Assembly: GCA_963789265.1 (NCBI GenBank)
Contig: CAWBKB010000001.1
Span: 288,001 to 352,000, forward strand
DNA: 64,000 nt
Direction: 5' to 3'
Origin: an uncultured delta proteobacterium
GTDB taxonomy: Bacteria; Desulfobacterota; Desulfomonilia; Desulfomonilales; Desulfomonilaceae
Every line of letters begins with the position of its first letter. Within the stretch, counting starts at the first letter, position 1. Positions 1-64,000 of this stretch are shown here, piece after piece. The notes below the pieces were generated by a model. That model saw only the letters and a program-made list of their open reading frames with translations. It did not search any database and was not told where the DNA came from. Both the position numbers and the translations under genes were made by a program.

Positions 1-939
1 CATCGGACCAGGTTTTATCCCATCTGCAATTATCCCTACTACAATTCGGGGATTACCAAAGTCAAACCCACTTGCACGTATCCCTACTACAATTCGGGGA
101 TTACCAAAGTCAAACCCACTTGCACGTATCCCTACACGACCGCACCACGGTATGTTTCCGGCGCATTTCCTGCCATGGGAATCGGAAGATGGGAAATAAG
201 CGGAGGCGTGCTCTTTGCCAGCCTTAGAGGCTCGATCGCATGGCCGCGATATGCCGGAGCCTACGGTAATTACGGTGGTTATTACGGGAACACGAACGAA
301 GCGAATTTCAGCGACGCTCTACAGCTTCCCGGCCACCTCGCCGTCCCCACATGGAGCATAAAGTACATGTTCCGGCCCAACTGGGCGGCGAGATACTCCG
401 GGTTGGCGTTTGAGGCCAAAGGCGGCGGCCAGCCTTCCCAATACGTCATGTTCGGACCGAACCAGCAATTCTACGGCATAGGCCAGAGCGTGCAAAGCAA
501 ATATCAGCACGGCTACCACAGGGTCGGCCTCGTCTATGATGCGATACGGCGCTACGGATCAACCGTCAGAGTATTCGCGGATTGGGTGCACGTGGACGAC
601 AGGATCGAGTTGCTCGCCTCTAACTATACCGGGCAAGTTGCCGTGTTCAGCAATGGCACTGACGCTGCTATCACCGGACTGGAACTTCAGAAATACGTCA
701 AGAGCAGCGCCAATGGAGCTACCTTGTCATGGGATTGCAGAGCCGGGGCTATCTTCCTTGACGATGTCCAAGGAGTAGACGCACAGGCAGGAGCCCAGTA
801 CACGATACCACTGAATGCCGGTCGCACAGGATTCGTCAGGGCAGGTTACAGGATCGTCCAATTGCAAAAGGCCCCGAGCTCGTTTCTGCTCAAAGATGAG
901 CTTCAGGGTGGCTACATGGAAATGGGGTTTATCTTCTGA
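1..939 (+). CDS. Outer-membrane beta-barrel-like hypothetical protein, 5' end outside the window
   Basis: The frame of ORF 175..939 is open back to base 1. Alternating aromatic beta-strand pattern and C-terminal Phe (GYMEMGFIF). Confidence 0.6.
   Translation, partial: HRTRFYPICNYPYYNSGITKVKPTCTYPYYNSGITKVKPTCTYPYTTAPRYVSGAFPAMGIGRWEISGGVLFASLRGSIAWPRYAGAYGNYGGYYGNTNEANFSDALQLPGHLAVPTWSIKYMFRPNWAARYSGLAFEAKGGGQPSQYVMFGPNQQFYGIGQSVQSKYQHGYHRVGLVYDAIRRYGSTVRVFADWVHVDDRIELLASNYTGQVAVFSNGTDAAITGLELQKYVKSSANGATLSWDCRAGAIFLDDVQGVDAQAGAQYTIPLNAGRTGFVRAGYRIVQLQKAPSSFLLKDELQGGYMEMGFIF
31..135 (+). repeat. In-frame 48-bp tandem repeat (2.2 copies) encoding YPYYNSGITKVKPTCT
   Basis: tatccctactacaattcggggattaccaaagtcaaacccacttgcacg at 31-78 and 79-126, partial copy 127-135. 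Confidence 0.9.
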
Positions 940-1040
940 TTAACGATGTCATCGATCAGTCGACCCCTAAATCCGGTAACAACACCGGCCCTTAACCTGA
1001 AACGCTAACCTAACAAAATCTATTTTCTCAGTTTGTTCAG

Positions 1041-1093
1041 GCCCGGCTTAACTTCTTCCTCCCAGCTAAAGAGTTAAGGCCGGGCTTCTTTTT
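1041..1093 (+). terminator. Intrinsic terminator
   Basis: gcccggcttaact...agttaaggccgggc stem followed by ttcttttt. Confidence 0.65.
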
Positions 1094-1196
1094 GTCAAAT
1101 CCTTGTGTTAAATTCCAGGTCACAGGGCAGAACAGGTCATCCATTCCCAATGTCTCAGGAGTTGCTTAATGGATACGGACATACAAATTCGGATAA

Positions 1197-2070
1197 ATGC
1201 TACGATCGCCGGTTACGTTGCTGACTCGCCCAAAATTACTCAAGATGGAGCCTGACGAAAAGGCATGGGAAGAGGTTCTGATCGGTTATTCCTCGGGAGA
1301 CGATCCTCTATATGAGACTTATAAGGACGTGGTGGGTGCGTTTCACTGGACACCACTTGAAGTCTTTCAGCACACATTTCCCGATACAACGGTCACGCCC
1401 GCCAATCTCACGGTCATTAGCTGGATTCTCCCCGAGCGAGGCCACAAAGGCGGATAATCGCAAGGAGACACTGTATCCTTCCAGACGATGGGTTCATGCC
1501 CGTTTTCCGGGTGAGGAATTCAACAATCATCTGCGGCGACACCTTGTTCAGGAACTCGACCGCATCGGTGTCAAAGCTGTCGCCCCTGTCCTTTGTGCTC
1601 AATGGGGCATGGAAATATCACCTAAGTACGGATTTGCTTCCAAGTGGTCGGAGCGGCACGCGGCGTACGCGGCGGGCCTTGGAACATTCGGTCTTTCTGA
1701 CGGCCTGATCACCTCGAAAGGCAAGGCTCATCGCGTTGGTTCGGTGGTGGCAAATCTGGAGCTGCCCGTTTCCCCGAGGCCCTACGATGACCACCACGCC
1801 TACTGCCAGTTTTTCTATGACGGTTCATGTACAGGATGCCGTAAGCGCTGCCCGGTTGGAGCCATTACGGAAGAGGGGCACGACAAGATGAAGTGCTGGA
1901 ATCACGCCGGGATAACTTGTGCCAAATATGTCAAAGAGAATTATGGGTTCGAAGGTTATGGCTGCGGGCTCTGCCAGACAGGCGTGCCGTGTGAATCGGG
2001 GATTCCTAAAAAGATCCTGAAAGCGATGAAGGGGACGGCTAACGCAGGGAAATCAAGGTCCGATCTATGA
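1197..2070 (+). CDS. Epoxyqueuosine-reductase-like 4Fe-4S protein (QueG-related), frameshifted near 1435
   Basis: WSERHAAYAAGLGTFG motif, CxxCxxxCP and CGLCQTGVPCE clusters. The N-terminus is in ORF 1197..1457 and the true start is uncertain. Confidence 0.7.
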
Positions 2071-2089
2071 AATCGGAGGTGGGGCGGCC

Positions 2090-2374
2090 ATGATAGCCAG
2101 TTTTTCCGTGTATCCCATCGGTGAAGGTACCAGCCTCAGCCGGTTTGTAAAGAAAGGTGTGGCGGTCATCAAGGCGTCGGGCTATCCCTATGAAGTCGGG
2201 GCCATGTCCACGGCCGTGGAAGTGCCCGACTTGGACGCTCTCTTCGACCTGGTCAAACAGGTGCATGCCGTTCATGTGGCAGAAGGTGCCAAACGGATCG
2301 TCATCGACCTCAAAGTGGATGACCGCCGAGACAAGAGAGCGACCATGTCTTCCAAGAGGGCCGCTGTCAGTTGA
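2090..2374 (+). CDS. MTH1187/YkoF family thiamine-binding protein
   Basis: 94 aa with MIASFSVYPIGEGTSLSRFV, YEVGAMST and DLKVDDR signature. Confidence 0.85.
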   Translation: MIASFSVYPIGEGTSLSRFVKKGVAVIKASGYPYEVGAMSTAVEVPDLDALFDLVKQVHAVHVAEGAKRIVIDLKVDDRRDKRATMSSKRAAVS

Positions 2375-2459
2375 TAATTGGTTTCAGTCCGATCCCTTCT
2401 GAAATAAGTCCATCGTTTCCCATGTACGGCGAGGTCAGGAACCTGGCACAGAAGAAAAG

Positions 2460-2530
2460 ATTGCTTCGCTGCGCTCGCAATGACAGGTAGCGAAAATGTC
2501 ATTGCGAGGAGAGAAACGACGAAGCAATCC
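2460..2530. repeat. REP-like palindromic doublet (also at ~43889-43975 and ~48362-48442)
   Basis: attgcttcgctgcgctcgcaatgaca ... tgtcattgcgagg...gacgaagcaat inverted pair recurs three times. Confidence 0.75.
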
Positions 2531-2570
2531 CATCATGAAAATACGCGGCCGAACAACCGTGTTCGAAAAC

Positions 2571-3711
2571 TCAAATCAACGCGCGTGCGATGGTCATCTT
2601 TTCAGCTTCCTTTGCCCCTTCATATATCTCCAGGATTTTGGCGTCGCGGTAAAAGCGCTGAACATCATACTCATCAATATAGCCATAGCCGCCGTGCATC
2701 TGAAGAGCTTTGTCGCAGACCCACACTGCCATCTCACCGGCAGAGGTACCTGGCCATTGCGTTCAATGAAGGATCCGTTCTGCCCTGGTCCACGAGCCAT
2801 GAAGCCTTATAGGTGAGGGTTCTGGCCAACTCTATCTTTGTGGCCATTTCCGCCAGTTGAAACTGTATCGCCTGGTTGGTGGCAAGCGGCCGACCGAATG
2901 TCTTCCGCTCTCGGACATATCTGATGGACTTGTCTAAGGCTCCCTGAGCCAGCCCTACGCCTTGAGCGGCAACCATGGTCCGCGTGGCGTCGAAAAACTT
3001 CATCAATTGATAAAATCCTCGGCCCTCTTCCCCGATAAGGTTGGACTGTGGCACTCGAACGTTATCGAAGATGATCTCCGCGGTGTCACTCGCCCTTATT
3101 CCCATTTTTCCTTTGAGCTTTCTTGTCGTCACGCCCGGACGATCGGATTCGACGAGGATGATACTTTGACGCTTGTGTCGCTCTTCCCGCTCCGGATTTG
3201 TCACGCAGAAGACGCACATGAAATCGCAAACAGTCCCGTTGGTAATGAACATTTTGGTGCCGGTGATCACGTAATCGCCCCCCTCCTTTACGGCCCGGGT
3301 TCGAATTCCCGCGACATCGGTCCCAGCGTCGGGCTCTGTAAAGGCCCCGGCGGATATGGTCTCTCCTGCAACTAACGGCGGCAAGTATTTCTTCTTCTGA
3401 TCTTCTGTGCCGAATAGAAGGATGTGCTCCGCCCCAAAGACAGAAGCGATCACACATAGGCATAGGCCGAGATCCACACGACTGAGTTGCTCGGTGATAA
3501 GGGCCTGTTCAAGAAAACCTAAGCCCGGCCCCCCATATTCCTCTGGTATGGCCGCACCGACCAGCCCGGCTTCGCAAGCCTTTTCCCAAATCTCACGGCC
3601 GTATTTCTCTTCTCTGTCGTACTCTTGGGCGATGGGGGCCAATTCCTTTACGGCAAACTTGTAAGCCGTTTCCTGCACCATTCGCTGTTCTTCCGACAAA
3701 TCGAAATCCAT
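2571..3711 (-). CDS. Acyl-CoA dehydrogenase, frameshifted near 2745
   Basis: MDFDLSEEQ start, FTEPDAGTD, GTKMFITNG, KMGIRAS. The C-terminus ALQMHGGYGYIDEYDVQRFYRDAKILEIYEG continues in another frame to TGA at 2571. Confidence 0.9.
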
Positions 3712-3950
3712 ATCCCACCTCCTTGGTTTGCACTTTTTTCGGACCAGCTTCCCTTCGGGGGGTACAGTTCGCGAAAATACATGCAAGGACCGCAGGAATC
3801 AAGAAACTGTCTCAAAACCCTTGAACTGGACGAAATCGTACCACGAATGACCCTTTTCCCCGGCAATGAATTACCGGGCTACTGTCTCCGTCCCTACGGG
3901 ACACCAGTATTTGAGCCCCATTGGGGCGATTGAGAGTAGACCGGTACTTT

Positions 3951-5690
3951 AGAGAGTGTCTCAAAACGGTTGTAGTGGCACGATGACGACTCTCGGGGTG
4001 GTAGGGTGCGGTTAATCTCGCACCTTGGCCTCCCTTGTCTCCGACGAGCCGGGGCCGGCTATGAGTATGCCTCAGGCAGCCATGAGTCACTCTCCGTCCT
4101 GATGTCTTAGGCCGCGGTTAGCACCAGACGCCCCGTCAGCCAATGGCTGTAGAGCTTCTTGAGATTCAAGGTGGCGCACATCAAAGACCATTGAGCCTTC
4201 GCATTGGATAATCCGGACACGGTCCACCGTCTAAAGTCCAAGTGGCTCTTTATCCATGCAAAGACCGGCTCAATGATCACCTTGCGGGCTCGGAGTAGCG
4301 TCTTGCTTTCCGGGACCTCCCGTTTCTTGCGGTGACGCTCAACTGCGTCACGATAGATGTTAATGTCTATGAGACGGCCATTCTTGCTCTTGCTGCACTT
4401 CCACCGTTCAGGACACGTCAAGTAGTCCCGGCATCGATACCGCCGGATCTCGTTTCCGTTTTTTCCTGTGACTTTCTTCTGAAGAAAGTTCAGCGATGCG
4501 CCTTGCGGACAAATACAGACGTCTCGCTCTTGGTCGTAGACGAACTGGGAAGCGTGATAAGGGTCCCATTGAGCGCCTTTTTCCGCAGCGGACTCTCCCG
4601 ACGACTTGGCGACCAAGACCTCGTACTCCTTCTCTTCGGCCAACGCGATTTGAGCCGATGCGAAGTATCCTGCGTCCGCCACGGTTTCCTCTGCGGTTGC
4701 GCCCAAATTTTCCTGAACTCGATCCAGCATGGGAACAAGCTGCCCATTGTCATTGCCTTCGTCGACCACTTCCTCAGCCACAATCATGCCGCTTTGTTGG
4801 TCTGCCACCGCTTGAGCATTGTAAGAGGGCTCAGTAGACCGCCGGTTCTTCATGTACCGGGCATCCGGCTCGCAGGGATGGACGACCTTCTTGTCAGTCT
4901 TATCCAATTCCTGCAAGGCCTTCTGTATCCGCTCCTTGCGTTTCAACTCGTCCTGCAGGGCTTCGGGAAGACGCCATTCGCCACCCTCCTCTTGCTCGCA
5001 CCTCTCTGTCTCCGTCATGACGTCGGCAACGCACTTGTCCAAATTCTCAAGCATCCGCTCCAACTGATCTTGGTTCTTGAACTTCTCCCGAGATGATCCG
5101 ACAGGGATCTTGGTTCCATCCAATGCATGAACCGCCATACCTATCAACTCGGCTTTGACTGCCACTTGAACCGATTGTTTGAATATTCCCTTGAAAACCT
5201 TCTTGTTGTCCCTCCAGAATCGCCACAGGGTATTATGATCCGCTGCATTCATACCCGTCAGCCAAATCAATCCCATGTTCTCCATGCATGCCTTCTCAAG
5301 CTTGCGCGATGACCTGATTCTGCTGAAATAGCCGTAGAGCCATGCCTTCAACAAAAGATCGGTACTATAGGGAGGACGGCCCGTTTCGCCATTCGGAACT
5401 CGAAAACCCAGCACCTCCAAATCCAAGGAATCCACAAAGTCTCCTATGAAGCGCGCTGGATGATCAGGCCCTATCCAGTCATCTATAGCGGGCGGAAGCA
5501 GAAACACCTGCTTGTAGTCGGCTCTGATTTGCGGCATAATCCTTTCCCTCTCCGATTCTCTTTTCACATCTCATTAGTAGAATCGGTTGAGAATCGCGAG
5601 CCCAAAATCGACTTTTGAGACAGTTTCTGAAGCGCCGGGCTGCCATCGTGCCACGATCCCGAGTATCAAAATAGTTTTGAGACACCTTCT
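3951..5690 (-). mobile_element. IS1182-family insertion sequence; ends ambiguous because four related inverted repeats are present
   Basis: tgtctcaaaa-core IRs at 3802-3817 and 3951-3966, inverted copies at 5613-5628 and 5675-5690, flanking a transposase. Confidence 0.8.
4107..5537 (-). CDS. IS1182-family DDE transposase
   Basis: LLPPAIDDWIGPDHPAR, GRPPY, SSRKLE, DGTKI, YNAQ, ADAGY, IEPVFAWIK. Confidence 0.92.
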   Translation of the reverse strand: MPQIRADYKQVFLLPPAIDDWIGPDHPARFIGDFVDSLDLEVLGFRVPNGETGRPPYSTDLLLKAWLYGYFSRIRSSRKLEKACMENMGLIWLTGMNAADHNTLWRFWRDNKKVFKGIFKQSVQVAVKAELIGMAVHALDGTKIPVGSSREKFKNQDQLERMLENLDKCVADVMTETERCEQEEGGEWRLPEALQDELKRKERIQKALQELDKTDKKVVHPCEPDARYMKNRRSTEPSYNAQAVADQQSGMIVAEEVVDEGNDNGQLVPMLDRVQENLGATAEETVADAGYFASAQIALAEEKEYEVLVAKSSGESAAEKGAQWDPYHASQFVYDQERDVCICPQGASLNFLQKKVTGKNGNEIRRYRCRDYLTCPERWKCSKSKNGRLIDINIYRDAVERHRKKREVPESKTLLRARKVIIEPVFAWIKSHLDFRRWTVSGLSNAKAQWSLMCATLNLKKLYSHWLTGRLVLTAA

Positions 5691-5771
5691 CAATGCTTCC
5701 TTGACGGCAAACTCGCTTAATGACACAAGGCGATAAGAAACACTTTAAGCGACGTGATACCGGAGTGCCTG

Positions 5772-7382
5772 TCAGTTCACCTTCTTTTCCCGTCCGGCCC
5801 ATTCCTTGTTCCGCAGTTCGTATTTCATGATTTTCCCGGTTGCAGTCTTTGGTAGGTCGCCAAATTTAATGCTCTTGGGAACCTTAAATCGAGCCATGTT
5901 TTCACGGCAAAAACTTATAATTTGCTCGGCGGAAGGATTCACGCCCGGCTTTGGAGTGATAAATGCCTTGGGCACTTCTCCCCATTTGGGGTCAGGCACG
6001 CCGACTACGGCACATTCCAGGACATCCGGATGGCGGTACAGGACGTTCTCCACTTCAACGCTGGAAATGTTCTCACCGCCACTGATTATGACGTCCTTCG
6101 ATCTATCCTTTATTTCAACGTACCCGGTGGGATGGACCACAGCCAGATCCCCGCTATGAAACCATCCGCCGTTGAACGCCTCTTCAGTGGCTTCCTCCTG
6201 TTTGTAATAGCCAAGCATGACGTTGTTGCCGCGCATGACTATCTCGCCCAAGGTGCTGCCGTCCCAAGGAACCGGCTCCATCGTTATCCGATCCACCACG
6301 TCCATATTCAAAGCGGTCACGTACGGAACCCCCTGGCGGGCTTTGATCTTGGCCCTTTCCTCGGCGGAGAGGCTTTCCCAGGATATCTGAGGAGCGCATA
6401 TACTGTGCGGCCCGTACACCTCGGTGAGCCCGTATACTTGAGTCACATTCGCGCCGATCTCTTCCATATTCCTAATTACCGTAGGAGCAGGCGGTGCGCC
6501 GGCTGTGATAACTTTCAGTTGGCGCTTCATCTTGACCTCCTTTGCTCCCGGAAACCCCGACATGGAAATGAGCACCGTCGGAGCAGCACACAGGTGGGAC
6601 ACGTTTTCCGTCTCCACCAGTCGATAGATTTCTTCGGGCACGACCTTGCGCAGACACACATGTGTTCCCGCCACCGCAGTAACGGCCCAGGGAAAACACC
6701 AGCCGTTGCAATGGAACATTGGAAGGGTCCATAGGTACACTGAGGTGTAATCCATTCCGTGCTCCAGGGCTTCGCCCAAAGCGTTTAAATAAGCTCCGCG
6801 GTGATGGTACATCACCCCCTTGGGCAGTCCGGTGGTCCCGCTCGTGTAGTTTAATGTGGCCATGTCACGTTCATCCGTAACCGCGCACTGGACAGCGGAA
6901 TCGGAACCCGTGGCCAGGAACTCCTCGTATTCCATACCGTCAAGAGGCCGCTGGTCGTTTACATCGCAAATGTTGACGAACGTTTTGACATTGGTGAGTT
7001 CTTTGATTATGGGAGCGACCAAAGCTGCGAATTCATTGTCCACAAAGAGAGCCTTTGAATCGGAGTGATTCACGATGTAAGACACTTCGCGTGCGGATAA
7101 CCTGATGTTGATGCTCACAAGGGTAGCGCCTATAAGGGGTACTGCAAAGTGCGCTTCAAGCATAGGAGGAATGTTCGGGCTGATGAACGCAACCTTGTCC
7201 CCTTTTTGAATCCCCGCGTTGAGTAGTGCGCCGGCGAGACGGTTCACCCGAGCCTCGAATTGCTTGTAAGTGAATCGCTTACTGCCATGCACCACTGCAT
7301 CTTTGTCACCGTAGACCATTGCTGTGCGTTTCAGAAATGTGCAAGGCGTGAGTAGTTCGAAGTTGACGCTATTCTCGGCCAA
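5772..7382 (-). CDS. Acyl-CoA synthetase (AMP-binding family)
   Basis: YTSGTTGLPKG, YGLTE, GWFHSGDL, SGGENISS, PKTATGK. Confidence 0.92.
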   Translation of the reverse strand: MAENSVNFELLTPCTFLKRTAMVYGDKDAVVHGSKRFTYKQFEARVNRLAGALLNAGIQKGDKVAFISPNIPPMLEAHFAVPLIGATLVSINIRLSAREVSYIVNHSDSKALFVDNEFAALVAPIIKELTNVKTFVNICDVNDQRPLDGMEYEEFLATGSDSAVQCAVTDERDMATLNYTSGTTGLPKGVMYHHRGAYLNALGEALEHGMDYTSVYLWTLPMFHCNGWCFPWAVTAVAGTHVCLRKVVPEEIYRLVETENVSHLCAAPTVLISMSGFPGAKEVKMKRQLKVITAGAPPAPTVIRNMEEIGANVTQVYGLTEVYGPHSICAPQISWESLSAEERAKIKARQGVPYVTALNMDVVDRITMEPVPWDGSTLGEIVMRGNNVMLGYYKQEEATEEAFNGGWFHSGDLAVVHPTGYVEIKDRSKDVIISGGENISSVEVENVLYRHPDVLECAVVGVPDPKWGEVPKAFITPKPGVNPSAEQIISFCRENMARFKVPKSIKFGDLPKTATGKIMKYELRNKEWAGREKKVN

Positions 7383-7702
7383 TGTGAAGTCTCCTTTCCC
7401 TTGCGATCGTTACGGCCTATAGTGACCTGTTCGGTATTATGTACTATTTGTCGAGCCGGAGCCACATTCCCCGTCCGTGAACACCCAGAAATGCTGCCCG
7501 GTTGACTCTTGACCGCGGGAAGCGAAAACGCCGAGTTGACATAAGAACGGAATTGTCTCACTCTGCGGTGCAGAACCACAGGGCGGACGAAAAAGCCGCC
7601 TGCCGGATGTTCGAAAAGGCATCCCGAACGCTAACACTGTTTATCAGCGCTCCCTTTCGCCGCACAAAATCGTTGCCGCCGGGCCACGAAAGCGAGGTTA
7701 CC

Positions 7703-8212
7703 GTGATACACCATTTTCAGATGAACCATATCTCCACAGTCGAGAAGATAGAGCCAACACTTTGGCGAGTCTTAGCCAGATCCGACGACAACCTCTTTTC
7801 AGGCGAAACATCCCTCGATGTGAAGCTTCCTGCTTTAGATATTCGGCGAGCCCGCTTAAGTGTCACGCGGGACGTTCTCGGCCTCGTGCCCGACCTTTCT
7901 TCGGCTGAAGAGAAGCTCGTCGGCGTACGAGTCGGGCCGGGGATGACTAAGATAGTTCGCGGCCTGGTCGGCGGGCAAAAAGGTTCAGGCCGCATGGCTG
8001 ATCTGGTTCTGGAAGCTATGGAAATGTTGGTGAATGCTCTATCCCTGCCGGAACTCAGAAAAGCAATGGAGAAGTGCGGAGAATCCGTTGCAGACCCGGA
8101 GTCGAGGGCCAAGATCTCGCTCAATGACGTGCTGATTGGAGACCAAACTGTACAGGTGATGGGAGCTAATCCCAGGCTTAAGGACAGTTGCGCAGCATTT
8201 CTAGGGGCGTAA
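7703..8212 (+). CDS. DUF2889-like hypothetical protein
   Basis: LVGVRVGPGMTKIVRGLVGG and terminal KDSC; GTG start with GAGG RBS; paralog follows. Confidence 0.55.
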   Translation: MIHHFQMNHISTVEKIEPTLWRVLARSDDNLFSGETSLDVKLPALDIRRARLSVTRDVLGLVPDLSSAEEKLVGVRVGPGMTKIVRGLVGGQKGSGRMADLVLEAMEMLVNALSLPELRKAMEKCGESVADPESRAKISLNDVLIGDQTVQVMGANPRLKDSCAAFLGA

Positions 8213-8228
8213 CAAACGGAGTGAAAAG

Positions 8229-8678
8229 ATGCTTGAGTATTCGCGCATGAAGTCCGTCGGAGTTCAAGCCCAAGGCAAAGATCGCCGGATTGTGAGCGGT
8301 GTCCTGGAAGACGAACTCTATGCCATGCAATGTGAAATTGTGGTCAACTGGCCGACACTAACCATTGAACGAGTGCAAACCCGCATGAAACGTTTCACAA
8401 CTACCCGCTGCCGATTGGCTGAAAACGTGTTTCCGGCAGCCGAGGGATGGAAACTGGATTCTCAGCTCGAAGGAAAGATCAAGAAAGAGCTTGGTCGAAG
8501 AGGGTGTCGCCACATGGCAAATCTGATTTTGGATAGCTGCCGAAGCATTGCAAGAGCCGAATTTTCCCGAGAGTTGCGTGCCGCCTTGGAAGAGAATCCC
8601 AATCTGGACCGCAAGGGTTTTATGGAAGACTTCCGCTGCCGGAACTCGGAATTGACCGAGTTCATGCGCCTCCAATAG
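8229..8678 (+). CDS. DUF2889-like hypothetical protein
   Basis: LED, RC and GCRHMANL motifs typical of DUF2889. Confidence 0.6.
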   Translation: MLEYSRMKSVGVQAQGKDRRIVSGVLEDELYAMQCEIVVNWPTLTIERVQTRMKRFTTTRCRLAENVFPAAEGWKLDSQLEGKIKKELGRRGCRHMANLILDSCRSIARAEFSRELRAALEENPNLDRKGFMEDFRCRNSELTEFMRLQ

Positions 8679-8697
8679 CCTGTGGAGCATTTAGACA

Positions 8698-9324
8698 ATG
8701 AAGCTCGATCTGCATATCCACACCAGCGTCTATTCGGCGTGTAGTAACATGACGCCTGACGAGATGGTCGCTTCGGCCAAAAAGGTAGGTTTGGACGGCA
8801 TCTGCATCACGGAGCATAACAGGATCTGGGGCCGGCAACAGGCGAGTTCTCTCAGTGAGAAATACGGTCTGCCGATCTTTAGGGGTATGGAAGTAACTAC
8901 CACGGGCGGAGACATTCTCGTTTTCGGTCTTGAGGAAGAGCCCGCAGACATGTGGACCCCGGCCATCTTGAAGACAAAAGTCGACGCGGCAGGAGGGGTG
9001 GCCATTGCCGCTCACCCTTTTCGCGGATTCTTGCTTTTCGGCTTCGGCGCGCTTGACATGAAATTGGATGACGCCATGAGCAACCCAACCTTCTCGCAGG
9101 TGCACGGGCTGGAGGTCTGTAACAGTATGGCCACCGACGAAGAGAACGATTTTGCACGCAGGGTAGCCGAGGCGATGCACCTCCTGCGTCTGGGAGGCAG
9201 CGACGCGCATAGGCCGGAAGCCGTGGGGACCTGTGTCACAAGTTTTGAGGATTGGTTCGACGACGAAAAGGGACTGGTAGCGGCCATTATGAGCAGCCGC
9301 TTTACCGTGGAGAGGATGAAATAA
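8698..9324 (+). CDS. PHP-domain metal-dependent phosphoesterase
   Basis: DLHIHT, ITEHN, AHPFR, GGSDAH. Confidence 0.88.
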   Translation: MKLDLHIHTSVYSACSNMTPDEMVASAKKVGLDGICITEHNRIWGRQQASSLSEKYGLPIFRGMEVTTTGGDILVFGLEEEPADMWTPAILKTKVDAAGGVAIAAHPFRGFLLFGFGALDMKLDDAMSNPTFSQVHGLEVCNSMATDEENDFARRVAEAMHLLRLGGSDAHRPEAVGTCVTSFEDWFDDEKGLVAAIMSSRFTVERMK

Positions 9325-9396
9325 GACTGATTTCAGTAGGGCGGCCCGCGGCCGCCGATTGCGTCGGGCAGGCGCAAAATTGGTCAAGGAAAGATC

Positions 9397-10191
9397 ATGA
9401 ACAACCAAGAAATGAAATGGTCGGACTGGACGCGGAGCATGGAACACTTCCTCCGCCTAAAAACCTTTCCCGTAGGTTTGAAAATGTTGGAGGATCCCGA
9501 AGAGCTTAACAAGAATCCCTGGCTTCGTAGACCTAAGGAGAAGCTCTCCCTGTGCCAATTGATAACGATTGTTCGAACTTACGATTGGACCGTAGGCGGA
9601 ACCGCTGACGATCTGGTGGCCCCCGTGTGCGCCGGTGTCCTCGGTCTGGCAGAGCTTCCCGACTTCGTCAAAGACGGTTCCATGCGGAGCGTAGTCTGGT
9701 TAGAGAAGAAACAAGACGCGGCTTTGTGCGAATCGGTCATACAGAGGATCCCTTGCGGGAGATACAAGGCATTTATCCTTGCGCCGACCGCCTACGATCC
9801 TTTTGTCCCCGACATAATCCTGGTGTACGCAAATCCGGCCCAGATGTCGCTTATGGTCAATGCCATACAGTACGACAAGTTCGAACGACAGGTCTTTTAT
9901 TCTGTCGGTGAAGGTTCCTGTTCGGATGTGATCGGCCGATGCTTTGTCGATCGAGTGCCCGCGCTCTCCATACCCTGCTATGGCGAACGTCGCTTCGGCC
10001 ACGCGGCCGACGACGAGTTGGCTATAGGCCTTCCCGCAGAAGATTGCCCCAGAATCCTTGGCAACCTGGAGAAATTGTACAAGAAAGGGATCCGTTACCC
10101 CATCTCTCACTACGGGGCTCAAGTCAGCCCGTACCAGGCATTGGCGGCCGTGTACGGCTTTCCACAATTGGAAAAGAACGACCGGCGCTGA
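9397..10191 (+). CDS. DUF169 family protein
   Basis: LRLKTFPVG, LCQLI, C..GVLG, NPAQM, PCYGERRF. Confidence 0.8.
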   Translation: MNNQEMKWSDWTRSMEHFLRLKTFPVGLKMLEDPEELNKNPWLRRPKEKLSLCQLITIVRTYDWTVGGTADDLVAPVCAGVLGLAELPDFVKDGSMRSVVWLEKKQDAALCESVIQRIPCGRYKAFILAPTAYDPFVPDIILVYANPAQMSLMVNAIQYDKFERQVFYSVGEGSCSDVIGRCFVDRVPALSIPCYGERRFGHAADDELAIGLPAEDCPRILGNLEKLYKKGIRYPISHYGAQVSPYQALAAVYGFPQLEKNDRR

Positions 10192-10860
10192 AGGACCTTT
10201 ATACCGACTCCCATAGCTAGAGAGCTGCAACGAAACATGAAAACGCTAGTAGGACCGTCCCGCGCGGAACGCGGGATTGCCGGTCGATGACAGCGCGTTT
10301 TCATGGTGGTTCGCTCTCAAATAAGTGAGAGCCGGCAAATAGCAAACAGCACTGAACTGGCAGCATGACGGTGCCTAAGTCAGTGGCACCCAACGTGCAT
10401 TCATGAGGCATTGGGGCATCCCACGTTCCGCGAGAGGCTTTGTCAGATCCGTGTTGTATTTATGAGCAGTTCTCGAAAGTTTTCACGGATTCCCGCTTCC
10501 GCAATGCCGTGAGATAGGGATCTGCATTTCGTTAGTGGGACAGGCTTCCAGCCTGTCGCTGACAGACGGGCATCCTGCCCGTCGCCCCTAGATCTTTGCT
10601 TTTCCCGTGATTACTTTGCACAATCCGAACATCATTTGATGGCAGCGGACTGGTACTGGCGACTCTTATTCGATTGCAACTCATTTTTGCCGGCCTTCGA
10701 GGTACCACGGATGCCGATCCAGGTACCCGCTTCCACAAGAATCACTGCAAAGGTACCCTCACGGTAAACCTTCCGAATATTCTGCATCCGACGGCTAAAT
10801 CGGACCTCACCCAATCCATTGCTTAATAAACTACTTTAAGAAAATAACATAACATTCCGA

Positions 10861-10889
10861 TTGACAAGATGATTTTATGATGGTATGCC
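10861..10889 (+). promoter_or_regulatory. Sigma70-type promoter
   Basis: TTGACA-17 nt-TATGCC with a TG extension, upstream of the ORF at 10996. Confidence 0.5.
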
Positions 10890-10995
10890 CCCAGTCAGTC
10901 GTCGGGAAGGAGGGAACATGACACCCACCCGTCACAATCCGAAAGACCAAAAACTCTCCTCCAAAGGGGAACAGTTGTCGAAAGGAGATGCTGTT

Positions 10996-11955
10996 ATGGC
11001 AAGAATATTCTTAACTTCCGCGGCCATAGTTGTGTTGACGGCGTCGTGGGTATGCGCCGGCAACTTCGAGGCTCTGGCCAACGCGGGAATAGGCAGGCCA
11101 CCCACGCCGCTTCATATAGGGTTCGGAAAGGTGGTCAAGACGGAATTCAAGGCAGATCTCAACAAGAACTCGGGGATGCAGTTGGAATCCGACGCTCTCT
11201 TCCCCGAGCAGGCTCCGGCAAGACAGGGCTCGCGGTTAAAACTACAGCCGGCCGTGGCATTCAGGCACAGGCACAGTCGTGGCATGGCCCCTGCCTCGAA
11301 ACTGAGGTCCAAATCAGACCGACTGGCCGCCAGGGCCGGGACCAAAGATGAGAATACCGACATGGACTCCGACCTGGAAAAGGATCTCGTTATTTCTCCC
11401 CCTCCGCCCAAGACGGATGAAACACCAGGAGCGCAAGAAAAGCCGACGGTTGAAAAGAAGGCAGGAGCGGAAAAGAAGGCCGTGTCCGCAAAGAAGGCTG
11501 GAAAGAAGAGAGTCAGGCCCACAGTGAAAAGGATGGCTCCACCGCGATATGGAAATTACGCTGCCTCAATGAAGCGCATCCAGAAGGTCCATCCTACTGT
11601 TTCGCAGAATCCGTGGTCCTTCCCGGCGGGTGCGTATGAAAACCGACCTTACCGGGGCCCGCAGTATGCGACCTCAGAACCCCGGAACGCATTTAACGGC
11701 AGTAGGCCCCCGTACGGATACCCTCAAGAGGGACCACGCTACAACAATGTGGATCCTCGTAGGGCGGCGATGCAGCCCGGCACCGATGGGCGGTACGTGC
11801 GGGACGGCGTGACGATCAAATTAGCTCACGCTCCGGCCCCCGCACCCCCGCAGTTTTATCCTCCGGCGGAAGATGAATCTTCCGAGTCCGATCTTCTGTC
11901 CTCGGTAACGGAAATAGTCGGCCTCCCGTTCGCGTTCATCAGTTCCTTTTTCTAG
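10996..11955 (+). CDS. Secreted low-complexity hypothetical protein
   Basis: AAGGAG RBS, N-terminal signal peptide, Lys/Pro-rich body, hydrophobic C-terminus GLPFAFISSFF. Confidence 0.65.
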   Translation: MARIFLTSAAIVVLTASWVCAGNFEALANAGIGRPPTPLHIGFGKVVKTEFKADLNKNSGMQLESDALFPEQAPARQGSRLKLQPAVAFRHRHSRGMAPASKLRSKSDRLAARAGTKDENTDMDSDLEKDLVISPPPPKTDETPGAQEKPTVEKKAGAEKKAVSAKKAGKKRVRPTVKRMAPPRYGNYAASMKRIQKVHPTVSQNPWSFPAGAYENRPYRGPQYATSEPRNAFNGSRPPYGYPQEGPRYNNVDPRRAAMQPGTDGRYVRDGVTIKLAHAPAPAPPQFYPPAEDESSESDLLSSVTEIVGLPFAFISSFF

Positions 11956-12157
11956 TACGCAAGTAGGTCGTAAGCTTATGGCCAGAGCGCGCCCCTCCGA
12001 AAGGATGTGCGCGCTTTGTTTGTGCGGCTTGCATGACAGTAGGGCGGGCATACTGCCCGTCGTTTCAGCATTGTATGGGCATCTTGCTCGTCGACAGGCT
12101 GGACCTGTAGTCTCTTGCCCACCCAATATTAGATGGCGGGCGATCCCGCACTTCGCG

Positions 12158-12346
12158 CATAGGCGTTAACTTAACCCCGCGAAACGCAGGGTTCCCCCCC
12201 TTTCGTAAAGGGGGGCAAGGGGGGATTTTGGGATAACTGCCTGAAAATCCCCCTAAATCCCCCTTTAGAAAAGGGGGACTTTGATCGGCCTCGGCCTGCA
12301 TGGACCTCCTGAAAAGGAACGAAATTGCCTTAAGTTAACGCCTATG
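12158..12346. mobile_element. MITE with 17-bp perfect terminal inverted repeats carrying a REP-like doublet
   Basis: cataggcgttaacttaa / ttaagttaacgcctatg, flanked by cgcg on both sides; related ends at ~18583-18770. Confidence 0.65.
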
Positions 12347-12691
12347 CGCGGCACGCGGGATTCGTGGTTTCTTCTCGATTGATGCGGTTCCCCCGCGCAG
12401 AACGCGGGCTCACCAGCATCCTACGCCGATATCGACTCCTGTCCTTTGGCGGCAGCGACCGCCGGATTCATCCGGTGGGCCGAAAATGCCGCCGAAGCCA
12501 TCGCCGTCAGGCGGTGGAGCCTTCACTTGTGCGGCTTGCATGACAGTGGGGCGGGCATCTTGCCCGTCGTTTTACCATTGGGCGGGCAAGATGCGAGCCT
12601 GAAAACGGCGGGCAAGATGCCCACCCTACTGACGTTGGATGCCGATGGGTTCAGTACGGTAGTCTGCAATGAATTTTGAGACCCGCTCCTG

Positions 12692-13630
12692 TCAAACAGG
12701 TTCCACCACCCGACGGTCCGCGGAGGCTTCCAGTGCTTTGATGAGCTGGGCCAATGTGCGGTTAATCGGAGCCGCAAGTCCCATGCGTTCCGCTTCCCCG
12801 GCGAGTGCAGCGTTTATGAAGTCTATCTCGGTGCGGCGTGCGGCAAGAATGTCCTGAAACATCGAGTTTAAGTTGCCCGCTGTGCCCTCGCATACAGCAA
12901 TCACCCGCGCCTCTGCATTGTCGAAAATGAGATGGATCCCTTTTGCCCGTACGATGGTCAAGCACTCTTCGACTATGTCGTGAATCAGTTCTTTTCCCGC
13001 GGCACTGGCGGGCAGGTCGCCGTTACGGAGCCTCAAAAGGGTGGCCGGAGCATTAATGGCCGCGTTAATGATCAGTTTAGACCATACACAGCCGACCGCG
13101 TTGTCAACCGCGTGAATCGGCCCTGCATTCATCTTCTCCAGGACTGTTGCAACTGCTCGCGTGCGGTCCCGAACGATCCCATCCGGTTCCCCAAGGTGGG
13201 TGGCGCCGAAACCGGTGTGCCGGAATCCAGCCCCCCCCAATGCCATCGCACCGACGGTGGTGGTCCCCAAAAGCACACACCCGGGAAAAGCAGCCTCCAG
13301 AATCTCGTAGTTTCCAATGCCGTTCTGAAGCGTGAGAACTAGGCTTTTGTCCGAAAGAACTCGTTCTATCGTGGGAATAGTGCCGGTAGTGTCGTACGCC
13401 TTTACCAGCACGAGCACTAGATCCACTTTGCCCGCTTCTGCCGGGTCCCAAACGATCCGAGGAGTTATGACGCGATTCCCGGAGACCCCTTCGAGCCGGA
13501 GCCCTTCTTCTCTGACCACGCGTACTTGCTCTTTGTCACGCTCCAGAAGAACGGTATCCACTCCGCCTTCCGAGAGCAATCCGCCGAGTACCGACCCCAG
13601 CGCGCCAGCTCCTATTATTCCGACCCGCAT
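12692..13630 (-). CDS. panE: 2-dehydropantoate 2-reductase
   Basis: GAGALG, VKAYD, LQNGIG, WSKLIINAAIN, SMFQD...RTEIDFIN; adjacent to panB. Confidence 0.92.
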   Translation of the reverse strand: MRVGIIGAGALGSVLGGLLSEGGVDTVLLERDKEQVRVVREEGLRLEGVSGNRVITPRIVWDPAEAGKVDLVLVLVKAYDTTGTIPTIERVLSDKSLVLTLQNGIGNYEILEAAFPGCVLLGTTTVGAMALGGAGFRHTGFGATHLGEPDGIVRDRTRAVATVLEKMNAGPIHAVDNAVGCVWSKLIINAAINAPATLLRLRNGDLPASAAGKELIHDIVEECLTIVRAKGIHLIFDNAEARVIAVCEGTAGNLNSMFQDILAARRTEIDFINAALAGEAERMGLAAPINRTLAQLIKALEASADRRVVEPV

Positions 13631-13650
13631 TTGTGCGCCTTCCGATGCTT

Positions 13651-14502
13651 TCAATTCTGTTCCGGATAAAGTTTTGCCAATTCTTCTGCCACATCTTCCG
13701 GCATAGGATAACAGTGCTCCACGGCAGGAAAAGTTCCCGCAGCAACGTCCTTCTTGAATTCGGCGAGACCTTCCACTATTTGCGCGCCGACCTCTTTGTA
13801 CTTCTTTACAAACTTGGGAGGCTTGCGGTCAAACATGCCGATCATGTCGTGAATGACGAGCACTTGTCCATCGCAATGGGGCCCGGCGCCGATACCGAAC
13901 ACCGGTACCGATGCCCTGCGGGTAATTATGCGGGCCACCTCCGCGGGAACCGCTTCGAGCAATAGTGTGGATACTCCGGCTTCCTGGAGGATGTCCGCGT
14001 CTTCGATCAATTTCTTTGCGGTAGCTATGTCCTTGCCCTGAACTCTGTACCCTCCCAATTGCGCCACTGCTTGCGGAGTCAATCCCATGTGCCCCATCAC
14101 CGGGATGCTTGCATTCACCATAGCTCGGATGGTTTCGGCCATCTCGCGGCCCCCCTCGAGCTTCACCGCGTCGCATGCCCCTTCCGCCATGAACCTTCCG
14201 CCATTTCGAATGGCCTCCGACTTGGACACCTGGTAGCTCATGTAGGGCATGTCTCCCACCAGATAAACATCCGGTGCGCCAAGGCGAACGGCCTTCACGT
14301 GGGGCAACATGAGGTCCATTGTCACAGGCAGGGTTGAGTCGTACCCGTATATCACCATGCCTATAGAATCACCGATCAGGATCACGTCGATTCCGGCCTT
14401 TTGTTCCAGCACGGCAAATGGATAGTCATAAGCCGTCAGGAAGGTCATCCGCTCCTTCCTGGCCTTCTTTTCCCTAAGCGTATGAATTGTAACTTTCGGC
14501 AT
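13651..14502 (-). CDS. panB: 3-methyl-2-oxobutanoate hydroxymethyltransferase
   Basis: LTAYD, IGDS.GM, DMPYMSY, VKLEGG, GHMGLTPQ, GIGAG..CDGQVLV. Confidence 0.95.
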   Translation of the reverse strand: MPKVTIHTLREKKARKERMTFLTAYDYPFAVLEQKAGIDVILIGDSIGMVIYGYDSTLPVTMDLMLPHVKAVRLGAPDVYLVGDMPYMSYQVSKSEAIRNGGRFMAEGACDAVKLEGGREMAETIRAMVNASIPVMGHMGLTPQAVAQLGGYRVQGKDIATAKKLIEDADILQEAGVSTLLLEAVPAEVARIITRRASVPVFGIGAGPHCDGQVLVIHDMIGMFDRKPPKFVKKYKEVGAQIVEGLAEFKKDVAAGTFPAVEHCYPMPEDVAEELAKLYPEQN

Positions 14503-15082
14503 GGCAACCTCTTCAAGTGTGGTCTTCAGCGCTCACCAAGAATGAATAGGCGAGCGTTTCGGATTCAGAAAAAACAAAAGAAATTAAGCGACTGCCCAGC
14601 GGGCAATCGGTCCTTCGGTTCACGGGAGATCACCTCAGAGTGCACAGAGAGAAAGGATCGGTTGTTCAACCCCACGTATTTAACGGCCGCGTGCAGCCGA
14701 ACCGGCATTACCCTTCCCGCGTCTCGCGGGATCACAGACAGGAATTCGCACCTCCATAGCATAGTCTTGCCGAGAAAACAGAATTGTCTGCGATCTCCGC
14801 GGTGAACTATGACAAAATCGGAAAAGGAGTGCCTTTCGTATTCAAGAGCATACATGAATCGGAAAGGGAATCGCAACAACTCCCATGTCTAACTGAAGGG
14901 TTATCTTTAGACCTGCCCAGCCGTTGAATTCCCAGCGGAAATCCTATAAAGTTTGAGATTGCGCTGCATGCTTGGGCCTTGCTTCCGCACGGCGGCATCG
15001 CCGTGATGAGGCGGGCACTAGCGTGCTATACAGCATCGAGTATCGGGCCTCCGGATTTCGGCGGCTTCGGAGAAAATAATCA

Positions 15083-16436
15083 ATGGCAGGCTCCACAACC
15101 GGGGGATCCGATTCCTCCCAGCAGGATACGATCTTTTCTGAGATCCAGTCGTTTTTCACTTCAGTAAAAACCACAATCGGGTTGTTGGTTCTTCTCGCCG
15201 CGGGCTCCATCGTCGGCACGGTGGTCCCGCAAGGTTTTCCTGCACAGTTCGTAGCCTTGGAGTCACCTTTTTACTACCGGCTCACGGCGATTTTGGACCT
15301 CCACGGCGTCTACAGGAGCTGGTGGTTCATTCTCCTCTTACTTCTTCTATCGCTGAATCTCCTTGGATGCCTGCTGAAAAGATTATTCGCGATTCCGGCC
15401 GAATGGAAAGGAACTTCCCGGAAAACCTCCTTCAGTTTCACCCTGTCGGACCTCAGACAGCCTGAAGAGCTTAAAGGCGTTGTCACCTCCGCGCTCAAAG
15501 GGTTTATCGGCTCCCCGAGCACAGAAGTCGATGAGGCAGTGTCGCTCCGTCTCACGTGGCTCAAACATCGAATTTACTTGCTGGGCTTCCCTTTCATTCA
15601 CCTTGCCATCATTGTGATACTTCTCGGCGGGTTAATTGGCGTCTTCTATGGCTGGAAAGGCCATATACTCATCAAGGAAGGAGATGTAGGGAAGGAATTC
15701 AACACGTTCCCGGACGATTCCATTGGTTCTCTTCCGTTTCAGGTAGCTGTTGACAACTTTACCTTGAAACGCTATCCGACCGGCGAACCCAAGGAATACC
15801 GAACCGATGTCAGGCTGATGGTGAATGGTCGCGTCCTGAAGAAAGGCTCAATTCGTGTTAACCATCCGTTGACCTTCGAAGGCATCTCGTTTTATCAGAG
15901 TGACTATCATGTGTTGGGCGTGAAGCAGCTCAGGCTCGCTGTGGTCGAACCCGGTGGAAAGGCTACAGAAACTTGTCGTCCGGCCGCATTCCGAAGCCCG
16001 AGTACCGGGAAGTACCTACGATGTTCGCTTGACCAGTCTTGATCCCGGCACCACCGAACGAGGAGTCGGGGCGGAAATTACCGCGGAGTCCCCGGGAACG
16101 AAACCCGAAAGCATCCAATTGTTCCGCAGTGACAAATCTCCTGTCAAACTCGGGGATGCGCAGATCCGTTTCCTTGATTATCTCCCGCTTTACGCTACAG
16201 GACTCCAGATCGGCTATGATCCGGGCAGTACAGTAGTGTGGATAGGCTGTTTTATGCTGATTGCCGGATTCTTCCTGACTCTGTTTACAAACCAGCGTCG
16301 CCTGACCATCCGAATGGCGGCCACAGGAACGGGTACCGAAATAAATATCTCTGGGAGCAGCCGCAAGCTTCGTCGTGAATTCAGGAAAACGGTCAAGAAG
16401 AAGGTTTCGGAAGGTTTAAATACCAACACCCCATAG
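15083..16436 (+). CDS. resB: Cytochrome c biogenesis protein ResB/Ccs1, frameshifted near 15965
   Basis: GSIVGTVVPQ, VYRSWWF, HLAIIVILLG, IRVNHPL..EG..FYQ, TGLQIGYDPG in two frames. Confidence 0.85.
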
Positions 16437-16486
16437 TGCATCGGCCACATGGAGAGACGTATCGCCGAGGACTTTTGGAAAATCAC

Positions 16487-17305
16487 ATGATAAGCACCAA
16501 TCTCAACACTTATGTAACTTTCGGCTACCTGGCGGTAGGAGTCTGGTTCCTTGTAGTCCATATCCTGCCCTCTCCTGCGACACTGATGCGCAAAGCGGTG
16601 TTCGGTTTGTTCATCTTTGTGTTTGCTCTGCACACCGCGGGCATCGGTCTGAGGTGGATCGAGTCTTACCGGATGGGATTGGGCCATGCGCCTCTGTCCA
16701 ATCTATATGAGTCCCTGGTATTCTTCGCGTGGGCCATTGCCCTGGCACTGATCATTGCGCGGCTAAGATTTGGAACCGACCTAATCGTGCTGCTCGGAAC
16801 GCCTTTGGTGTTCCTGACCATGGCCTCCACCTTTCTGCAGGATCCCAGCATCAAGCCTTTAATTCCGGCACTTCAGTCCAACTGGCTGGTGGCTCACGTT
16901 ATTACATGTTTTCTCGGCTATGCAGGCTTTACAATATCTTTTGTGGCGGCCTTGCTGTTGCTGCTCGCAAGAGGATCTGAAGTCGCGGGCAAACGTCTTC
17001 CGCGTTCCGACTTCCTCGACGAGATCGTGTACCGCTCGGTGTTGATCGGTTTTCCCCTGCTCACGATAGGAATAATAACGGGCGCTGCGTGGGCGGATTA
17101 TGCATGGGGGAGCTACTGGTCCTGGGACCCGAAGGAAACCTGGTCATTGGTCACATGGCTTGTCTATTCCGCATTCCTCCACGCCAGACTCGCCCGGGGA
17201 TGGTCCGGGCGCCGGACTGCCGTATTATCCGTAGTCGGTTTTGCAGCCGTGATGTTCACATATTTTGGTGTTAACTACCTCCCCGGCCTTCACAGCTATT
17301 TTTGA
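16487..17305 (+). CDS. ccsA: Cytochrome c biogenesis heme ligase CcsA/ResC
   Basis: HAPLSNLYES, PALQSNWLVAHV, WWD motif WGSYWSWDPKETW, GLHSY. Confidence 0.93.
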   Translation: MISTNLNTYVTFGYLAVGVWFLVVHILPSPATLMRKAVFGLFIFVFALHTAGIGLRWIESYRMGLGHAPLSNLYESLVFFAWAIALALIIARLRFGTDLIVLLGTPLVFLTMASTFLQDPSIKPLIPALQSNWLVAHVITCFLGYAGFTISFVAALLLLLARGSEVAGKRLPRSDFLDEIVYRSVLIGFPLLTIGIITGAAWADYAWGSYWSWDPKETWSLVTWLVYSAFLHARLARGWSGRRTAVLSVVGFAAVMFTYFGVNYLPGLHSYF

Positions 17306-17376
17306 GGAGGCCGGGAGGATAGACGTTTCAGACCCTTCTTTTGGCTATAACGCATGCCACGTTGCGCAGGATAATC

Positions 17377-18439
17377 ATGGACGCCCGGAAAATCGGCAAT
17401 CTCTTTGTCATTGGTTTCAACGGAACAGAGTTCACGTCCGACGTCCGTGACCTTATAGACGAGTTACACCCATCAGGCGTGATCCTTTTCTCCAGAAATA
17501 TTGTAGATCCGATCCAGACAGCCGAACTTAATCATGACCTCCAGAGTCACGCACTAAGCCGATGGGGACACGGGATCTTCATAGGCGTGGATCAGGAAGG
17601 CGGACGGGTTCGCCGACTTCGAGAGCCATTCCACGCGTTCTCACCTGCACTGAAGCTTGCTTCTTCTCAGGAGCCCGAAGAAGCTGTGCGAGAATTCGCA
17701 CGTGTGACTGCCCGGGAGGCAAGACTGGTCGGGTTCAATCTGGACTTCGTGCCGGTACTTGACGTGCTGAAAAGCGAGGAGATTGAGATGTCCTCAGTGA
17801 TCGGCGACAGGTCCTACGGACAAGACCCTAGCACGGTCTGGCTCCTGGGCAAGTTGGTAATAGAAGGCATGAGGGCCGGAGGCATTATTCCCTGCGCAAA
17901 GCATTTTCCCGGTCATGGGGGGACATGCGTGGATTCGCATAAGGATCTTCCCGTCGATGACAGATCTCTGGAACTGATGGAAGGCCGCGATATGATCCCC
18001 TTTCGAAATGCCGCGGACTATCAAATCGAAATGATGATGACTGCTCATGTACCTTTATCCGGCTCTAGATGAGCATCTACCTGCCACACTGTCACCAAAG
18101 GTGGTAACTAATCTGCTACGAGGACAAATGTCGTACAACGGTGTGGTGATCACTGACGATCTTGACATGGGCGCGGTGGCGGGCCGTTATTCCGCGGCTG
18201 AATCTGCGTTGAGTGCTTTTTCCGCAGGAGTGGACCTGCTCCTGATTTGCAACGACCCTGAAAAGGTATTTTCAGCGAGAGAGCGATTGCTCCGCGCATT
18301 AAAAGATGAGGAGATCTCGGACAAGCGTGTGACCCAATCGCTGGGGCGCATCGAGGATCTCAGATCCAGGTATTCCGCGTCGATGAAGCCTTGTGACAAG
18401 AAGGCTGTCCGGGATTATTTCGGTCAAAGTGTCGTCTGA
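17377..18439 (+). CDS. nagZ: Beta-N-acetylhexosaminidase (GH3), frameshifted near 18050
   Basis: DQEGGRV, KHFPGHG...DSH, MTAHV, ITDDLDMGA. Confidence 0.88.
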
Positions 18440-18607
18440 CATGGAATTGTTCGAGAAATCGAGCACGATCTTGTCAAAGCCTCCCGCGAGACGCGGGATG
18501 GCACCTCCGGTGCCCATGTTGATCTGATGCCGGATGCCACGGACCATCAAAGTCCGCCTTTCATAAAGGGGGATTTAGGGGCAGGCGCTAAAATAAGCTT
18601 CAAGTCC

Positions 18608-18667
18608 TCTTCGTCCCCGAGGGGCGCCCGAAGGATGCATCCTTCGGGCGCCCCTCGGGGACGAAGA
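18608..18667. repeat. Perfect 60-bp palindrome with no loop, inside a MITE-like element
   Basis: tcttcgtccccgaggggcgcccgaaggatg|catccttcgggcgcccctcggggacgaaga. Confidence 0.9.
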
Positions 18668-18905
18668 TTGAATCATTGCTTATCGGCCACCCGGCAATGA
18701 ATTGCCGGGCTACTATCATTGAGCCCCTCCAGGGCTCACAGAGGGCAGGCTCGTTATTTTAACGCCTATGGGGTTTAGGGGGATTTCCAATATGTTATCG
18801 CACCCCCGTGCCCCTCTGCAAAAGGGTGCCCGCCATTCCATGCGTCAAAGTTAGCGACCTGTGGTGGCCAACCGGCATAAGGACCCAAAGAGCGGTACGG
18901 CTATC

Positions 18906-19683
18906 ATGACTGATCAAAGTGTTCCCTCACGGTTCTCCCAGAGATTTGCAGGGAAGGTGGCTCTCGTAACAGGAGCCGGCCAAGGAATCGGCCGGGCCAC
19001 AGCCCTTCGCCTGGCGCAGGAGAGCGCGGTTGTTGGGGTCCTGGACCGAAACCCGACAACTGCCAGCGGAAACGATTAATATGGTCAGAGACATGGGGGG
19101 CCGCGGCCTTGATCTTGTGGCCGATGTTTCAGACGCTCAAGCAGTCACCGAGCAAGTACGAACCCTGCTGGAAGACTCCGGGCGCATAGACGTGCTAATC
19201 AATAACGCAGGTTTCGATCGCCCTGGAGGGTTCCTGAAAATCGGTCTCGACGATTTCAGGGCGGTCTGGGAGGTCCATTTGCTGGGGGCCATAAATTGCT
19301 GCCGTGCCTGCGGGCCGCTCATGATCGAACGAGGCGACGGAAGGATCGTAAATGTGTCATCCATTTACGGAAAAGTTGGATCAAAGGGAGAATCCGCTTA
19401 CTCTTCAGCCAAGGCGGGCTTGATAGGTCTGACCAAGTCGCTGGCCCGCGAGTGGGGAGCCAAAGGGGTTCGAGTTAACGCTGTCCTGCCGGGCTTGACC
19501 AATACCCCGGCTATAAGAAATTTAATGAATCTTAAGATCAAAGAAACCATAGTTGCGGAAACGCCGCTGGGAAGGGCGGCAGATCCATCTGAGATCGCGG
19601 CGGCAATTGCTTTTCTGGCTTCCGACGACGCGAGCTTCGTCACAGGCGCTACGCTGGAGGTAACAGGCGGCTGGAATTTGTGA
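18906..19683 (+). CDS. SDR family oxidoreductase (FabG-like), frameshifted near 19065
   Basis: [27 protein letters not shown]. Confidence 0.88.
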
Positions 19684-19892
19684 GAAAACCAGCGGGGCCT
19701 TGCAGTTTGCGGCTTTCGTGTACTACATGTTTTTTATTGCAAACGTTGTCCCGATGGCAGTAAAGTTATTGGTCTTGCTCTGCGGTACTGAATTTTGTTC
19801 GTCCTCATGTCTGGCGTGCAAGGGCCGCGATGATATTGGTTCAGGGCATGAGGGGCAATCTGCCGGCGAAAATTATTGGAGGCGCGTGGTTT

Positions 19893-21056
19893 ATGAATCT
19901 TCACGAATATCAATCCAAAGAGTTGTTGGCCGAGCAGGGGGTGACCATTCCAAGGGGCTCGCTCTGCTACGATCCTCTCGAGGCGCTGATCGCGGCTCGA
20001 GAGTTAAAGAGCGACACGGTGGTGCTCAAGGCCCAGGTTCATTCCGGTGGCAGGGGCAAAGCCGGGGGTGTGGCAGTCGTTTCCATGGATGAGGACATTC
20101 GCGCCGCGGCCGCCCGGATTCTGAGCCAGAGGCTCGTCACCAACCAAACCGGCCCCCAGGGTAAACCTGTCAGTGCCCTCCTGGTGGAAGAAGCGCTTCC
20201 CATTGACCGGGAGATGTATCTCGGGGTCGTGCTGGATAGGAAAACCGGGCGAGTGACAATCATGGCCAGTCTTGCGGGCGGAGTGGAGATTGAAGCGCTG
20301 GCGAATGAATCTCCGGAGAAAATCTTCACGATAAGCGTGCATCCTCTGAGGGGGCTTTCCCCGTTCCAAGCGAGGGGCATGGCGTATCGGCTTTCCAACA
20401 CTAAGGCCGTGGCGACGCAAATCACAAAAATCATTACTGTCCTCTACCGGATCTTCGTGGAGTACGATTGTTCCCTGGTTGAAATTAATCCCCTGATCAT
20501 TTCGGGCGACCGCGTCCTCGCGCTGGATGCGAAGATCAACCTGGATGACCATTCGCTTTTCCGACACCCCGAGATGGAGCGTTTGCGCGACAGGTCGCAG
20601 GAAGACCTGCTCGAATTGTCGGCTCGAAAGGACGGGTTGAGTTACATAAGGCTCAGCGGCAACATCGGATGCATAGTTAACGGGGCGGGTCTGGCAATGG
20701 CAACGCTTGATCTCATATCGCTTCACGGAGGGACTCCGGCCAATTTTCTGGATGTTGGCGGCGGAGCCAGCGAGCAAGCAGTGGCCGATGCCATGAGCAT
20801 TCTCCTGGACGATTCCAATGTGAAGGCGATATTCATCAACATCTTCGGAGGAATACTCCGCTGCGACGTGCTGGCCCGCGGCGTCATCAAGGCCATTAAG
20901 CAGCGTGGTACTGCGCTGCCGGTGATAGCTCGGCTCGAAGGGACAAACATCGAAGAAGGGCGTTCCCTGTTTGAAGAATCCGGCCTCCCGATAGAAATGA
21001 TTCAATCGCTGAACGACGCGGCCAAACTCGTCGTGGAAAAGGCCGCTTCTGCGTAA
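19893..21056 (+). CDS. sucC: Succinyl-CoA synthetase beta subunit
   Basis: MNLHEYQSK, KAQVHSGGRGKAGGV, NGAGLAMAT, NIFGGILRCD. Confidence 0.95.
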   Translation: MNLHEYQSKELLAEQGVTIPRGSLCYDPLEALIAARELKSDTVVLKAQVHSGGRGKAGGVAVVSMDEDIRAAAARILSQRLVTNQTGPQGKPVSALLVEEALPIDREMYLGVVLDRKTGRVTIMASLAGGVEIEALANESPEKIFTISVHPLRGLSPFQARGMAYRLSNTKAVATQITKIITVLYRIFVEYDCSLVEINPLIISGDRVLALDAKINLDDHSLFRHPEMERLRDRSQEDLLELSARKDGLSYIRLSGNIGCIVNGAGLAMATLDLISLHGGTPANFLDVGGGASEQAVADAMSILLDDSNVKAIFINIFGGILRCDVLARGVIKAIKQRGTALPVIARLEGTNIEEGRSLFEESGLPIEMIQSLNDAAKLVVEKAASA

Positions 21057-21309
21057 CGGGGTTCCACAAATTTTGCTTGCTCTGAAAGCAGGCTGGTTTC
21101 TAATCATGCGAATCGGTTGGCAGCAAAACCGCACTGACCTGACGCCCGGGATGGGGCTCAGGTCAGTGGCACCCGGCATCGGGTCATCATGGAGTCCCGG
21201 GTGCCATCCCGCGTCTCGCGGGAGGCTTTGTCGGATCCTTGCTGGATTTACCGAATTTTACATTGTTTAGCCGCCGATCTGATATGAGTCTCTCCCACGG
21301 AGAATTGAA

Positions 21310-22203
21310 ATGGCAATCCTGGTCAACAGAGAATCCCGGGTAATATGTCAGGGTATAACCGGGCGTAATGGGACTTTTCATTCTTTGGCCTGCCGGGAAT
21401 ACGGCACCAACATGGTCGGTGGTGTCACACCCGGCAAAGGCGGAGAGACAGTGGACGGCATCCCTGTCTTCAACACCGTCTCTGATGCGGTGAAAGAGAC
21501 CGGCGCCGACGTGTCGCTGATCTTCGTGCCGGCCGCGTACGCGAAGGACCCTATCCTTGAGGCGGTGGACGCGGGGATTCGCGTCATCGTCTGCATAACC
21601 GAGGGTATACCGCCCCTTGACACGGCATCGGCCCTCCACACTGTTCGTGAGGAGGGGAGATGGCTTATCGGCCCCAACACTCCCGGGATTATATCGCCAA
21701 AAGAGAAGTGCAAAGTCGGCATCATGCCGGGTTACATTCCTAAGCCGGGTCCTGTAGGGGTTATTTCACGCTCCGGCACCCTCACCTATGAAGTGGTCGA
21801 TCAACTCACCAAGAACGGGGTCGGGCAGAGTACATGCATGGGCCTCGGCGGAGACCCGGTCGTCGGTATGAGCTTTATTGATGCGCTGAAAATGTTTCGC
21901 GAAGACCCTGAGACCGAAGCGGTAGTCCTGATCGGTGAGATAGGAGGCTCTGCTGAAGAACAAGCCGCGGAGTTCATCAAAAACGAGTTCGATAAGCCCG
22001 TAGTAGCCTATGTTGCCGGACGGCTTGCACCTCCGGGAAAACGCATGGGGCATGCCGGCGCGATCATATCCGGGGGATCGGGAACAGCTCAGGGGAAGAT
22101 TAAAGCGCTCACCGAGGCGGGTGTGACCGTGGTTGATAATCTGACCCAGGTTGGAGCCGCGGCCAGACAAGCGCTTAAGGAACCGGGATCCTCAAGAATG
22201 TAG
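21310..22203 (+). CDS. sucD: Succinyl-CoA synthetase alpha subunit
   Basis: [35 protein letters not shown]. Confidence 0.95.
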
Positions 22204-22219
22204 GGAAGAGGAGACGTAA

Positions 22220-23774
22220 ATGTCCGTGATGGAAGAGAAATTCGAGGAATTAAGTCGGAGACTGGCAGAATCCGATCAGGCAGGCGGCCCGGAAAAGGTT
22301 TCGAAGCAGCATCAGGCTGGGAAGATGACGGCAAGAGAGCGGGTCCTGGAGCTTCTCGACGACGGCTCATTCGAAGAGATAGACAAATTTGTTGCCCATC
22401 GCTGCACCGATTTTGGCATGGCCAAGACTCAGATCCCCGGGGAAGGCGTGGTGACGGGCTTCGGTAGAATCAACGGCCGCGGGGTGTACGTTTTTGCGCA
22501 GGATTTTACTGTGTTCGGCGGGAGCCTCTCCTTCACCCATGCCCAAAAGATATGCAAAGTCATGGACCTCGCGTACAGGAATGGTTTTCCCCTTATAGGC
22601 ATCAACGATTCAGGCGGCGCGCGCATCCAGGAGGGCGTTGAGAGCCTGGGCGGCTATGGGGAGGTCTTCTATCGCAATGTGCGTGCCTCGGGTGTGATCC
22701 CTCAGATTTCCGTGGTCATGGGACCGTGCGCGGGCGGTGCGGTTTATTCCCCCGCGGTTACTGACTTCATCTTTATGACGGAAAAGACCAGCTACATGTT
22801 CATCACCGGCCCTCAGGTGATCAAACAGGTGACAAGCGAGGAGATAGACCCCGAGAGTCTCGGTGGCGCCAAGGTGCACGGGCGGGTATCCGGTGTGTGC
22901 CACTTTCACTCCCCCACAGAAGCTGAAACACTGGCCAAGGTCAAGGAACTCGTCTCATTCCTTCCGGACAGCAACCGCGTCAGGCCCCCGGTAGTCCCGA
23001 ACGACGACCCCATTGATAGGCCGGTCCCTGAACTGGATTCCGCGATACCCGACAGCTCTCGCAAACCTTATGACATGAAAAAAGTGATAGTGCCCGTGCT
23101 GGACAATGGGCATTTTTTGGAAGTTCACGCCCATTACGCTCGCAACCTGATCACCGGCTTCGGCAGGCTTGCCGGGAGAACCGTCGGGATAGTGGCCAAT
23201 CAACCGAACTGGCTTGCCGGATGCCTGGACACCGAGGCTTCGGTAAAGTGCGCGCGTTTCGTGCGATTCTGCGATGCTTTCAATATTCCGCTCTGGACTC
23301 TGTTGGACGTGCCGGGGTACCTGCCGGGCACTCAGCAGGAGCACGGGGGAATCATCAAGCACGGCGCGAAGATACTCTATGCTTACGCGGAGGCAACGGT
23401 CCCCAAGGTGACCCTAATCACCCGGAAGGCTTATGGCGGGGCTTACGTGGTTATGTCCAGCAAGCACCTGCGCCGCGGACATCAACCTGGCCTATCCCTC
23501 TGCCGAGATCGCGGTCATGGGACCCGAGGGCGCAATACAGATCCTATTTCGTAAGGAGATCGCGCAAGCTCCGGACCCGACTGCCAGGCGAGCCGAGCTT
23601 ATTCAGGACTATGTGGAGAAGTTTGCGAGCCCGTATCGTGCCGCCCAGCTTGGCTTTGTGGACCGGGTGATCTTCCCGCGCGATACCCGCTCGGTTCTTA
23701 TCAAGGCATTCGCCCAATTGGAGAACAAAGTCGAAGAAAAGCCCAACCGCAGACACGGAAACATTCCCCTCTAG
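22220..23774 (+). CDS. pccB: Propionyl-CoA/methylmalonyl-CoA carboxyltransferase beta subunit, frameshifted near 23472
   Basis: [31 protein letters not shown]-terminus [11 protein letters not shown]...RHGNIPL in the next frame. Confidence 0.88.
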
Positions 23775-24020
23775 TGAGCGTCGGGCAGGGAGGCAAGATT
23801 TGCCGCGTAGTGCGCCGAGATAACAAGTGGTTTGGATACCAGCACATAGCCCACCGCAGAACGTGATTAGGCCGGCTATATTTCGGTGTCACAGACCTGA
23901 TAGCATTATGCCTCACTTGAGAGAAATTCAGAGAAGACAGAATCCTCTGCGATCTCTGCGACCTCCGCGGTGAACTATTTAATCTCTAGTTCAAGAGAGT
24001 TCGGCATTAAGGAATTGAGC

Positions 24021-24416
24021 ATGGAAAAGCGTATCAGGGTAGTTGTGGCCAAGCCCGGTCTTGACGGCCATGATAGAGGTGCCAAAGTAGTGGCCAGAGC
24101 TTTACGCGACGCGGGCATGGAGGTCATCTATACGGGATTGAGACAGACCCCCGAGGCAATCCTCCAGACTTGTGTGCAGGAAGATGCGGATGTATTGTGC
24201 CTCAGTTCCCTCTCCGGGGCCCACGACTATCTGTTCCCCAAGGTGGCCGAACTCTTCAAGGAGAAGGGGGTCGATGACGTGCTGATACTGGGAGGCGGCA
24301 TAATCCCGGAAGAAGATGTCCCAAAGCTCAAACAAAGCGGCATTGAAGCTATCTTCGGACCGGGTACCCGTACCGACGACATAGTGGAATACATCCGAAC
24401 CCATCTCAAAAAATGA
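24021..24416 (+). CDS. Methylmalonyl-CoA mutase, cobalamin-binding small subunit
   Basis: [14 protein letters not shown]12-binding motif, GGIIP, FGPGT. Confidence 0.92.
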
Positions 24417-24962
24417 ATCGCTCCGTACGCCGGATTTAGTAGGGTGGTCCCGCGAAGCGCGGGATTGCCCGCCTCACAGAAGGGTCGGCATCTTGCCCGC
24501 CACCACAGTAGGGTGGGCATCCTGCCCGCCGATTGACCTGGCCACCTGCCCTTCAGTTGAGAATCGACGGGCGGGACGCTCATCCTACCGGTCCGATGCC
24601 GACCCCCGGTATTGTGTCCTTTTGTATGCTGCGATACGTTGGTACTACTGATATCAATGCGCCGTCAAAAAGATGACAATCCTAGACAGTATATGGTGGG
24701 GCCGGCATTCTGCCTGTCCCACGTTCCGCGGGATCACGCCGGATTCCGATCCGGTCTATGTAGGGGCGGACACATGGGTCTGCCCCTACAATTGATTCCC
24801 GCGTACACGAGCACGACGACAGGCAATCACGCCCGGGCGTGATTGTCCCACCATAAACACAGTGTCACTTGCTTGAAAGCGAATCGGCAAAACAGGCGGC
24901 GCCGATCTCGTAGAGGCACGGCGTCAAGCGCCCTCGGGAACTTTCATTGTGGAGTATGTTTT

Positions 24963-25844
24963 ATGGAACAGACTTTTGGACCGATACGGTTCATATCAGG
25001 TAAGAATTCAGGGAAGTATCCGCACTGCCACTCACTATACGTTGAGGCTCAGCAGAAGATCCTTATTGACCCTGCTTCCGACCGAAGCAAACTGGCCGAG
25101 CTTCGTGAAGGACCCGGAGTGGATGTCATCTGGTTGTCTCACTGGCACGAAGATCATTCCATGGATCTCGATCTCTTTGATGACAAGGATCTGTGGATTT
25201 CAGAAGGGGACGCTCCTCCGCTGGCAAGCTTGGACGCGTTCTTTGACGCGTACGGCATGACCGCGGACGAACGGCGGTCCTGGGAGCCGATCATGGCGCA
25301 ATCATTCCACTTCAAGCCACGTAAACCTGACCGGCTGTTGCAGGGACAACAGACAGTGGATTTGGGTGGGGTCGCCGTTGAGGTGATCCCTGCGCCGGGT
25401 CACACCCCCGGACATTGCGCACTCCTATTTCCGGGACAAGACCTACTATTCATGGGTGACTATGATTTGTCCAATTTTGGACCCTGGTACGGCGACCGAG
25501 ATTCAGACATAGACGAGGTCATAGCATCGGTGAATCATCTCCGGAGTATTTCTGCGCGAGTATGGGTGACAGCTCATGAACAGGGAGTCTTCCAAGACGA
25601 GCCGGGTGAGCTTTGGGATCGGTACCTCCAGGTCATCGATCGCCGCGATGAGAAGCTGCTTGACCTGCTAAAGGAGCCACGGACAATGTCCGAGATCGTC
25701 GACGCACGAATTATATACAGCCGGAAACGCGCACCTGCGGAGTTCTATGACTTCGGCGAGCGAGCCCTCATGGGAAAGCATCTCCAGCGGCTCATGAAAA
25801 ATGGGGCAGTTGTATTAGACGGCTCCACGTACTGTCTTGTTTAG
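24963..25844 (+). CDS. Metallo-beta-lactamase fold hydrolase
   Basis: SHWHEDH, PGHTPGH, GDYDL, TAHE. Confidence 0.85.
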   Translation: MEQTFGPIRFISGKNSGKYPHCHSLYVEAQQKILIDPASDRSKLAELREGPGVDVIWLSHWHEDHSMDLDLFDDKDLWISEGDAPPLASLDAFFDAYGMTADERRSWEPIMAQSFHFKPRKPDRLLQGQQTVDLGGVAVEVIPAPGHTPGHCALLFPGQDLLFMGDYDLSNFGPWYGDRDSDIDEVIASVNHLRSISARVWVTAHEQGVFQDEPGELWDRYLQVIDRRDEKLLDLLKEPRTMSEIVDARIIYSRKRAPAEFYDFGERALMGKHLQRLMKNGAVVLDGSTYCLV

Positions 25845-26287
25845 GGGAGCGGATATGCTTGTTGTCAGGTACAAACGTGAGATAACGTGGTCCGGTCGAG
25901 ATCCGATGGAGCAAGGTCATCCCTCCTGAATTTCTCTGGTTCTCTCATACCAACTTCCACAAATAAGTAACAATCCTAGACAGGATTGGGCAGGCAGTCC
26001 CGCGTTCCGCGGGGTCATCCCGGACTGCGATCCGGGGTCCGGTCTGGGTGCCGCGTTCACGGGCTCGACACGTAGGGCCGGGTTTCAAACCCGCCCCTAC
26101 CAAAAACACGGTGTCATTTGCTTGAAAGCGAACTGGTCTCAAAGTTCCACCACAGCTTCAGATAATCCCGGAACCACTCCACCAGATCCGAATAATTCGC
26201 ACTTGATTTTTCCTCAAGTTTTTGATTAATAAGACCCAAGAGTAATTGCTGCTCTTTTTTAAAGGAGTTGCACTAAGGAGTAAAAGT

Positions 26288-26468
26288 ATGACTTTACAAC
26301 AGATTCGTCAGAAGGCCAGAAACGATGGGGGTGAAGAACATCACCCGGCACAAGAAGGACAGCCTGATCAAGGCTATCCAGGAGCAAGAGGGGAATGCGC
26401 CTTGCTTCAGGGGCATAGAGGACTGCTGGGAAGAAAGATGCCTCTGGAGAGAGGAATGCCAGGCCTGA
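26288..26468 (+). CDS. Small SAP/Rho-N-like domain protein with four Cys, frameshifted near 26322
   Basis: AAGGAG RBS; joined frames read MTLQQIRQKAR.MGVKNITRHKKDSLIKAIQEQEGNAPCFRGIEDCWEERCLWREECQA. Confidence 0.65.
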
Positions 26469-26498
26469 CAGCCATTTGGTGGGGTTGGCCAGTGTTGG

Positions 26499-26550
26499 AC
26501 CGGCGCTTTTGGTTCGATGTTAATTGAACCAAAAGCGCCGGTTTGGTTTT
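26499..26550 (+). terminator. Strong hairpin, probable terminator
   Basis: 17-bp stem accggcgcttttggttc / gaaccaaaagcgccggt followed by ttggtttt. Confidence 0.65.
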
Positions 26551-26793
26551 ACCTGGTCGGATAATTTATAGCAGTTGTCAGAAGTTTTGTCCGATTTGCG
26601 TCGCGTTTCGCGGGGTCACCCCGGACACCGATCCGGGGTCCAGTCTGTCCCGCGTTCCGCGGGACCACGTGCGCGAGAATCACGATAAAAAGCTCCGGAG
26701 GCCAAGTCTTCAAATGACAACGCTCCCGATAAACAAAAGGACATCTTTTTGGACAACTGATATAACCTTTGGTTATGAACCCAAAGTTCTGTG

Positions 26794-26820
26794 CGATTCA
26801 CCCCACGTGCGTGGGGCAAT
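26794..26820 (-). repeat. Solitary degenerate type I-E-like CRISPR repeat
   Basis: cgattcaccccacgtgcgtggggcaat versus cggttcacccccacgtgcgtggggacaat at 31878. Confidence 0.7.
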
Positions 26821-27204
26821 TGCGACTGAGCTCTTTGGAAACCTCGCCTGCAGTTCGACCACAACAGCCAGACATCTACCCAGCTTCAGGGCAACGAGCC
26901 CGAGATCTACGGCATGATTAATTGACACCTGTGGACAGGATGGAAGCGGCCACTGATGCGTTTTTGTCCCGGACCTAACCAGTGATGCTGAGTCCTGGAC
27001 GCCACTCGGACGGATCTCGGCCAATCTGGCCCAGGATGAATTCGAAAGAGTCACGGACTTGGCTCTAGCCTCTGCGGCAATCTCGCCGAGCGGCCGGGCA
27101 GGAATCATGACGAGATGTGATGACTACTACCATGTTGCTTTGTCGGCCCGCTCAAACAATTAGGAGGGCATCCCGGGCTTACTCAACAAAAATACCATTG
27201 GCTA

Positions 27205-27978
27205 TTACACACTCCGCGCTATTAGCGCAGCGCCCAGGGCTCCGACAATCTGCGGTTCGTCCGGGACGTTGATCGGAAGGTCGGTCCTGCGGCGGATCGT
27301 ATCGAGGACACCCACGTTTTTGGCGACGCCGCCGGTAAGGGTGAGTTCCGGTTCGGGGTGCATACGGTCCATCATAGCCAGCACGCGCAGACAGATGGCG
27401 GTATGTATCCCATTAAGGATGTCTTCCCGCGGGGTGCAGTGCGCGATCAAGGAGATCACTTCCGACTCCGCGAAGACCGTGCACGTGCTGCTTATAGCGA
27501 CCTCCCGCTCGGATTGAAGCGAAAGCGGTCCCATGCGGTCCAGGTCCACCTCCAGCGCTCTGGCCATGACTTCGAGGAATCGCCCGGTTCCTGCGGCGCA
27601 CTTGTCGTTCATTGCGAAGTCAATCACCTTCCCGTGACCGTCTAACTTAATCACCTTGCTGTCCTGCCCGCCGATATCGATGATTGTACGCGTGCCGGGA
27701 AACAGATGTGCAGCGCCCCTCGCGTGACACGTGATCTCGGTGACGGCCTTGTTAGCGCAAGGCAGGCTCGCGCGGCCGTACCCTGTTGCCACAATGCACC
27801 GTAGATTGGTACGCGGGATTCCCGCGCGCTCCAGCGCCCGATTCAGAGATCGCTCGCCCGCGACCCTGCTGTCCGCGCCGGTGGACGTCACGTCGAAGGC
27901 TTTGATTGCGCCACGGTCGTCGATGATGACCGTATCGGTGCTCAAGGATCCAATATCGACACCCGCGTAGAATCTCAT
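27205..27978 (-). CDS. 2-hydroxyacyl-CoA dehydratase activator (HgdC/BadF-BcrAD ATPase family)
   Basis: GVDIGS, ATGYGR, EITCHARG, DIGGQDSK, NDKCAAGTGRFLE, CTVFAESE. Confidence 0.92.
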   Translation of the reverse strand: MRFYAGVDIGSLSTDTVIIDDRGAIKAFDVTSTGADSRVAGERSLNRALERAGIPRTNLRCIVATGYGRASLPCANKAVTEITCHARGAAHLFPGTRTIIDIGGQDSKVIKLDGHGKVIDFAMNDKCAAGTGRFLEVMARALEVDLDRMGPLSLQSEREVAISSTCTVFAESEVISLIAHCTPREDILNGIHTAICLRVLAMMDRMHPEPELTLTGGVAKNVGVLDTIRRRTDLPINVPDEPQIVGALGAALIARSV

Positions 27979-27987
27979 TCCTACCTG

Positions 27988-29241
27988 CTAGACGGTAAGT
28001 CCTCTTTGTTCGAGAAGCATTTCCATGAACGCGTCGATCCGCGTCTGGAATTGCGCGACCGAGAAGTTCCTGCTGTCCATGTGGTCCGCGTCGATGAACA
28101 CCGAGGGGATGCCCAACTCCGTTTCGAGCGCGCGTTTGATGTCCATCTGTCCGAGCGTGATCGGAACGCATGATTTGTTGCGGTGGAGCACCGCACCGTG
28201 GATTCCGTAATCTCTGCAAGCGGTGACTACCGCGTCGATGCGCTTCCGCACCGAAACGCACGACACTAGAGGGTAAGACTTTAGGCTCTTCACGGCCAAT
28301 GACTCCATCGGATTGTCCGGGTCCAAACGAAGTGACCACGTGGACGAGGACGTCTCCGCGACCACTACTCCGCCCATCTTCTCGAATGCGTTGAACAGCC
28401 CCATATTGTACCAGAGCGGGATGTTGTCCCAGAATAGCCTGAGTTTCTCCTCTTCGATCACCCCTATTCCGGAGAGAGCCCGTTGTTCGACCTCGTCACG
28501 CACCCTGGTAAGGAAATCCACAGCGGTCTGCGTGCCCTGCCTGGTGACCATGACGAACATAATCCCGATCTCCGCGGCTGAGAACGGCGTCGGCACGTGG
28601 CGTCTGAAGGCCATGATCTCGTCCCACAGCTCGCAGGCGCGATCGGACAGCCGCACCACCTCCTTCAGGCGGTCGTAGTCGAGTCTACGGTGGGTCGCTT
28701 CCTCGAGGAACTCTATCAATCGACGCAGTTCACTGATCGCGTATTCCACGTGATACGACTGGATATCTTCGATAGCGACCTGGGGCAGGTCAGCGCGAAA
28801 CACTCGAGCGTTGGGAAAGCGCCGCTCAAGCGCGTGAAAGATCTTCATCACCGGAATGCACCCGCCGCCGGGACTTATGAGCAAGTTGGGCTCCGGCAGC
28901 CCGCCCAACGGCGATCCAGGCTCGTTCATGGGCCCGTGCACGTATCCGACAATGTTCCGTAGGTACCCGCAGAGGTCGGGCGAATACCCCATGGCTTCCG
29001 CGACCTCGAAGTTCCTCGGCGCAAGTCCGAACGCAGCACAGATTGGCGACCAGTTCTCTGGAAATACCGGCTGGATGCCCATTGCGTAGAAGATCTCGAT
29101 GGCCCCGTTCATTGGAGGCATCCAACCAAGGAGTTTGCCTTGGCCGCTGGCCTCGGCGCACTCCAGGTAGTATTCACCGATCACCCGGTTGAGTTCCTTG
29201 GCAGCTCTCAGCCTCTTCCTGGACTTGCCTATCTTCTCCAT
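27988..29241 (-). CDS. 2-hydroxyacyl-CoA dehydratase / benzoyl-CoA reductase-type subunit
   Basis: PENW, GYSPDLCGY, KSC, DADHMDSRNFS.AQ..TRIDAF.E. Confidence 0.85.
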   Translation of the reverse strand: MEKIGKSRKRLRAAKELNRVIGEYYLECAEASGQGKLLGWMPPMNGAIEIFYAMGIQPVFPENWSPICAAFGLAPRNFEVAEAMGYSPDLCGYLRNIVGYVHGPMNEPGSPLGGLPEPNLLISPGGGCIPVMKIFHALERRFPNARVFRADLPQVAIEDIQSYHVEYAISELRRLIEFLEEATHRRLDYDRLKEVVRLSDRACELWDEIMAFRRHVPTPFSAAEIGIMFVMVTRQGTQTAVDFLTRVRDEVEQRALSGIGVIEEEKLRLFWDNIPLWYNMGLFNAFEKMGGVVVAETSSSTWSLRLDPDNPMESLAVKSLKSYPLVSCVSVRKRIDAVVTACRDYGIHGAVLHRNKSCVPITLGQMDIKRALETELGIPSVFIDADHMDSRNFSVAQFQTRIDAFMEMLLEQRGLTV

Positions 29242-29242
29242 G

Positions 29243-30356
29243 TCAGGCCCCCAGCATCTCGAAAAAAGCCTCGATGCGAGTTTTCAGTCTCCCTTCGTTG
29301 AGACCCGCTTCCTCCATTTCCAGAACCACGCTCGGGATGCCCTGCTCCCTGAGTCCTCTCATGAGCGCCGGAAGGTCCGCCAGGTGAGGCGTGCAGAATT
29401 TCTGAAGCAGGAAGATGACACCCCGCGCACCCGATTCGGCGACCACGCCAAGTAGTAGCTGGAGCCGCTCCTCGGCCCGGGACCTCGCCGGACACGGGAT
29501 GCGGCTAAAGGTACGATCCATGAGCCATTCCACAGGATCGGCGGCTCTATCCACGGGTGGCTGCACGCATCGAAATCCCGTACAGAGATCGTCCGCAGCG
29601 ATTCTCCCACCCGCAGCCTCGATGACTTCCAGAACTGCGGGCTCTTCGAGTACGCTTCCGGAAACGAGGTCCGGGTAGCCCTGGTCGCGCAGCGGCCATC
29701 GTCGAGACCTGATCCGTGAGGTCGTGTAGCATTAGGCGGTACTCCTCGGGCCACGTTACGAACCCCGCCAGTATGACAGAGAGCAACTCTGCAGCCGAGA
29801 GCCCGAGCCGGTTCTCCGCCCGGAGACGGAACAGCTCACGTATTGCCTCGCGCACATCCTCATAAAGATGAATCGACGCATCGAGCCTTTCTTCGGTGAA
29901 AGAACCCCCAATCAAGTTCAGCTTCTCAGCGACCTCCGCGAGTGCAGCTCGAAAGAAACGCCTGGCATCGGGGCTATCGTTATAAGGCAAAGGAATGGTG
30001 TGGAAAAGCGCACCCGGAAGGTTCTCCTGCCAGATGCGAACCAGTCCGCACGCGACGTCGCAGGTGTAGCCCTGCACGATGCCCGAGAGGTACGACCGGC
30101 CTCCGGCGAGAGCCTTGTCCAGGGCCATCCTCATGTACGGGCAGACAAAGGTAGGCACAAGCGAGTCAGCCTTAGTCACCGGTCCGCGACCGCCGAGGAT
30201 ACGCACAGGCAGAAAACCCGCAGCGTGGATCATCTCGACGGGCGTGTACGTGCAGAAATAGCCGATGATCTTTGTCCCCGCTAACGCGAGGTGATTGAGG
30301 CGCTCGTGACTTTGCTCGAGGGCTTTCACAAAGGGTTCGATCGCTGAGGCGGGCAT
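29243..30356 (-). CDS. 2-hydroxyacyl-CoA dehydratase subunit, frameshifted near 29680-29560
   Basis: GYFCTYTPVEMIHAAG, CPY, TCD; C-terminus QKFCTPH...KTRIEAFFEML in another frame. Confidence 0.82.
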
Positions 30357-30503
30357 GGTATTCTCGTGAGGCGACGTCCACGTGGATGGAAACGAAAAAT
30401 GATCGCGGCCCGGTCAACATTTTCCTCCATCGTTTGATGGATACACTGCAAGATTACCCCGGTCGAGTCAAGGAAAGAAAAACGGAATCTTGCCGCGTGT
30501 TCA

Positions 30504-30564
30504 CGGGGTCCTCCACACGTGCGTGGAGAGGACAATCAATCTACGCCCCCGCGTGAGGGGCGAC
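30504..30564 (-). repeat. Fused degenerate I-E-like repeat (30504-30536) and I-C repeat (30537-30564)
   Basis: cggggtcctccacacgtgcgtggagaggacaat directly followed by caatctacgcccccgcgtgaggggcgac, 26/28 identical to the array repeat minus its first gttt. Confidence 0.75.
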
Positions 30565-30894
30565 TGACGACTACGCCCCTGTGGACAACCTCGTGGCCCG
30601 CATATTCGAGGTGCAATTCGGCTGCGACCGAAGGGATCAAGAAGACCCGCGCCCCTGGCGGGAGAGGGCAGGGTGAGGGGGAATTTTGAGCGAATCCTCG
30701 GCTCTTATTTTGAGGCCTATGCGCCGGCGCCCCTGGTATTTCCCTGTTTTCGCAATCTTCGGCCGACCCGCGAACATCTGCCCGGCTATTCCCGCACACT
30801 TTGCTCATATTTATCTTTACATGGCCTTCCAAACATGGGAAAATTTAAAAAGGGGATTCCATTTTTGTTTACAACACAAGAATAAGGAGGGGAC

Positions 30895-31797
30895 ATGAAA
30901 ACGACCGAATTGGCTTGTCTGCTGCTCGTTTGTTGCCTGGTGGTTCCTGCGCTCGCCTCCGCCCGAGACGTTACGCCCTTCATCTCGACCGATTGGCTGC
31001 AGAAGAACCTCGAAAACCCCAAAGTGGTGATCGTCGATACGCGGAAGTTCGAGGATTACAAGCAAGGGCACATCCCCGGCGCGGTCAACTCGTTCTTCGG
31101 CGCATGGGCACCCGAGAAGAACAAGCTCCTCTTGGAATTGCCGTCGGACAAGGAGCTGCTCGGGCTGATCGGATCGGCCGGTATAAAGCCCGATTCGACA
31201 GTCGTCGCGGTCAGCATGGCCGACAACAACTACAGCAGGGCCGACGCCACCCGCGTGGCCTTCACGATGGTCATAGCGGGGCTGAAGAACGTCTCCGTCC
31301 TGGAGGGGGGCTACGCGAAGTGGCTCAAGGAGAAGAAACCCGTCTCCACCGAAGAAGTGACGCCGAGGGCCGGAAAGTATGAGGGCAAGGTGAGAAGGAC
31401 GGCAGTTGCCTCGAAGGCGTACGTGATGGAAAAGATGGGGAAGTCACGCCTCGTGGATTGCCGGGACGCGAATGTCTACTTCGGCCTCACCGTCGAGCCC
31501 TTTGCCCCGAAGCCCGGACACATAAAGAGCGCGGTAAACCTGCCCACCCCCTGGATCTACACGAAGGAGGGGACGCTGCTTCCTGAAAAGGACCTCGCGG
31601 CGATGGCCGCAAACGTCGTCGGGGAGGACAAATCGAAGGAGGTCATAACTTACTGCGGTGTCGGCGGCTACGGCGCGACGTGGTGGTACCTCCTCACTCA
31701 GATGTTCGGCTACAAGAACGTGAAGCTCTATGATGGCGCCATGCAGGAGTGGGTGACCGACCCGAACGCGCCGATTACCACATTCCGTTGGCTTTGA
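30895..31797 (+). CDS. Periplasmic tandem-rhodanese sulfurtransferase
   Basis: Signal peptide, ISTDWL, GHIPGAV, LEGG, GHIKSA, YCGVGG active-site loop, LYDGAMQEW. Confidence 0.9.
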   Translation: MKTTELACLLLVCCLVVPALASARDVTPFISTDWLQKNLENPKVVIVDTRKFEDYKQGHIPGAVNSFFGAWAPEKNKLLLELPSDKELLGLIGSAGIKPDSTVVAVSMADNNYSRADATRVAFTMVIAGLKNVSVLEGGYAKWLKEKKPVSTEEVTPRAGKYEGKVRRTAVASKAYVMEKMGKSRLVDCRDANVYFGLTVEPFAPKPGHIKSAVNLPTPWIYTKEGTLLPEKDLAAMAANVVGEDKSKEVITYCGVGGYGATWWYLLTQMFGYKNVKLYDGAMQEWVTDPNAPITTFRWL

Positions 31798-31877
31798 AAG
31801 ACCCGCCTTAGCAGTCACTGGGCCCCGCCTGGTGCAGGGCCCCGTAGCATTTCCGGGATATGCCCGAAGATCTTAAA

Positions 31878-31906
31878 CGGTTCACCCCCACGTGCGTGGG
31901 GACAAT
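31878..31906 (-). repeat. Single intact type I-E CRISPR repeat at the trailer end of the I-C array
   Basis: Minus strand ATTGTCCCCACGCACGTGGGGGTGAACCG: 29 nt, palindromic, GAACCG end. Confidence 0.85.
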
Positions 31907-31934
31907 GCTATTTTGCCGCTGGCGGGGATTCCGT

Positions 31935-33683
<1,749 letters not shown>

Positions 33684-33871
33684 TGCGGAGCTTCAAGAGC
33701 CGCATCAACACCCGTTCCAAATGATGTGTTTTGCGAACTCGCTCTGGGCATCAGGCGTCCAGGCCCTACTCCACAGAAAAGCAATCATGTTGTTATATTA
33801 TTCCAGGAGGTTACATTTGGTGCGAGAACCCAGGCTTTTTATGTCAGCTTCAGGTTCGCAACCGTCTTCCG
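33684..33871 (-). promoter_or_regulatory. CRISPR leader
   Basis: Non-coding stretch between cas2 and the first repeat with GCGAAC/GGTTCGC motifs common in I-C leaders. Confidence 0.7.
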
Positions 33872-34162
33872 CTACACAAAAAGAGGTCCCTCTGGATCGT
33901 ACGGTTGTTTCGCGCCTACATGATCCACCCGGCGCTTCCAGTTTTTCCCTAAATAATAGAATCGGAGGCTGTCCAGGTTTGGATCGATTTTCCTTTCCAA
34001 TCGGTCCTTGAGGATAACCCACTCCGCCGGGTCAACCAGACATTCGAACACGGATTTCTGAACTCGTTGACACATGTTTTCGCAAATCCTTGCCACGTGG
34101 CGAAGTCTTTTCCGACCTTCCGGAGTCCCTACATTCACATCGTAGGTCACAAGCACAAGCAT
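33872..34162 (-). CDS. cas2: CRISPR-associated endonuclease Cas2
   Basis: MLVLVTYDV, RVQKSVFEC, DSLRFY. Confidence 0.95.
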   Translation of the reverse strand: MLVLVTYDVNVGTPEGRKRLRHVARICENMCQRVQKSVFECLVDPAEWVILKDRLERKIDPNLDSLRFYYLGKNWKRRVDHVGAKQPYDPEGPLFV

Positions 34163-34169
34163 GACGATT

Positions 34170-35201
34170 CTACCTCCAAAAAAATGGGGGATACCCATCC
34201 AAGTCTCCCCTCACATATCGAGCGAACAAAAGCGCCTGTGTGTGCACAAGCAGTCCTGTACGAACTTTCTCTCCCAGGAAAGGGTGTGTGATTTCCTCCT
34301 TCTTGCGATCCTGATAAGCTGTCAGGACTTTCTTCCTCGTTTCGTCATCCATGAGCACGGCCCCGCTTTCAGTGTGCTTTAAGCCTTTGCCTCGGATTTG
34401 CTGCCGATTCACTAAAGATAAGGCTAGCCGATCTACAAGCACCGGCCGAAACTCCTCCATGAGATCCAACGCCAGACTCGGTCGGCCAGGCCGGTCTTCG
34501 TGCAAAAAACCGACACAGGGATCCAAACCAACCGCCTCCAGAGACGAAACTACGTCATGAGTCAAGACAGAATACAGAAACGAGAGCAGAGCATTTATAT
34601 TGTCCAGCGGGGGACGCCTATTGCGCCCGGTAAATGTAAAATCCTCCTTTTGTGCGATGATTAGATGATCAAAAACCTGGAAATAGTGCCTGGCCGCTTC
34701 TCCCTCCAGTGCTCGGATTGTTTCCAGCGGCGGCCCGTCTTGCAGCGCCTCCACGATTGCGGCCAACTTTGCAGCAGCCTCTCCGACGCACGCTTGATCG
34801 ATTTTGTCCGAATGGTCTCGGACCGCGCGGAGAAGAACATGTCTGCTATTGAGGACCTTTGCAATGACAATCGAACGTGCCACAGCCACACACGTCTGCG
34901 GGTCGTCGGCTTTACGATAGTGCTCTTTTCTTAACAACACATTGCCGTGAACAGGGCCCTGAACTCTTGCCCAGAAGCGCCCGGTCATGCTCATGAATGA
35001 TATGTTTACCTGATGGGCGCAGCACAGATCCATCAGAGGTTGGCTGCATGTCACTCGCCCAAAACACACAATCCCGTCCAGAGTATGGATTGGCACTCTA
35101 AGCCTTGTCTCGTCTCCCATCTGCACTTTTACCGTGTCACCGTCTCGGGAAAGGTAAGATCCTTCAGTCATGACGTACAATGTGTTAAGCACACGCTTCA
35201 T
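34170..35201 (-). CDS. cas1: Type I-C Cas1
   Basis: LNTLYV, GNVLLR, LEGEAA, RNRRPPLD, SLALDLMEEFR, YPPFFWR. Confidence 0.96.
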   Translation of the reverse strand: MKRVLNTLYVMTEGSYLSRDGDTVKVQMGDETRLRVPIHTLDGIVCFGRVTCSQPLMDLCCAHQVNISFMSMTGRFWARVQGPVHGNVLLRKEHYRKADDPQTCVAVARSIVIAKVLNSRHVLLRAVRDHSDKIDQACVGEAAAKLAAIVEALQDGPPLETIRALEGEAARHYFQVFDHLIIAQKEDFTFTGRNRRPPLDNINALLSFLYSVLTHDVVSSLEAVGLDPCVGFLHEDRPGRPSLALDLMEEFRPVLVDRLALSLVNRQQIRGKGLKHTESGAVLMDDETRKKVLTAYQDRKKEEITHPFLGEKVRTGLLVHTQALLFARYVRGDLDGYPPFFWR

Positions 35202-35203
35202 GG

Positions 35204-35941
35204 TTAAATCTCCATCGCTTCCCGGATCATCCGTCGAATATAGGCGTGAACCTTGGACCGATGGCTCGTGATTTTGGGCATACATGAGTCAAGGAGCGAG
35301 CACTTTTTGCATTTGTTCTCGTACTTGGCCTGAGGCGTTATACCCGATCGCATTATCTCGTGGAGCCGCAAGGCAGTGGTGACCGTTTCAGATCTGAGAG
35401 CCGCGTCGAACTCCACTTCCAGTCTCCTTGCAGTTTCTCCAAAGAAGATTGCCCCGCGCTCCACCCTGACTTCGAGCATCTCCTCCAAGCACATTGCCTG
35501 AGCGCAGACCTGCACCTCGAAGCTCCTATTCGAGCGCAGTCGGCCGCGCTTATACTCCACGGGATAAGGACGCCACTGTCCTGTGGCGCCAGGCAGACTG
35601 ACGCTCCTAGGTTGATCATCGACTGACGTCTCTGCCGCAGACACTCCCACTCGGTGGAATTCCACTACGTCGGCTTTACCTGACAGGCCGAGTTGAAGCG
35701 AGCGAATCAAAAGCCCGCGGGCTATGCGAAGATCCCCGCGTACCTCCGTTTTTGTAAGGCTGTGGACTCGCTCATGTCCCACCGTGCCTTCGGCAGTGAA
35801 CACATTGTCGCCCCACAAACCCTCAAGATGCACCAGTGCCGCACGACGTTCGCAGAAACTCAAATGCTGTAACCCGGATAGGGGCAGGATAGCTTCTTCG
35901 CTGAACCTGAAACTCGCTCCAACATTATACGATTGTACCAC
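35204..35941 (-). CDS. cas4: Cas4
   Basis: SGLQHLSFCER, GKADVVEF, PVEYKRG, QVCAQAMCLEEM, CKKCSL...C; start uncertain. Confidence 0.93.
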   Translation of the reverse strand: MVQSYNVGASFRFSEEAILPLSGLQHLSFCERRAALVHLEGLWGDNVFTAEGTVGHERVHSLTKTEVRGDLRIARGLLIRSLQLGLSGKADVVEFHRVGVSAAETSVDDQPRSVSLPGATGQWRPYPVEYKRGRLRSNRSFEVQVCAQAMCLEEMLEVRVERGAIFFGETARRLEVEFDAALRSETVTTALRLHEIMRSGITPQAKYENKCKKCSLLDSCMPKITSHRSKVHAYIRRMIREAMEI

Positions 35942-38127
35942 AGTCCTCGTGCCTCAACTTCTCCAGGTACTCCTGCCATGTAGCCGAGAAAATCGTCATA
36001 CAGTAGCTTCCAGCAGTACAGATCACGGAACCCCGCAACCTTCGTCAACGCGTATTCGACTTCCCTGTAACGCCAGATTTGAACGCTCAATTGCTGAAAA
36101 ATGCTGGTGTCCACTTGCTCATGCTCTCTAAGTTTTTCTAGCAAATCTTGGTCTACAACGGCTGTAACCGTATCGGAATCAATGACGGTGAAGTTCTCGG
36201 AGACAACGGGGAATTGCAGATTTCGTTCCGCCTTCGAAATTACATCAGAAATATCTCTCAGTTCCTGTTGCCGCACTTCCCGTCGCATAGCTTCAGTCGA
36301 TGCTTCGGCACACACTCTTCCTTCGTCAAACAGTTCCCCCAGAATCCTGGCGGGGACATCAAAGCCAGGATGCCTTTTGAGAAACCCGCCATGCTTCAAC
36401 TCGAAATCCCAGACGGTAGAATCGGGGTATTCTCCCTCTCGGCTAACGCGACCTCCCACTTGAATTAAGCTGTTGAGGCTGCATCGCTCCCGTAAGGCGT
36501 TGCGAAAAGACAAATTAACACCCGCTTCCACGCAAGAGGTGGCCACTAGCGTCCAATCATCATCTGCGAGAGCGTACAGACGTCTCTTGACTCGATCAAG
36601 AGTGATTTTTCGGTCCCGAGGGCAGAGCGATGTTGACAAATGTTCCACCTTGTTTCGACCACAGCGTCGGTCGATGTCTTTGGCCAGCACTGCGGCGGAT
36701 TGGACCGTATTGACAATCAAAAGCCGAGGGCCAGCTATCTCTGGCAACCATCGAAGCAGGCTCTCCTCACTCAATAAATCAGCCCTGGATTGGTATGTTA
36801 CGCGTCGCTTTTCATACTTTGAGAGTTTGGCTTTGATCTCTGCAGGAACGAGTTCGGGCAGGTCGACAGGCCTTTCCGAGAACTCCTGAAGTTGCCAGAA
36901 CCTATTCAGAGAACCAGAACCGAGCACGAAATGGCAACCCCAATCCGATTCCAACTCGCGTAGCCACTCCCATGCCTGCGGCCACAAATGTGTTGGAAGA
37001 GCCGCGTGGGCTTCATCGATGAAGACCGCTGAACCAGGCAGTTGATGGAGTTTGCGGAGACTGCCAGGACGATTTGCCGCTAAAGTTTCGAAAAACTGGA
37101 CAGCAGTGGTGACCACGATGGGGGCTTTCCATAGAAACGAGAGATGCCTCGATTCAAGATCTTCGAATTCTGCTTTGTGATGATGCGCTGCAACAACATC
37201 TGCTTGCAGCTCATTAGGTCTTACTAAGGCACGGCGGTATACCTTTACCGACTGATCAATAATGTTGGTGAAGGGCAATACCACGAAGATCCGACGAAGC
37301 CCTTTCGCTTGGGCAGCATGAAGAAGGTGAGCCATCACAGCGGTAGTCTTGCCAGTCCCTACGGCGCTGTCACAAGCATAAAACCCGGGACGAGGATCAG
37401 CATTGCTGCAGGCCTGATAAACTTCGCGGCGAAGAACGTTGCGCTCATGTTCCTCTTCTCCCAGGCCACTGACATACTCATTCAATAGCGTCAGGCGATA
37501 ATCAGGGTTTAGCGGTGGACCACAGCGCGAGACGATCTTGCCCTCGTGCCTCGCACTATCGTAATGGTCCGCATCGACCAGACATGACAGGGCCACACGA
37601 TAGGCGAGCGAAGGGAGGGGCGAGGGCCTGCTAGGGGACATGTAGTCTTCTTGATGAATCAGCATACCAACGGCTTTGTCGTGTGTCCCCAGATAATTAT
37701 GGAGGCGCTGGTCTGTAATAGATTTGATGTTCAAGTCTCTGAACACTTTGCCCGGCCCATTCAGACGCTGATCCTGAAAATCGGGCAATCCTTTATGATG
37801 GGAGTAAACGGCACAAGCGGCGAGCAGGTTGTTAATGCTTGGCTCAAAAAGGCGTGCAACGCCCGCGTCCACATGATTGATGGGCAGTCTTTTTGCCCGG
37901 AATGCCGACGCCAGTACCTTTTGATTCGCAGGCTCCAACTTCCCTAAATCATGAAATTGCGCCGCAAGACGGATAGCCTCTACAAACCGATCTGCATCGC
38001 CGTGCCAGTATTTCACTGCCTCAAGTGCATTTGTACAAGCGAGTTCTGTTACTCCACAGACATGGTCAGCGTAAGATTGAGGTGGAATGCCCCGCTGGGG
38101 GCGCGAACTGTGCGCAAGTGGTTCCAT
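35860..38127 (-). CDS. cas3: Cas3 (HD nuclease plus SF2 helicase)
   Basis: AHS, HDLGK, HH, LVDADH, GTGKT, DEAH, VEAGV. The 82-nt overlap with cas4 suggests a terminal indel. Confidence 0.93.
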   Translation of the reverse strand: MEPLAHSSRPQRGIPPQSYADHVCGVTELACTNALEAVKYWHGDADRFVEAIRLAAQFHDLGKLEPANQKVLASAFRAKRLPINHVDAGVARLFEPSINNLLAACAVYSHHKGLPDFQDQRLNGPGKVFRDLNIKSITDQRLHNYLGTHDKAVGMLIHQEDYMSPSRPSPLPSLAYRVALSCLVDADHYDSARHEGKIVSRCGPPLNPDYRLTLLNEYVSGLGEEEHERNVLRREVYQACSNADPRPGFYACDSAVGTGKTTAVMAHLLHAAQAKGLRRIFVVLPFTNIIDQSVKVYRRALVRPNELQADVVAAHHHKAEFEDLESRHLSFLWKAPIVVTTAVQFFETLAANRPGSLRKLHQLPGSAVFIDEAHAALPTHLWPQAWEWLRELESDWGCHFVLGSGSLNRFWQLQEFSERPVDLPELVPAEIKAKLSKYEKRRVTYQSRADLLSEESLLRWLPEIAGPRLLIVNTVQSAAVLAKDIDRRCGRNKVEHLSTSLCPRDRKITLDRVKRRLYALADDDWTLVATSCVEAGVNLSFRNALRERCSLNSLIQVGGRVSREGEYPDSTVWDFELKHGGFLKRHPGFDVPARILGELFDEGRVCAEASTEAMRREVRQQELRDISDVISKAERNLQFPVVSENFTVIDSDTVTAVVDQDLLEKLREHEQVDTSIFQQLSVQIWRYREVEYALTKVAGFRDLYCWKLLYDDFLGYMAGVPGEVEARGLWYNRIMLERVSGSAKKLSCPYPGYSI

Positions 38128-39000
38128 TTAGACCTCGCTCATGAGATCCCGCAAACAAGCTATCTTGCTCTTAAGATTGTCCGGTAAGGCAGCGGGAACT
38201 TTATATTCCTCCCACGTATTGGAAGGCCTTTCAGGATCGCCACTCTTCTTCGGTGTGAGGGCGGCAATCAGCTCAAAATCGGAACAAGACCCCAAAGGGG
38301 ATTTATGCTCAATGTACCATGCATGTCGGATACCGACAAATGGTCGAACATAAGACGCAGTATGAGCATAGGCGTACGGAATGATTCGCAGCAACAATTC
38401 GATGTCTTGTTTTGAACATCCCGTCTTTTTGGCTGCAGTGGGATTGATGAAAAAAGGCATGCAATAAACGCCATGCCGGACGATGCGGTAGGCGAGCGGA
38501 GCCATACCACGATCTTTTCCTTCCTGGACACCAGCTTTACTGGTGTTGGTCATTCGTTCAACCAGGATTGGTGCCACTGAAACTCCCAATCCAAATTGGA
38601 CCACTCCGGTCTTAATAGAAGTCGAAGCGCCCTGTTCCAGGAAAGTGTTACCAAAAATGCGGCCGTCCCAATACTTGGCGGCGAACGTGCCAGTCTTGAT
38701 TTCCTGCTCAATTTCCTTACGTTCTCTGCCGCGACTTTCCAAAATGTGATGCTGTTCCGCCGACAGAGGAGGAGAGAAACTGCCGGAAATTTGCTGCCAG
38801 ACTGGACCGTCTTTGTCTGCCACTAAATCGCGAGCCTTGCGCTTAAAGGATACAGGGGAGATCTCGCCGTTCTCATCGCTGCGCTGACGCGGATCACTCT
38901 CCTGGTTTGGATTGCCATTTGGATTTGAATTGATTACTTCAATGACCAACAGGCCTGTGGCCCGAACGATGGTCTCATCATTGTTGTCATGAACGGACAT
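38128..39000 (-). CDS. cas7: Cas7 (Csd2/Csh2-like)
   Basis: NSNPNGNP, ISPVSFKRK, DGRIFG, TGVVQFG; operon position. Confidence 0.85.
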   Translation of the reverse strand: MSVHDNNDETIVRATGLLVIEVINSNPNGNPNQESDPRQRSDENGEISPVSFKRKARDLVADKDGPVWQQISGSFSPPLSAEQHHILESRGRERKEIEQEIKTGTFAAKYWDGRIFGNTFLEQGASTSIKTGVVQFGLGVSVAPILVERMTNTSKAGVQEGKDRGMAPLAYRIVRHGVYCMPFFINPTAAKKTGCSKQDIELLLRIIPYAYAHTASYVRPFVGIRHAWYIEHKSPLGSCSDFELIAALTPKKSGDPERPSNTWEEYKVPAALPDNLKSKIACLRDLMSEV

Positions 39001-39409
39001 TTAAAACCTCCTTTTCTGGATTCTGGGCAGAACTGGTGTCGTCTTCTGACGCTTTGTCTTCGGATCGAGCGATATACCCCAACAGCATCTGGGCCTTATC
39101 TAAGTCATTTGTGCGATCTGACAAATCAAGCTTGGCGAGTTTGTTACAAACACTCCCCATCTCTTTGAGCGACCACTTGGCTAAACGAGAGTCATCGCCC
39201 TGAATCTTGTTTGCCCATGCCTGATAGATCATCAATCGCTCGCGTAGCCTGGCCAGCCCTCTCACGGGATTGTCGATCGCAGAAGGCATGAGTGCATTGC
39301 CGATCAGTTGTGGCGGGATGTCACCACTGCGCACATGGACGCAATACTCCTTGTGGAGCAGGTCAGCGAGCGCCAGAAGGCGCCCCACCAGAAACGGCGC
39401 GGTGTGCAT
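38987..39409 (-). CDS. cas11: Putative internally translated Cas11 small subunit (140 aa) within cas8
   Basis: In-frame ATG (MHTAPFLVGRLL) preceded by AAGGAG-tatac. Confidence 0.7.
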   Translation of the reverse strand: MHTAPFLVGRLLALADLLHKEYCVHVRSGDIPPQLIGNALMPSAIDNPVRGLARLRERLMIYQAWANKIQGDDSRLAKWSLKEMGSVCNKLAKLDLSDRTNDLDKAQMLLGYIARSEDKASEDDTSSAQNPEKEVLNVRS

Positions 39410-41133
39410 GTATACTCCTTTCGAGAGATTCTGTTTGTGTAGAAGTAACCCCAAGATGCTTGGCATAAGACTCGCTTGTTTTGAATCGAGTTTGGTCGTG
39501 CCGTCGCGACGATGGTCGGCATGGCCAAGAGCCAGGAATAGAGGCTTTGCGTTTGTTACCGCCAGAGATAGCCCCCGGCTAACTATTCCGCGCAAGGAAG
39601 CGTCGGTTTCCAATAGAAGTCCAACGCCTTCACCAATTCCAAGGCCATGAACATTGTTCATCCTTGTGCCCCCCTGAAGCCATGCCACGTTGAGACACCT
39701 GACTACCTCTGCAGGGAATGGAGTGATGGGCTCTATTCGGATTGGGTTGTCGTTCGACCCGATATTCAAACTGATGGGGGGTATGTTTTTGCATCCACTT
39801 CGCCATTTCCGTGCTCCTAGAATAAGCGCTTTCGCATCGTATTTTTTGCTAACCAGCACTTTGGTTCTGGCTTTGTCGGCCTTGGCGAGCACGAAGATCC
39901 TAATTTCCAGAGCGGATTGCTCCGCTACTTTCAGTTCAAGGGCTGATGTCACTCGTGCGGCAGCAGACTCAAATTTTGATCCATCCGGGTCAAGAGCCTC
40001 ATCATTTCTGTCAAAAACTCCAGCTAATTCAGGAGGGTCTTCTCCCAGAGATGACGGATAGGCAAAAAGTAGTCCTGGCACAGGAACATTCTTCCCGTCT
40101 CTTTTTGTAAATCCACAAGCCCCTGAGGCATTTGCCCAAGTCTTCCCCTCGCGCTCTGGCTCGCCAAGCCATTCCAAGGATTTCTTCATTGCCTCCTGCG
40201 CCCTACGCCCCGCAGAGAAGCTCTTGGAGCCTATCTCACCGTATCTTTTCTGGCACAGTGATTCCTTGTTCATGGCTCTTAGTATTGTATCGCCAATCAC
40301 GGGAAGCCTTACTGAAGGATATTTCTCTTTCAGATCTTCATTCGCTAGTGGCCAACCAAATGCATCCTTTCCAGACGGAAGCTGCTCCGTTCTGCGGCTC
40401 CTGAACGCTCCATAAGTGTTTCGTTGATCCATGAAAAGATTATTGAGTGATTTGCCGGATACGGAAAAGACGAGCGGTCGGCTAGCTCAAGGACAACCGG
40501 GACTTTTTGGACTTCTTTGATAGTTTTTGCTGGTACAACAAGAATATCCATCCAAGCGTCCCCCACTCCCGGGCGGTTTGGTAACTCGTTAATGATAAGG
40601 TGCTTGAGCGACTCTTGAAGTACGTCGACGTTCACCGAGGCCGAGCGCCGCACCAGTTCCCCGAATGCTGCAAGATCCGGGGGAAGCCGATCCACAGCCT
40701 GACCCAATTGCTCGGTCAAACCGGCAGATACCAGGCATCTGCTGATGCGAACCTTCTCATCATGTTCCCAAGCGGATGCGCATTCGTGCCAGAGCAGATG
40801 TACATGAGAAAGCAAAGCTGTGTTGTCAATCGGCTGGCGCTTAGCAAGCAATTTGAGGTTGTTCAAAATTTCGTTGGCCTTTTCGCTTTGGGCGTACAGC
40901 AAAGGGTTGATGTTAAATGCTGGAAATGAGAAGTTGTTTGAAGCGCCGTACTTCATGAAGGAGGGCATCCGTTCGGCCACAATTGGTTCAATGTCACAGG
41001 CAGTACCGTCGACCCCAATCAACACAAGGAAGCCCCTCATTTTTTTGCATTTCTTGTAATGGCGATGCCGAGAGGCTCTACTGACCCCCGCTGATTCCAT
41101 ACTCACGTTTAGTTCGAACGACTCATTTAGCAT
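38987..41133 (-). CDS. cas8: Divergent Cas8 large subunit, split by a frameshift near 40400
   Basis: Lies between cas5 and cas7; MLNE start; C-terminal FLVGRLLALAD.LH and MLLGY resemble Cas8c; 262-aa and 481-aa pieces overlap. Confidence 0.7.
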
Positions 41134-41767
41134 AGCGGAGGGTCCCCCTCTCGATTTTCACGTCCTGATCGTAGATCGGATTGTATTTGCACCGTTTGCC
41201 GGCTGGAAAACACGTCCGAAGCATGCTTGGAACGACAAGATTAATGTCAGTACAGACTAGGGTCTTCTCTCGAAAGTGTCCAACGTAGTCCGGGGTAAAT
41301 TCTTTCCATCCCATGAACGGGGTGGAGAAAAATTGCCCATGGTTCAGGCGGCGTTTAAAAACCTCTTCGTAAGCATGCGCACCATTGGTTGTTCCAACAT
41401 TCTGTTTTCCCGGCCGGCCATGATTGGCATATCCGTTTGGTTCGGACCTAACGTCCGCGTACAAGCGATAACAGACATTTATGAGGACGCTAGCGACGAG
41501 CTGAAAGCTGCCACCAGTTTTCATTATTTTGCTTTTTCTTAGCGGTCCCCCATAATTGGTTGTGTAGCTGTGGTATACGATGGGACGGCAAATCTCCACC
41601 TTGATGGGCACAACCTCTGCCCATTGGCTCCAAAGGATGCACTCGAACATTCCTTTGACCGCGCCCGACGTCGGAGCTGGATAGCTTACAGGGACATCCC
41701 CGGTGTCCGGCCGGGTCCACATGGCTGTGGGCCCTGAGACTTCCAATGCCACCGAGTAGTTTTTCAT
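41123..41767 (-). CDS. cas5: Cas5 (Cas5d-like)
   Basis: LEVSGPTAMWTRP, SYPAPT.GAVKG, L.NV.Y, PFMGWKEF. Confidence 0.85.
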   Translation of the reverse strand: MKNYSVALEVSGPTAMWTRPDTGDVPVSYPAPTSGAVKGMFECILWSQWAEVVPIKVEICRPIVYHSYTTNYGGPLRKSKIMKTGGSFQLVASVLINVCYRLYADVRSEPNGYANHGRPGKQNVGTTNGAHAYEEVFKRRLNHGQFFSTPFMGWKEFTPDYVGHFREKTLVCTDINLVVPSMLRTCFPAGKRCKYNPIYDQDVKIERGTLRYAK

Positions 41768-41879
41768 ATCAAACCTCCTCTCTTGGCAACAGGCTGCCGG
41801 CTTTAAGTATTTTGATCCCGTTATGAGCCGCCATTCTGGTGATCCCTCTGATTGTACTAGAAACGTTTGTCAAATACGG

Positions 41880-42908
41880 TCAAAGACGCGAAAGTTTTTT
41901 GGTAAAAACTTCGCGAACTGGTACGGACTCTTCGTATTTTGCTTCTGCCTTGCGCAACTCATCCCTTAATCGAGTTCGAAACGAGTCCGGCGCCAGCACC
42001 TCAGCCGTGGAGCCAAACCCGAGAATCCAGGACATGATTTCATAGTTGATCGGGACTTCTAGTGTGATCTCAAGCTCGCCGTTGCTAATCTCTCTGGTTT
42101 CCTGCGTCGGGTGCCATATTCGCTCACGCACTATATGGGAAACTTCCGGGGCGAACCGCACTTTGATCTTTTGAGGCTCTCCCCTCATCACGTGAAACGC
42201 GGTTTGAAGATACTCTTCTAACTTGAAATCCTTGGGGAAATGGAAAGTTTCGGTCAGGACCGAGAAGCCCTTGATTCGGTCCATGGCAAAGGTTCGGATC
42301 GTGTGCCTGACATGACAAAAGCCGATGAGGTAAAAGCCGCCGTTCATCACCCAAACTTGATAGGGATCGATCTTCCTTTTGGTCTCCCGGCCGGTTGAGA
42401 CAGCACCGTACAGGATTTCGACTCTTCTTTTCCCGGCCGTGGCCTCGCTGAGTGCCTTGATGGCTTCTTTCATCCCGGGCAGTCTTTTGGCCGGTCCGAG
42501 ACAGATTTTGAGCTTCCCGGAAATGTTCTCCACATATTGGAGGACCTCCGGCGCAAGAGCGGATTTAACCTTTTGGAAAAGAGACTCAATGCTTTCGTGA
42601 AAGATTGTCCCCTGAAAAATGCTGAGCAGGTCCCGGCTGATATGAAGAGCCATCAACTCCGTGGTGGTCAAAGGAAGAGGGAAATTTTGCTTGAAGGTGT
42701 TAAGGAGCTTCCAATAAGAAGTTTTGCCCACCCGCTCCGTGTAGATGGGAAAACCGGCTTCCTGTATGGCTTCGAAATCCCGGTACACGGTTCTCAGAGG
42801 GATTTCGAGTTCCTTGGCCAACTGGCCTCCGGTTATCCCTCGCTTGCGAGATTCGATTATCCGGAGAATCTTCCACTGCCGCGCAAGTTGGGTCCCCCTC
42901 ATGTCCAT
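41880..42908 (-). CDS. HTH-WYL transcriptional regulator (YafY/PafC-like)
   Basis: N-terminal HTH RTVYRD, IDPY...FYLIGFC...IRTFAMDRI, WILGFG..AEVLAP. Confidence 0.9.
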   Translation of the reverse strand: MDMRGTQLARQWKILRIIESRKRGITGGQLAKELEIPLRTVYRDFEAIQEAGFPIYTERVGKTSYWKLLNTFKQNFPLPLTTTELMALHISRDLLSIFQGTIFHESIESLFQKVKSALAPEVLQYVENISGKLKICLGPAKRLPGMKEAIKALSEATAGKRRVEILYGAVSTGRETKRKIDPYQVWVMNGGFYLIGFCHVRHTIRTFAMDRIKGFSVLTETFHFPKDFKLEEYLQTAFHVMRGEPQKIKVRFAPEVSHIVRERIWHPTQETREISNGELEITLEVPINYEIMSWILGFGSTAEVLAPDSFRTRLRDELRKAEAKYEESVPVREVFTKKLSRL

Positions 42909-43032
42909 ACCTCTGTTCAGCTATCGAAAGATGCGCTATGGAAGCGGCTGAATCATATCACACTTCTATAAATGATCGCAATCTTTAAATATTGCTACGC
43001 GATGGTCGGATTGGAAAAAGATGCGGCTTCGG

Positions 43033-43386
43033 TCATTTCTTCTTCCCGCCTTCATGCGGCATCAGGGCCTTCAACTGCTGCAAAAGAGCCGGCAGATCGT
43101 TCCGAATCGTCTTCCAGACGCGGCCCCAGTCCACGCTGTCGTATCCGTGCACAAGCCGATGGCGCATTCCGATGATGCTTACCCACGGAATATCAGCGTG
43201 GGTGTTTTGAAATATGCGGTCCACGCGGTTTGCAGCTTCTCCCAAAATGACGATCTGGCTGAAGATCGCCCACTGAACAGGTTCATTATTGATGAACTGC
43301 GCTTCGTTCAATCCGGAGGAGAGTCTTTGAGCCCTTTCGACGGCCTGAATCATATCGAAGATGGCAGCGTACGGATCATGCGGCAT
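43033..43386 (-). CDS. HEPN RNase toxin (DUF86/HepT)
   Basis: LGEAA, IPW, GMRHRLVHGY (RX4H), VWKTI..DLP. Confidence 0.9.
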   Translation of the reverse strand: MPHDPYAAIFDMIQAVERAQRLSSGLNEAQFINNEPVQWAIFSQIVILGEAANRVDRIFQNTHADIPWVSIIGMRHRLVHGYDSVDWGRVWKTIRNDLPALLQQLKALMPHEGGKKK

Positions 43387-43690
43387 AGACTACCTCCGCG
43401 GAATTGAGGATGGCGTCCCGCCGTATCGGATTGGCACTACGCTCAAGGTTTTTCCGGTCCACAAGGTCAACCTTTCGCCCAAAGAGCAGTGAAAACTCCT
43501 CCTGGGCCCGCGCAAGGTCCATAAGCGACCATTGCTCATCGGCATCGAACTCGGCCAAGAGGTCAATGTCGCTATCGGGGCCAAGCCGGCCGGTGCGAGC
43601 CGAGCCGAAAAGTTCCAGGCGGTGGATCTTCCACTTCCGGCATATCCTCTGCAATGCTTTGTCCGGGACTTCCAAGTCAGCAATTCTCAT
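43376..43690 (-). CDS. Minimal nucleotidyltransferase antitoxin (MntA-like)
   Basis: LFGSARTG...DSDIDL, GRKVDLV; overlaps the HEPN gene. Confidence 0.9.
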   Translation of the reverse strand: MRIADLEVPDKALQRICRKWKIHRLELFGSARTGRLGPDSDIDLLAEFDADEQWSLMDLARAQEEFSLLFGRKVDLVDRKNLERSANPIRRDAILNSAEVVYAA

Positions 43691-44242
43691 TTCTTCATGC
43701 CTTCTTTCCTTTTGTCTTCGTCCCGGGCACAAGTTGGGTCCCCCTCATGTCCATACCTCTGTTCGGAAATCAAAAGATGCACTATGGAAGCCCTTGAATC
43801 TTATCACATTTTGTAACTTATCGAAACTTTTAAGTACTGTTGAGCGTAACCATTCACTCTCGCGGGGGAAGAACCACGGGGCTTGTTTGTCATTGCGAGC
43901 GCAGCGAAGCAATCTCGTTGGATTTACTGGATTAAAAGAGAGATTGCTTCGTCACTTCGCTCCTCGCAATGACAGCTTGCCGCACTTAAGTGAATGGAAA
44001 CTGTTGAGCTTTTGTTGGATGGGGGAAATCCGCGGACAAAAAAGCATAATGGAGTGTCATTGCCAGGTCGCGAGGATTCATTGAGGCATGGAATAAAAGA
44101 TTTGGCGGCGACGGGCATCCTGCCCATCCCTCGGCGACAGGCTGGAAGCCTGTCCCACCAATCAAAATTAGTAACTGGCGGTGAGGTTCATCTGGCCTGG
44201 ACTCTGCTGCCCGTCAATTCCACCTCAGCTTCCAGACAAAGC

Positions 44243-44266
44243 AAAAACCCGGGACCGGCCCGGGTT
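44243..44266 (-). terminator. Intrinsic terminator after the mutase gene
   Basis: Minus strand aacccggg-ccggt-cccgggtt-ttt. Confidence 0.6.
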
Positions 44267-44296
44267 CATTGCAAATCTCATATCTGTCAGGAGAAA

Positions 44297-45958
44297 TCAG
44301 CACTGGGAGGCGTGACGGTATTCGCCAAACACTTCTCGAAGCACATTACAGATCTCACCCAGAGTGACTCTCTTCTTCACCGCGGCCAGGATTGGCGGCA
44401 TAAGATTATCGGTTCCCTGAGCGGCTTTCTTCAGCTCAAGCAGGGCAGCGTCCACTGCCGAGGAATCTCTTTCCGAACGCAGCTTTTGCAGGCGGCCGAT
44501 CTGAGTTTCTCGCACCGTGGGATCTACTCTCAACAAGCCGCTCGGCAGCGTTTCTTCTGTTTGGAAACGATTTACCCCGACGATCACCTGGTCTCCGGAC
44601 TCCACTGCCTTCTGGAAGCGATAAGCGGAATCCTGGATCTCACCCTCTATAAAACCGCATTCCACCGCTCTGACGGCCCCTCCCATTTCATCAATTCTCC
44701 TAATATAGTCTACCGCCTGCTGCTCTATCTGATCGGTAAGGGCCTCCACATAGTATGAGCCGGCCAATGGATCCACCGTTTCCGCGGCTCCTGTCTCATA
44801 GCCTATGATCTGTTGCGTGCGCAGTGCGATCTGCACCGATTCCTGACTGGGAAGTGCGAGGGCCTCATCCCTGGAGTTGGTATGCAGAGACTGGGTGCCT
44901 CCAAGCACCGCGGAGAGCGCCTGAAAAGCAACCCGAACCACGTTATTTTCAAGCTGCTGCGCAGTGAGGGTGCATCCGGCCGTCTGTGTATGGAACCTCA
45001 GCATCATGGCCCGTGGATTCGTTGCGTGAAAGCGCTCTTTCATGATTCTGGCCCACAATCGGCGGGCAGCTCTGAATTTGGCAACCTCTTCCAGAAAGTC
45101 CTGGTGTGCATTGAAGAAGAAGCTCAATCTTTCCCCGAATGAGTCCACGTCCAGGCCCGCGTCAATCGCCGCCTGCACGTAGGCTATTCCGTTGGCGAGA
45201 GTGAAAGCGATCTCCTGCACCGCGGTCGAACCGGCTTCGCGTATATGATATCCACTGATGCTTATGGTGTTCCACTGAGGCACATGTTCGTTGCAGAAAG
45301 CGAAGATGTCCGTGATGATCCGCATGGAAGGGAGCGGCGGGAAAATATAAGTGCCCCGAGCGGGATATTCCTTCAGAATGTCATTTTGAATGGTTCCTCG
45401 AACCTTGGAAACGTCCGCGCCCTGTTCTTCTGCGGCCGTGATATACATGGCCAGCAGAATTGCAGCAGGCGAATTGATGGTCATTGATGTGCTCACCGAC
45501 GATAGGTCAATGCCGGCGAAAAGAAGCTTCAGATCCTGTACGCTGTCGATGGCCACGCCGACTTTCCCCACCTCGCCGGCGCAAATCTCCGCATCAGAGT
45601 CATAGCCAATCTGGGTCGGCAAATCAAAGGCCACAGATAGACCCGTCTGCCCCTGCTCGATAAGGTATTTGAACCGTTTGTTGGTCTCTGCTGCGCTGCC
45701 AAACCCGGCGTACTGGCGCATAGTCCAAAAACGGCCGCGATACATGGTTGGCTGGACGCCGCGGGTGAAAGGATACCGGCCGGGTATTCCGAGATCTTTT
45801 TCAGGGTCGAAGTCGCCCAGATCCCAAGGCCAGTAAACCCGCCTCACGGGAAGTTCGGAGACCGTGGTGAATTGTGCTTTGCGCTCAGGTCTCTTTTCGA
45901 TCTTTTTCTCGATTTCCCCATCCCAGGTCAGCACCTTTTCTTTGAAGTTGTCCGGCAC
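44297..45958 (-). CDS. Methylmalonyl-CoA mutase, substrate-binding large subunit
   Basis: [59 protein letters not shown]. Confidence 0.95.
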
Positions 45959-46332
45959 TGCTCACCTCCGACGAACCTGCGGCACAATATCAAATTCGCC
46001 TAACACGAGTGACACGTTGATGCTAGGGGGACAGTCCCACCCAGGCGGGATTGCCAGTTGTCAGGCCCGCATGCGTTGGGATCAACTGTAGAGGCAGACC
46101 TATGTGTCTGCCCTGGGCGGACACAAGGGTCCGCCCCTACAGGATCGGAGTCCGGGGTGACCCCGCGAAACGTGGGACTGCCCCACCATATCCTGTCTGG
46201 GATTGTCACCTGTTTGGCTGCGCATTGGTATAGGGTCCACTCTGCTGCCGAAATCGGTTACAAATTAGCGCACACCTCATTCCTTGCTGCAAGGTGTTCC
46301 GGGCCCGAGAAGGTCCACTTCGATCCCGCGGC

Positions 46333-46545
46333 TCATTCTATGACAACCAGTAGATCGCCTACTTGATAGGATTCGCCGACCTGGGCCTTAATTTCCTTGA
46401 CTGTCCCGCTGCTAACCGCGACCACGGGCAGTTCCATCTTCATGGCTTCGATCACAACGAGTTCCTCGTCTTCTTCGACTTGCTGACCCACATCGGCCTT
46501 GACAGCGATCACCTTACCGTTCATGGGCATGGTCACATCTGCCAT
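46333..46545 (-). CDS. Biotin carboxyl carrier protein
   Basis: EAMKME biotinylation motif. Confidence 0.9.
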   Translation of the reverse strand: MADVTMPMNGKVIAVKADVGQQVEEDEELVVIEAMKMELPVVAVSSGTVKEIKAQVGESYQVGDLLVVIE

Positions 46546-46863
46546 CTTCCACAACCTCCTCAGGATTGGTATACATTCTTTACAGAACAAAACCGGTCAC
46601 ATTCGACAGACCGGCAGCCTTCCATATAGCCGGTCGTGCCGGCTGCCATCCGACGGCCGTCAATTCGAAGCTACAGGAGAAGGGTCAACCGGAAAGCTGT
46701 CCGGGATCTAAGTGAGTACGTGCGACTAAGCTGCTACTTCCCGTCATTCGGCGACGTTACCCGCTCGCAACCGGGACCAAACCACCTGACTGATAGCATT
46801 CCGGACGTGGACTACGATTAGGTACCCTGACGAATATCAAGGTTCAGCCGTATTGCAGGAATT

Positions 46864-47274
46864 TCAATGAGGGCTCTGCGGGGGCTGAACTAATTCCATG
46901 AGTATTCCGTGGGTAGCCTTGGGATGCATGAAGGCTATTGTCATACCGTGGGCGCCGGAGCGCGGCGTCTCGTCGATAAGTTTTATTCCTTTTTCCTTAA
47001 GCTCGGCAACCGCCTGGTATATGTCATCGACCTCGAAGGCTATATGATGGATGCCTTCTCCGTTCTTGTCCAAGAATTTCTTGATCGCGGATGATCCCGA
47101 GACATCCTGGAGAAGCTCGACGGAGCTGTCTCCGACGGGGACAAACCCGATTTTCATCCCCTGGTAATCTTCTGTATGAGTCACCTCAAGGGGGAGTCCT
47201 CGGGTAAAGAACTCCAACGCGGCTTCGAGGTCATTTACCGCTATTCCGAGATGCGCGATTCGCTTGATCCTCAT
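46864..47274 (-). CDS. mce: Methylmalonyl-CoA epimerase
   Basis: HLGIAV, VELL, GEGIHHIAFEV, FMHPK...G.L.ELV. Confidence 0.92.
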   Translation of the reverse strand: MRIKRIAHLGIAVNDLEAALEFFTRGLPLEVTHTEDYQGMKIGFVPVGDSSVELLQDVSGSSAIKKFLDKNGEGIHHIAFEVDDIYQAVAELKEKGIKLIDETPRSGAHGMTIAFMHPKATHGILMELVQPPQSPH

Positions 47275-47303
47275 CAAAGACCTCAACTCGTGCAGGCCGA
47301 ACT

Positions 47304-47585
47304 TCAGGAATCCGTCGACGGACTTGTAACGGCAGGTTTGGCCTCCGACGAAGGCTCCTTCTTCTCCACTGTTTTCTCCGCGGGTTTTCTATAAGAGCAG
47401 CTATCTTTACGGCCGTAGTCCGTCACGTACCATCCGGTTCCCTTGAGGACAAATGTGGACTGAGATATCAAACGGCAAGTCTTGCCGCCGCAGGCACTGC
47501 ATTTGTCAACGGGTGGATCTGAAAACTTTTGCCATTCTTCAAATTCTCTGCCGCAGTTTTGGCACCGATATTCATAAATCGGCAT
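47304..47585 (-). CDS. FmdB-family zinc-ribbon protein
   Basis: MPIYEYRC..CG, C..CGG, FVLKGTGWYVTDY. Confidence 0.9.
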   Translation of the reverse strand: MPIYEYRCQNCGREFEEWQKFSDPPVDKCSACGGKTCRLISQSTFVLKGTGWYVTDYGRKDSCSYRKPAEKTVEKKEPSSEAKPAVTSPSTDS

Positions 47586-47617
47586 TTGCGCCACCTCCAT
47601 GACCAGGGTGTTATGGT

Positions 47618-48145
47618 TTAGTCGTTGATGCACGGTGCAACCGGTTTTCGTATAGACCCAGGATGTAATCGGTGTTCGTGACCCCGGCGAGAATCTCCTG
47701 GGTAATCCCTTGCACGCGTGTTTTCTTCTTTGTCGCGATCTTCGACCGAAGCGAAGAAATCGACCCGACATTTGCGAAAACGAATAATGTGAATCAATTC
47801 ATGGGTCAGTATGAATAGACCTAACGTCCAGAGGTCATGCATAGTTGACCTCAAAAGGGCCAAAAGGATGTTCGGATCCTGAAGCACCACCCCGTACGTT
47901 TCTCTCCGACCTGGGTGGGCGGTCTTGGACCGTTCGACCCGCGCCCGGTAGCGTATCACCTGAGCGAAAACATCTTTCTCGTAAAGAGGCGGGCCCGCCT
48001 GTTTGTGCGTGAATATGGTATACGGATTCTCTTTCCACTCATCCGGAGCAAGATCAAAATAGGCCTGGGTCAGCCTCTCGGCCAGTGCGGCCGCCCTGCT
48101 GATCGTGCCGAGATCTGCTGCAGTGAAGAGCCCCGTTGAGAGCAT
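47618..48145 (-). CDS. Conserved hypothetical protein with HExxH (THELIH); C-terminal frameshift likely
   Basis: THELIHIIRF motif; coding-like composition. Confidence 0.55.
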   Translation of the reverse strand: MLSTGLFTAADLGTISRAAALAERLTQAYFDLAPDEWKENPYTIFTHKQAGPPLYEKDVFAQVIRYRARVERSKTAHPGRRETYGVVLQDPNILLALLRSTMHDLWTLGLFILTHELIHIIRFRKCRVDFFASVEDRDKEENTRARDYPGDSRRGHEHRLHPGSIRKPVAPCIND

Positions 48146-48675
48146 GAGTGCCCATTCTACTTGTTTTTATGACGTTGTCTTGCGCGAAGCTTCTTGTGCT
48201 TGTGCTTCCGCATTTTTTTCCGTCGCTTCTTGATTATGCTCCCCATCAACACCTCTCTGGCATTCGTGAAGAAAATATATTTATCACGGCCGCAAGCTGG
48301 TGTCAAATACTATAAAAACGCAACCGTAGCCATTCACTTATGCGGGGGATCTTTTGCACCTTGTCATTGCGAGGAGTGAAACGACGAAGCAATCTAAGCG
48401 GCGTTCAAAAGAAAAGATTGCTTCGCTTCGCTCGCAATGACAATCGCTTCCACGCGCGTAAGTGAATGCATTCACGCAACCGGAATATCCGCGCGCCGCG
48501 TCCGGTCTTGGTACTTATGTAACTCGCGTTCGGACGGTGTCAAGTGGCTGTAACCGCAATCGCTCAAATAGCGGGCATTCGAATGCGGTTCTCGCCGGAG
48601 TCACATCTGCCGGCGCAGGGAACGATGGCCCGATCAAGGAATCGTCACTGAACGACCGGAATATAAGTTATTTTC

Positions 48676-48704
48676 TTGACACCCCCGGTAAAGTTAAATA
48701 TAAA
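48676..48704 (+). promoter_or_regulatory. Sigma70-type promoter of the Rrf2 gene
   Basis: TTGACA-17 nt-TATAAA. Confidence 0.6.
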
Positions 48705-48753
48705 TTATCTATGAGATTCTTCAGGGACGAAACGTCTTTTTCGGGGTAAGCAA

Positions 48754-49221
48754 ATGCGGATTACCACTACCAGCAGATATGGAGTTCGGGCACTTTTTGA
48801 TGTGGCCTACCACGGCGGCGGTCAGCCCACTCAGATAAAAGACATCTCCCGCCGCCAAAAAATATCTCAGAGATATCTCGAACAAATATTCAATAAGCTG
48901 CTTAAGGCGGGTCTGCTCAAAAGCAGACGCGGCCCCCGGGGGGGCTATATGCTCGCGCGCGATCCTTCCGAGATTACCGTCGGAAATATTATCAGTGCCG
49001 CACAAGGTCCCATCGTCCCGGTCCGATGCCTGGAAGAGGAAGAGCAGAATAACAAAGTATGCGATCTGATCGATTCCTGCATTACACGGCACGTGTGGAA
49101 AGAGACACAAAAACTGCTGGTGGATTACTACGAGTCGGTCTCAATTGCGGATCTTTGCAGCCTCGCACGCAGCCGGGGTGTCTCCCGGGATCTCGACCAT
49201 AAATACATGTATTTCATTTAG
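48754..49221 (+). CDS. Rrf2 family transcriptional regulator (IscR/CymR-like, three Cys)
   Basis: RYGVRAL, YLEQIF, SRRGPRGGY.LAR, C..C..C..H. Confidence 0.9.
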   Translation: MRITTTSRYGVRALFDVAYHGGGQPTQIKDISRRQKISQRYLEQIFNKLLKAGLLKSRRGPRGGYMLARDPSEITVGNIISAAQGPIVPVRCLEEEEQNNKVCDLIDSCITRHVWKETQKLLVDYYESVSIADLCSLARSRGVSRDLDHKYMYFI

Positions 49222-49536
49222 TAGTCCGGACGCGAAATTCCGGGGGTGTCCCGATTTAGTGTACCGGCCGTCATTCCGGGGAACGCCGGAATGCAGTTGC
49301 GCGGCTCCGCGGGAGGAACCCCGGATCGAAGTCTCTGCTGAGATCCTTATGGATTCCTTGCGAGTTTCGTAGTAAATTGAGGCCGGGCACTAGGGCAGCT
49401 TTCCCGCGTTTCCTCATTACGATTCGGCAAAGAGGCCCGGCAAACCCAATTCGATGCCGATTAGCCTTCGTGTAAGTCTATGCGAAGTCACTATTGGTGA
49501 ATTCTTCTGTCTCCAGACGTTACTATTGGTTAACAC

Positions 49537-50916
49537 ATGAAAATTCTACGAACAATCTGCTCCGTCCTCTTGCTTACAGCCTTGTTTTCCGTCGCCGGCG
49601 GCTTATCCCAGGGGAGAGAGCGGCCTTTGAAGGACCGACTCTCAGAGGGTTATGGGGGTAATTTCGGGCACGCGGAACGTTGGAACCATGCGGAATATTC
49701 ACCGGTGTCACCGCACGGTATGAGTGCCTCCCCTGCCAAAAAGGGCTTGGGGACCGCTCAAATCTCCGAAAAGTTCACCCAGCGCGGTGAGGCGGGTTCG
49801 AAGGATATTACAGGTTCCGGTCGGCCTTCAGTCGAAAAAGGTAAGCAAAGCCGAACTGAGAGGGTATGGCGAAGCCAGGAACTGGGGATGCTGGCAATTG
49901 GAGTGGGTGTCGGAGATGTGGTTGGGGACGGGACCAATCAAATTGTGATCATCGATCCAAGTACCGTATACCTGTATCGTTTTACTCCGGAAAAGCTGGA
50001 ACCTCTTGCCCAATACTCCGCAGGCCCCATGGAATTGAAATGCGTAGACGTGGCAAAGTTAAGGAAACAGGGTCCGGCCAGGATCTATGTGACGGCACAA
50101 AACCGGGGGGCCGTCGACTCTATGGTCCTGGAATACCGAAACCGAAAGTTGACCCCCGTTGTTCAGGATTTTCCATACTACCTGCGAGTGATTCAGTACC
50201 CCACGCAAGGACCGATTCTGCTGGGTCAAAGAAAGGGGCTTTCAAGACTTTATGATGGACCGGTCTATCGTCTGACCGACAAGGGGGACGATCTGGAGAT
50301 CCAAGGCCGTTTTGGTGTGCCTCTGAAGATCCCGGTGTTCGGATTCACCGTCGGCGATTTCATTGGAAAACACAAGCCGTTAATCGCTGTTTACGACAGG
50401 GATGACCATCTCCGCCTTTACGAGGCTTCCGGAAAAAGACTGTTTCTCTCAAAGGATTATTACGGAGGATCGGATATCATTATAAGAACGGGCGGTCCGG
50501 AACAGCCCAAGGATCAACAGCCGTTAATCGAACCTGAGCGGACGTATTTTAGAACAAGGATTATGACCGTTGACCTCGGCTGGGGCTCGCCTCACGAAAT
50601 ACTGGTCACAGCTCACAGCTCCAAAACTATGCGACTTTTGGGTCGCACCAGGATGTTCGAAGAGGGGCAAGTTGTGGCGTTGGTATGGAATGGCGATGCG
50701 GTCGAGGAAAAATGGACGACGCCTAAAGTCCAAGGGATGATCACGGACTTTACCATTGGCACGCTTCCCGGATTAAGCGGCAAGAGACTAATCACCCTGG
50801 AACGCGAGAAGACCGACTGGCTGGCATTTCTAAGGTCAAGGAGTCGGGTCAGGGCATACGATCTTCACTACCTCATGAACGAGGGGCAGGCTCGCAGATC
50901 TGAGGAGAACAAGTGA
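49537..50916 (+). CDS. Secreted FG-GAP/VCBS-like repeat protein
   Basis: Signal peptide; GDVVGDGTNQIV, GDFIG and VDLG repeats. Confidence 0.6.
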   Translation: MKILRTICSVLLLTALFSVAGGLSQGRERPLKDRLSEGYGGNFGHAERWNHAEYSPVSPHGMSASPAKKGLGTAQISEKFTQRGEAGSKDITGSGRPSVEKGKQSRTERVWRSQELGMLAIGVGVGDVVGDGTNQIVIIDPSTVYLYRFTPEKLEPLAQYSAGPMELKCVDVAKLRKQGPARIYVTAQNRGAVDSMVLEYRNRKLTPVVQDFPYYLRVIQYPTQGPILLGQRKGLSRLYDGPVYRLTDKGDDLEIQGRFGVPLKIPVFGFTVGDFIGKHKPLIAVYDRDDHLRLYEASGKRLFLSKDYYGGSDIIIRTGGPEQPKDQQPLIEPERTYFRTRIMTVDLGWGSPHEILVTAHSSKTMRLLGRTRMFEEGQVVALVWNGDAVEEKWTTPKVQGMITDFTIGTLPGLSGKRLITLEREKTDWLAFLRSRSRVRAYDLHYLMNEGQARRSEENK

Positions 50917-50942
50917 TCCCGCGGAAAAGGGGACATTCCTCT

Positions 50943-52649
50943 CTAGAAATCCACCAGGAATGATCCCTGGAAGCTTTGGATGGGACTCTTGCCCAATGGG
51001 CCGGTGACACCCCCCGGAAGAGCCGCCTGGTAGGCCCAGTCAAACCAGTCACCAGGCTGCCAGTACGCATACTTGAAACGCATGGTCATGCCCTCAAGGA
51101 GTTTCCAGTCCACTCCAGTGTTGGTTTCCCAGCCGAGAAACCGGCTGCTCGCAAACGGATCGGTCCCACCCCTAAGAGCTCTAAACGGAGCGCCTGCCGC
51201 CACCACCCCATTCAGTTTGAACCCGGGGTGAGTTCCGCTATCGACAAATTGGCCCGCAAGGTAGCCGTCTCTCTCCAAGCGCTCAGCCCAGAGATAACTT
51301 CCCCATACATTTAAGTTGGAGGCCACTGCATAATCCAACCGAGCTCCCAGAGCCCATGCGTCGGCCATCAATCCTGTGCCGTCGGCCCCAAATAACCAGC
51401 TAAACTGATTGTTGCCACCGGCGTAGGTGTGGAACATCAAGGTGTTGTAAGGATCTGTTGCCTGATAATTGATCGCGTATGGCTGAGACTTGGTCGTATG
51501 TGTGCCCGCCGGCGTAGTCAGTGGGTTGGCCAAGTTCTCACCAGGGGCCCACGCCCATACGAAGGTAATCTTTGCAGGACCATACAAGAAGCCGGCTTCG
51601 GCAAACGCATGCTGATACTCCGAATAGCTTGGCGAGGGAATAGCAGCAGGGAGGGGAGGGCCACCATTCAAGGTCTTGTAAGTGTCTATATTTACCCATG
51701 AATACTCTGCGTTCGCAAAGAACCTGCCATTGTTGTACTTCAGATAGACCAGCCAAAAATTCAACGAAGTATCAGTTGCAACCACTTCTCCAACTGCTGG
51801 GGCCCCCGTAGGAACAGCAGGAAAAGCCATGTCTCCCCTGCCCAGATGATGATAACGTCCGATCCAACCACCACCGGTCGACAGGTCGGCGGTGTCATAC
51901 CGGAAAAAGAAGCACTGGAACAAACTGTTCTTTCGTCCACCGTCAGGCGATTCGTTGTAGCCGTCCGATGCCGCGCCCTGGCTAAGAAAGATTCCATGAA
52001 TGAAGCTAAAGGGACCATAAGGAACTATGGTCATAAACGCTTCTGTTCTCGTATTGATTGAAAGGGTAGCTCCAGTGCCGAACGGAAAGTCCTTCAGGCC
52101 AAAGGAGAGTATGGCAATTGGGGTTTGGGCAGTAACCCTGAACTGTTCCCAGCTCCCGACTGCAGCGGTATCGTAAGCGTTGTCGCTCACGCCTTGCATG
52201 GAGTACCGTTCAAGGGGAGGCATTCCCACGCCGCCCGTATCCTGAGCGTACTTGTTGCGATAGCCACCAATGGTGTATGCTCCTTGCACTCTGATCGCCG
52301 GGTTTATACGGATCTCCGGATACAGAGTGAGTCTATCGTCGTTATAATGTGCGTCAGATCCCCATCTCGCAAAACCACCGCGGGTAATTGCTACCGTGGC
52401 GCTCAGGTTCGACGGCGGATCGACGAATGCGCCCGTGCTCCAGATGTTGGGTCCGGCAAACCCGATGAAAGTGCCTGCTCCCTGGTCTTGAGCAGGAGCG
52501 AAACCGAAGAGGTCAGAATTTCCCATGCGAGCGAAGTACTTGAAGCGGTATACGAACTCGCCTGCCATCGAGAATTCCCAGGCAAAGACAGGCGCCACGA
52601 CAGCTAACACCAGCAGCCCTGCCAATAAAGGTATCAGAATTCTTCTCAT
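50943..52649 (-). CDS. Outer-membrane porin-like protein
   Basis: Signal peptide ending VFA-WEF, aromatic beta strands, terminal Phe (LVDF). Confidence 0.7.
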   Translation of the reverse strand: MRRILIPLLAGLLVLAVVAPVFAWEFSMAGEFVYRFKYFARMGNSDLFGFAPAQDQGAGTFIGFAGPNIWSTGAFVDPPSNLSATVAITRGGFARWGSDAHYNDDRLTLYPEIRINPAIRVQGAYTIGGYRNKYAQDTGGVGMPPLERYSMQGVSDNAYDTAAVGSWEQFRVTAQTPIAILSFGLKDFPFGTGATLSINTRTEAFMTIVPYGPFSFIHGIFLSQGAASDGYNESPDGGRKNSLFQCFFFRYDTADLSTGGGWIGRYHHLGRGDMAFPAVPTGAPAVGEVVATDTSLNFWLVYLKYNNGRFFANAEYSWVNIDTYKTLNGGPPLPAAIPSPSYSEYQHAFAEAGFLYGPAKITFVWAWAPGENLANPLTTPAGTHTTKSQPYAINYQATDPYNTLMFHTYAGGNNQFSWLFGADGTGLMADAWALGARLDYAVASNLNVWGSYLWAERLERDGYLAGQFVDSGTHPGFKLNGVVAAGAPFRALRGGTDPFASSRFLGWETNTGVDWKLLEGMTMRFKYAYWQPGDWFDWAYQAALPGGVTGPLGKSPIQSFQGSFLVDF

Positions 52650-52976
52650 CTCCGCCTCCTAATCCAAAACGAACCGAAAAGCCTTTCGGCAAAGCAAGAT
52701 TTGCCAACAAGCCAATCGCGATATGCATGTTCGTAAGGACGTAAACGTGATTAGCGCCTTTGCTCGCGGCACCTTAAGCGGAAATTATGCGGCGCTATTG
52801 CTATTTCAAGCCTCTTGGTGCCAGTGGAGGGGAGAGATAGTTCCTCCCAGAAGACTCGACAGAGGCAAAACAGTCGTGACGTGGATGTAAGAGTCTTATT
52901 TTTTAGGACTGCTGAGAATAACCCATCGTACGCTTTCCAGTCAATTCGATTCCTTCCGGTTTCACCTCACCTGAAA

Positions 52977-53181
52977 AAGGGGAGATTCCTCTTTTGTGTT
53001 GTTCCGGCAAGCTATTGTAAACACGTGAGTTTATACCAAGAACCGCACGAGCTTCTGTCGGTGAGGTCTGCTACCACGTATTGAGCCGCGGCAATGCGGG
53101 CCGAGAGGTCTTTCATCAGGAATTCGCGTTTTGGCCTCGAGGACAGCCAAGAACGGACTCGAAAAAGTAGCATGTCCCCTT
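52977..53181 (+). mobile_element. Non-autonomous internally deleted REP-associated tyrosine transposase element, copy 1
   Basis: Ends aaggggagattcct / agcatgtcccctt; translates PRTARASVGEVCYHVLSRGN...PRGQPR. Confidence 0.65.
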
Positions 53182-53507
53182 TGTTCCTTTGTCCCAAGTG
53201 GCACCAACAATATATCAGTATTGTGTCCCCGGAATTCAGCTTTCCCTTTGGGCCGATACTACCAAGCCGTGTTCGGCTGAGGGCCAACGAGGACTTTTTG
53301 GTTGACCGTGGGGCGTGCGGTCAGGTACGGTCAGAAACAGGAAAATACAGACTTGTTCATCAACGCGACGACTGCTTTGTGGTCCTCTTGCCTCGTGGAG
53401 GACCATCCGGGGTCTGTTCGGAGTCGAGGGGAGCGTAGGACGACCGGATTCCCGGGTGAACACCCCAGGATTGGCAAGACCGCCGCATAATTCCAGAGGA
53501 GACGTTC

Positions 53508-54266
53508 ATGCACGTAATGGCCGTTAATGGCGCACCCCGCAAGGAAAAGAGCAGCACTTATCATATCCTGAGCCCGCTGCTGGAGGGTATGGGCGCCGCA
53601 GGAGCCAACACTGAATTGGTGCATCTGGGCCATTTGCAGATCAAATCCTGTCTGGGCTGCTTCTTGTGCTGGGCTAAGACCCCCGGGAAATGCGTGCAGC
53701 AAGATGATATGGCCGTGGTCTTGGAAAGGTTTGTGCAAGCCGACTTACTGGTCTTCGGAACCCCACTTTACCACTATAACGTGTCCGGCCTGATGAAGAA
53801 CTTCATTGACCGAACCCTGCCTTCCTTCGAGCCATGGCTGGTGGAAGATCCCGGCCATCCGGGTAAGAGCGGCCACCCGGACCGCTACCCTAAGGATCGG
53901 GCCATGTTGCTGGTCTCCCCCTGCGGCTTTCCGGAATTCGATCATTTTGCGCCGCTGGTGCAATATTTCCAGTTTTTCGCCCGGAAGCTGGGCTGGGGCT
54001 ATCTTGGGGAAATCCTGCGGCCCACGGGTGACAGCTTGAGCGATGAACAATATCAGGAGACGTTCGCCTGGTATTACAACTTGGTGCACCAGGCTGGGGA
54101 GCAGATCGTCCGCCAGGGACGGATTACGCCGGAAGTGCAGACTGAATTACGTCAAGACCTTTTTCCAGGGGGGCCGGAGACCTTCAGGAACGAAGCCAAC
54201 CACTATTGGAGCGAAACCATGGCTAGGTTCGGGGTGACCGGCAAGGCGCCGGGCCAAGTCGGATGA
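53508..54266 (+). CDS. Flavodoxin family / NADPH-dependent FMN reductase (iron-sulfur flavoprotein-like)
   Basis: NGAPR, CLGCFLCW...C...DDM, GTPLY, MKNFIDR. Confidence 0.85.
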   Translation: MHVMAVNGAPRKEKSSTYHILSPLLEGMGAAGANTELVHLGHLQIKSCLGCFLCWAKTPGKCVQQDDMAVVLERFVQADLLVFGTPLYHYNVSGLMKNFIDRTLPSFEPWLVEDPGHPGKSGHPDRYPKDRAMLLVSPCGFPEFDHFAPLVQYFQFFARKLGWGYLGEILRPTGDSLSDEQYQETFAWYYNLVHQAGEQIVRQGRITPEVQTELRQDLFPGGPETFRNEANHYWSETMARFGVTGKAPGQVG

Positions 54267-54347
54267 CCCGGCAGTATTGGCATGGGGTTTTGATGATCTT
54301 ACCCGTCACACAAGAGACTTAAACTTCGGTTCAGGTTTTCATCGAAA

Positions 54348-54929
54348 ATGAAAGAGATTCTAAGCATTCTGCTGGGCTTCCTGCCCTGGATTGTTTTTGG
54401 GGCTATTTCCGGGCCATCCCTATTCCGATTGAAGGCCGCCATCATCGCCGCCCTGGCCCTGGTGCTGGTCATGGGCTACAAACAGTTGGCCAAGGGGTTC
54501 ATCCTGACCTGGGGCTCGCTGCTCTTCTTCGGCTTCAACCTGGTCGCGGTGGTGCTATTTGAAAACCTGTGGGTGATCAAAAACCTGGATATCCTGACCA
54601 ACGGGACCCTGGCGGCCATCGCCTGTCTGTCTATTCTCCTGGGCAAACCCTTTGTCCTGCAATATGCTGGGGAGACAGTTCCTCTGGAGCGCAGGGCATC
54701 CCCGGTGTTTTACAGTAATTGTTGGACCCTCTCGCTGATTTGGATGGTGATATTTGTCATCTCCACAGGCATGAGCGTGGCGAAAACCTCCGGCTGGTGG
54801 GAAGGCGGGATGAGCTATCAGACAGTATCCCTGGGCTTGATCGGGTTGGGACTATGGCTCAACCATTGGTATCCCCAATATGTGCGCCGCAGGACGAAGA
54901 TAGGAGATGACCCGGCCCAGCCGGGATGA
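54348..54929 (+). CDS. Integral membrane protein
   Basis: Multiple hydrophobic segments, GFLPWI, GKPFVLQYA. Confidence 0.7.
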   Translation: MKEILSILLGFLPWIVFGAISGPSLFRLKAAIIAALALVLVMGYKQLAKGFILTWGSLLFFGFNLVAVVLFENLWVIKNLDILTNGTLAAIACLSILLGKPFVLQYAGETVPLERRASPVFYSNCWTLSLIWMVIFVISTGMSVAKTSGWWEGGMSYQTVSLGLIGLGLWLNHWYPQYVRRRTKIGDDPAQPG

Positions 54930-54940
54930 TTTCGGAAGAA

Positions 54941-55145
54941 AAGGGGCCATTCCTCTTTTCTGTGGTTTCGACAAGCTATTGTAGTAACACGAGTTCATGC
55001 CGAGAACCGCACGAGCTTCTGTCGGTGAGGTCTGCAACCATGTGTTGAATCCCGGCAACACTCGCCGAGAGGTCTTTCATCAGGAATTCACGCTTGGGCC
55101 TCGCGGACGGCCAAGAACTGACTCGAAAAAGTAGCATGTCCACTT
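54941..55145 (+). mobile_element. Non-autonomous internally deleted REP-associated tyrosine transposase element, copy 2
   Basis: 45-aa ORF 54997..55134 MPRTARASVGEVCNHVLNPGNTRREVFHQEFTLGPRGRPRTDSKK. Confidence 0.65.
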
Positions 55146-55339
55146 TTTGTGTCCAGGTGAAAGCGGACGGCTCAAATAAGGCATCAGAGATTCGCGTGCA
55201 TGTCAAATTTCAAGACCTGACCCCTTGCTTGCTTATTTATTTGGCGAAGATCTATCGCCGCCGACAGGCTACTCGCTCTCCGTCCAAGAGACAGACCACC
55301 TTGCTACCTTTGGCCAACCACTGTTTCTTCAAAACTTCT

Positions 55340-56273
55340 TCACGCAGCCCGATGTTCTTCCACGAACCTCCTAATGTTCCTGTGGAGGAAGTTCCGCATC
55401 AGGTCCGCGATCTTGTCGCCGTCCTCTTCAAGCGCGAAGTGTCCTGTGTCGAGAAGGTGAAACTCCAGGTTCTTCAGGTCTCTCTTGTAGGGTTCAGCGC
55501 CGGTTGCAGGGAAGATGGGATCGTTCTTTCCCCAGACAATGAGCGTCGGCGGCTGGTGCTCACGGAAATAGGCCTGCCACTTCGGGTACAGCGGTGGGTT
55601 GCTGCCGTAGCTATGAAAAAGAGCGAGCTGGATCTCAGCATTTCCCTGCCGGTCGAGCAGTGGCTGGTCAATGTTCCAGGTATCAGGACTGATTGTCTCC
55701 TTGTCCCGAACCCCCTCGGTGTATTGCCATACGGTGGCTTCCCGGGTGAGGAAGCGGCGCAGGGGCTTATCGCGCTCTGCCGTCTTTTCCTTCCAGTAAG
55801 CCTTGAGCGGTGTCCAGAAATCGTTGTCAATGCCCTCGTCGTAGGCGTTGCCGTTCTGCACCACCAAGGCCTGGACGAGGTCGGGGTGCTTGGTAGCCAG
55901 ACGGTAGCCGACAGGCGCGCCATAATCCTGAACGTACAGTGTGGTACTTCTTCAGTCCAACCGCATCGGTGAACTTGTCGATCACATCGGCCAGATTATC
56001 GAAGGTGTACTCGAACTCGTCCACGGTCGGCATCGAGCTATTGCCAAAGCCGGGGTAGTCCGGTGCAACCAAGTGGAACTCATCGGCCAGCGCCGGGATC
56101 AGGTTGCGGAACATCTGCGAACTGGTCGGGAAGCCGTGTAGCAGGAGCACGGCGGGGGCGTCCTTCGGTCCTGCCTCGCGGTAGAAAATATCCAGACCGT
56201 CTATCTTCGCAGTCCGGTAGGCCACCCTTGCTGAAGTTAACGCTCCTGCGGAAGTTTCATTCTCTGTTTTCAT
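55340..56273 (-). CDS. Alpha/beta hydrolase (epoxide hydrolase-like), frameshifted near 55942
   Basis: [42 protein letters not shown]. Confidence 0.88.
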
Positions 56274-57153
56274 GATTGTTCTCCTTAGTGCTGTTTCTTA
56301 TTTGCTCCGATGCTTGATCGCCCTTGCCTCGCGGAACGTGAGCCGAGCAGTGGTCCGCTGTGTAGAAATCGTGGGGCGAGATCGAGACCTTGAAGATGCG
56401 CTCCGTGTTCCGCACTCTTCTCCGACGCTGCTGTTGGCCACTTCCTACGCGAAGGCCGGTCAATTCAAACATCATGCTGCGGGTCTATGAATATCAGAGC
56501 TTTCCCAATGCCTTTTGACGGAGACGGCTTCTTGCCAGGCTTTTGTTCAGAAAATTTTGATGGTTAAACCAGTACAAATTCCAGCATTCCGCGCACAAAT
56601 TCCGATTTTGCCAAGAACCCGGCCGGACTCCGTTAAACAAAAATTGTACATTGGCCCGGCGTCAGTCAACACGACAACTAAAGCAAAGAATTGGGGTCAG
56701 GTCTTGTTTCTTGCCTTTTGCCGTTGCCGTTGGTAGAGCCTGCTCCCTGTAGAGCAGTGGAGTCAAACGTGCGCAGTGATCTCATGGTGTGAAAAGCCGT
56801 ACTGCAGATGGGCTTTGTCGACTGCCCTGTCTCGTTTCGATGCGGACCGAACTCACGGCAAGAGTCCATCGAGAGACGGGAAATTCCGGGGACACCATGC
56901 TTTTTTCCCGTACCGCATATGGCGATAGAATTTTCTACTTGGCCGCTGATGACGTTTGATGTTGGTGTCAGGCATTGAAATGCCATTATAGGTCGCACAG
57001 AAATTTCAATATACTTCGTCATATTCAGGTAATAACAGTCTGTTCAAATAAGCCATCAGAGATTCGTCTGGATGTCAAATTTCAAGACCTGCCCCGTTTT
57101 TTCATCTAGCGGTGTGTTCTTTTATTGCCCTTTGTGCAGGGCCAGTATTCTAT

Positions 57154-57765
57154 TCACCCTGTGGTAAGGTAAAATATGACAAGTGTCACCGGTGGTGCAG
57201 TGAGCAGCAGGGCATAAAGTCCATATGTATTACAAATATTTCTAAGACCTATCCGTCGGGCCGAGCACCAATCAATCTGAAAATCCGCTCGATTCTTAGC
57301 CTTGAAAAGTTCAAAGTCGATGACATCGTGATTTTCCTGATATCGCCGCAAAATGCTAGCATATCGTTTTGATATCTTTTGGATTTGCTCAGGAGTATGG
57401 CCATTTTCCTCATTGTAGGGCGCTAGCTGGAGAAGATCGTTGTAAACATTGGTGATCTCGTTGGCGCAGTTATAGAGCCTTTCAGCCCTAAGTTGATAAT
57501 TCTTGGAAGCCTCAAGCAATGACAGCACCAATATGAACAATGACGCCAACAGCGTGGTAAATGCCAGAATATTTAGATATTTTACATTGAACACGAGAAA
57601 ATATGGTGCTAACCGCAAGCCAATTACATATATGCTCAGAATCGCGATCGATAAGATAGACCAGAGACTTTTTGTCTTGCAGCGCCTGTAGGTATTATAT
57701 CTAGCTCCTTTAGTGACCCACATTTTTTTGGCAAGCTCTTGTCCAAACGGAGTTTTTTCTGCCAC
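57154..57765 (-). CDS. SLATT domain two-TM membrane effector (SLATT_5-like)
   Basis: KMWVTKGARYN..RR, two TM helices, LSLLE...NYQLRAERLYNCANEI, Y..IL....ENH...DF, C-terminal TM. Confidence 0.8.
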   Translation of the reverse strand: MAEKTPFGQELAKKMWVTKGARYNTYRRCKTKSLWSILSIAILSIYVIGLRLAPYFLVFNVKYLNILAFTTLLASLFILVLSLLEASKNYQLRAERLYNCANEITNVYNDLLQLAPYNEENGHTPEQIQKISKRYASILRRYQENHDVIDFELFKAKNRADFQIDWCSARRIGLRNICNTYGLYALLLTAPPVTLVIFYLTTG

Positions 57766-57925
57766 GAGGCGCCTCCGGGTGTTCGCTTTGTCGAGCGTAG
57801 GGGCCGCCTCTGAAATAAAAAAACTCTCCGAAGTGCTATGCCTCGGAGATCCTGGGCCTCACAGGGCTCGGATTACAAATACCCCCGCCGTGCTGACAGG
57901 AGCCTCCCTTGCGGGGAGGCAACCC
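57766..57925 (-). ncRNA. Candidate structured ncRNA between the RT and SLATT genes
   Basis: GC-rich 160 nt within an AT-rich locus, with at least four stems and a U-rich single-stranded tract. Confidence 0.45.
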
Positions 57926-58447
57926 CTACGAAATCAATCCTACATCAAGATCAAGATCTGACAAGTGTTTTTTCTTCACGCCGATAAATAAGATTTCGAT
58001 TTGCTCGCGTGAATAGCGTTTTTCAGGATTCAACAATCCCCTATCAGCTAAGTATTTGATTTTGGCAGGGACTGTCTCATATAATTCATAATTTTGTATG
58101 TAGCCACCAAAGGTGTCATACTTTATCTTGTAAAATGCAGTTGACAATTTCTTTAGCTGCCCAGGCGTGCGGTAGTCGAAATCAGATAGCCTGCGAAAAA
58201 AACCTCTAATGATTCCGTCCAATTTATGGAGTAACTGCATGTCATTGATCTCTGCGAAGTAAAATAACCAACCATATCGTTTCTGCTCACTAATCGCTCC
58301 AGTTATTTTTTCGTTGAGATCTTCTATGAAGACCCGTTCTTGGGTTTCCTTGGTCATCCATCCGCATTTCTTCAATTGGTCCCCCGAATTATGAAGGTAC
58401 CAGGTGAACCTGGCAGCTATCGAAGTGAGGAATCTCTCTATATTTTG

Positions 58448-60057
58448 GGGTGCCGCGATTTCTTGTCATGAGTGGCTCAAGTAAAAACGAGTAGATAGCA
58501 CGGAGAAAGGAGTGGTTTCCGGTCCTCTTATGGGGTACATGACGTTTGGCGAACGATGTATCCGCTGGGGAGGACCGGATATGGAACAAGGAATACCGAA
58601 CATAATCTCGCTGGTCAATGAGATTCTCGCCTTTGTGCGAGAGTCAGCGCAAGGAATGGAAATCGGGGAAGTAGAAAGGCAGCTTCTTCCCATGGTGATG
58701 GCGGTCGGGAAAGCGGCTCTTGAAGAATTTGTGTCTGAAAAGGGGACCGGATATGCCGGCAAGGAGATCATCGAACCCCAGGGCCATCGATTGCCATATG
58801 TTCGTGACAGGGGATGTGCATATCGGTCCATCTTTGGAACGATATCCATCCGGAGAGCCTACTATCACGCAACCGGCTCACCGGGAGTCTTTCCTTTGGA
58901 TGGAGAGATCAACTTGCCTGAGAGAGGCTATTCATACCTGGTTCAGGAGTTCTCTTCCCGGCTTGCGGTTTCGATGAGCTACGAGGATGCGGAGGAGATT
59001 TTTCGTTCCTTCTTTCCCGTAAGGATGCCAATTCGTTCACTGGAGAGCATTGTGGGAGACGTCTGCGACGAGGTGGATCGATACTACGCAGAGAAGGCCC
59101 CGCCGGATCTTTGTCCGGATGCTGTGGTAACGGTCGCTACCGTAGACAAGAAGGGGGTGGTTATTCGTAAGCCCCAGGAAGGCGGGGCCGGTCCCGAGAG
59201 GGTCTCCGTTGATCCCGACAAGCCCGGAAAGAAGAAGATGGCAACCGTGATCTCCACCTACGTCACTCCACGTTACGTCCGCACGGAGGACGACATTGTC
59301 CGTGAGGTATCGGACGAGGGTAGTTTCGATTCCAGGCCCAAACCCCAGGACAAGCTTACGTGGGGCAGCCTCACCGATGGTTCGGAAAAGACGGTGGCCC
59401 GCCTGAAGAAGGCTGTCGAACAGCGATTGCCGAAAGGTAACGAGCTGGTCTGTATCCTGGACGGAGAGCGTTCTCTCTGGGCACTGGTATGCGCATATTT
59501 TCCTGCAGCCTTTTTCGTGCTGGACATCTTTCACGTCCTGGAACACTTGGGGAAAGCCGCTCTTTGCTTTTATGACGAGGGCAGCCCGCAAGCCAGAGAA
59601 TTCGTGACGGAGAGATTGAGAATGCTCCTGGGCGGCAGGGCCGGCAGGCTTATCGGCGGGCTCAAGCAGATGCTAACCAAGCAGGAACTCTCCGGCGCCA
59701 AGAAACATTGCATCGAACAAGTCATCGGGTATCTCCAACGAAACCGCAAGCACATGCGGTACGAAATCTGCTTGGCAAAAGGCTATCCCATCGGCAGCGG
59801 GGTCATTGAAGGAGCATGTCGCAACCTCATCAACGACAGATTGGAACTCACGGGGATGAGTTGGACGATCCATGGAGCGGAAAGCATGATCCACCTGAGG
59901 GCCGTTCACATCAACAACGACTGGGATCTCTTTTGGAATTATAGACGAAGATCGGAGAGGCGACGCCTCTACGGCATCGAAGATACAAACTCTCCCGAGA
60001 TCCGGGATCAAGAACTACCGCGTGCCGCATAACTCCTGACAGAAAGTAGCGGCACCC
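58448..60057 (+). mobile_element. ISKra4-family insertion sequence, 1610 bp, with 9-bp target duplication TATATTTTG
   Basis: IRs gggtgccgcgatttcttgtcatgagt / actcctgacagaaagtagcggcaccc; TSD at 58439-58447 and 60058-60066. Confidence 0.92.
58581..60032 (+). CDS. ISKra4-family transposase
   Basis: FPLD..INLP...YSY, LDGE..LW, LDIFHVLEHL, GYPIGSGVIEGAC. Confidence 0.9.
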   Translation: MEQGIPNIISLVNEILAFVRESAQGMEIGEVERQLLPMVMAVGKAALEEFVSEKGTGYAGKEIIEPQGHRLPYVRDRGCAYRSIFGTISIRRAYYHATGSPGVFPLDGEINLPERGYSYLVQEFSSRLAVSMSYEDAEEIFRSFFPVRMPIRSLESIVGDVCDEVDRYYAEKAPPDLCPDAVVTVATVDKKGVVIRKPQEGGAGPERVSVDPDKPGKKKMATVISTYVTPRYVRTEDDIVREVSDEGSFDSRPKPQDKLTWGSLTDGSEKTVARLKKAVEQRLPKGNELVCILDGERSLWALVCAYFPAAFFVLDIFHVLEHLGKAALCFYDEGSPQAREFVTERLRMLLGGRAGRLIGGLKQMLTKQELSGAKKHCIEQVIGYLQRNRKHMRYEICLAKGYPIGSGVIEGACRNLINDRLELTGMSWTIHGAESMIHLRAVHINNDWDLFWNYRRRSERRRLYGIEDTNSPEIRDQELPRAA

Positions 60058-61154
60058 TATATTTTGTTCTCTTATGGTTACTTTGGGTAACTCTAAGTGA
60101 TAGCCCAAATAATCGTACGGGCAGTTGGAAATATTGCACTCCGTTTTTCTTTTACTGAGGTTCAAGTCCAATTCGGTCAGGTCACGGGTTATTTCTGTTT
60201 CAAGTTCGTCTGCATTTTCTTCCTGGACAAAGAACAAAATATCGTCCACGTACCTAAAATATTTGAGCCCGTACCGCTGAAATTTCTGGTCCAATTGATG
60301 GAGATAGATATTTGCTAGAATGTTTGATATCGCAAGACCCTGAGGTATTCCTTTGTCGGTCTTATACTGTCCGCGGTCAGATCTGCTGTTGAGTGGAACT
60401 GTTGGTGTGCTGACGGCTAGTTTCAGCAACGTAAGTATTTTCGGCGATTTAACCTTGGCACGAATAATCGACATAAGGACCAAGCGATTTATGCTATCAT
60501 AAAATGACTTGATGTCACCTTTGAAGTAACATAGAGTTTGCTGTCCATTCGATTTATCGAACTCTTTTATTTCTCTTATGTAATCATTTGGCAACCTTCT
60601 GTTCACAGAGAGCGGAAACACTTGATGCATGAATTCCTTCAATAAATACAAGACTATGCGATCGCGCATGGTAGCGACTGAAATCACTCTAGGAAGTTTG
60701 CCCCTGCCTTTGCTCAGTAACTTCTCAACGTATGGCGTAAATCTATATGTTCCTTTATTACATTTCCGATAAATAACTTGGAAGTGTTCTTTTTTATCTC
60801 GATTGAAGGTTTTAATACCAATTCGATCCAAACCTCTGGTCGGTTTTTTCGAGACAAAATTATCGTAAGCTGATTCAATGCTCTTTATAGAAAATAATCT
60901 CTTGAAACGTTCTGCAGGATAGGGCATCGCTGGCATATCACCGTTTCACAAAACTACCGCATCTTTTCTCTATCACAGCAACTGTTTCATTACAATTGAA
61001 ATCTGATACGTGGCACTACGGGAGGAAGTTTGGGGACGCTCTTAAAAAATTAACAAACTTTCTGCCGTAATCTGTAGTGATTCCCATGGGCAATCTTCTT
61101 TATTCTACGCGCGGCGTAGCCAACACTTGGAACTGTCATTCCAGGTGGGGGGCA

Positions 61155-61344
61155 GGGGTCAAGTCTACTCTTGGCTCATCTGCGCGCTGGCATCCAGTGC
61201 CGTAGGGGCGCCGAAGGGGTCAAGTGTGCTCTTGACTCACGTTGCGCGTGTTACTCGATGTCATGGTGCGCCTAAATGAGCCAAGAGCAGACCCGACCCT
61301 CTTTGGTTACAGCCGAACCATGAGTCAAGAGCAGACCTGACCCC
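61155..61344. repeat. Cluster of four 24-bp repeats, two forward then two inverted
   Basis: ggggtcaagt.t.ctcttg.ctca at 61155 and 61216; inverted tgag.caagagcagacc.gaccc at 61277 and 61321. Confidence 0.75.
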
Positions 61345-61545
61345 TTTGCCTCTTTCAGGCGCTGACGGAGGCTGTGCGCGACTCGGCCGTACCCTCAGGA
61401 AACACCCTCGTTCCTTGCTACGGAGAAGTTTTTCCTTGACGGAGGGCCTTTCAATGGGTGACCTCTTTCGAAGGTTCCAATTTCTTGAGGTATTTCTAAA
61501 GAAAGCGATTCGTTTCGGACAGCGAACCACTATAGGAGGCCTGTA

Positions 61546-62493
61546 ATGTCCTACAGTCAAACAGTATACGATCTTCTCGAAAATTTTGTTCCAATAGGAA
61601 CATTCTCGTATGCAGCGTTGGTGAGCCGAGAACCCCATTATGAGCATTTTGCTGAAAACGTCCGGGCAGCCGCCATTGCCTCAACATTGGGGCTTAAGAG
61701 CTTAGATTACGCAAAGCGCCGGTACGATTGTAAGGACCAGGGGGTAGAGACGGAAGTACTCCCAATTAACGCATATATCGACGCGTATCACTTTACGAAT
61801 TCATATGTGAGGAATTGCATTGCCTCTCTAAAGACTGATGAAAAGCCGGAGCCTTCTGCTGGAGAGTTTTGTGCGGCAGTTGTTCTCACAAGACTACCCT
61901 CCAGTTTTTTTTGCGCTCATTTAATGTACGAATTGGGGCACCGGTATGAGGGGCATGCAATATCGAGGCTTATTCTCGAACAACTTGCTTGGGCCTATGC
62001 GGCCTTCAAAGCTCAAGATGTAGAGATTGTAAAAAAAATCCGTACAACGAAAACATTGTCAACACTCACGTCATTTGCCCCCCAAGCGGGTGAGTTATAT
62101 GGTTTCTTAAGTAAGAAGACCCATATTGATTATTCGATTCATCCGGAGTTCTTAAGAATCTATGATGGTACAAATGCTATTATTCGAAGCCACGGCGACT
62201 ACATTTTGCCTGAATACGGTTCGGTAATCCTTCTGCTGGGCGATCTATTTGGTTTAGTATGGGAGGCATCTCAGTTTCAATATATAGTTTCACCGCAGGC
62301 GGTTGAATCGAGGCGAGGCACTTGTTTTCCCAAACCAGATCGAGCGTACCTTTTAAGCATGCAGGAATACCTGAGTAATATCGACCAAGCCGTACAGGAG
62401 GCTTATCATGCTCTAAATGAAGAATCGGGCGAAATTTCTGCGGCTCTGAGAATCTTTAGAGAATGGTCTACTCAGAGAGTAACTAACGGCTGA
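61546..62493 (+). CDS. Low-GC hypothetical protein, possible HEPN-like (DUF5677-type) fold
   Basis: AGGAGG RBS; SRLILEQ and LYGFLSKKTH motifs. Confidence 0.5.
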   Translation: MSYSQTVYDLLENFVPIGTFSYAALVSREPHYEHFAENVRAAAIASTLGLKSLDYAKRRYDCKDQGVETEVLPINAYIDAYHFTNSYVRNCIASLKTDEKPEPSAGEFCAAVVLTRLPSSFFCAHLMYELGHRYEGHAISRLILEQLAWAYAAFKAQDVEIVKKIRTTKTLSTLTSFAPQAGELYGFLSKKTHIDYSIHPEFLRIYDGTNAIIRSHGDYILPEYGSVILLLGDLFGLVWEASQFQYIVSPQAVESRRGTCFPKPDRAYLLSMQEYLSNIDQAVQEAYHALNEESGEISAALRIFREWSTQRVTNG

Positions 62494-62560
62494 ACAACTC
62501 CTTGCGCGGAAGGGGGGACGCTCTCAAACCACACTGCACGTCCCTCAATTTTATGTTTCT

Positions 62561-63913
62561 CTATTTTTCCAAAAGCGTCTCCACTCCTGTCCAATCGGAC
62601 GGGACGCCGTTCACCATGTAGTTGGCGCAGCGCTTAAGATATATTCGGGCAGCCAGATCTCCCGGATTCTTCTCCAGCACCTGGTTGAAATGAACACTGG
62701 CTTCGGAAAATTTCTTGCCATAGTAGAGCTGAATACCGCTTTCAAATGCAGGTTTCGTTTGCTCTTTCAAGCCGGCTCCGCTTTCAGGATCTCCCTCAAA
62801 TACTTCATAAACGGTAACAGAATCCTCTCTTCCCATTACACGCACTTTGTCCATGAAACGATGCCTGTATCGGTCCGGTTCTTTCATGGCAGAAAGAGTC
62901 TCGTCACTCAGGCTGACGTAGGAGCCGTACATCTTGTTCAAACCCTCGATGCGTGCGGCAAGGTTCACCGCATCCGCCACAACGGCTCCTTGCATACGAT
63001 CTTCACTACCGATGACGCCCAGCATGAGATCGGCACGGTGGAGTCCTATTCCAATTCCGATGGGCCCAAACCCGGCTCTCTCGCGTTCCTTGTTGTACTC
63101 GGCCACAGCCTCCTGCATTCGGACGGCTGCTCTCACAGCATCATCCGGTGTTCCAGGGAACAGGGCCATCACGCCGTCTCCATAGTACTGATCTATGAAC
63201 CCATTGCAGCCCTTAATCACCGGGCCGACTCGTCTCAGATAGGCATTGATGAAACTGAAAGCCTCCTCCGGGGTCATCTTTTCCAGCAGGGTGGTCCATC
63301 CCCGAATATCCGCAAACATGACGGTCATTTTCCGGCTCACCTGATCACCCAAACTGATTTCGAGAATACTATTCTTCTGCAGTAAATCGATGAACTCCCT
63401 CGGCACAAAACGCTCATAGACGTCGTTCAACGACGCCAACTCTGCAGTTCGTTCTTTCACCCTTTCTTCCAGGAGTTCAGTGTACATCCGGAGCTCGTTG
63501 TTTTTCTCTGCAAGATTCTGTTTCAAAAGACTCATGGTTAGATGAGTATTGACCCTCACATGAACTTCTTCAGGTTGAAAAGGCTTCGAGATGTAGTCCA
63601 CAGCCCCTGTCGCGAACCCCTTTACCTTATTGGCTGTATCGTCAAGAGCGGAAAGAAAAATGACCGGGATATCTCGAGTCGCCGGATCGGATTTAAGCCG
63701 ACTGCACACTTCAAATCCGTCCATTCCCGGCATCATAATGTCAAGGAGAATGAGATCCGGCCTCGGTTCTGCAACAGCCATTTTGAGCGCCTTCTCTCCA
63801 TTAATGGCCGCCACGATAGCGTATTGATCCTTCAGCGTCCCCATGAGGATTTGAATGTTTTCCGGGGTGTCATCCACAATGAGAACTTTGGGTTTTTTCT
63901 CACTATCTCCCAT
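62561..63913 (-). CDS. Response regulator fused to class III adenylate/guanylate cyclase
   Basis: IVDD, LLDIMMP, KPF receiver; MFADIRG, GDGVMALF, DAVNLAARIEGL cyclase. Confidence 0.92.
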   Translation of the reverse strand: MGDSEKKPKVLIVDDTPENIQILMGTLKDQYAIVAAINGEKALKMAVAEPRPDLILLDIMMPGMDGFEVCSRLKSDPATRDIPVIFLSALDDTANKVKGFATGAVDYISKPFQPEEVHVRVNTHLTMSLLKQNLAEKNNELRMYTELLEERVKERTAELASLNDVYERFVPREFIDLLQKNSILEISLGDQVSRKMTVMFADIRGWTTLLEKMTPEEAFSFINAYLRRVGPVIKGCNGFIDQYYGDGVMALFPGTPDDAVRAAVRMQEAVAEYNKERERAGFGPIGIGIGLHRADLMLGVIGSEDRMQGAVVADAVNLAARIEGLNKMYGSYVSLSDETLSAMKEPDRYRHRFMDKVRVMGREDSVTVYEVFEGDPESGAGLKEQTKPAFESGIQLYYGKKFSEASVHFNQVLEKNPGDLAARIYLKRCANYMVNGVPSDWTGVETLLEK

Positions 63914-64000
63914 TTTTCTTCCCTCTATGGAGTATTGGTTAGCTCGGCTTTAGCCCCAAAAGAGCGGCTGAAAATAGACCGGCAGCCACACGTCTCTATT

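Follow-up and report, generated by a model that had tools for sequence, protein, structure and literature searches.

The question raised by this locus was which kind of reverse transcriptase (RT) system lies on the minus strand of the window (i.e., the whole 64,000-nt stretch of DNA analysed), and whether it can still work. The ORF listing gives minus-strand frames of 341 aa (59911..60936), 149 aa (57926..58375), and 203 aa (57154..57765), and the module runs in the order RT gene split by an insertion sequence (IS), 160-nt spacer, SLATT_5 gene (Table 1). In the initial annotation, the 341-aa and 149-aa frames had been taken for fragments of one RT, and both were recovered at these positions; the 341-aa ORF is the N-terminal part of the RT continuing into the IS.

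Table 1 Features of the RT-ncRNA-SLATT module, with positions counted in the window
Feature	Position	Strand	Basis or remark
RT gene, N-terminal part, 293 codons, fingers and palm	60058..60936	-	Translation; Pfam RVT_1; PADLOC RT_UG17
Target-site duplication copy 1, 9 bp, TATATTTTG on + strand	60058..60066	.	Read in sequence; flank comparison
ISKra4-family IS, 1,610 bp, 26-nt terminal inverted repeats	58448..60057	+	NCBIfam NF033572; inverted repeats
IS transposase ORF, 506 aa	58512..60032	+	
Target-site duplication copy 2, 9 bp, TATATTTTG on + strand	58439..58447	.	Read in sequence; flank comparison
RT gene, C-terminal part, 170 codons and TAG stop, alpha-helical C-domain	57926..58438	-	Translation; PADLOC RT_UG17
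Promoter-like site TTGTCA, 16 nt, TAGGAT	57937..57964	-	Within last RT codons; ends 7 nt 5' of ncRNA
Spacer between RT stop and SLATT gene	57766-57925		160 nt
DRT10-type ncRNA, ~133 nt	57797..57929	-	Consensus fold, covariance models, covariation
ncRNA P1 basal stem	57916-57929 with 57797-57810	-	Includes RT stop codon
ncRNA SL2, GCAA loop	57904-57915	-	
ncRNA SL3	57881-57903	-	
ncRNA conserved single strand AUUUGUAAUC	57871-57880	-	
ncRNA SL4	57856-57867	-	
ncRNA SL5	57825-57849	-	
Predicted template loop GUUUUUUUAUUUCA, between SL5 and P1 3' strand	57811..57824	-	Model alignment
GGAGG ribosome-binding site	57772..57776	-	6 nt ahead of SLATT GTG start; read in sequence
SLATT_5 gene, 203 aa, GTG start	57154..57765	-	Pfam, NCBIfam, PADLOC profiles

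Rejoining of the RT (60936..60058 and 58438..57926, with the IS and one copy of the duplication removed) gave the 463-aa protein that had been proposed, in a single open frame of 293 + 170 aa; IS aside, the pieces contain neither stop nor frameshift. When aligned with 12 homologues (mostly full-length, 461–472 aa), the two pieces abut at adjacent columns. A motif scan located GIPQG at residue 196, YVDD at 229, and DYLGY at 275, and the VTG motif was absent from the rejoined protein, in all of which the initial annotation proved correct. The C-terminal part carries a conserved NEKITG, RYGWLFYF, and the terminal ...DLDVGLIS. Ser is the last residue in ten of the 11 aligned full-length homologues and Tyr in one; the RT in the window ends in ...GLIS.

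The N-terminal part matched Pfam RVT_1 (1.7e-22) and, among PADLOC models, RT_UG17 at positions 4–282 of 429 (1.2e-93, 312.4 bits), followed by a next-best model at 145.6 bits (4.5e-43); PADLOC Drt9 was not among the 25 best of 96 models for this part. The C-terminal part was matched by RT_UG17 alone among the PADLOC models, at profile positions 283–428 of 429 (5.6e-34, 115.7 bits). Judged by these profiles, the RT is a UG17 enzyme, the class since named DRT10, and the UG/DRT-type assignment suggested at the outset thereby gained a definite family. On the same strand and 160 nt downstream, the predicted SLATT membrane protein was confirmed by Pfam SLATT_5 (1.7e-46, profile positions 6–190 of 192), NCBIfam SLATT_5 (140 bits; cut-off 60), and PADLOC RTasSLATT (2.1e-37). 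By hydropathy, residues 32–88 of this protein form a hydrophobic stretch (two helices), and a further hydrophobic segment lies at its C-terminus (182–203). The pairing recurs in homologues, as SLATT was linked to the RT in 91 of 109 related loci.

The element that splits the RT scored 249.3 bits with NCBIfam NF033572 transpos_ISKra4 (cut-off 205) and is bounded by inverted repeats (58448-58473 and 60032-60057, 26 nt, 81% complementary). As assembled, it sits between RT codons 293 and 294. A 9-bp duplication was present at 4/4 evaluable copies of this IS in the genome. In transposase score, terminal inverted repeats, 9-bp duplication, and multiple identical copies, it is like other ISKra4-family ISs, from which it has no notable difference, i.e., it is an ordinary active IS. 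The insertion is recent, since seven near-identical full-length copies (reported at 100% identity) occur in the genome.

Outside the IS and the ncRNA stretch, GC in module windows was about 0.39–0.46 vs 0.52–0.60 in the flanking host genes at 53–56 kb, which agrees with the AT-richness noted earlier. Synteny with same-genus genomes stops at 62553-62560. Window positions 55150-57100 (query end 57100) gave no nucleotide matches in three same-genus genomes, and in two of these genomes the 18 kb adjoining the shared flank gene matched 57100-62550 in short repeats only. A search of 40 related genomes returned no close homologue of the RT, the best other match being 27% identical. The module is thus very probably a DRT10 (UG17) system in RT-ncRNA-SLATT order, horizontally acquired and later disabled when an ISKra4-family element recently entered the RT gene.

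The length of the spacer stood as annotated; its description as structured rests on covariation among homologues, because the spacer folded alone was not significantly stable (z −1.19). A consensus fold of four close sequences contained 39 pairs, 13 of them with a compensatory change. Covariance models R1 (123 bits) and R2 (92.7 bits, E 1.3e-19, the sole match in 64 kb) placed their matches at 57930-57793. Of the cells in alignment A6 (63 distinct homologous sequences), 89.6% were paired vs 60.5% after shuffling, compensatory change occurred in 39/39 pairs, and the covariation score was 0.781 vs ≤0.166 in slid controls, with similar figures for alignment A5; the alignments counted had been fitted to the covariance model, which favours the structure. 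Rfam holds no comparable family. On this covariation, the spacer holds a conserved structured RNA with a five-helix fold (P1 and four stem-loops). Just 5' of it, the promoter-like site showed 9/12 matches in a consensus scan, a positional hint only, and the corresponding stretch is only loosely promoter-like in seven relatives. The loop after SL5 contains UUU-A-UUU, a kind of repeat that arises easily in a U-rich loop; it may be the template, with an A-B-A' arrangement reading UUU-A-UUU, an assignment left ambiguous by seven consecutive U. Across 40 distinct template loops, A-A' repeats of at least 4 nt occurred in 19 vs 12.3 expected (reached in 2/500 shuffles), a modest enrichment. SL5 together with the seven-U run also scores as intrinsic-terminator-like and could end the RNA before the 3' strand of P1.

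UG17 was characterised as DRT10 in 2025–2026, and the accessible text of the two papers describes a tripartite system (RT, ncRNA, SLATT) in which every part is required, protein-primed, ncRNA-templated tandem-repeat cDNA is made, SLATT is the proposed effector, and the A-B-A' template is located after a stable stem-loop (PMC12632851; bioRxiv 10.64898/2026.04.29.721553). The primer is a C-terminal Ser or Tyr (PMC12632851). The reading first given to the family, an ncRNA-templated cDNA with SLATT as effector, agrees with this account, in which the effector role is likewise a proposal. The RT-RNA-SLATT order, which the initial annotation had offered as a possible variant architecture, was already published as UG17-B, an alternative RT-SLATT arrangement with ~200 bp separation (bioRxiv 10.64898/2026.04.29.721553); the same source attributes both UG17 architectures to Mestre et al. 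2022. In the accessible text of the DRT10 papers (PMC12632851; bioRxiv 10.64898/2026.04.29.721553), there is no bench characterisation of the RT-first branch.

The window carries the DRT10 features of an RT profile over the whole length, a same-strand SLATT_5, an ncRNA of ~130–145 nt, and YxDD with a C-terminal hydroxyl residue. With UG17-B (e.g., Methylotenera mobilis JLW8, E. coli H120 prophage locus), it shares a UG17-profile RT of ~460 aa, a SLATT_5 partner, the RT-then-SLATT order, a spacer of ~160–200 nt with a structured ncRNA upstream of SLATT, predicted YVDD catalysis, and the C-terminal Ser. It differs in the IS-split RT gene; the named UG17-B systems come from Pseudomonadota or Bacteroidota, whereas the close RT relatives with an organism name come from other groups (Thermodesulfobacteriota, Methanosarcinales, Verrucomicrobiae, and Saccharibacteria MAGs). 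The putative subtype label UG17-B is taken only from gene order and the length of the 160-nt spacer. Eco3DRT10, Eco1DRT10, and the Escherichia sp. E3659 DRT10 (UG17-A type, ncRNA-SLATT-RT) have the same three parts in a rotated order and an ncRNA of 137–143 nt (~133 nt in the window), both RNAs being built of a basal stem plus multiple stem-loops. The template loop follows a stable stem-loop in these systems, as predicted in the window, and the mechanism is presumably the same; however, the characterised repeats are 9 nt (GAATCATTG) or 7 nt (AGTAATA), whereas the predicted template in the window is U-rich. DRT9/UG28 is alike in its class 2 UG RT, similarly shaped ncRNA, protein priming, and U-rich template (the loop in the window has a seven-U run), but it makes poly-dA from a conserved poly-U template, is primed by internal tyrosines, and has SLATT merely as an accessory.

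By analogy with the characterised systems, the RT of an intact copy would bind the 133-nt ncRNA encoded right after its own stop codon, and synthesis would be primed by a hydroxyl side chain at the RT C-terminus, the conserved terminal Ser being the candidate here. The short single-stranded loop 3' of the stable stem-loop would then be copied repeatedly, with realignment on the A-B-A' repeat, into a long tandem-repeat ssDNA; from the loop, a dA-rich repeat is predicted, either 5'-TAAA-3' or a T with 3–7 A after it. How much of the ssDNA there is, or in what form, would be set by a host 3'–5' exonuclease and disturbed by phage SSB-like proteins; this state is proposed to activate the membrane protein SLATT, whereby the infected cell would be stopped. 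In this copy, the IS would part residues 1–293 (catalytic fingers and palm) from 294–463 (C-terminal domain and priming end), and the system is likely dead because the catalytic domain is cut off from both the C-terminal domain and the conserved serine at its end. Most likely, no cDNA is made and the system is non-functional in this genome, while the ncRNA and the SLATT gene appear intact. With its RT frame interrupted, the locus is therefore a disrupted DRT10 member by descent, not a working system.

That the RT belongs to another class, with SLATT adjacent by coincidence, is scarcely conceivable. By sequence, group II intron RTs provide the nearest solved structures, and the N-terminal part matches NCBIfam group_II_RT_mat (TIGR04416, 135 bits) and Drt3a (90 bits), but these scores lie far under the curated cut-offs of 300 and 200 bits, retron_St85_RT reached 45 bits (cut-off 235), and no retron, group II, or CRISPR model exceeded its curated cut-off. 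An Rfam search of 56900-61400 at E ≤ 1 returned no intron or retron RNA, group II introns included, its sole match being a chance-level psbNH. A retron, group II intron, Abi, DGR, or CRISPR-associated RT was consequently rejected on the profile scores, RT_UG17 leading for the N-terminal part and standing alone for the C-terminal part, and on the SLATT linkage in related loci. It is also very unlikely that a module with this RT is still partly active, with ncRNA and SLATT, perhaps each under a promoter of its own, acting without the RT or with two RT fragments being made and reassembling. In its favour, the ncRNA is intact by covariance model and the SLATT gene by Pfam, the promoter-like site lies just 5' of the ncRNA, a second minus-strand site of this kind (58469-58442) crosses the IS end toward the downstream part, and the ncRNA of UG17-A is reported to be transcribed independently of the protein genes (PMC12632851; bioRxiv 10.64898/2026.04.29.721553). 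However, the C-terminal fragment has no evident start at the break (the first in-frame start is a TTG 21 codons in), the N-terminal fragment continues into 48 IS-encoded residues, tested DRT10 defence and toxicity are described as requiring all three parts including an active RT, and mutation of the priming Ser abolished defence (PMC12632851).

A dead copy leaves the question of whether the insertion was selected, i.e., whether DRT10 is toxic when its ssDNA is untrimmed, the host lacks exonuclease I, and loss of the RT raised fitness. Such selection is unlikely, if less so than residual activity. DRT10 reportedly could not be established in E. coli without SbcB unless the RT, ncRNA, or SLATT was inactivated by mutation (PMC12632851; bioRxiv 10.64898/2026.04.29.721553), and sbcB ceased to be essential once the RT of a UG17 locus in E. 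coli carried an insertion (Mestre 2022). PF08411 (SbcB C-terminal domain) was not found in the genome (95.6% complete), with a positive E. coli control, but it was positive in only one of 14 well-known control genomes, so many natural UG17 hosts may lack SbcB yet keep intact systems. Two close relatives have the RT cut by a mobile element, L004 by an IS and L007 by a group II intron; yet these are the only such cases among the 109 related loci (frameshifts in four more may be assembly errors), and the gene is not necessarily inactivated by a group II intron, which is able to splice out. The seven-copy IS may also simply land in AT-rich DNA, since three of the four target sites read were A/T-rich.

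Where the ncRNA gene lies was followed through the related loci. Within the 98 loci included in its search, R2 had a match just past the RT stop, on the same strand as the RT, in 62, and likewise in the window; three duplicate loci matched by R1 alone bring the tally to 65/109 loci. SLATT followed the RT in 59/109 (median gap 156 nt), and a quick RT tree placed the RT of the window among RT-ncRNA-SLATT loci. In more distant SLATT-RT loci, weak R2 matches (24–25 bits) were located upstream of SLATT in 3/25.

Other layouts were also observed. A sub-clade nested within the clade of the window (L002, L005/L029, and L006/L030) has the order SLATT-RT-ncRNA, as does L007, which is not on the tree; L012, elsewhere on the tree, has SLATT before the RT and the ncRNA still after it. 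One group of relatives keeps RT-ncRNA with an unrecognised membrane protein of ~210 aa in place of SLATT; some members of this group also have, upstream, a small gene of RNase H-fold or exonuclease-like type.

Together with the published ncRNA-SLATT-RT and RT-ncRNA-SLATT, SLATT-RT-ncRNA makes up all three rotations of one circular order; neither this layout nor the SLATT-replaced one is mentioned in the accessible text of the DRT10 papers (PMC12632851; bioRxiv 10.64898/2026.04.29.721553). Tentatively, the ncRNA gene in this UG17 branch may be linked to the RT gene, at its 3' end, and not to SLATT, the basal stem of the ncRNA being partly formed by the RT stop codon. If this is true, the two layouts would show which partner co-evolves with the RNA, and the effector, perhaps also an exonuclease brake, would be exchangeable.

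The locus is new but the kind of system is already known: it is a DRT10 copy inactivated by an IS. The window itself is of little consequence, since it adds a further DRT10 locus that is most likely dead; it serves as a worked example of a defence gene hidden from ORF-based annotation, the RT being hidden because the IS splits its gene. It is also a natural knock-out in which the ncRNA and SLATT persist without the RT, and its predicted U-rich template would sit between the styles of DRT9 (poly-U) and DRT10 (short repeat). For the RT-first branch of DRT10, the set of 109 related loci supplies a covariance model together with a tally of gene architectures.

The locus is a member, most likely inactivated by an IS, of a reverse transcriptase (RT) system characterised in 2025–2026, in a gene arrangement that has already been described. 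In the ORF list for 54–64 kb, the minus strand carried ORFs of 341, 149, and 203 aa, and minus-strand translation of the rejoined RT pieces gave 463 residues in one frame. The N-terminal part of the RT matched Pfam RVT_1 (1.7e-22) and PADLOC RT_UG17 (1.2e-93, 312 bits, profile positions 4–282 of 429; next model 146 bits), RT_UG17 was the sole PADLOC match of the C-terminal part (5.6e-34, profile positions 283–428), and the two parts thus meet to the residue on this profile. Aligned with 12 homologues, most of which were full-length (461–472 aa), they also adjoined. In a large protein collection, the best 120 of 733 matches were mostly 455–500 aa long, and the closest full-length homologue among these 120 was 57% identical. 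The source genome holds one UG17 RT, that of the window. Group II, retron, and Drt2-5 RT classes were rejected, as their NCBIfam scores were all far under the cut-offs. RT relatives at E 1e-20 were not found in phage records, and plasmid records yielded 13 matches, all of at most 36% identity, the best of them to a plasmid of Pseudomonas veronii on which a SLATT-RT pair is annotated. A sequence search of the PDB returned no DRT10 chain and no match at all for the C-terminal part. The GC content was about 0.39–0.46 in both protein genes (with the IS and the GC-rich stretch of the ncRNA excluded) vs 0.52–0.60 in host genes at 53–56 kb. Since the ORFs, the IS ends with their inverted repeats and nine-base repeats, the rejoined frame, and the GC content all agree, the initial annotation was borne out in every element that it had observed.

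Positions of features in the window and in related loci (L numbers, loci collected by homology to the RT of the window)
Feature	Position	Strand	Remarks
SLATT gene	57154..57765	minus	203 aa
ncRNA	57929-57797	minus	133 nt, extent set from model match
Basal stem (P1)			13–14 bp; 5′ strand begins within RT stop codon; consensus fold
Three small hairpins			consensus fold
Conserved single strand			AUUUGUAAUC in the window; consensus fold
SL5	57825-57849		strong hairpin; consensus fold
Loop	57811-57824		12–21 nt, between SL5 and basal-stem 3′ strand; consensus fold
Basal-stem 3′ strand			last ncRNA element; consensus fold
RT, C-terminal part	58438..57926	minus	170 residues and stop
ORF	57926..58375	minus	149 aa
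RT, N-terminal part	60936..60058	minus	293 residues
ORF	59911..60936	minus	341 aa
IS	58448-60057		1,610 bp
Transposase ORF	58512..60032	plus	506 aa, between the RT pieces
Terminal inverted repeats	58448-58473, 60032-60057		26 nt, 81% complementary
Flanking repeats	58439-58447, 60058-60066		nine identical bases
Apparently split hydrolase gene	55340-56273	minus	148-aa and 175-aa ORFs that overlap
Short repeat	61216-61304		70–90 nt
Low-GC ORF	61546-62493	plus	315 aa, adjoins the module
SLATT-RT-ncRNA locus	L002 1880-4020		ncRNA 103–116 bits
Interrupted UG17 RT	L007 2210-5461		Desulfobacteraceae MAG; broken just past the YVDD codons by ~1.9 kb coding for a 478-aa group II intron-type RT/maturase
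Interrupted UG17 RT	L004 905-3589		Verrucomicrobiae MAG; broken near residue 105 by ~1.3 kb that encodes, on the other strand, a DDE-type transposase of 341 aa
210-aa membrane protein	L044 2792-3433; L045 3100-3720; L075 3042-3674; L077 1345-1986; L020 3215-3937 (= L083); L021 4077-4742; L082 2559-3185		follows UG17 RT
233–234-aa protein	L044 510-1211; L020 1003-1707; L083 723-1427		directly upstream of RT
Leucine-rich-repeat protein locus	L013 2304-4169		Mariniflexile MAG; 621-aa protein

The 203-aa protein was assigned to SLATT_5 (Pfam 1.7e-46; NCBIfam 140 bits vs a cut-off of 60; PADLOC RTasSLATT 2.1e-37); it is hydrophobic at residues 32–88 and at the C-terminus, and its gene starts with GTG, with GGAGG 6 nt upstream. 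Folded alone, the 160-nt spacer between the two genes gave a z of −1.19, which is not significant, and the structure claim therefore rests on covariation. An Rfam search over 56900–61400 returned only psbNH at chance level (18.8 bits vs a gathering score of 45). The 109 related loci (27 from genomes, 80 from metagenomes, and 2 from viral contigs) include RT-then-SLATT loci whose spacers share a common pattern on alignment, and a consensus fold computed from the closest four comprised 39 pairs, 13 with compensatory changes. These four sequences served to build a first covariance model, with which 100 sources gave 47 matches, every one on the strand of the RT (window 123 bits); the 47 matches in turn were used for a second model, with 67 matches in 99 sources. 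The alignments were fitted to the models and their figures are flattered accordingly, with the amount of compensatory change still large: 91.1% of cells were paired vs 63.4% after shuffling for the first model, with both-side changes in 38 of 39 pairs and a covariation score of 0.746 vs at most 0.137 for slid partners, and 89.6% vs 60.5%, 39 of 39 pairs, and 0.781 vs at most 0.166 for the second (63 distinct sequences). The second model had a single match in the 64 kb of the window (57930-57793, E 1.3e-19). Judging from the covariation, the spacer is a conserved ncRNA. A sigma-70-like site (TTGTCA, 16 nt, TAGGAT) ends 7 nt upstream of it, as a positional hint only.

UG17 systems were named DRT10 by Tang et al. 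2025 (PMC12632851), in which defence needs all of ncRNA, SLATT, and RT, the RT product is a kilobase-long tandem-repeat ssDNA protein-primed near the C-terminus (Ser456 or Tyr444), and an A-B-A′ segment serves as template, located in the loop immediately 3′ of a stable stem-loop. The UG17-SLATT link had been made already in Mestre et al. 2022 (PMC9226505), and an RT:ncRNA complex of 2:1 has been reported (10.64898/2026.10.08.757509); activation of SLATT by the DNA product is a published proposal only. Sanchez-Nieto et al. 2026 (bioRxiv 10.64898/2026.04.29.721553) split UG17 in three subtypes, with UG17-B as the alternative RT-SLATT arrangement, in which the genes lie ~200 bp apart and the ncRNA upstream of SLATT. 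As RT, ncRNA, SLATT, and their order match this work, the module is of the published kind, gene order included. Hence, the earlier reading as a DRT-type RT-ncRNA-SLATT system is supported by RT_UG17, SLATT_5, and the covarying ncRNA, and the suggestion that the order may be a variant architecture gives way to its prior description as UG17-B.

In an intact system, by homology, the ncRNA would be bound by the RT, synthesis would be primed from a C-terminal hydroxyl residue, and the loop that joins SL5 to the basal stem would be copied repeatedly. The RT ends in ...DLDVGLIS; the final residue was Ser in 10 of 11 full-length aligned homologues and Tyr in the other. The loop of the window reads GUUUUUUUAUUUCA, for which the simplest A-B-A′ reading would be UUU-A-UUU, predicting 5′-TAAA-3′ repeats; its run of seven U permits longer registers, with a predicted repeat of T followed by 3–7 A. 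In the closest relatives, the loop contains UUUA-UUUA or UUUA-AC-UUUA, and repeats of at least 4 nt were present in 19 of 40 distinct loops vs 12.3 expected, a count attained in 2 of 500 shuffles. SL5 together with the seven-U run (57817-57823) received an intrinsic-terminator-like score; termination at this site would leave the RNA without the 3′ strand of P1. The loop in the closest relatives is less U-rich than that of the window.

The interrupting element carries a transposase of the ISKra4 family (NF033572, 249 bits vs a cut-off of 205). It sits between RT codons 293 and 294, with the palm motifs before and the C-terminal domain after it, and therefore the catalytic part is on one fragment and the priming end on another; the N-terminal fragment extends through 48 IS-encoded residues. 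In the systems tested, neither RT activity nor the priming residue is dispensable, and loss of function is thus most likely here. The IS arrived recently, given the seven full-length IS copies of reported 100% identity in the genome (6.06 Mb, 9 contigs), the 9-bp duplications at all four copies with readable flanks, and RT pieces, ncRNA, and SLATT gene that are free of further lesions. No RNA run containing the locus was listed. Among contigs of four DNA runs, those of run X1 matched parts of the locus at 100% identity, with the IS at higher depth; no contig spanned either IS junction, nor did any cover a site free of the IS. Selection for the knock-out would fit the published finding that, without the exonuclease SbcB, a UG17 system is lethal in E. 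coli unless RT, ncRNA, or SLATT is inactivated (bioRxiv 10.64898/2026.04.29.721553), in that the source genome (95.6% complete) gave no match to the C-terminal domain family of SbcB; in the control set, E. coli alone did. Mobile elements within the RT of two close relatives, an IS in L004 and a group II intron in L007, point the same way, but they amount to only 2 of 109 loci (four more have frameshifts, perhaps assembly errors), and an intron of this type can be removed by splicing; we thus consider it unlikely that the loss was selected for.

The module is strain-specific and was probably acquired horizontally, because no close RT homologue was found in 40 related genomes (top match 27% identical) and the stretches compared with same-genus genomes gave no more than short repeat matches; its low GC content agrees with such an acquisition. 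In three same-genus genomes, the right-hand response-regulator gene retained 96–97% nucleotide identity to 62553-62560 with divergence beyond, which makes for a clear right border of the island. Window positions 55150-57100 (query end) had no match in these three genomes, and positions 57100-62550 only short repeat matches in the 18 kb next to the flank gene shared with two of them; the left flank genes sit on other contigs in same-genus genomes, and no left border was found. The 315-aa ORF beside the module matched nothing in Pfam, PADLOC, NCBIfam, or PHROG, was absent from all 109 related loci, and may be further cargo carried by the variable region. The two hydrolase ORFs cover Abhydrolase_1 positions 1–74 and 106–244 (alpha/beta hydrolase) and are probably a frameshifted pseudogene, and the short repeat, found elsewhere in two same-genus genomes at 86–94% identity, resembles small dispersed elements of REP or MITE type.

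The 109 loci were sorted with a SLATT profile built from them and the ncRNA model matches. RT preceded SLATT in 59, with the ncRNA detected between the genes in 48 of these and a median gap of 156 nt. SLATT preceded RT in 32, with the ncRNA downstream of RT in 7, a weak match upstream of SLATT in 3, and none detected with this model in 22. The remaining 18 had no SLATT; the ncRNA lay downstream of RT in 10, and 6 of the other 8 were cut or short. On a quick maximum-likelihood tree (SH-aLRT support only), the window fell in a seven-row clade with 99% support, together with L028 and L001 (RT-ncRNA-SLATT) and a nested, 100%-supported SLATT-RT-ncRNA group of L002, L005, and L006/L030, of which L002 alone bore that label at the tree stage and L005, L006, and L030 were added in the recount. 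The same order was observed in L029, L007, and L012; L012 lies elsewhere on the tree, and L007 and L029 were not tree rows. In these loci, only a few bases lie between the end of SLATT and the start of RT (~90 nt in L012), and the ncRNA directly follows the RT stop. Only 83 nt separate the upstream gene from SLATT in L002, which leaves no space for a second RNA.

In other relatives, the UG17 RT is followed by a conserved membrane protein of ~210 aa that is not SLATT (N-terminus MIEKTKLSLWDFFV...), with the ncRNA present in all such loci except L082. The protein had no match in Pfam, PADLOC, or PHROG, and a comparison with SLATT showed no relationship (hhalign probability 7%); it might take the place of SLATT as effector, or be a SLATT that has diverged very far. 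The 233–234-aa protein upstream of RT gave weak RNase_H_2 (PF13482, 2.5e-5) and PolB-exonuclease-like matches; in E. coli, the exonuclease SbcB restrains DRT10 (bioRxiv 10.64898/2026.04.29.721553). In L013, RT and ncRNA are followed by a leucine-rich-repeat protein in the place of SLATT. These observations in relatives are more novel than the locus of the window itself. The available text of PMC12632851 and bioRxiv 10.64898/2026.04.29.721553 places the ncRNA upstream of SLATT in all DRT10 subtypes, and the wording 'downstream of' was not found in the latter. The SLATT-RT-ncRNA order is offered as a lead, with no priority claimed; together with the two published orders, it would make up all three rotations of one circular order.

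Follow-up and report, generated by a model that had tools for sequence, protein, structure and literature searches.

The window (the whole 64,000-nucleotide stretch of DNA that was analysed) carries a reverse transcriptase (RT) gene, a structured intergenic stretch and a SLATT gene, all on the minus strand, and an insertion sequence (IS) that lies within the RT gene. The features of the locus are listed below.

60057..60936, minus strand: N-terminal part of a UG17 RT, 293 codons (PADLOC RT_UG17, E 1.2e-93; Pfam RVT_1, E 1.7e-22)
58448..60057, plus strand: IS of the ISKra4 family, 1610 bp (NCBIfam NF033572, E 7.5e-74, 249 bits against a cutoff of 205)
58512-60032, plus strand: transposase of the ISKra4-family IS, 506 aa (NCBIfam NF033572)
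58438..58447, no strand, with a second copy at 60057-60066: target-site duplication CTATATTTTG, 10 bp (direct repeat D18, 100% identical)
57926..58437, minus strand: C-terminal part of the UG17 RT, ending in ...DVGLIS* (PADLOC RT_UG17, E 2.4e-35)
57796..57930, minus strand: probable DRT10/UG17-B-type ncRNA, with helices P1-P5 and loops A and B (match to covariance model R3; covariation in alignments A7 and A10)
57766..57795, minus strand: spacer of 30 nt, with GGAGG (57776-57772) 6 nt before the SLATT GTG (read from the sequence)
57154..57765, minus strand: SLATT_5 effector, 203 aa, apparently intact (PF18160, E 1.7e-46, profile positions 6-190 of 192)

The two parts of the RT covered contiguous positions of the RT_UG17 profile (4-282 and 280-428 of 429), and the next best PADLOC family was a generic RT (E 4.5e-43). 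The gene is cut at codon 293 by the ISKra4-family element, whose 26-nt terminal inverted repeats are 81% complementary. When the IS and one copy of the duplication were removed, the RT gene measured 1392 nt (463 codons plus stop) and contained no internal stop codon. The SLATT gene was further matched by PADLOC RTasSLATT (E 2e-37) and NCBIfam SLATT_5 (E 5.2e-41). The RT stop (57926), the RNA (57930-57796) and the SLATT start (57765) follow each other in the order RT-ncRNA-SLATT, which is described as subtype UG17-B in preprints from 2025-2026 (10.64898/2026.04.29.721553). The gap between the RT and SLATT genes is 160 bp, and the RNA has a GC content of 0.60 vs. 0.40-0.43 in the flanking genes.

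Of the three components of a DRT10 system, the ncRNA and the SLATT gene are intact here and the RT is split by the ISKra4-family element, so that the system is probably inactive. Most likely this copy makes no RT, and the RNA and the SLATT gene are what remains of a system that was inactivated recently. The insertion had been overlooked in an earlier interpretation of this DNA that was made from its letters alone (the sequence-only reading). An IS strike on the RT would be expected if an active copy were costly, and it is in line with the reported toxicity of DRT10 when ExoI is limiting. Among the related loci, a second UG17 RT gene (locus L005) was found interrupted by a mobile element, in that case a group II intron; such interruptions go slightly beyond the cited DRT10 papers.

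For the structural analysis a covariance model, R3, was built from 20 relatives in other genomes, with the window left out. A search of the 64-kb window with R3 resulted in a single match, which covered 57796-57930 end to end with 82.1 bits (E 4.7e-16). In the model, the conserved fold has a long basal stem, P1, within which P2, P3, loop A, P4, P5 and loop B are arranged as a ring. Its parts, in 5' to 3' order of the RNA, are the following.

57930-57916 with 57810-57796, minus strand: P1, basal stem of 15 bp (minimum free energy (MFE) fold; pair probability 0.97-0.98)
57916..57930, minus strand: 5' strand of P1, CGUAGGGGUUGCCUC (MFE fold, pair probability, covariation)
57906..57915, minus strand: P2, hairpin CCC-GCAA-GGG (covariation)
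57881..57903, minus strand: P3, hairpin GCUCCUGUC-AGCAC-GGCGGGGGU (covariation)
57874..57880, minus strand: loop A, AUUUGUA (conserved motif)
57849..57873, minus strand: P4, two-part stem AUCC..GCC-CUGUGA-GGC..GGAU (covariation)
57826..57848, or 57825-57849 with a ninth pair, minus strand: P5, stable hairpin, 8 bp modelled and 9 bp possible (covariation)
57811..57825, minus strand: loop B, AGUUUUUUUAUUUCA, candidate template loop (position between P5 and the 3' strand of P1)
57796..57810, minus strand: 3' strand of P1, GAGGCGGCCCCUACG (fold, pair probability, covariation)

Within the 5' strand of P1 lie the UAG stop of the RT gene (57928-57926) and some bases of the final Ser codon. Loop A and the bases next to it form a conserved single-stranded motif, UGUAAUC, in the region of which G55, U56, A58, U59 and C60 were invariant in 10 sequences. 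This motif was also the only well-aligned part of a MAFFT alignment (A2) of ten intergenic RNAs, which was left out of the structure work. The strands of P5 are UCUCCGAGG and CUUCGGAGA, and the hairpin lies directly 5' of the candidate template loop.

Conservation of this structure was assessed on 42 aligned homologues. Of the cells at modelled pairs 86.9% were paired, against 60.8 ± 0.9% in shuffles (0/500 as high), 39/41 pairs showed two-sided changes (shuffles, 32.8 ± 1.8; slid controls, 23-31), and the covariation score was 0.656, against 0.082-0.154 when slid. The pair counts are biased towards the modelled structure because the alignments were fitted to it, and that structure came partly from the window's own MFE fold. 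A smaller alignment set gave similar values for pairing and covariation. All 13 modelled pairs of P1 had compensatory changes (90.8% of cells paired), as had the three of P2 (95.9%) and the eight of P5 (90.0%), and both-side changes were present in 8/9 pairs of P3 (85.6%) and 7/8 pairs of P4, the outer helix of which was paired in 71.2% and the inner in 78.1% of cells; the changes in P4 and P5 extend over 41 distinct homologues. Folding of the single sequence gave a weak, non-significant result (z = -1.70; 10/200 shuffles folded as well). The structure is thus beyond chance by comparative evidence, which is decisive, while the single-sequence fold is weak.

The RNA belongs to a conserved, covarying family whose members directly adjoin the 3' ends of UG17 RT genes. 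Of 80 related loci, 51 had the order RT-SLATT; the gaps between the two genes measure 114-272 nt there, and most of these gaps fold as a basal stem with four hairpins (judged by eye and uncounted). One covariance model (alignments A7 and A10) spans RT-linked ncRNAs of Cyanobacteria, Bacteroidota, Pseudomonadota, Thermodesulfobacteriota and others. Three plasmid loci with the order SLATT-RT, taken from 13 plasmid records that matched the RT, gave no significant match to R3 with filters off (best 13.6 bits, E 0.11, on the opposite strand), and a tblastn search of a phage collection with the RT found nothing at E ≤ 1e-20. In an Rfam 15 scan of 56500-62000 at E ≤ 1 no family reached its gathering threshold; the sole match, psbNH (18.8 bits against a gathering score of 45, E 0.58), was attributed to chance.

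The sequence-only reading had placed a candidate template RNA at 57766..57925. The conserved element lies in this range, except that it begins 5 nt earlier and stops 30 nt before the SLATT start. All sequence elements that had been listed were found on the minus strand at the places given, and the middle of the drawn structure stood: its imperfect AUCC...GGAU stem is P4 (57873-57849), its 9-bp stem is P5, and its unpaired U-rich tract is loop B (57825-57811). Both ends of the drawing had to be replaced. The inner 3-bp stem and GCAA loop of the proposed hairpin GCCUCCC-cgcaa-GGGAGGC are retained as P2, and its outer GCCUC belongs to P1. The extended register had a pair probability of ∼2%, costs 4.5 kcal/mol to enforce and does not exist in the related loci L017 and L015. 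P1, P3 (57903-57881) and the motif UGUAAUC had been overlooked. An alternative ncRNA site upstream of the RT, at 60937-61140, folded like its shuffles (MFE z = -0.12; 82/200 as well) and had no R3 match; promoter-like or terminator-like sites were absent from 60800-61500.

With a probability of roughly 85%, the structured minus-strand stretch of 135 nt at 57796-57930 is the ncRNA of a DRT10 (UG17) anti-phage locus with the order RT-ncRNA-SLATT. According to the published text, UG17, or DRT10, is a tripartite system of ncRNA, SLATT and RT, in which a loop of the ncRNA is the template for tandem-repeat cDNA (PMC12632851). Its RT was found by RIP-seq and cDNA sequencing to bind an ncRNA of 137-143 nt, and the template loop, located 3' of a stable stem-loop, gives rise to protein-primed tandem-repeat cDNA (PMC12632851; 10.64898/2026.04.29.721553). 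The window RNA shares this architecture: an adjacent structured ncRNA, conserved among homologues with covariation, in which a basal stem closes stem-loops and single-stranded loops and loop B lies directly 3' of the 8-9-bp P5, as the template loop is described to do (PMC12632851). Loop A would correspond to the 'Loop A' in the text of 10.64898/2026.06.29.735271. A C-terminal Ser or Tyr on which synthesis is primed, a further DRT10 feature, has its probable counterpart in the Ser of the window RT, which we infer to be equivalent to S456/Y444; of 39 homologues 29 end in S, nine in Y and one in A. The window RNA is of an already described kind, a probable DRT10/UG17 template RNA. The tie to the experimentally studied DRT10 RNAs rests on protein families, position and architecture. 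On the UG17 and SLATT_5 identities and the published architecture, the proposal that the RNA is the partner of the RT, with the U-rich tract at the template position, appears to hold. In annotation, 'DRT10 ncRNA' would be the fitting label for the 160-bp gap, and the locus as a whole would be entered as a DRT10 system inactivated by an IS; because Rfam 15 has no model for the DRT10 ncRNA, scans will go on overlooking it.

Loop B of the window departs from those of its relatives. With 15 nt it is the shortest of the 42 rows (median 19 nt, the length published for Loop B of Eco3 in the text of 10.64898/2026.06.29.735271), and it is 4 nt shorter than in the closest relatives, the nearest five having 18-19 nt. 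Their pattern UUUA-(A)C-UUUA is replaced by U7-A-U3, in which the (A)AC segment is missing and the U7 is the longest homopolymer run among the 42 rows, absent from the 41 relatives. As it is 4 nt short and the (A)AC segment is gone, the loop may not serve as a template. The repeat UUU-A-UUU is present, which is trivial in a U-rich loop. When 20 loops were analysed uncollapsed for an A-B-A' arrangement, A was at least 4 nt long in 12/20, against 6.8 ± 2.0 in shuffles (11/2000 as high); after related loops were collapsed to 23 clusters the enrichment was not significant (9/23 against 7.7 ± 2.2; 685/2000 shuffles), and the statistic has little power on short AU-rich loops. If the loop were used, its product would be A-rich: copying of UUU-A-UUU would yield (TAAA)n, or slippage on the U7 would yield a nearly homopolymeric dA. 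The 'A-rich or short tandem-repeat cDNA' guessed in the sequence-only reading fits the published DRT10 mechanism.

Three other explanations were weighed. The structure could be the mere end of the RT transcript, with P5 and U7 acting as a Rho-independent terminator, the rest being an incidental GC-rich spacer and the RT using another RNA or none. A pattern scan did score TCTCCGAGGCATAGCACTTCGGAGA followed by GTTTTTTTAT as terminator-like (9 pairs, 5 of them GC), the region contained four terminator-like sites against 0.9 ± 0.8 in shuffles, and the single-sequence fold had a z of only -1.70. In close relatives, however, P5 is kept and followed by AGGAUUUAACUUUAUU-type loops with U runs of only 3-5, the helices on both sides of P5 covary, including a P1 of 13-15 bp that closes over it, and R3, built without the window, recovered all 135 nt. 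Published DRT10 RTs are also described to bind exactly such an RNA (PMC12632851). Although P5 with U7 fits the pattern, a plain terminator is considered highly improbable. Only slightly better placed, and still very unlikely, is a riboregulator or attenuator of SLATT, in which pairing of GAGGCG with CGCCUC, or of GCCUC with the GGAGGC of the ribosome binding site (RBS), would control translation of the toxic effector. An attenuator with the first of these pairings was suggested by the sequence-only reading. The RNA and its spacer contain three copies of GAGGC and two of GCCUC, and a duplex formed by the spacer and the 3' strand of P1 reached -18.3 kcal/mol against a shuffled mean of -12.7 (13/200 shuffles as low). 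The RBS-side stem, however, had a probability of ∼2%, costs 4.0 kcal/mol and is unconserved, and since both use the 3' strand of P1 it excludes the conserved basal stem. Of 25 other loci with the order RT-ncRNA-SLATT, 23 paired this strand with the spacer no more strongly than their shuffles did; the exceptions were L025 and L044, for which at most 5/200 shuffles were as low. In six loci the same RNA follows the RT and no SLATT gene lies behind it, so that regulation of a downstream SLATT gene cannot be the conserved role of the RNA. A run of at least four U follows P1 in 11/26 loci, so that P1 could also block read-through from the RT to the SLATT gene.

A more serious alternative, which we consider possible but less likely than not, is that the RNA is a DRT10 ncRNA by descent and a decaying relic. 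In this view loop B lost 4 nt when the IS struck the RT or later, which destroyed the A-B-A' template, so that the RNA would not work even if the RT were supplied. The RT is split by the IS, and the loop is the shortest of the 42, its UUUA-(A)C-UUUA having become U7-A-U3. On the other side, all five helices and loop A are intact, and the score of 82.1 bits is within the range of relatives with a full-length RT frame. The 10-bp duplication of the IS is perfect and the RT halves have no other lesion, which leaves little time for decay. Published truncations that remove B entirely are, moreover, described as tolerated (PMC12632851).

The closest described counterpart of the proposed DRT10 ncRNA locus is UG17-B of Methylotenera mobilis JLW8 (Sanchez-Nieto et al., bioRxiv 2026, 10.64898/2026.04.29.721553), where according to the text a UG17 RT lies upstream of SLATT_5 and the gap of ∼200 bp (160 bp in the window) holds a structured, subtype-specific ncRNA with RNA-seq support. 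The ncRNA models are described as subtype-bound there, and R3 was likewise blank in the three SLATT-RT plasmid loci. The phyla named in that text are Pseudomonadota and Bacteroidota, and the window lineage lies outside them; the RTs nearest to that of the window are from Thermodesulfobacteriota, Desulfobacteraceae and other metagenome-assembled genomes. The window differs further in its IS-disrupted RT, and the likeness was judged from the text description of the subtype. The Eco3DRT10 and Eco1DRT10 RNAs (Tang et al., PMC12632851; 10.64898/2026.06.29.735271), compared by their descriptions, are alike in a basal stem formed by the 5' and 3' ends, five helices, two single-stranded loops, a template loop of ∼19 nt after a stable hairpin, and an RT with a C-terminal Ser or Tyr. 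Their order is ncRNA-SLATT-RT, unlike that of the window, and the template sequences are unrelated; where the window has the small hairpin P2 between P1 and P3, Eco3 is said to have a 4-nt loop.

DRT9 (UG28), which uses a poly-U template for poly-dA, is similar in its U-rich unpaired tract after a stem-loop, and the DRT10 and DRT9 ncRNA structures resemble each other according to the text of Tang et al. (PMC12632851). As an identity for the locus DRT9 was rejected: the best PADLOC family was UG17 (E 1.2e-93), UG28 was absent among the best 25 families listed, the effector is a SLATT, and the U run of 7 nt is unique to the window among the 42 rows and not family-wide. Speculatively, and with low probability, the U7-A-U3 loop could represent a natural intermediate on the way from repeat synthesis as in DRT10 to poly-dA synthesis as in DRT9. 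Telomerase RNA, an analogy drawn in the text of PMC12632851, also has a short template that is recopied and a product that re-aligns on a repeat of the start of the template, whose boundary is set by a helix on its 5' side. The bacterial system, with its RNA of ∼135 nt, differs in being protein-primed, in having no chromosome-end substrate and in its fold.

By analogy with the published E. coli DRT10 systems, an intact copy of the window system would work as follows. One ncRNA would be bound by two RT protomers, and the RT would prime on its own C-terminal Ser or Tyr, here a Ser. It would copy the loop after the stable hairpin (P5 in the window) and halt at that hairpin, whereupon the nascent DNA would re-align on a short downstream repeat (A-B-A') and tandem repeats would be added. 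The single-stranded repeat DNA would be held in check by the host ExoI and would somehow be sensed by the SLATT membrane effector.

Across the family, the RNA stays at the 3' end of the RT gene while the SLATT gene changes sides. Measured from the last base of the RT stop, the start of the RNA falls in a range from 10 nt upstream to 79 nt downstream in 39/41 loci, and in 18 of these 39 the RNA overlaps the stop codon. The distance from the ncRNA end to the SLATT start, 30 nt in the window, varies from 4 to 118 nt in relatives, and on the RT tree the SLATT gene has switched sides at least 2-3 times. Six loci have the order SLATT-RT-ncRNA, which goes unmentioned in the available text of the cited DRT10 papers. 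A weak sigma-70-like promoter candidate for the ncRNA, TTGTCA-16-TAGGAT (9/12), ends 7 nt before the RNA start; it is uninformative because it lies in conserved coding sequence for the RT C terminus and relatives have no clear -10 box.

That the ncRNA is permanently attached to the RT gene as a 3' appendage, and is no free-standing gene upstream of SLATT, is a matter of speculation, and we regard it as rather unlikely. If it were so, the template RNA would arise from the RT mRNA itself, as its 3' end. As the basal stem contains or borders the priming Ser codon and the stop codon, a newly made RT could load in cis on its own RNA (a LINE-type cis-preference), and translation through the last codons would then compete with folding of the ncRNA. 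That the RNA is anchored at the RT stop codon while the SLATT gene moves is relevant to the transcription and loading of the RNA, and goes slightly beyond the cited DRT10 papers.

An RT gene is followed, on the minus strand of the window, by a gap of 160 nt and a gene encoding 203 aa. The RT gene is in two pieces, both of which matched the PADLOC profile RT_UG17, and the downstream gene encodes a SLATT protein; a UG17 RT and SLATT together constitute the DRT10 defence system. The features of the locus were as follows.

60936-60057, minus strand: RT N-terminal piece (PADLOC RT_UG17, E 1.2e-93, profile positions 4-282 of 429)
58462-57926, minus strand: RT C-terminal piece (PADLOC RT_UG17, E 2.4e-35, profile positions 280-428 of 429)
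58448-60057: ISKra4-family insertion sequence of 1610 bp between the RT pieces, with 26-nt inverted ends
Plus strand: transposase of the insertion sequence, 506 aa, ISKra4-family (NCBIfam, E 7.5e-74)
58438-58447 and 60057-60066: target duplication CTATATTTTG, a perfect 10-bp direct repeat
Minus strand, downstream of the RT: SLATT_5 gene, 203 aa (Pfam, E 1.7e-46)

Folding of 57750-57940 gave a minimum free energy (MFE) of -75.1 kcal/mol with a z-score of only -1.70 (10 of 200 shuffles folded as well), so that single-sequence folding proves little. The MFE fold departed from the structure drawn in the sequence-only reading. Its basal stem, P1, comprised 15 bp between CGUAGGGGUUGCCUC, which contains the RT stop codon, and GAGGCGGCCCCUACG, with pair probabilities of 0.97-0.98. 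Enclosed by P1 were, from 5' to 3', P2 (a 3-bp GCAA hairpin), P3 (a 9-bp hairpin), seven unpaired bases, P4 (a two-part AUCC/GGAU stem), P5 (an 8-9-bp hairpin) and the unpaired stretch AGUUUUUUUAUUUCA, which confirmed the single-stranded U-rich tract described earlier.

To collect relatives, the N-terminal part of the RT was used as a query, and 641 of 1520 candidate proteins matched at E <= 1e-20. An alignment of the window RT part with 39 of the 120 matches listed was scanned against one genome per species; of the 353 stretches matched, 335 were found to code for a relative, and the 80 best were taken. Among these 80, tblastn placed SLATT downstream of the RT in 51 (gaps of 114-272 nt) and upstream in 6, and the side was not assigned in 23. 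Most of the 51 gaps, folded singly and compared by eye without counting, followed a common plan: a long basal stem, then a pair of hairpins, a short single-stranded stretch, a second hairpin pair and finally an unpaired loop.

A covariance model built from the window and the related locus L003 (R1) yielded 31 matches at E <= 10, among them strong ones directly after the RT in L001, L002, L004 and L005. The model R2, made from eight sequences with the P1-P5 structure set by hand, yielded 43 matches at E <= 10. In an alignment of 21 of them, 88.1% of cells were paired (66.2 +/- 1.0% in shuffles), and both sides had changed in 37 of 41 pairs (shuffles 25.2, slid controls 13-22). The third model, R3, was built from 20 matches in other genomes and therefore provided a test independent of the window sequence. 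On the whole window, both strands included, it gave a single match, at 57796-57930 on the minus strand (82.1 bits, E 4.7e-16), and on the window plus the 80 loci 42 matches at E <= 0.006, E-values being rough owing to the short calibration of the models. In the resulting alignment (41 distinct rows), which like the others was fitted to a model structure derived in part from the window's own fold, 86.9% of cells were paired (60.8 +/- 0.9% in shuffles). Changes on both sides were present in 39 of 41 pairs; shuffles gave 32.8 +/- 1.8, with 0 of 500 reaching the observed value, and slid controls gave 23-31. The covariation score was 0.656 versus 0.082-0.154 when slid.

Covariation in this alignment revealed a structure conserved among homologues, with compensatory pairs in every helix: P1 13/13, P2 3/3 and P3 8/9, together with both stems that had been drawn correctly, the AUCC/GGAU stem P4 (outer part 3/4, inner part 4/4) and the 9-bp stem P5 (8/8). 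Three UG17 subtypes are described by Sanchez-Nieto et al. (10.64898/2026.04.29.721553), whose text gives for UG17-B an RT-SLATT order with a gap of ~200 bp and, upstream of SLATT, an ncRNA supported by RNA-seq. By the protein families beside it, its position and its predicted architecture, the window RNA is a new member of this DRT10/UG17-B ncRNA family.

Other parts of the original description fared less well: an element of a known kind had been caught correctly, but its structure was partly wrong. Of the 7-bp first hairpin, only the inner part (P2) is conserved; L017 and L015 cannot form the extended version, and in the window the 7-bp register had a probability of ~2% and cost 4.5 kcal/mol to enforce. 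The stem GAGGCG/CGCCUC on the ribosome-binding-site side likewise had a probability of ~2%, cost 4.0 kcal/mol and was unconserved, which leaves the proposed attenuator of SLATT unsupported. A duplex between the 3' strand of P1 and the spacer reached -18.3 in the window, where shuffles averaged -12.7 and 13 of 200 went as low; among 25 other loci it was unusual in only 2. In these loci the spacer from the RNA to the SLATT start measured 4-118 nt. The alternative ncRNA site upstream of the RT showed no sign of structure (z-score -0.12) and gave no R3 match.

In the account of Tang et al. (PMC12632851), the DRT10 RT binds a 137-nt ncRNA, as determined by RIP-seq, is primed from a C-terminal Ser or Tyr, and uses as template a loop lying 3' to a stable stem-loop, where re-alignment of an A-B-A' repeat produces tandem-repeat ssDNA of kilobase length. 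The RT C-termini of the window family carry the same residues: the window RT ends in Ser (57926-57931), and the last residue of 39 homologues was Ser in 29, Tyr in 9 and Ala in 1. Both the codon for this C-terminal residue and the stop codon are located at or within the basal stem of the ncRNA. Another text describes one pseudo-symmetric ncRNA carrying two RT protomers, with a Loop A of 12 nt and a template Loop B of 19 nt (10.64898/2026.06.29.735271). Across phyla, primary-sequence conservation in the RNA was highest for UGUAAUC in the P3-P4 junction (57868-57880; columns 76-90 of the 42-row alignment A10). Based on published text descriptions, this junction is probably the counterpart of Loop A, the non-template loop to which the second RT protomer binds.

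The loop after P5 (loop B) was 15-25 nt long in the 42 rows, with a median of 19 nt, and that of the window was the shortest (15 nt) and contained the longest homopolymer run (U7; next longest 5). The five closest relatives share AGG(A/U)UUU(U/A)ACUUUAUU..., which can be read as UUUA-(A)C-UUUA, an A-B-A' pattern, and L017 has UGA-ACU-UGA at the aligned place; the window loop lacks the (A)AC segment of its relatives. An A-B-A' repeat could be named in every loop B. With similar loops uncollapsed, 12 of 20 had an A of at least 4, compared with 6.8 +/- 2.0 in shuffles (11 of 2000 as high); after collapsing, the enrichment was not robust (9 of 23 versus 7.7 +/- 2.2; 685 of 2000). What supports loop B as the template is therefore its location after P5, together with the published experiments, and not this statistic. 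In the window, loop B is an unusual candidate template, U-rich and shortened. If U7-A-U3 were used as template, we infer that (TAAA)n, or poly-dA by slippage, would be made. P5 with U7 resembles a terminator, but the loops of the relatives do not.

Counted from the final base of the RT stop codon, the RNA start lay between -10 and +79 nt in 39 of the 41 R3-match loci; it coincided with or preceded that base in 18 loci and was within 5 nt of it in 26. A Pfam-confirmed SLATT_5 gene followed the RNA in 29 loci. In L001, L002, L004, L005 and L014, SLATT_5 was upstream, abutting or overlapping the RT start, and the RNA was still found after the RT. In L017, which is likewise ordered, the upstream protein (217 aa) had no Pfam match and was homologous to the one that follows the RNA in L033 (E 1e-27). 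The loci with the order effector-RT-ncRNA were:

L001: 2872-5009
L002: 2871-5008
L004: 143-2265
L005: 1598-5602
L014: 2626-5004
L017: 1632-3825

Downstream of the RNA, these six had no gene in common and no SLATT. L064 showed the published order ncRNA-SLATT-RT (R3 match E 5e-4), and the three gene orders are rotations of one cycle. In L035 and L055, the RNA followed the RT and a recognised effector was absent. A quick tree of the RT (42 rows) placed the window with L003 and the L001/L002/L004/L005 clade (SH-aLRT 99). On this tree, the change between RT-ncRNA-SLATT and SLATT-RT-ncRNA required 3 events, and well-supported branches forced 2 of these. The comparison provides evidence for an RNA anchored at the 3' end of the RT and an effector gene that moves. 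The DRT10 texts consulted do not mention the effector-RT-ncRNA order, and in a narrow search of three DRT10 preprints the phrase 'downstream of the RT' occurred in none. The interest of the locus is modest and lies in the shortened, U-rich loop B and in this anchoring.

A weak model match in a Fusobacteriaceae MAG (L075:296-428; 27 bits, E 0.0045) was located directly upstream of the RT and overlapped its start; it may represent a fourth arrangement or a chance match. In a Richelia MAG (L007:4557-5151) with the same ncRNA sequence as L006, the match to SLATT began only from residue 71 of the query, and ORFs of at least 100 aa starting near the RNA were absent; the effector may be truncated.

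The RT of the window is broken at codon 293, and its halves are otherwise intact and in frame. Removal of the insertion sequence and one copy of the duplication restored 1392 nt, corresponding to 463 codons and a stop, with 0 internal stops. The rejoined frame indicates that the insertion was clean and probably recent, and, as judged from the interrupted gene, it has most likely knocked out the RT of this DRT10 locus. Mestre et al. (2022, PMC9226505) report for UG17 that sbcB dependence was removed by an insertion in the RT. In L005 (2933-4627; Desulfobacteraceae MAG), the UG17 RT was interrupted by a group II intron with a 478-aa ORF (RVT_1 and GIIM domains), and the RT halves and ncRNA were otherwise conserved. 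The GC content was 0.40-0.43 for RT and SLATT (57154-60936) and 0.60 for the gap RNA; the low value of the two genes against 0.535 for the whole window suggests acquisition by transfer. A 23-nt repeat, GGGTCAAGTNTRCTCTTGRCTCA, was present in four copies at 61156-61343, at a distance of 220-400 nt upstream from the RT start; each strand carried two, forming long inverted pairs, and further copies numbered 0 in the window and 0 in 100 shuffles. A 52-nt stretch at 55274-55325 was 83% identical to positions 972-1023 of the insertion sequence on the opposite strand and may be the remnant of a related element.
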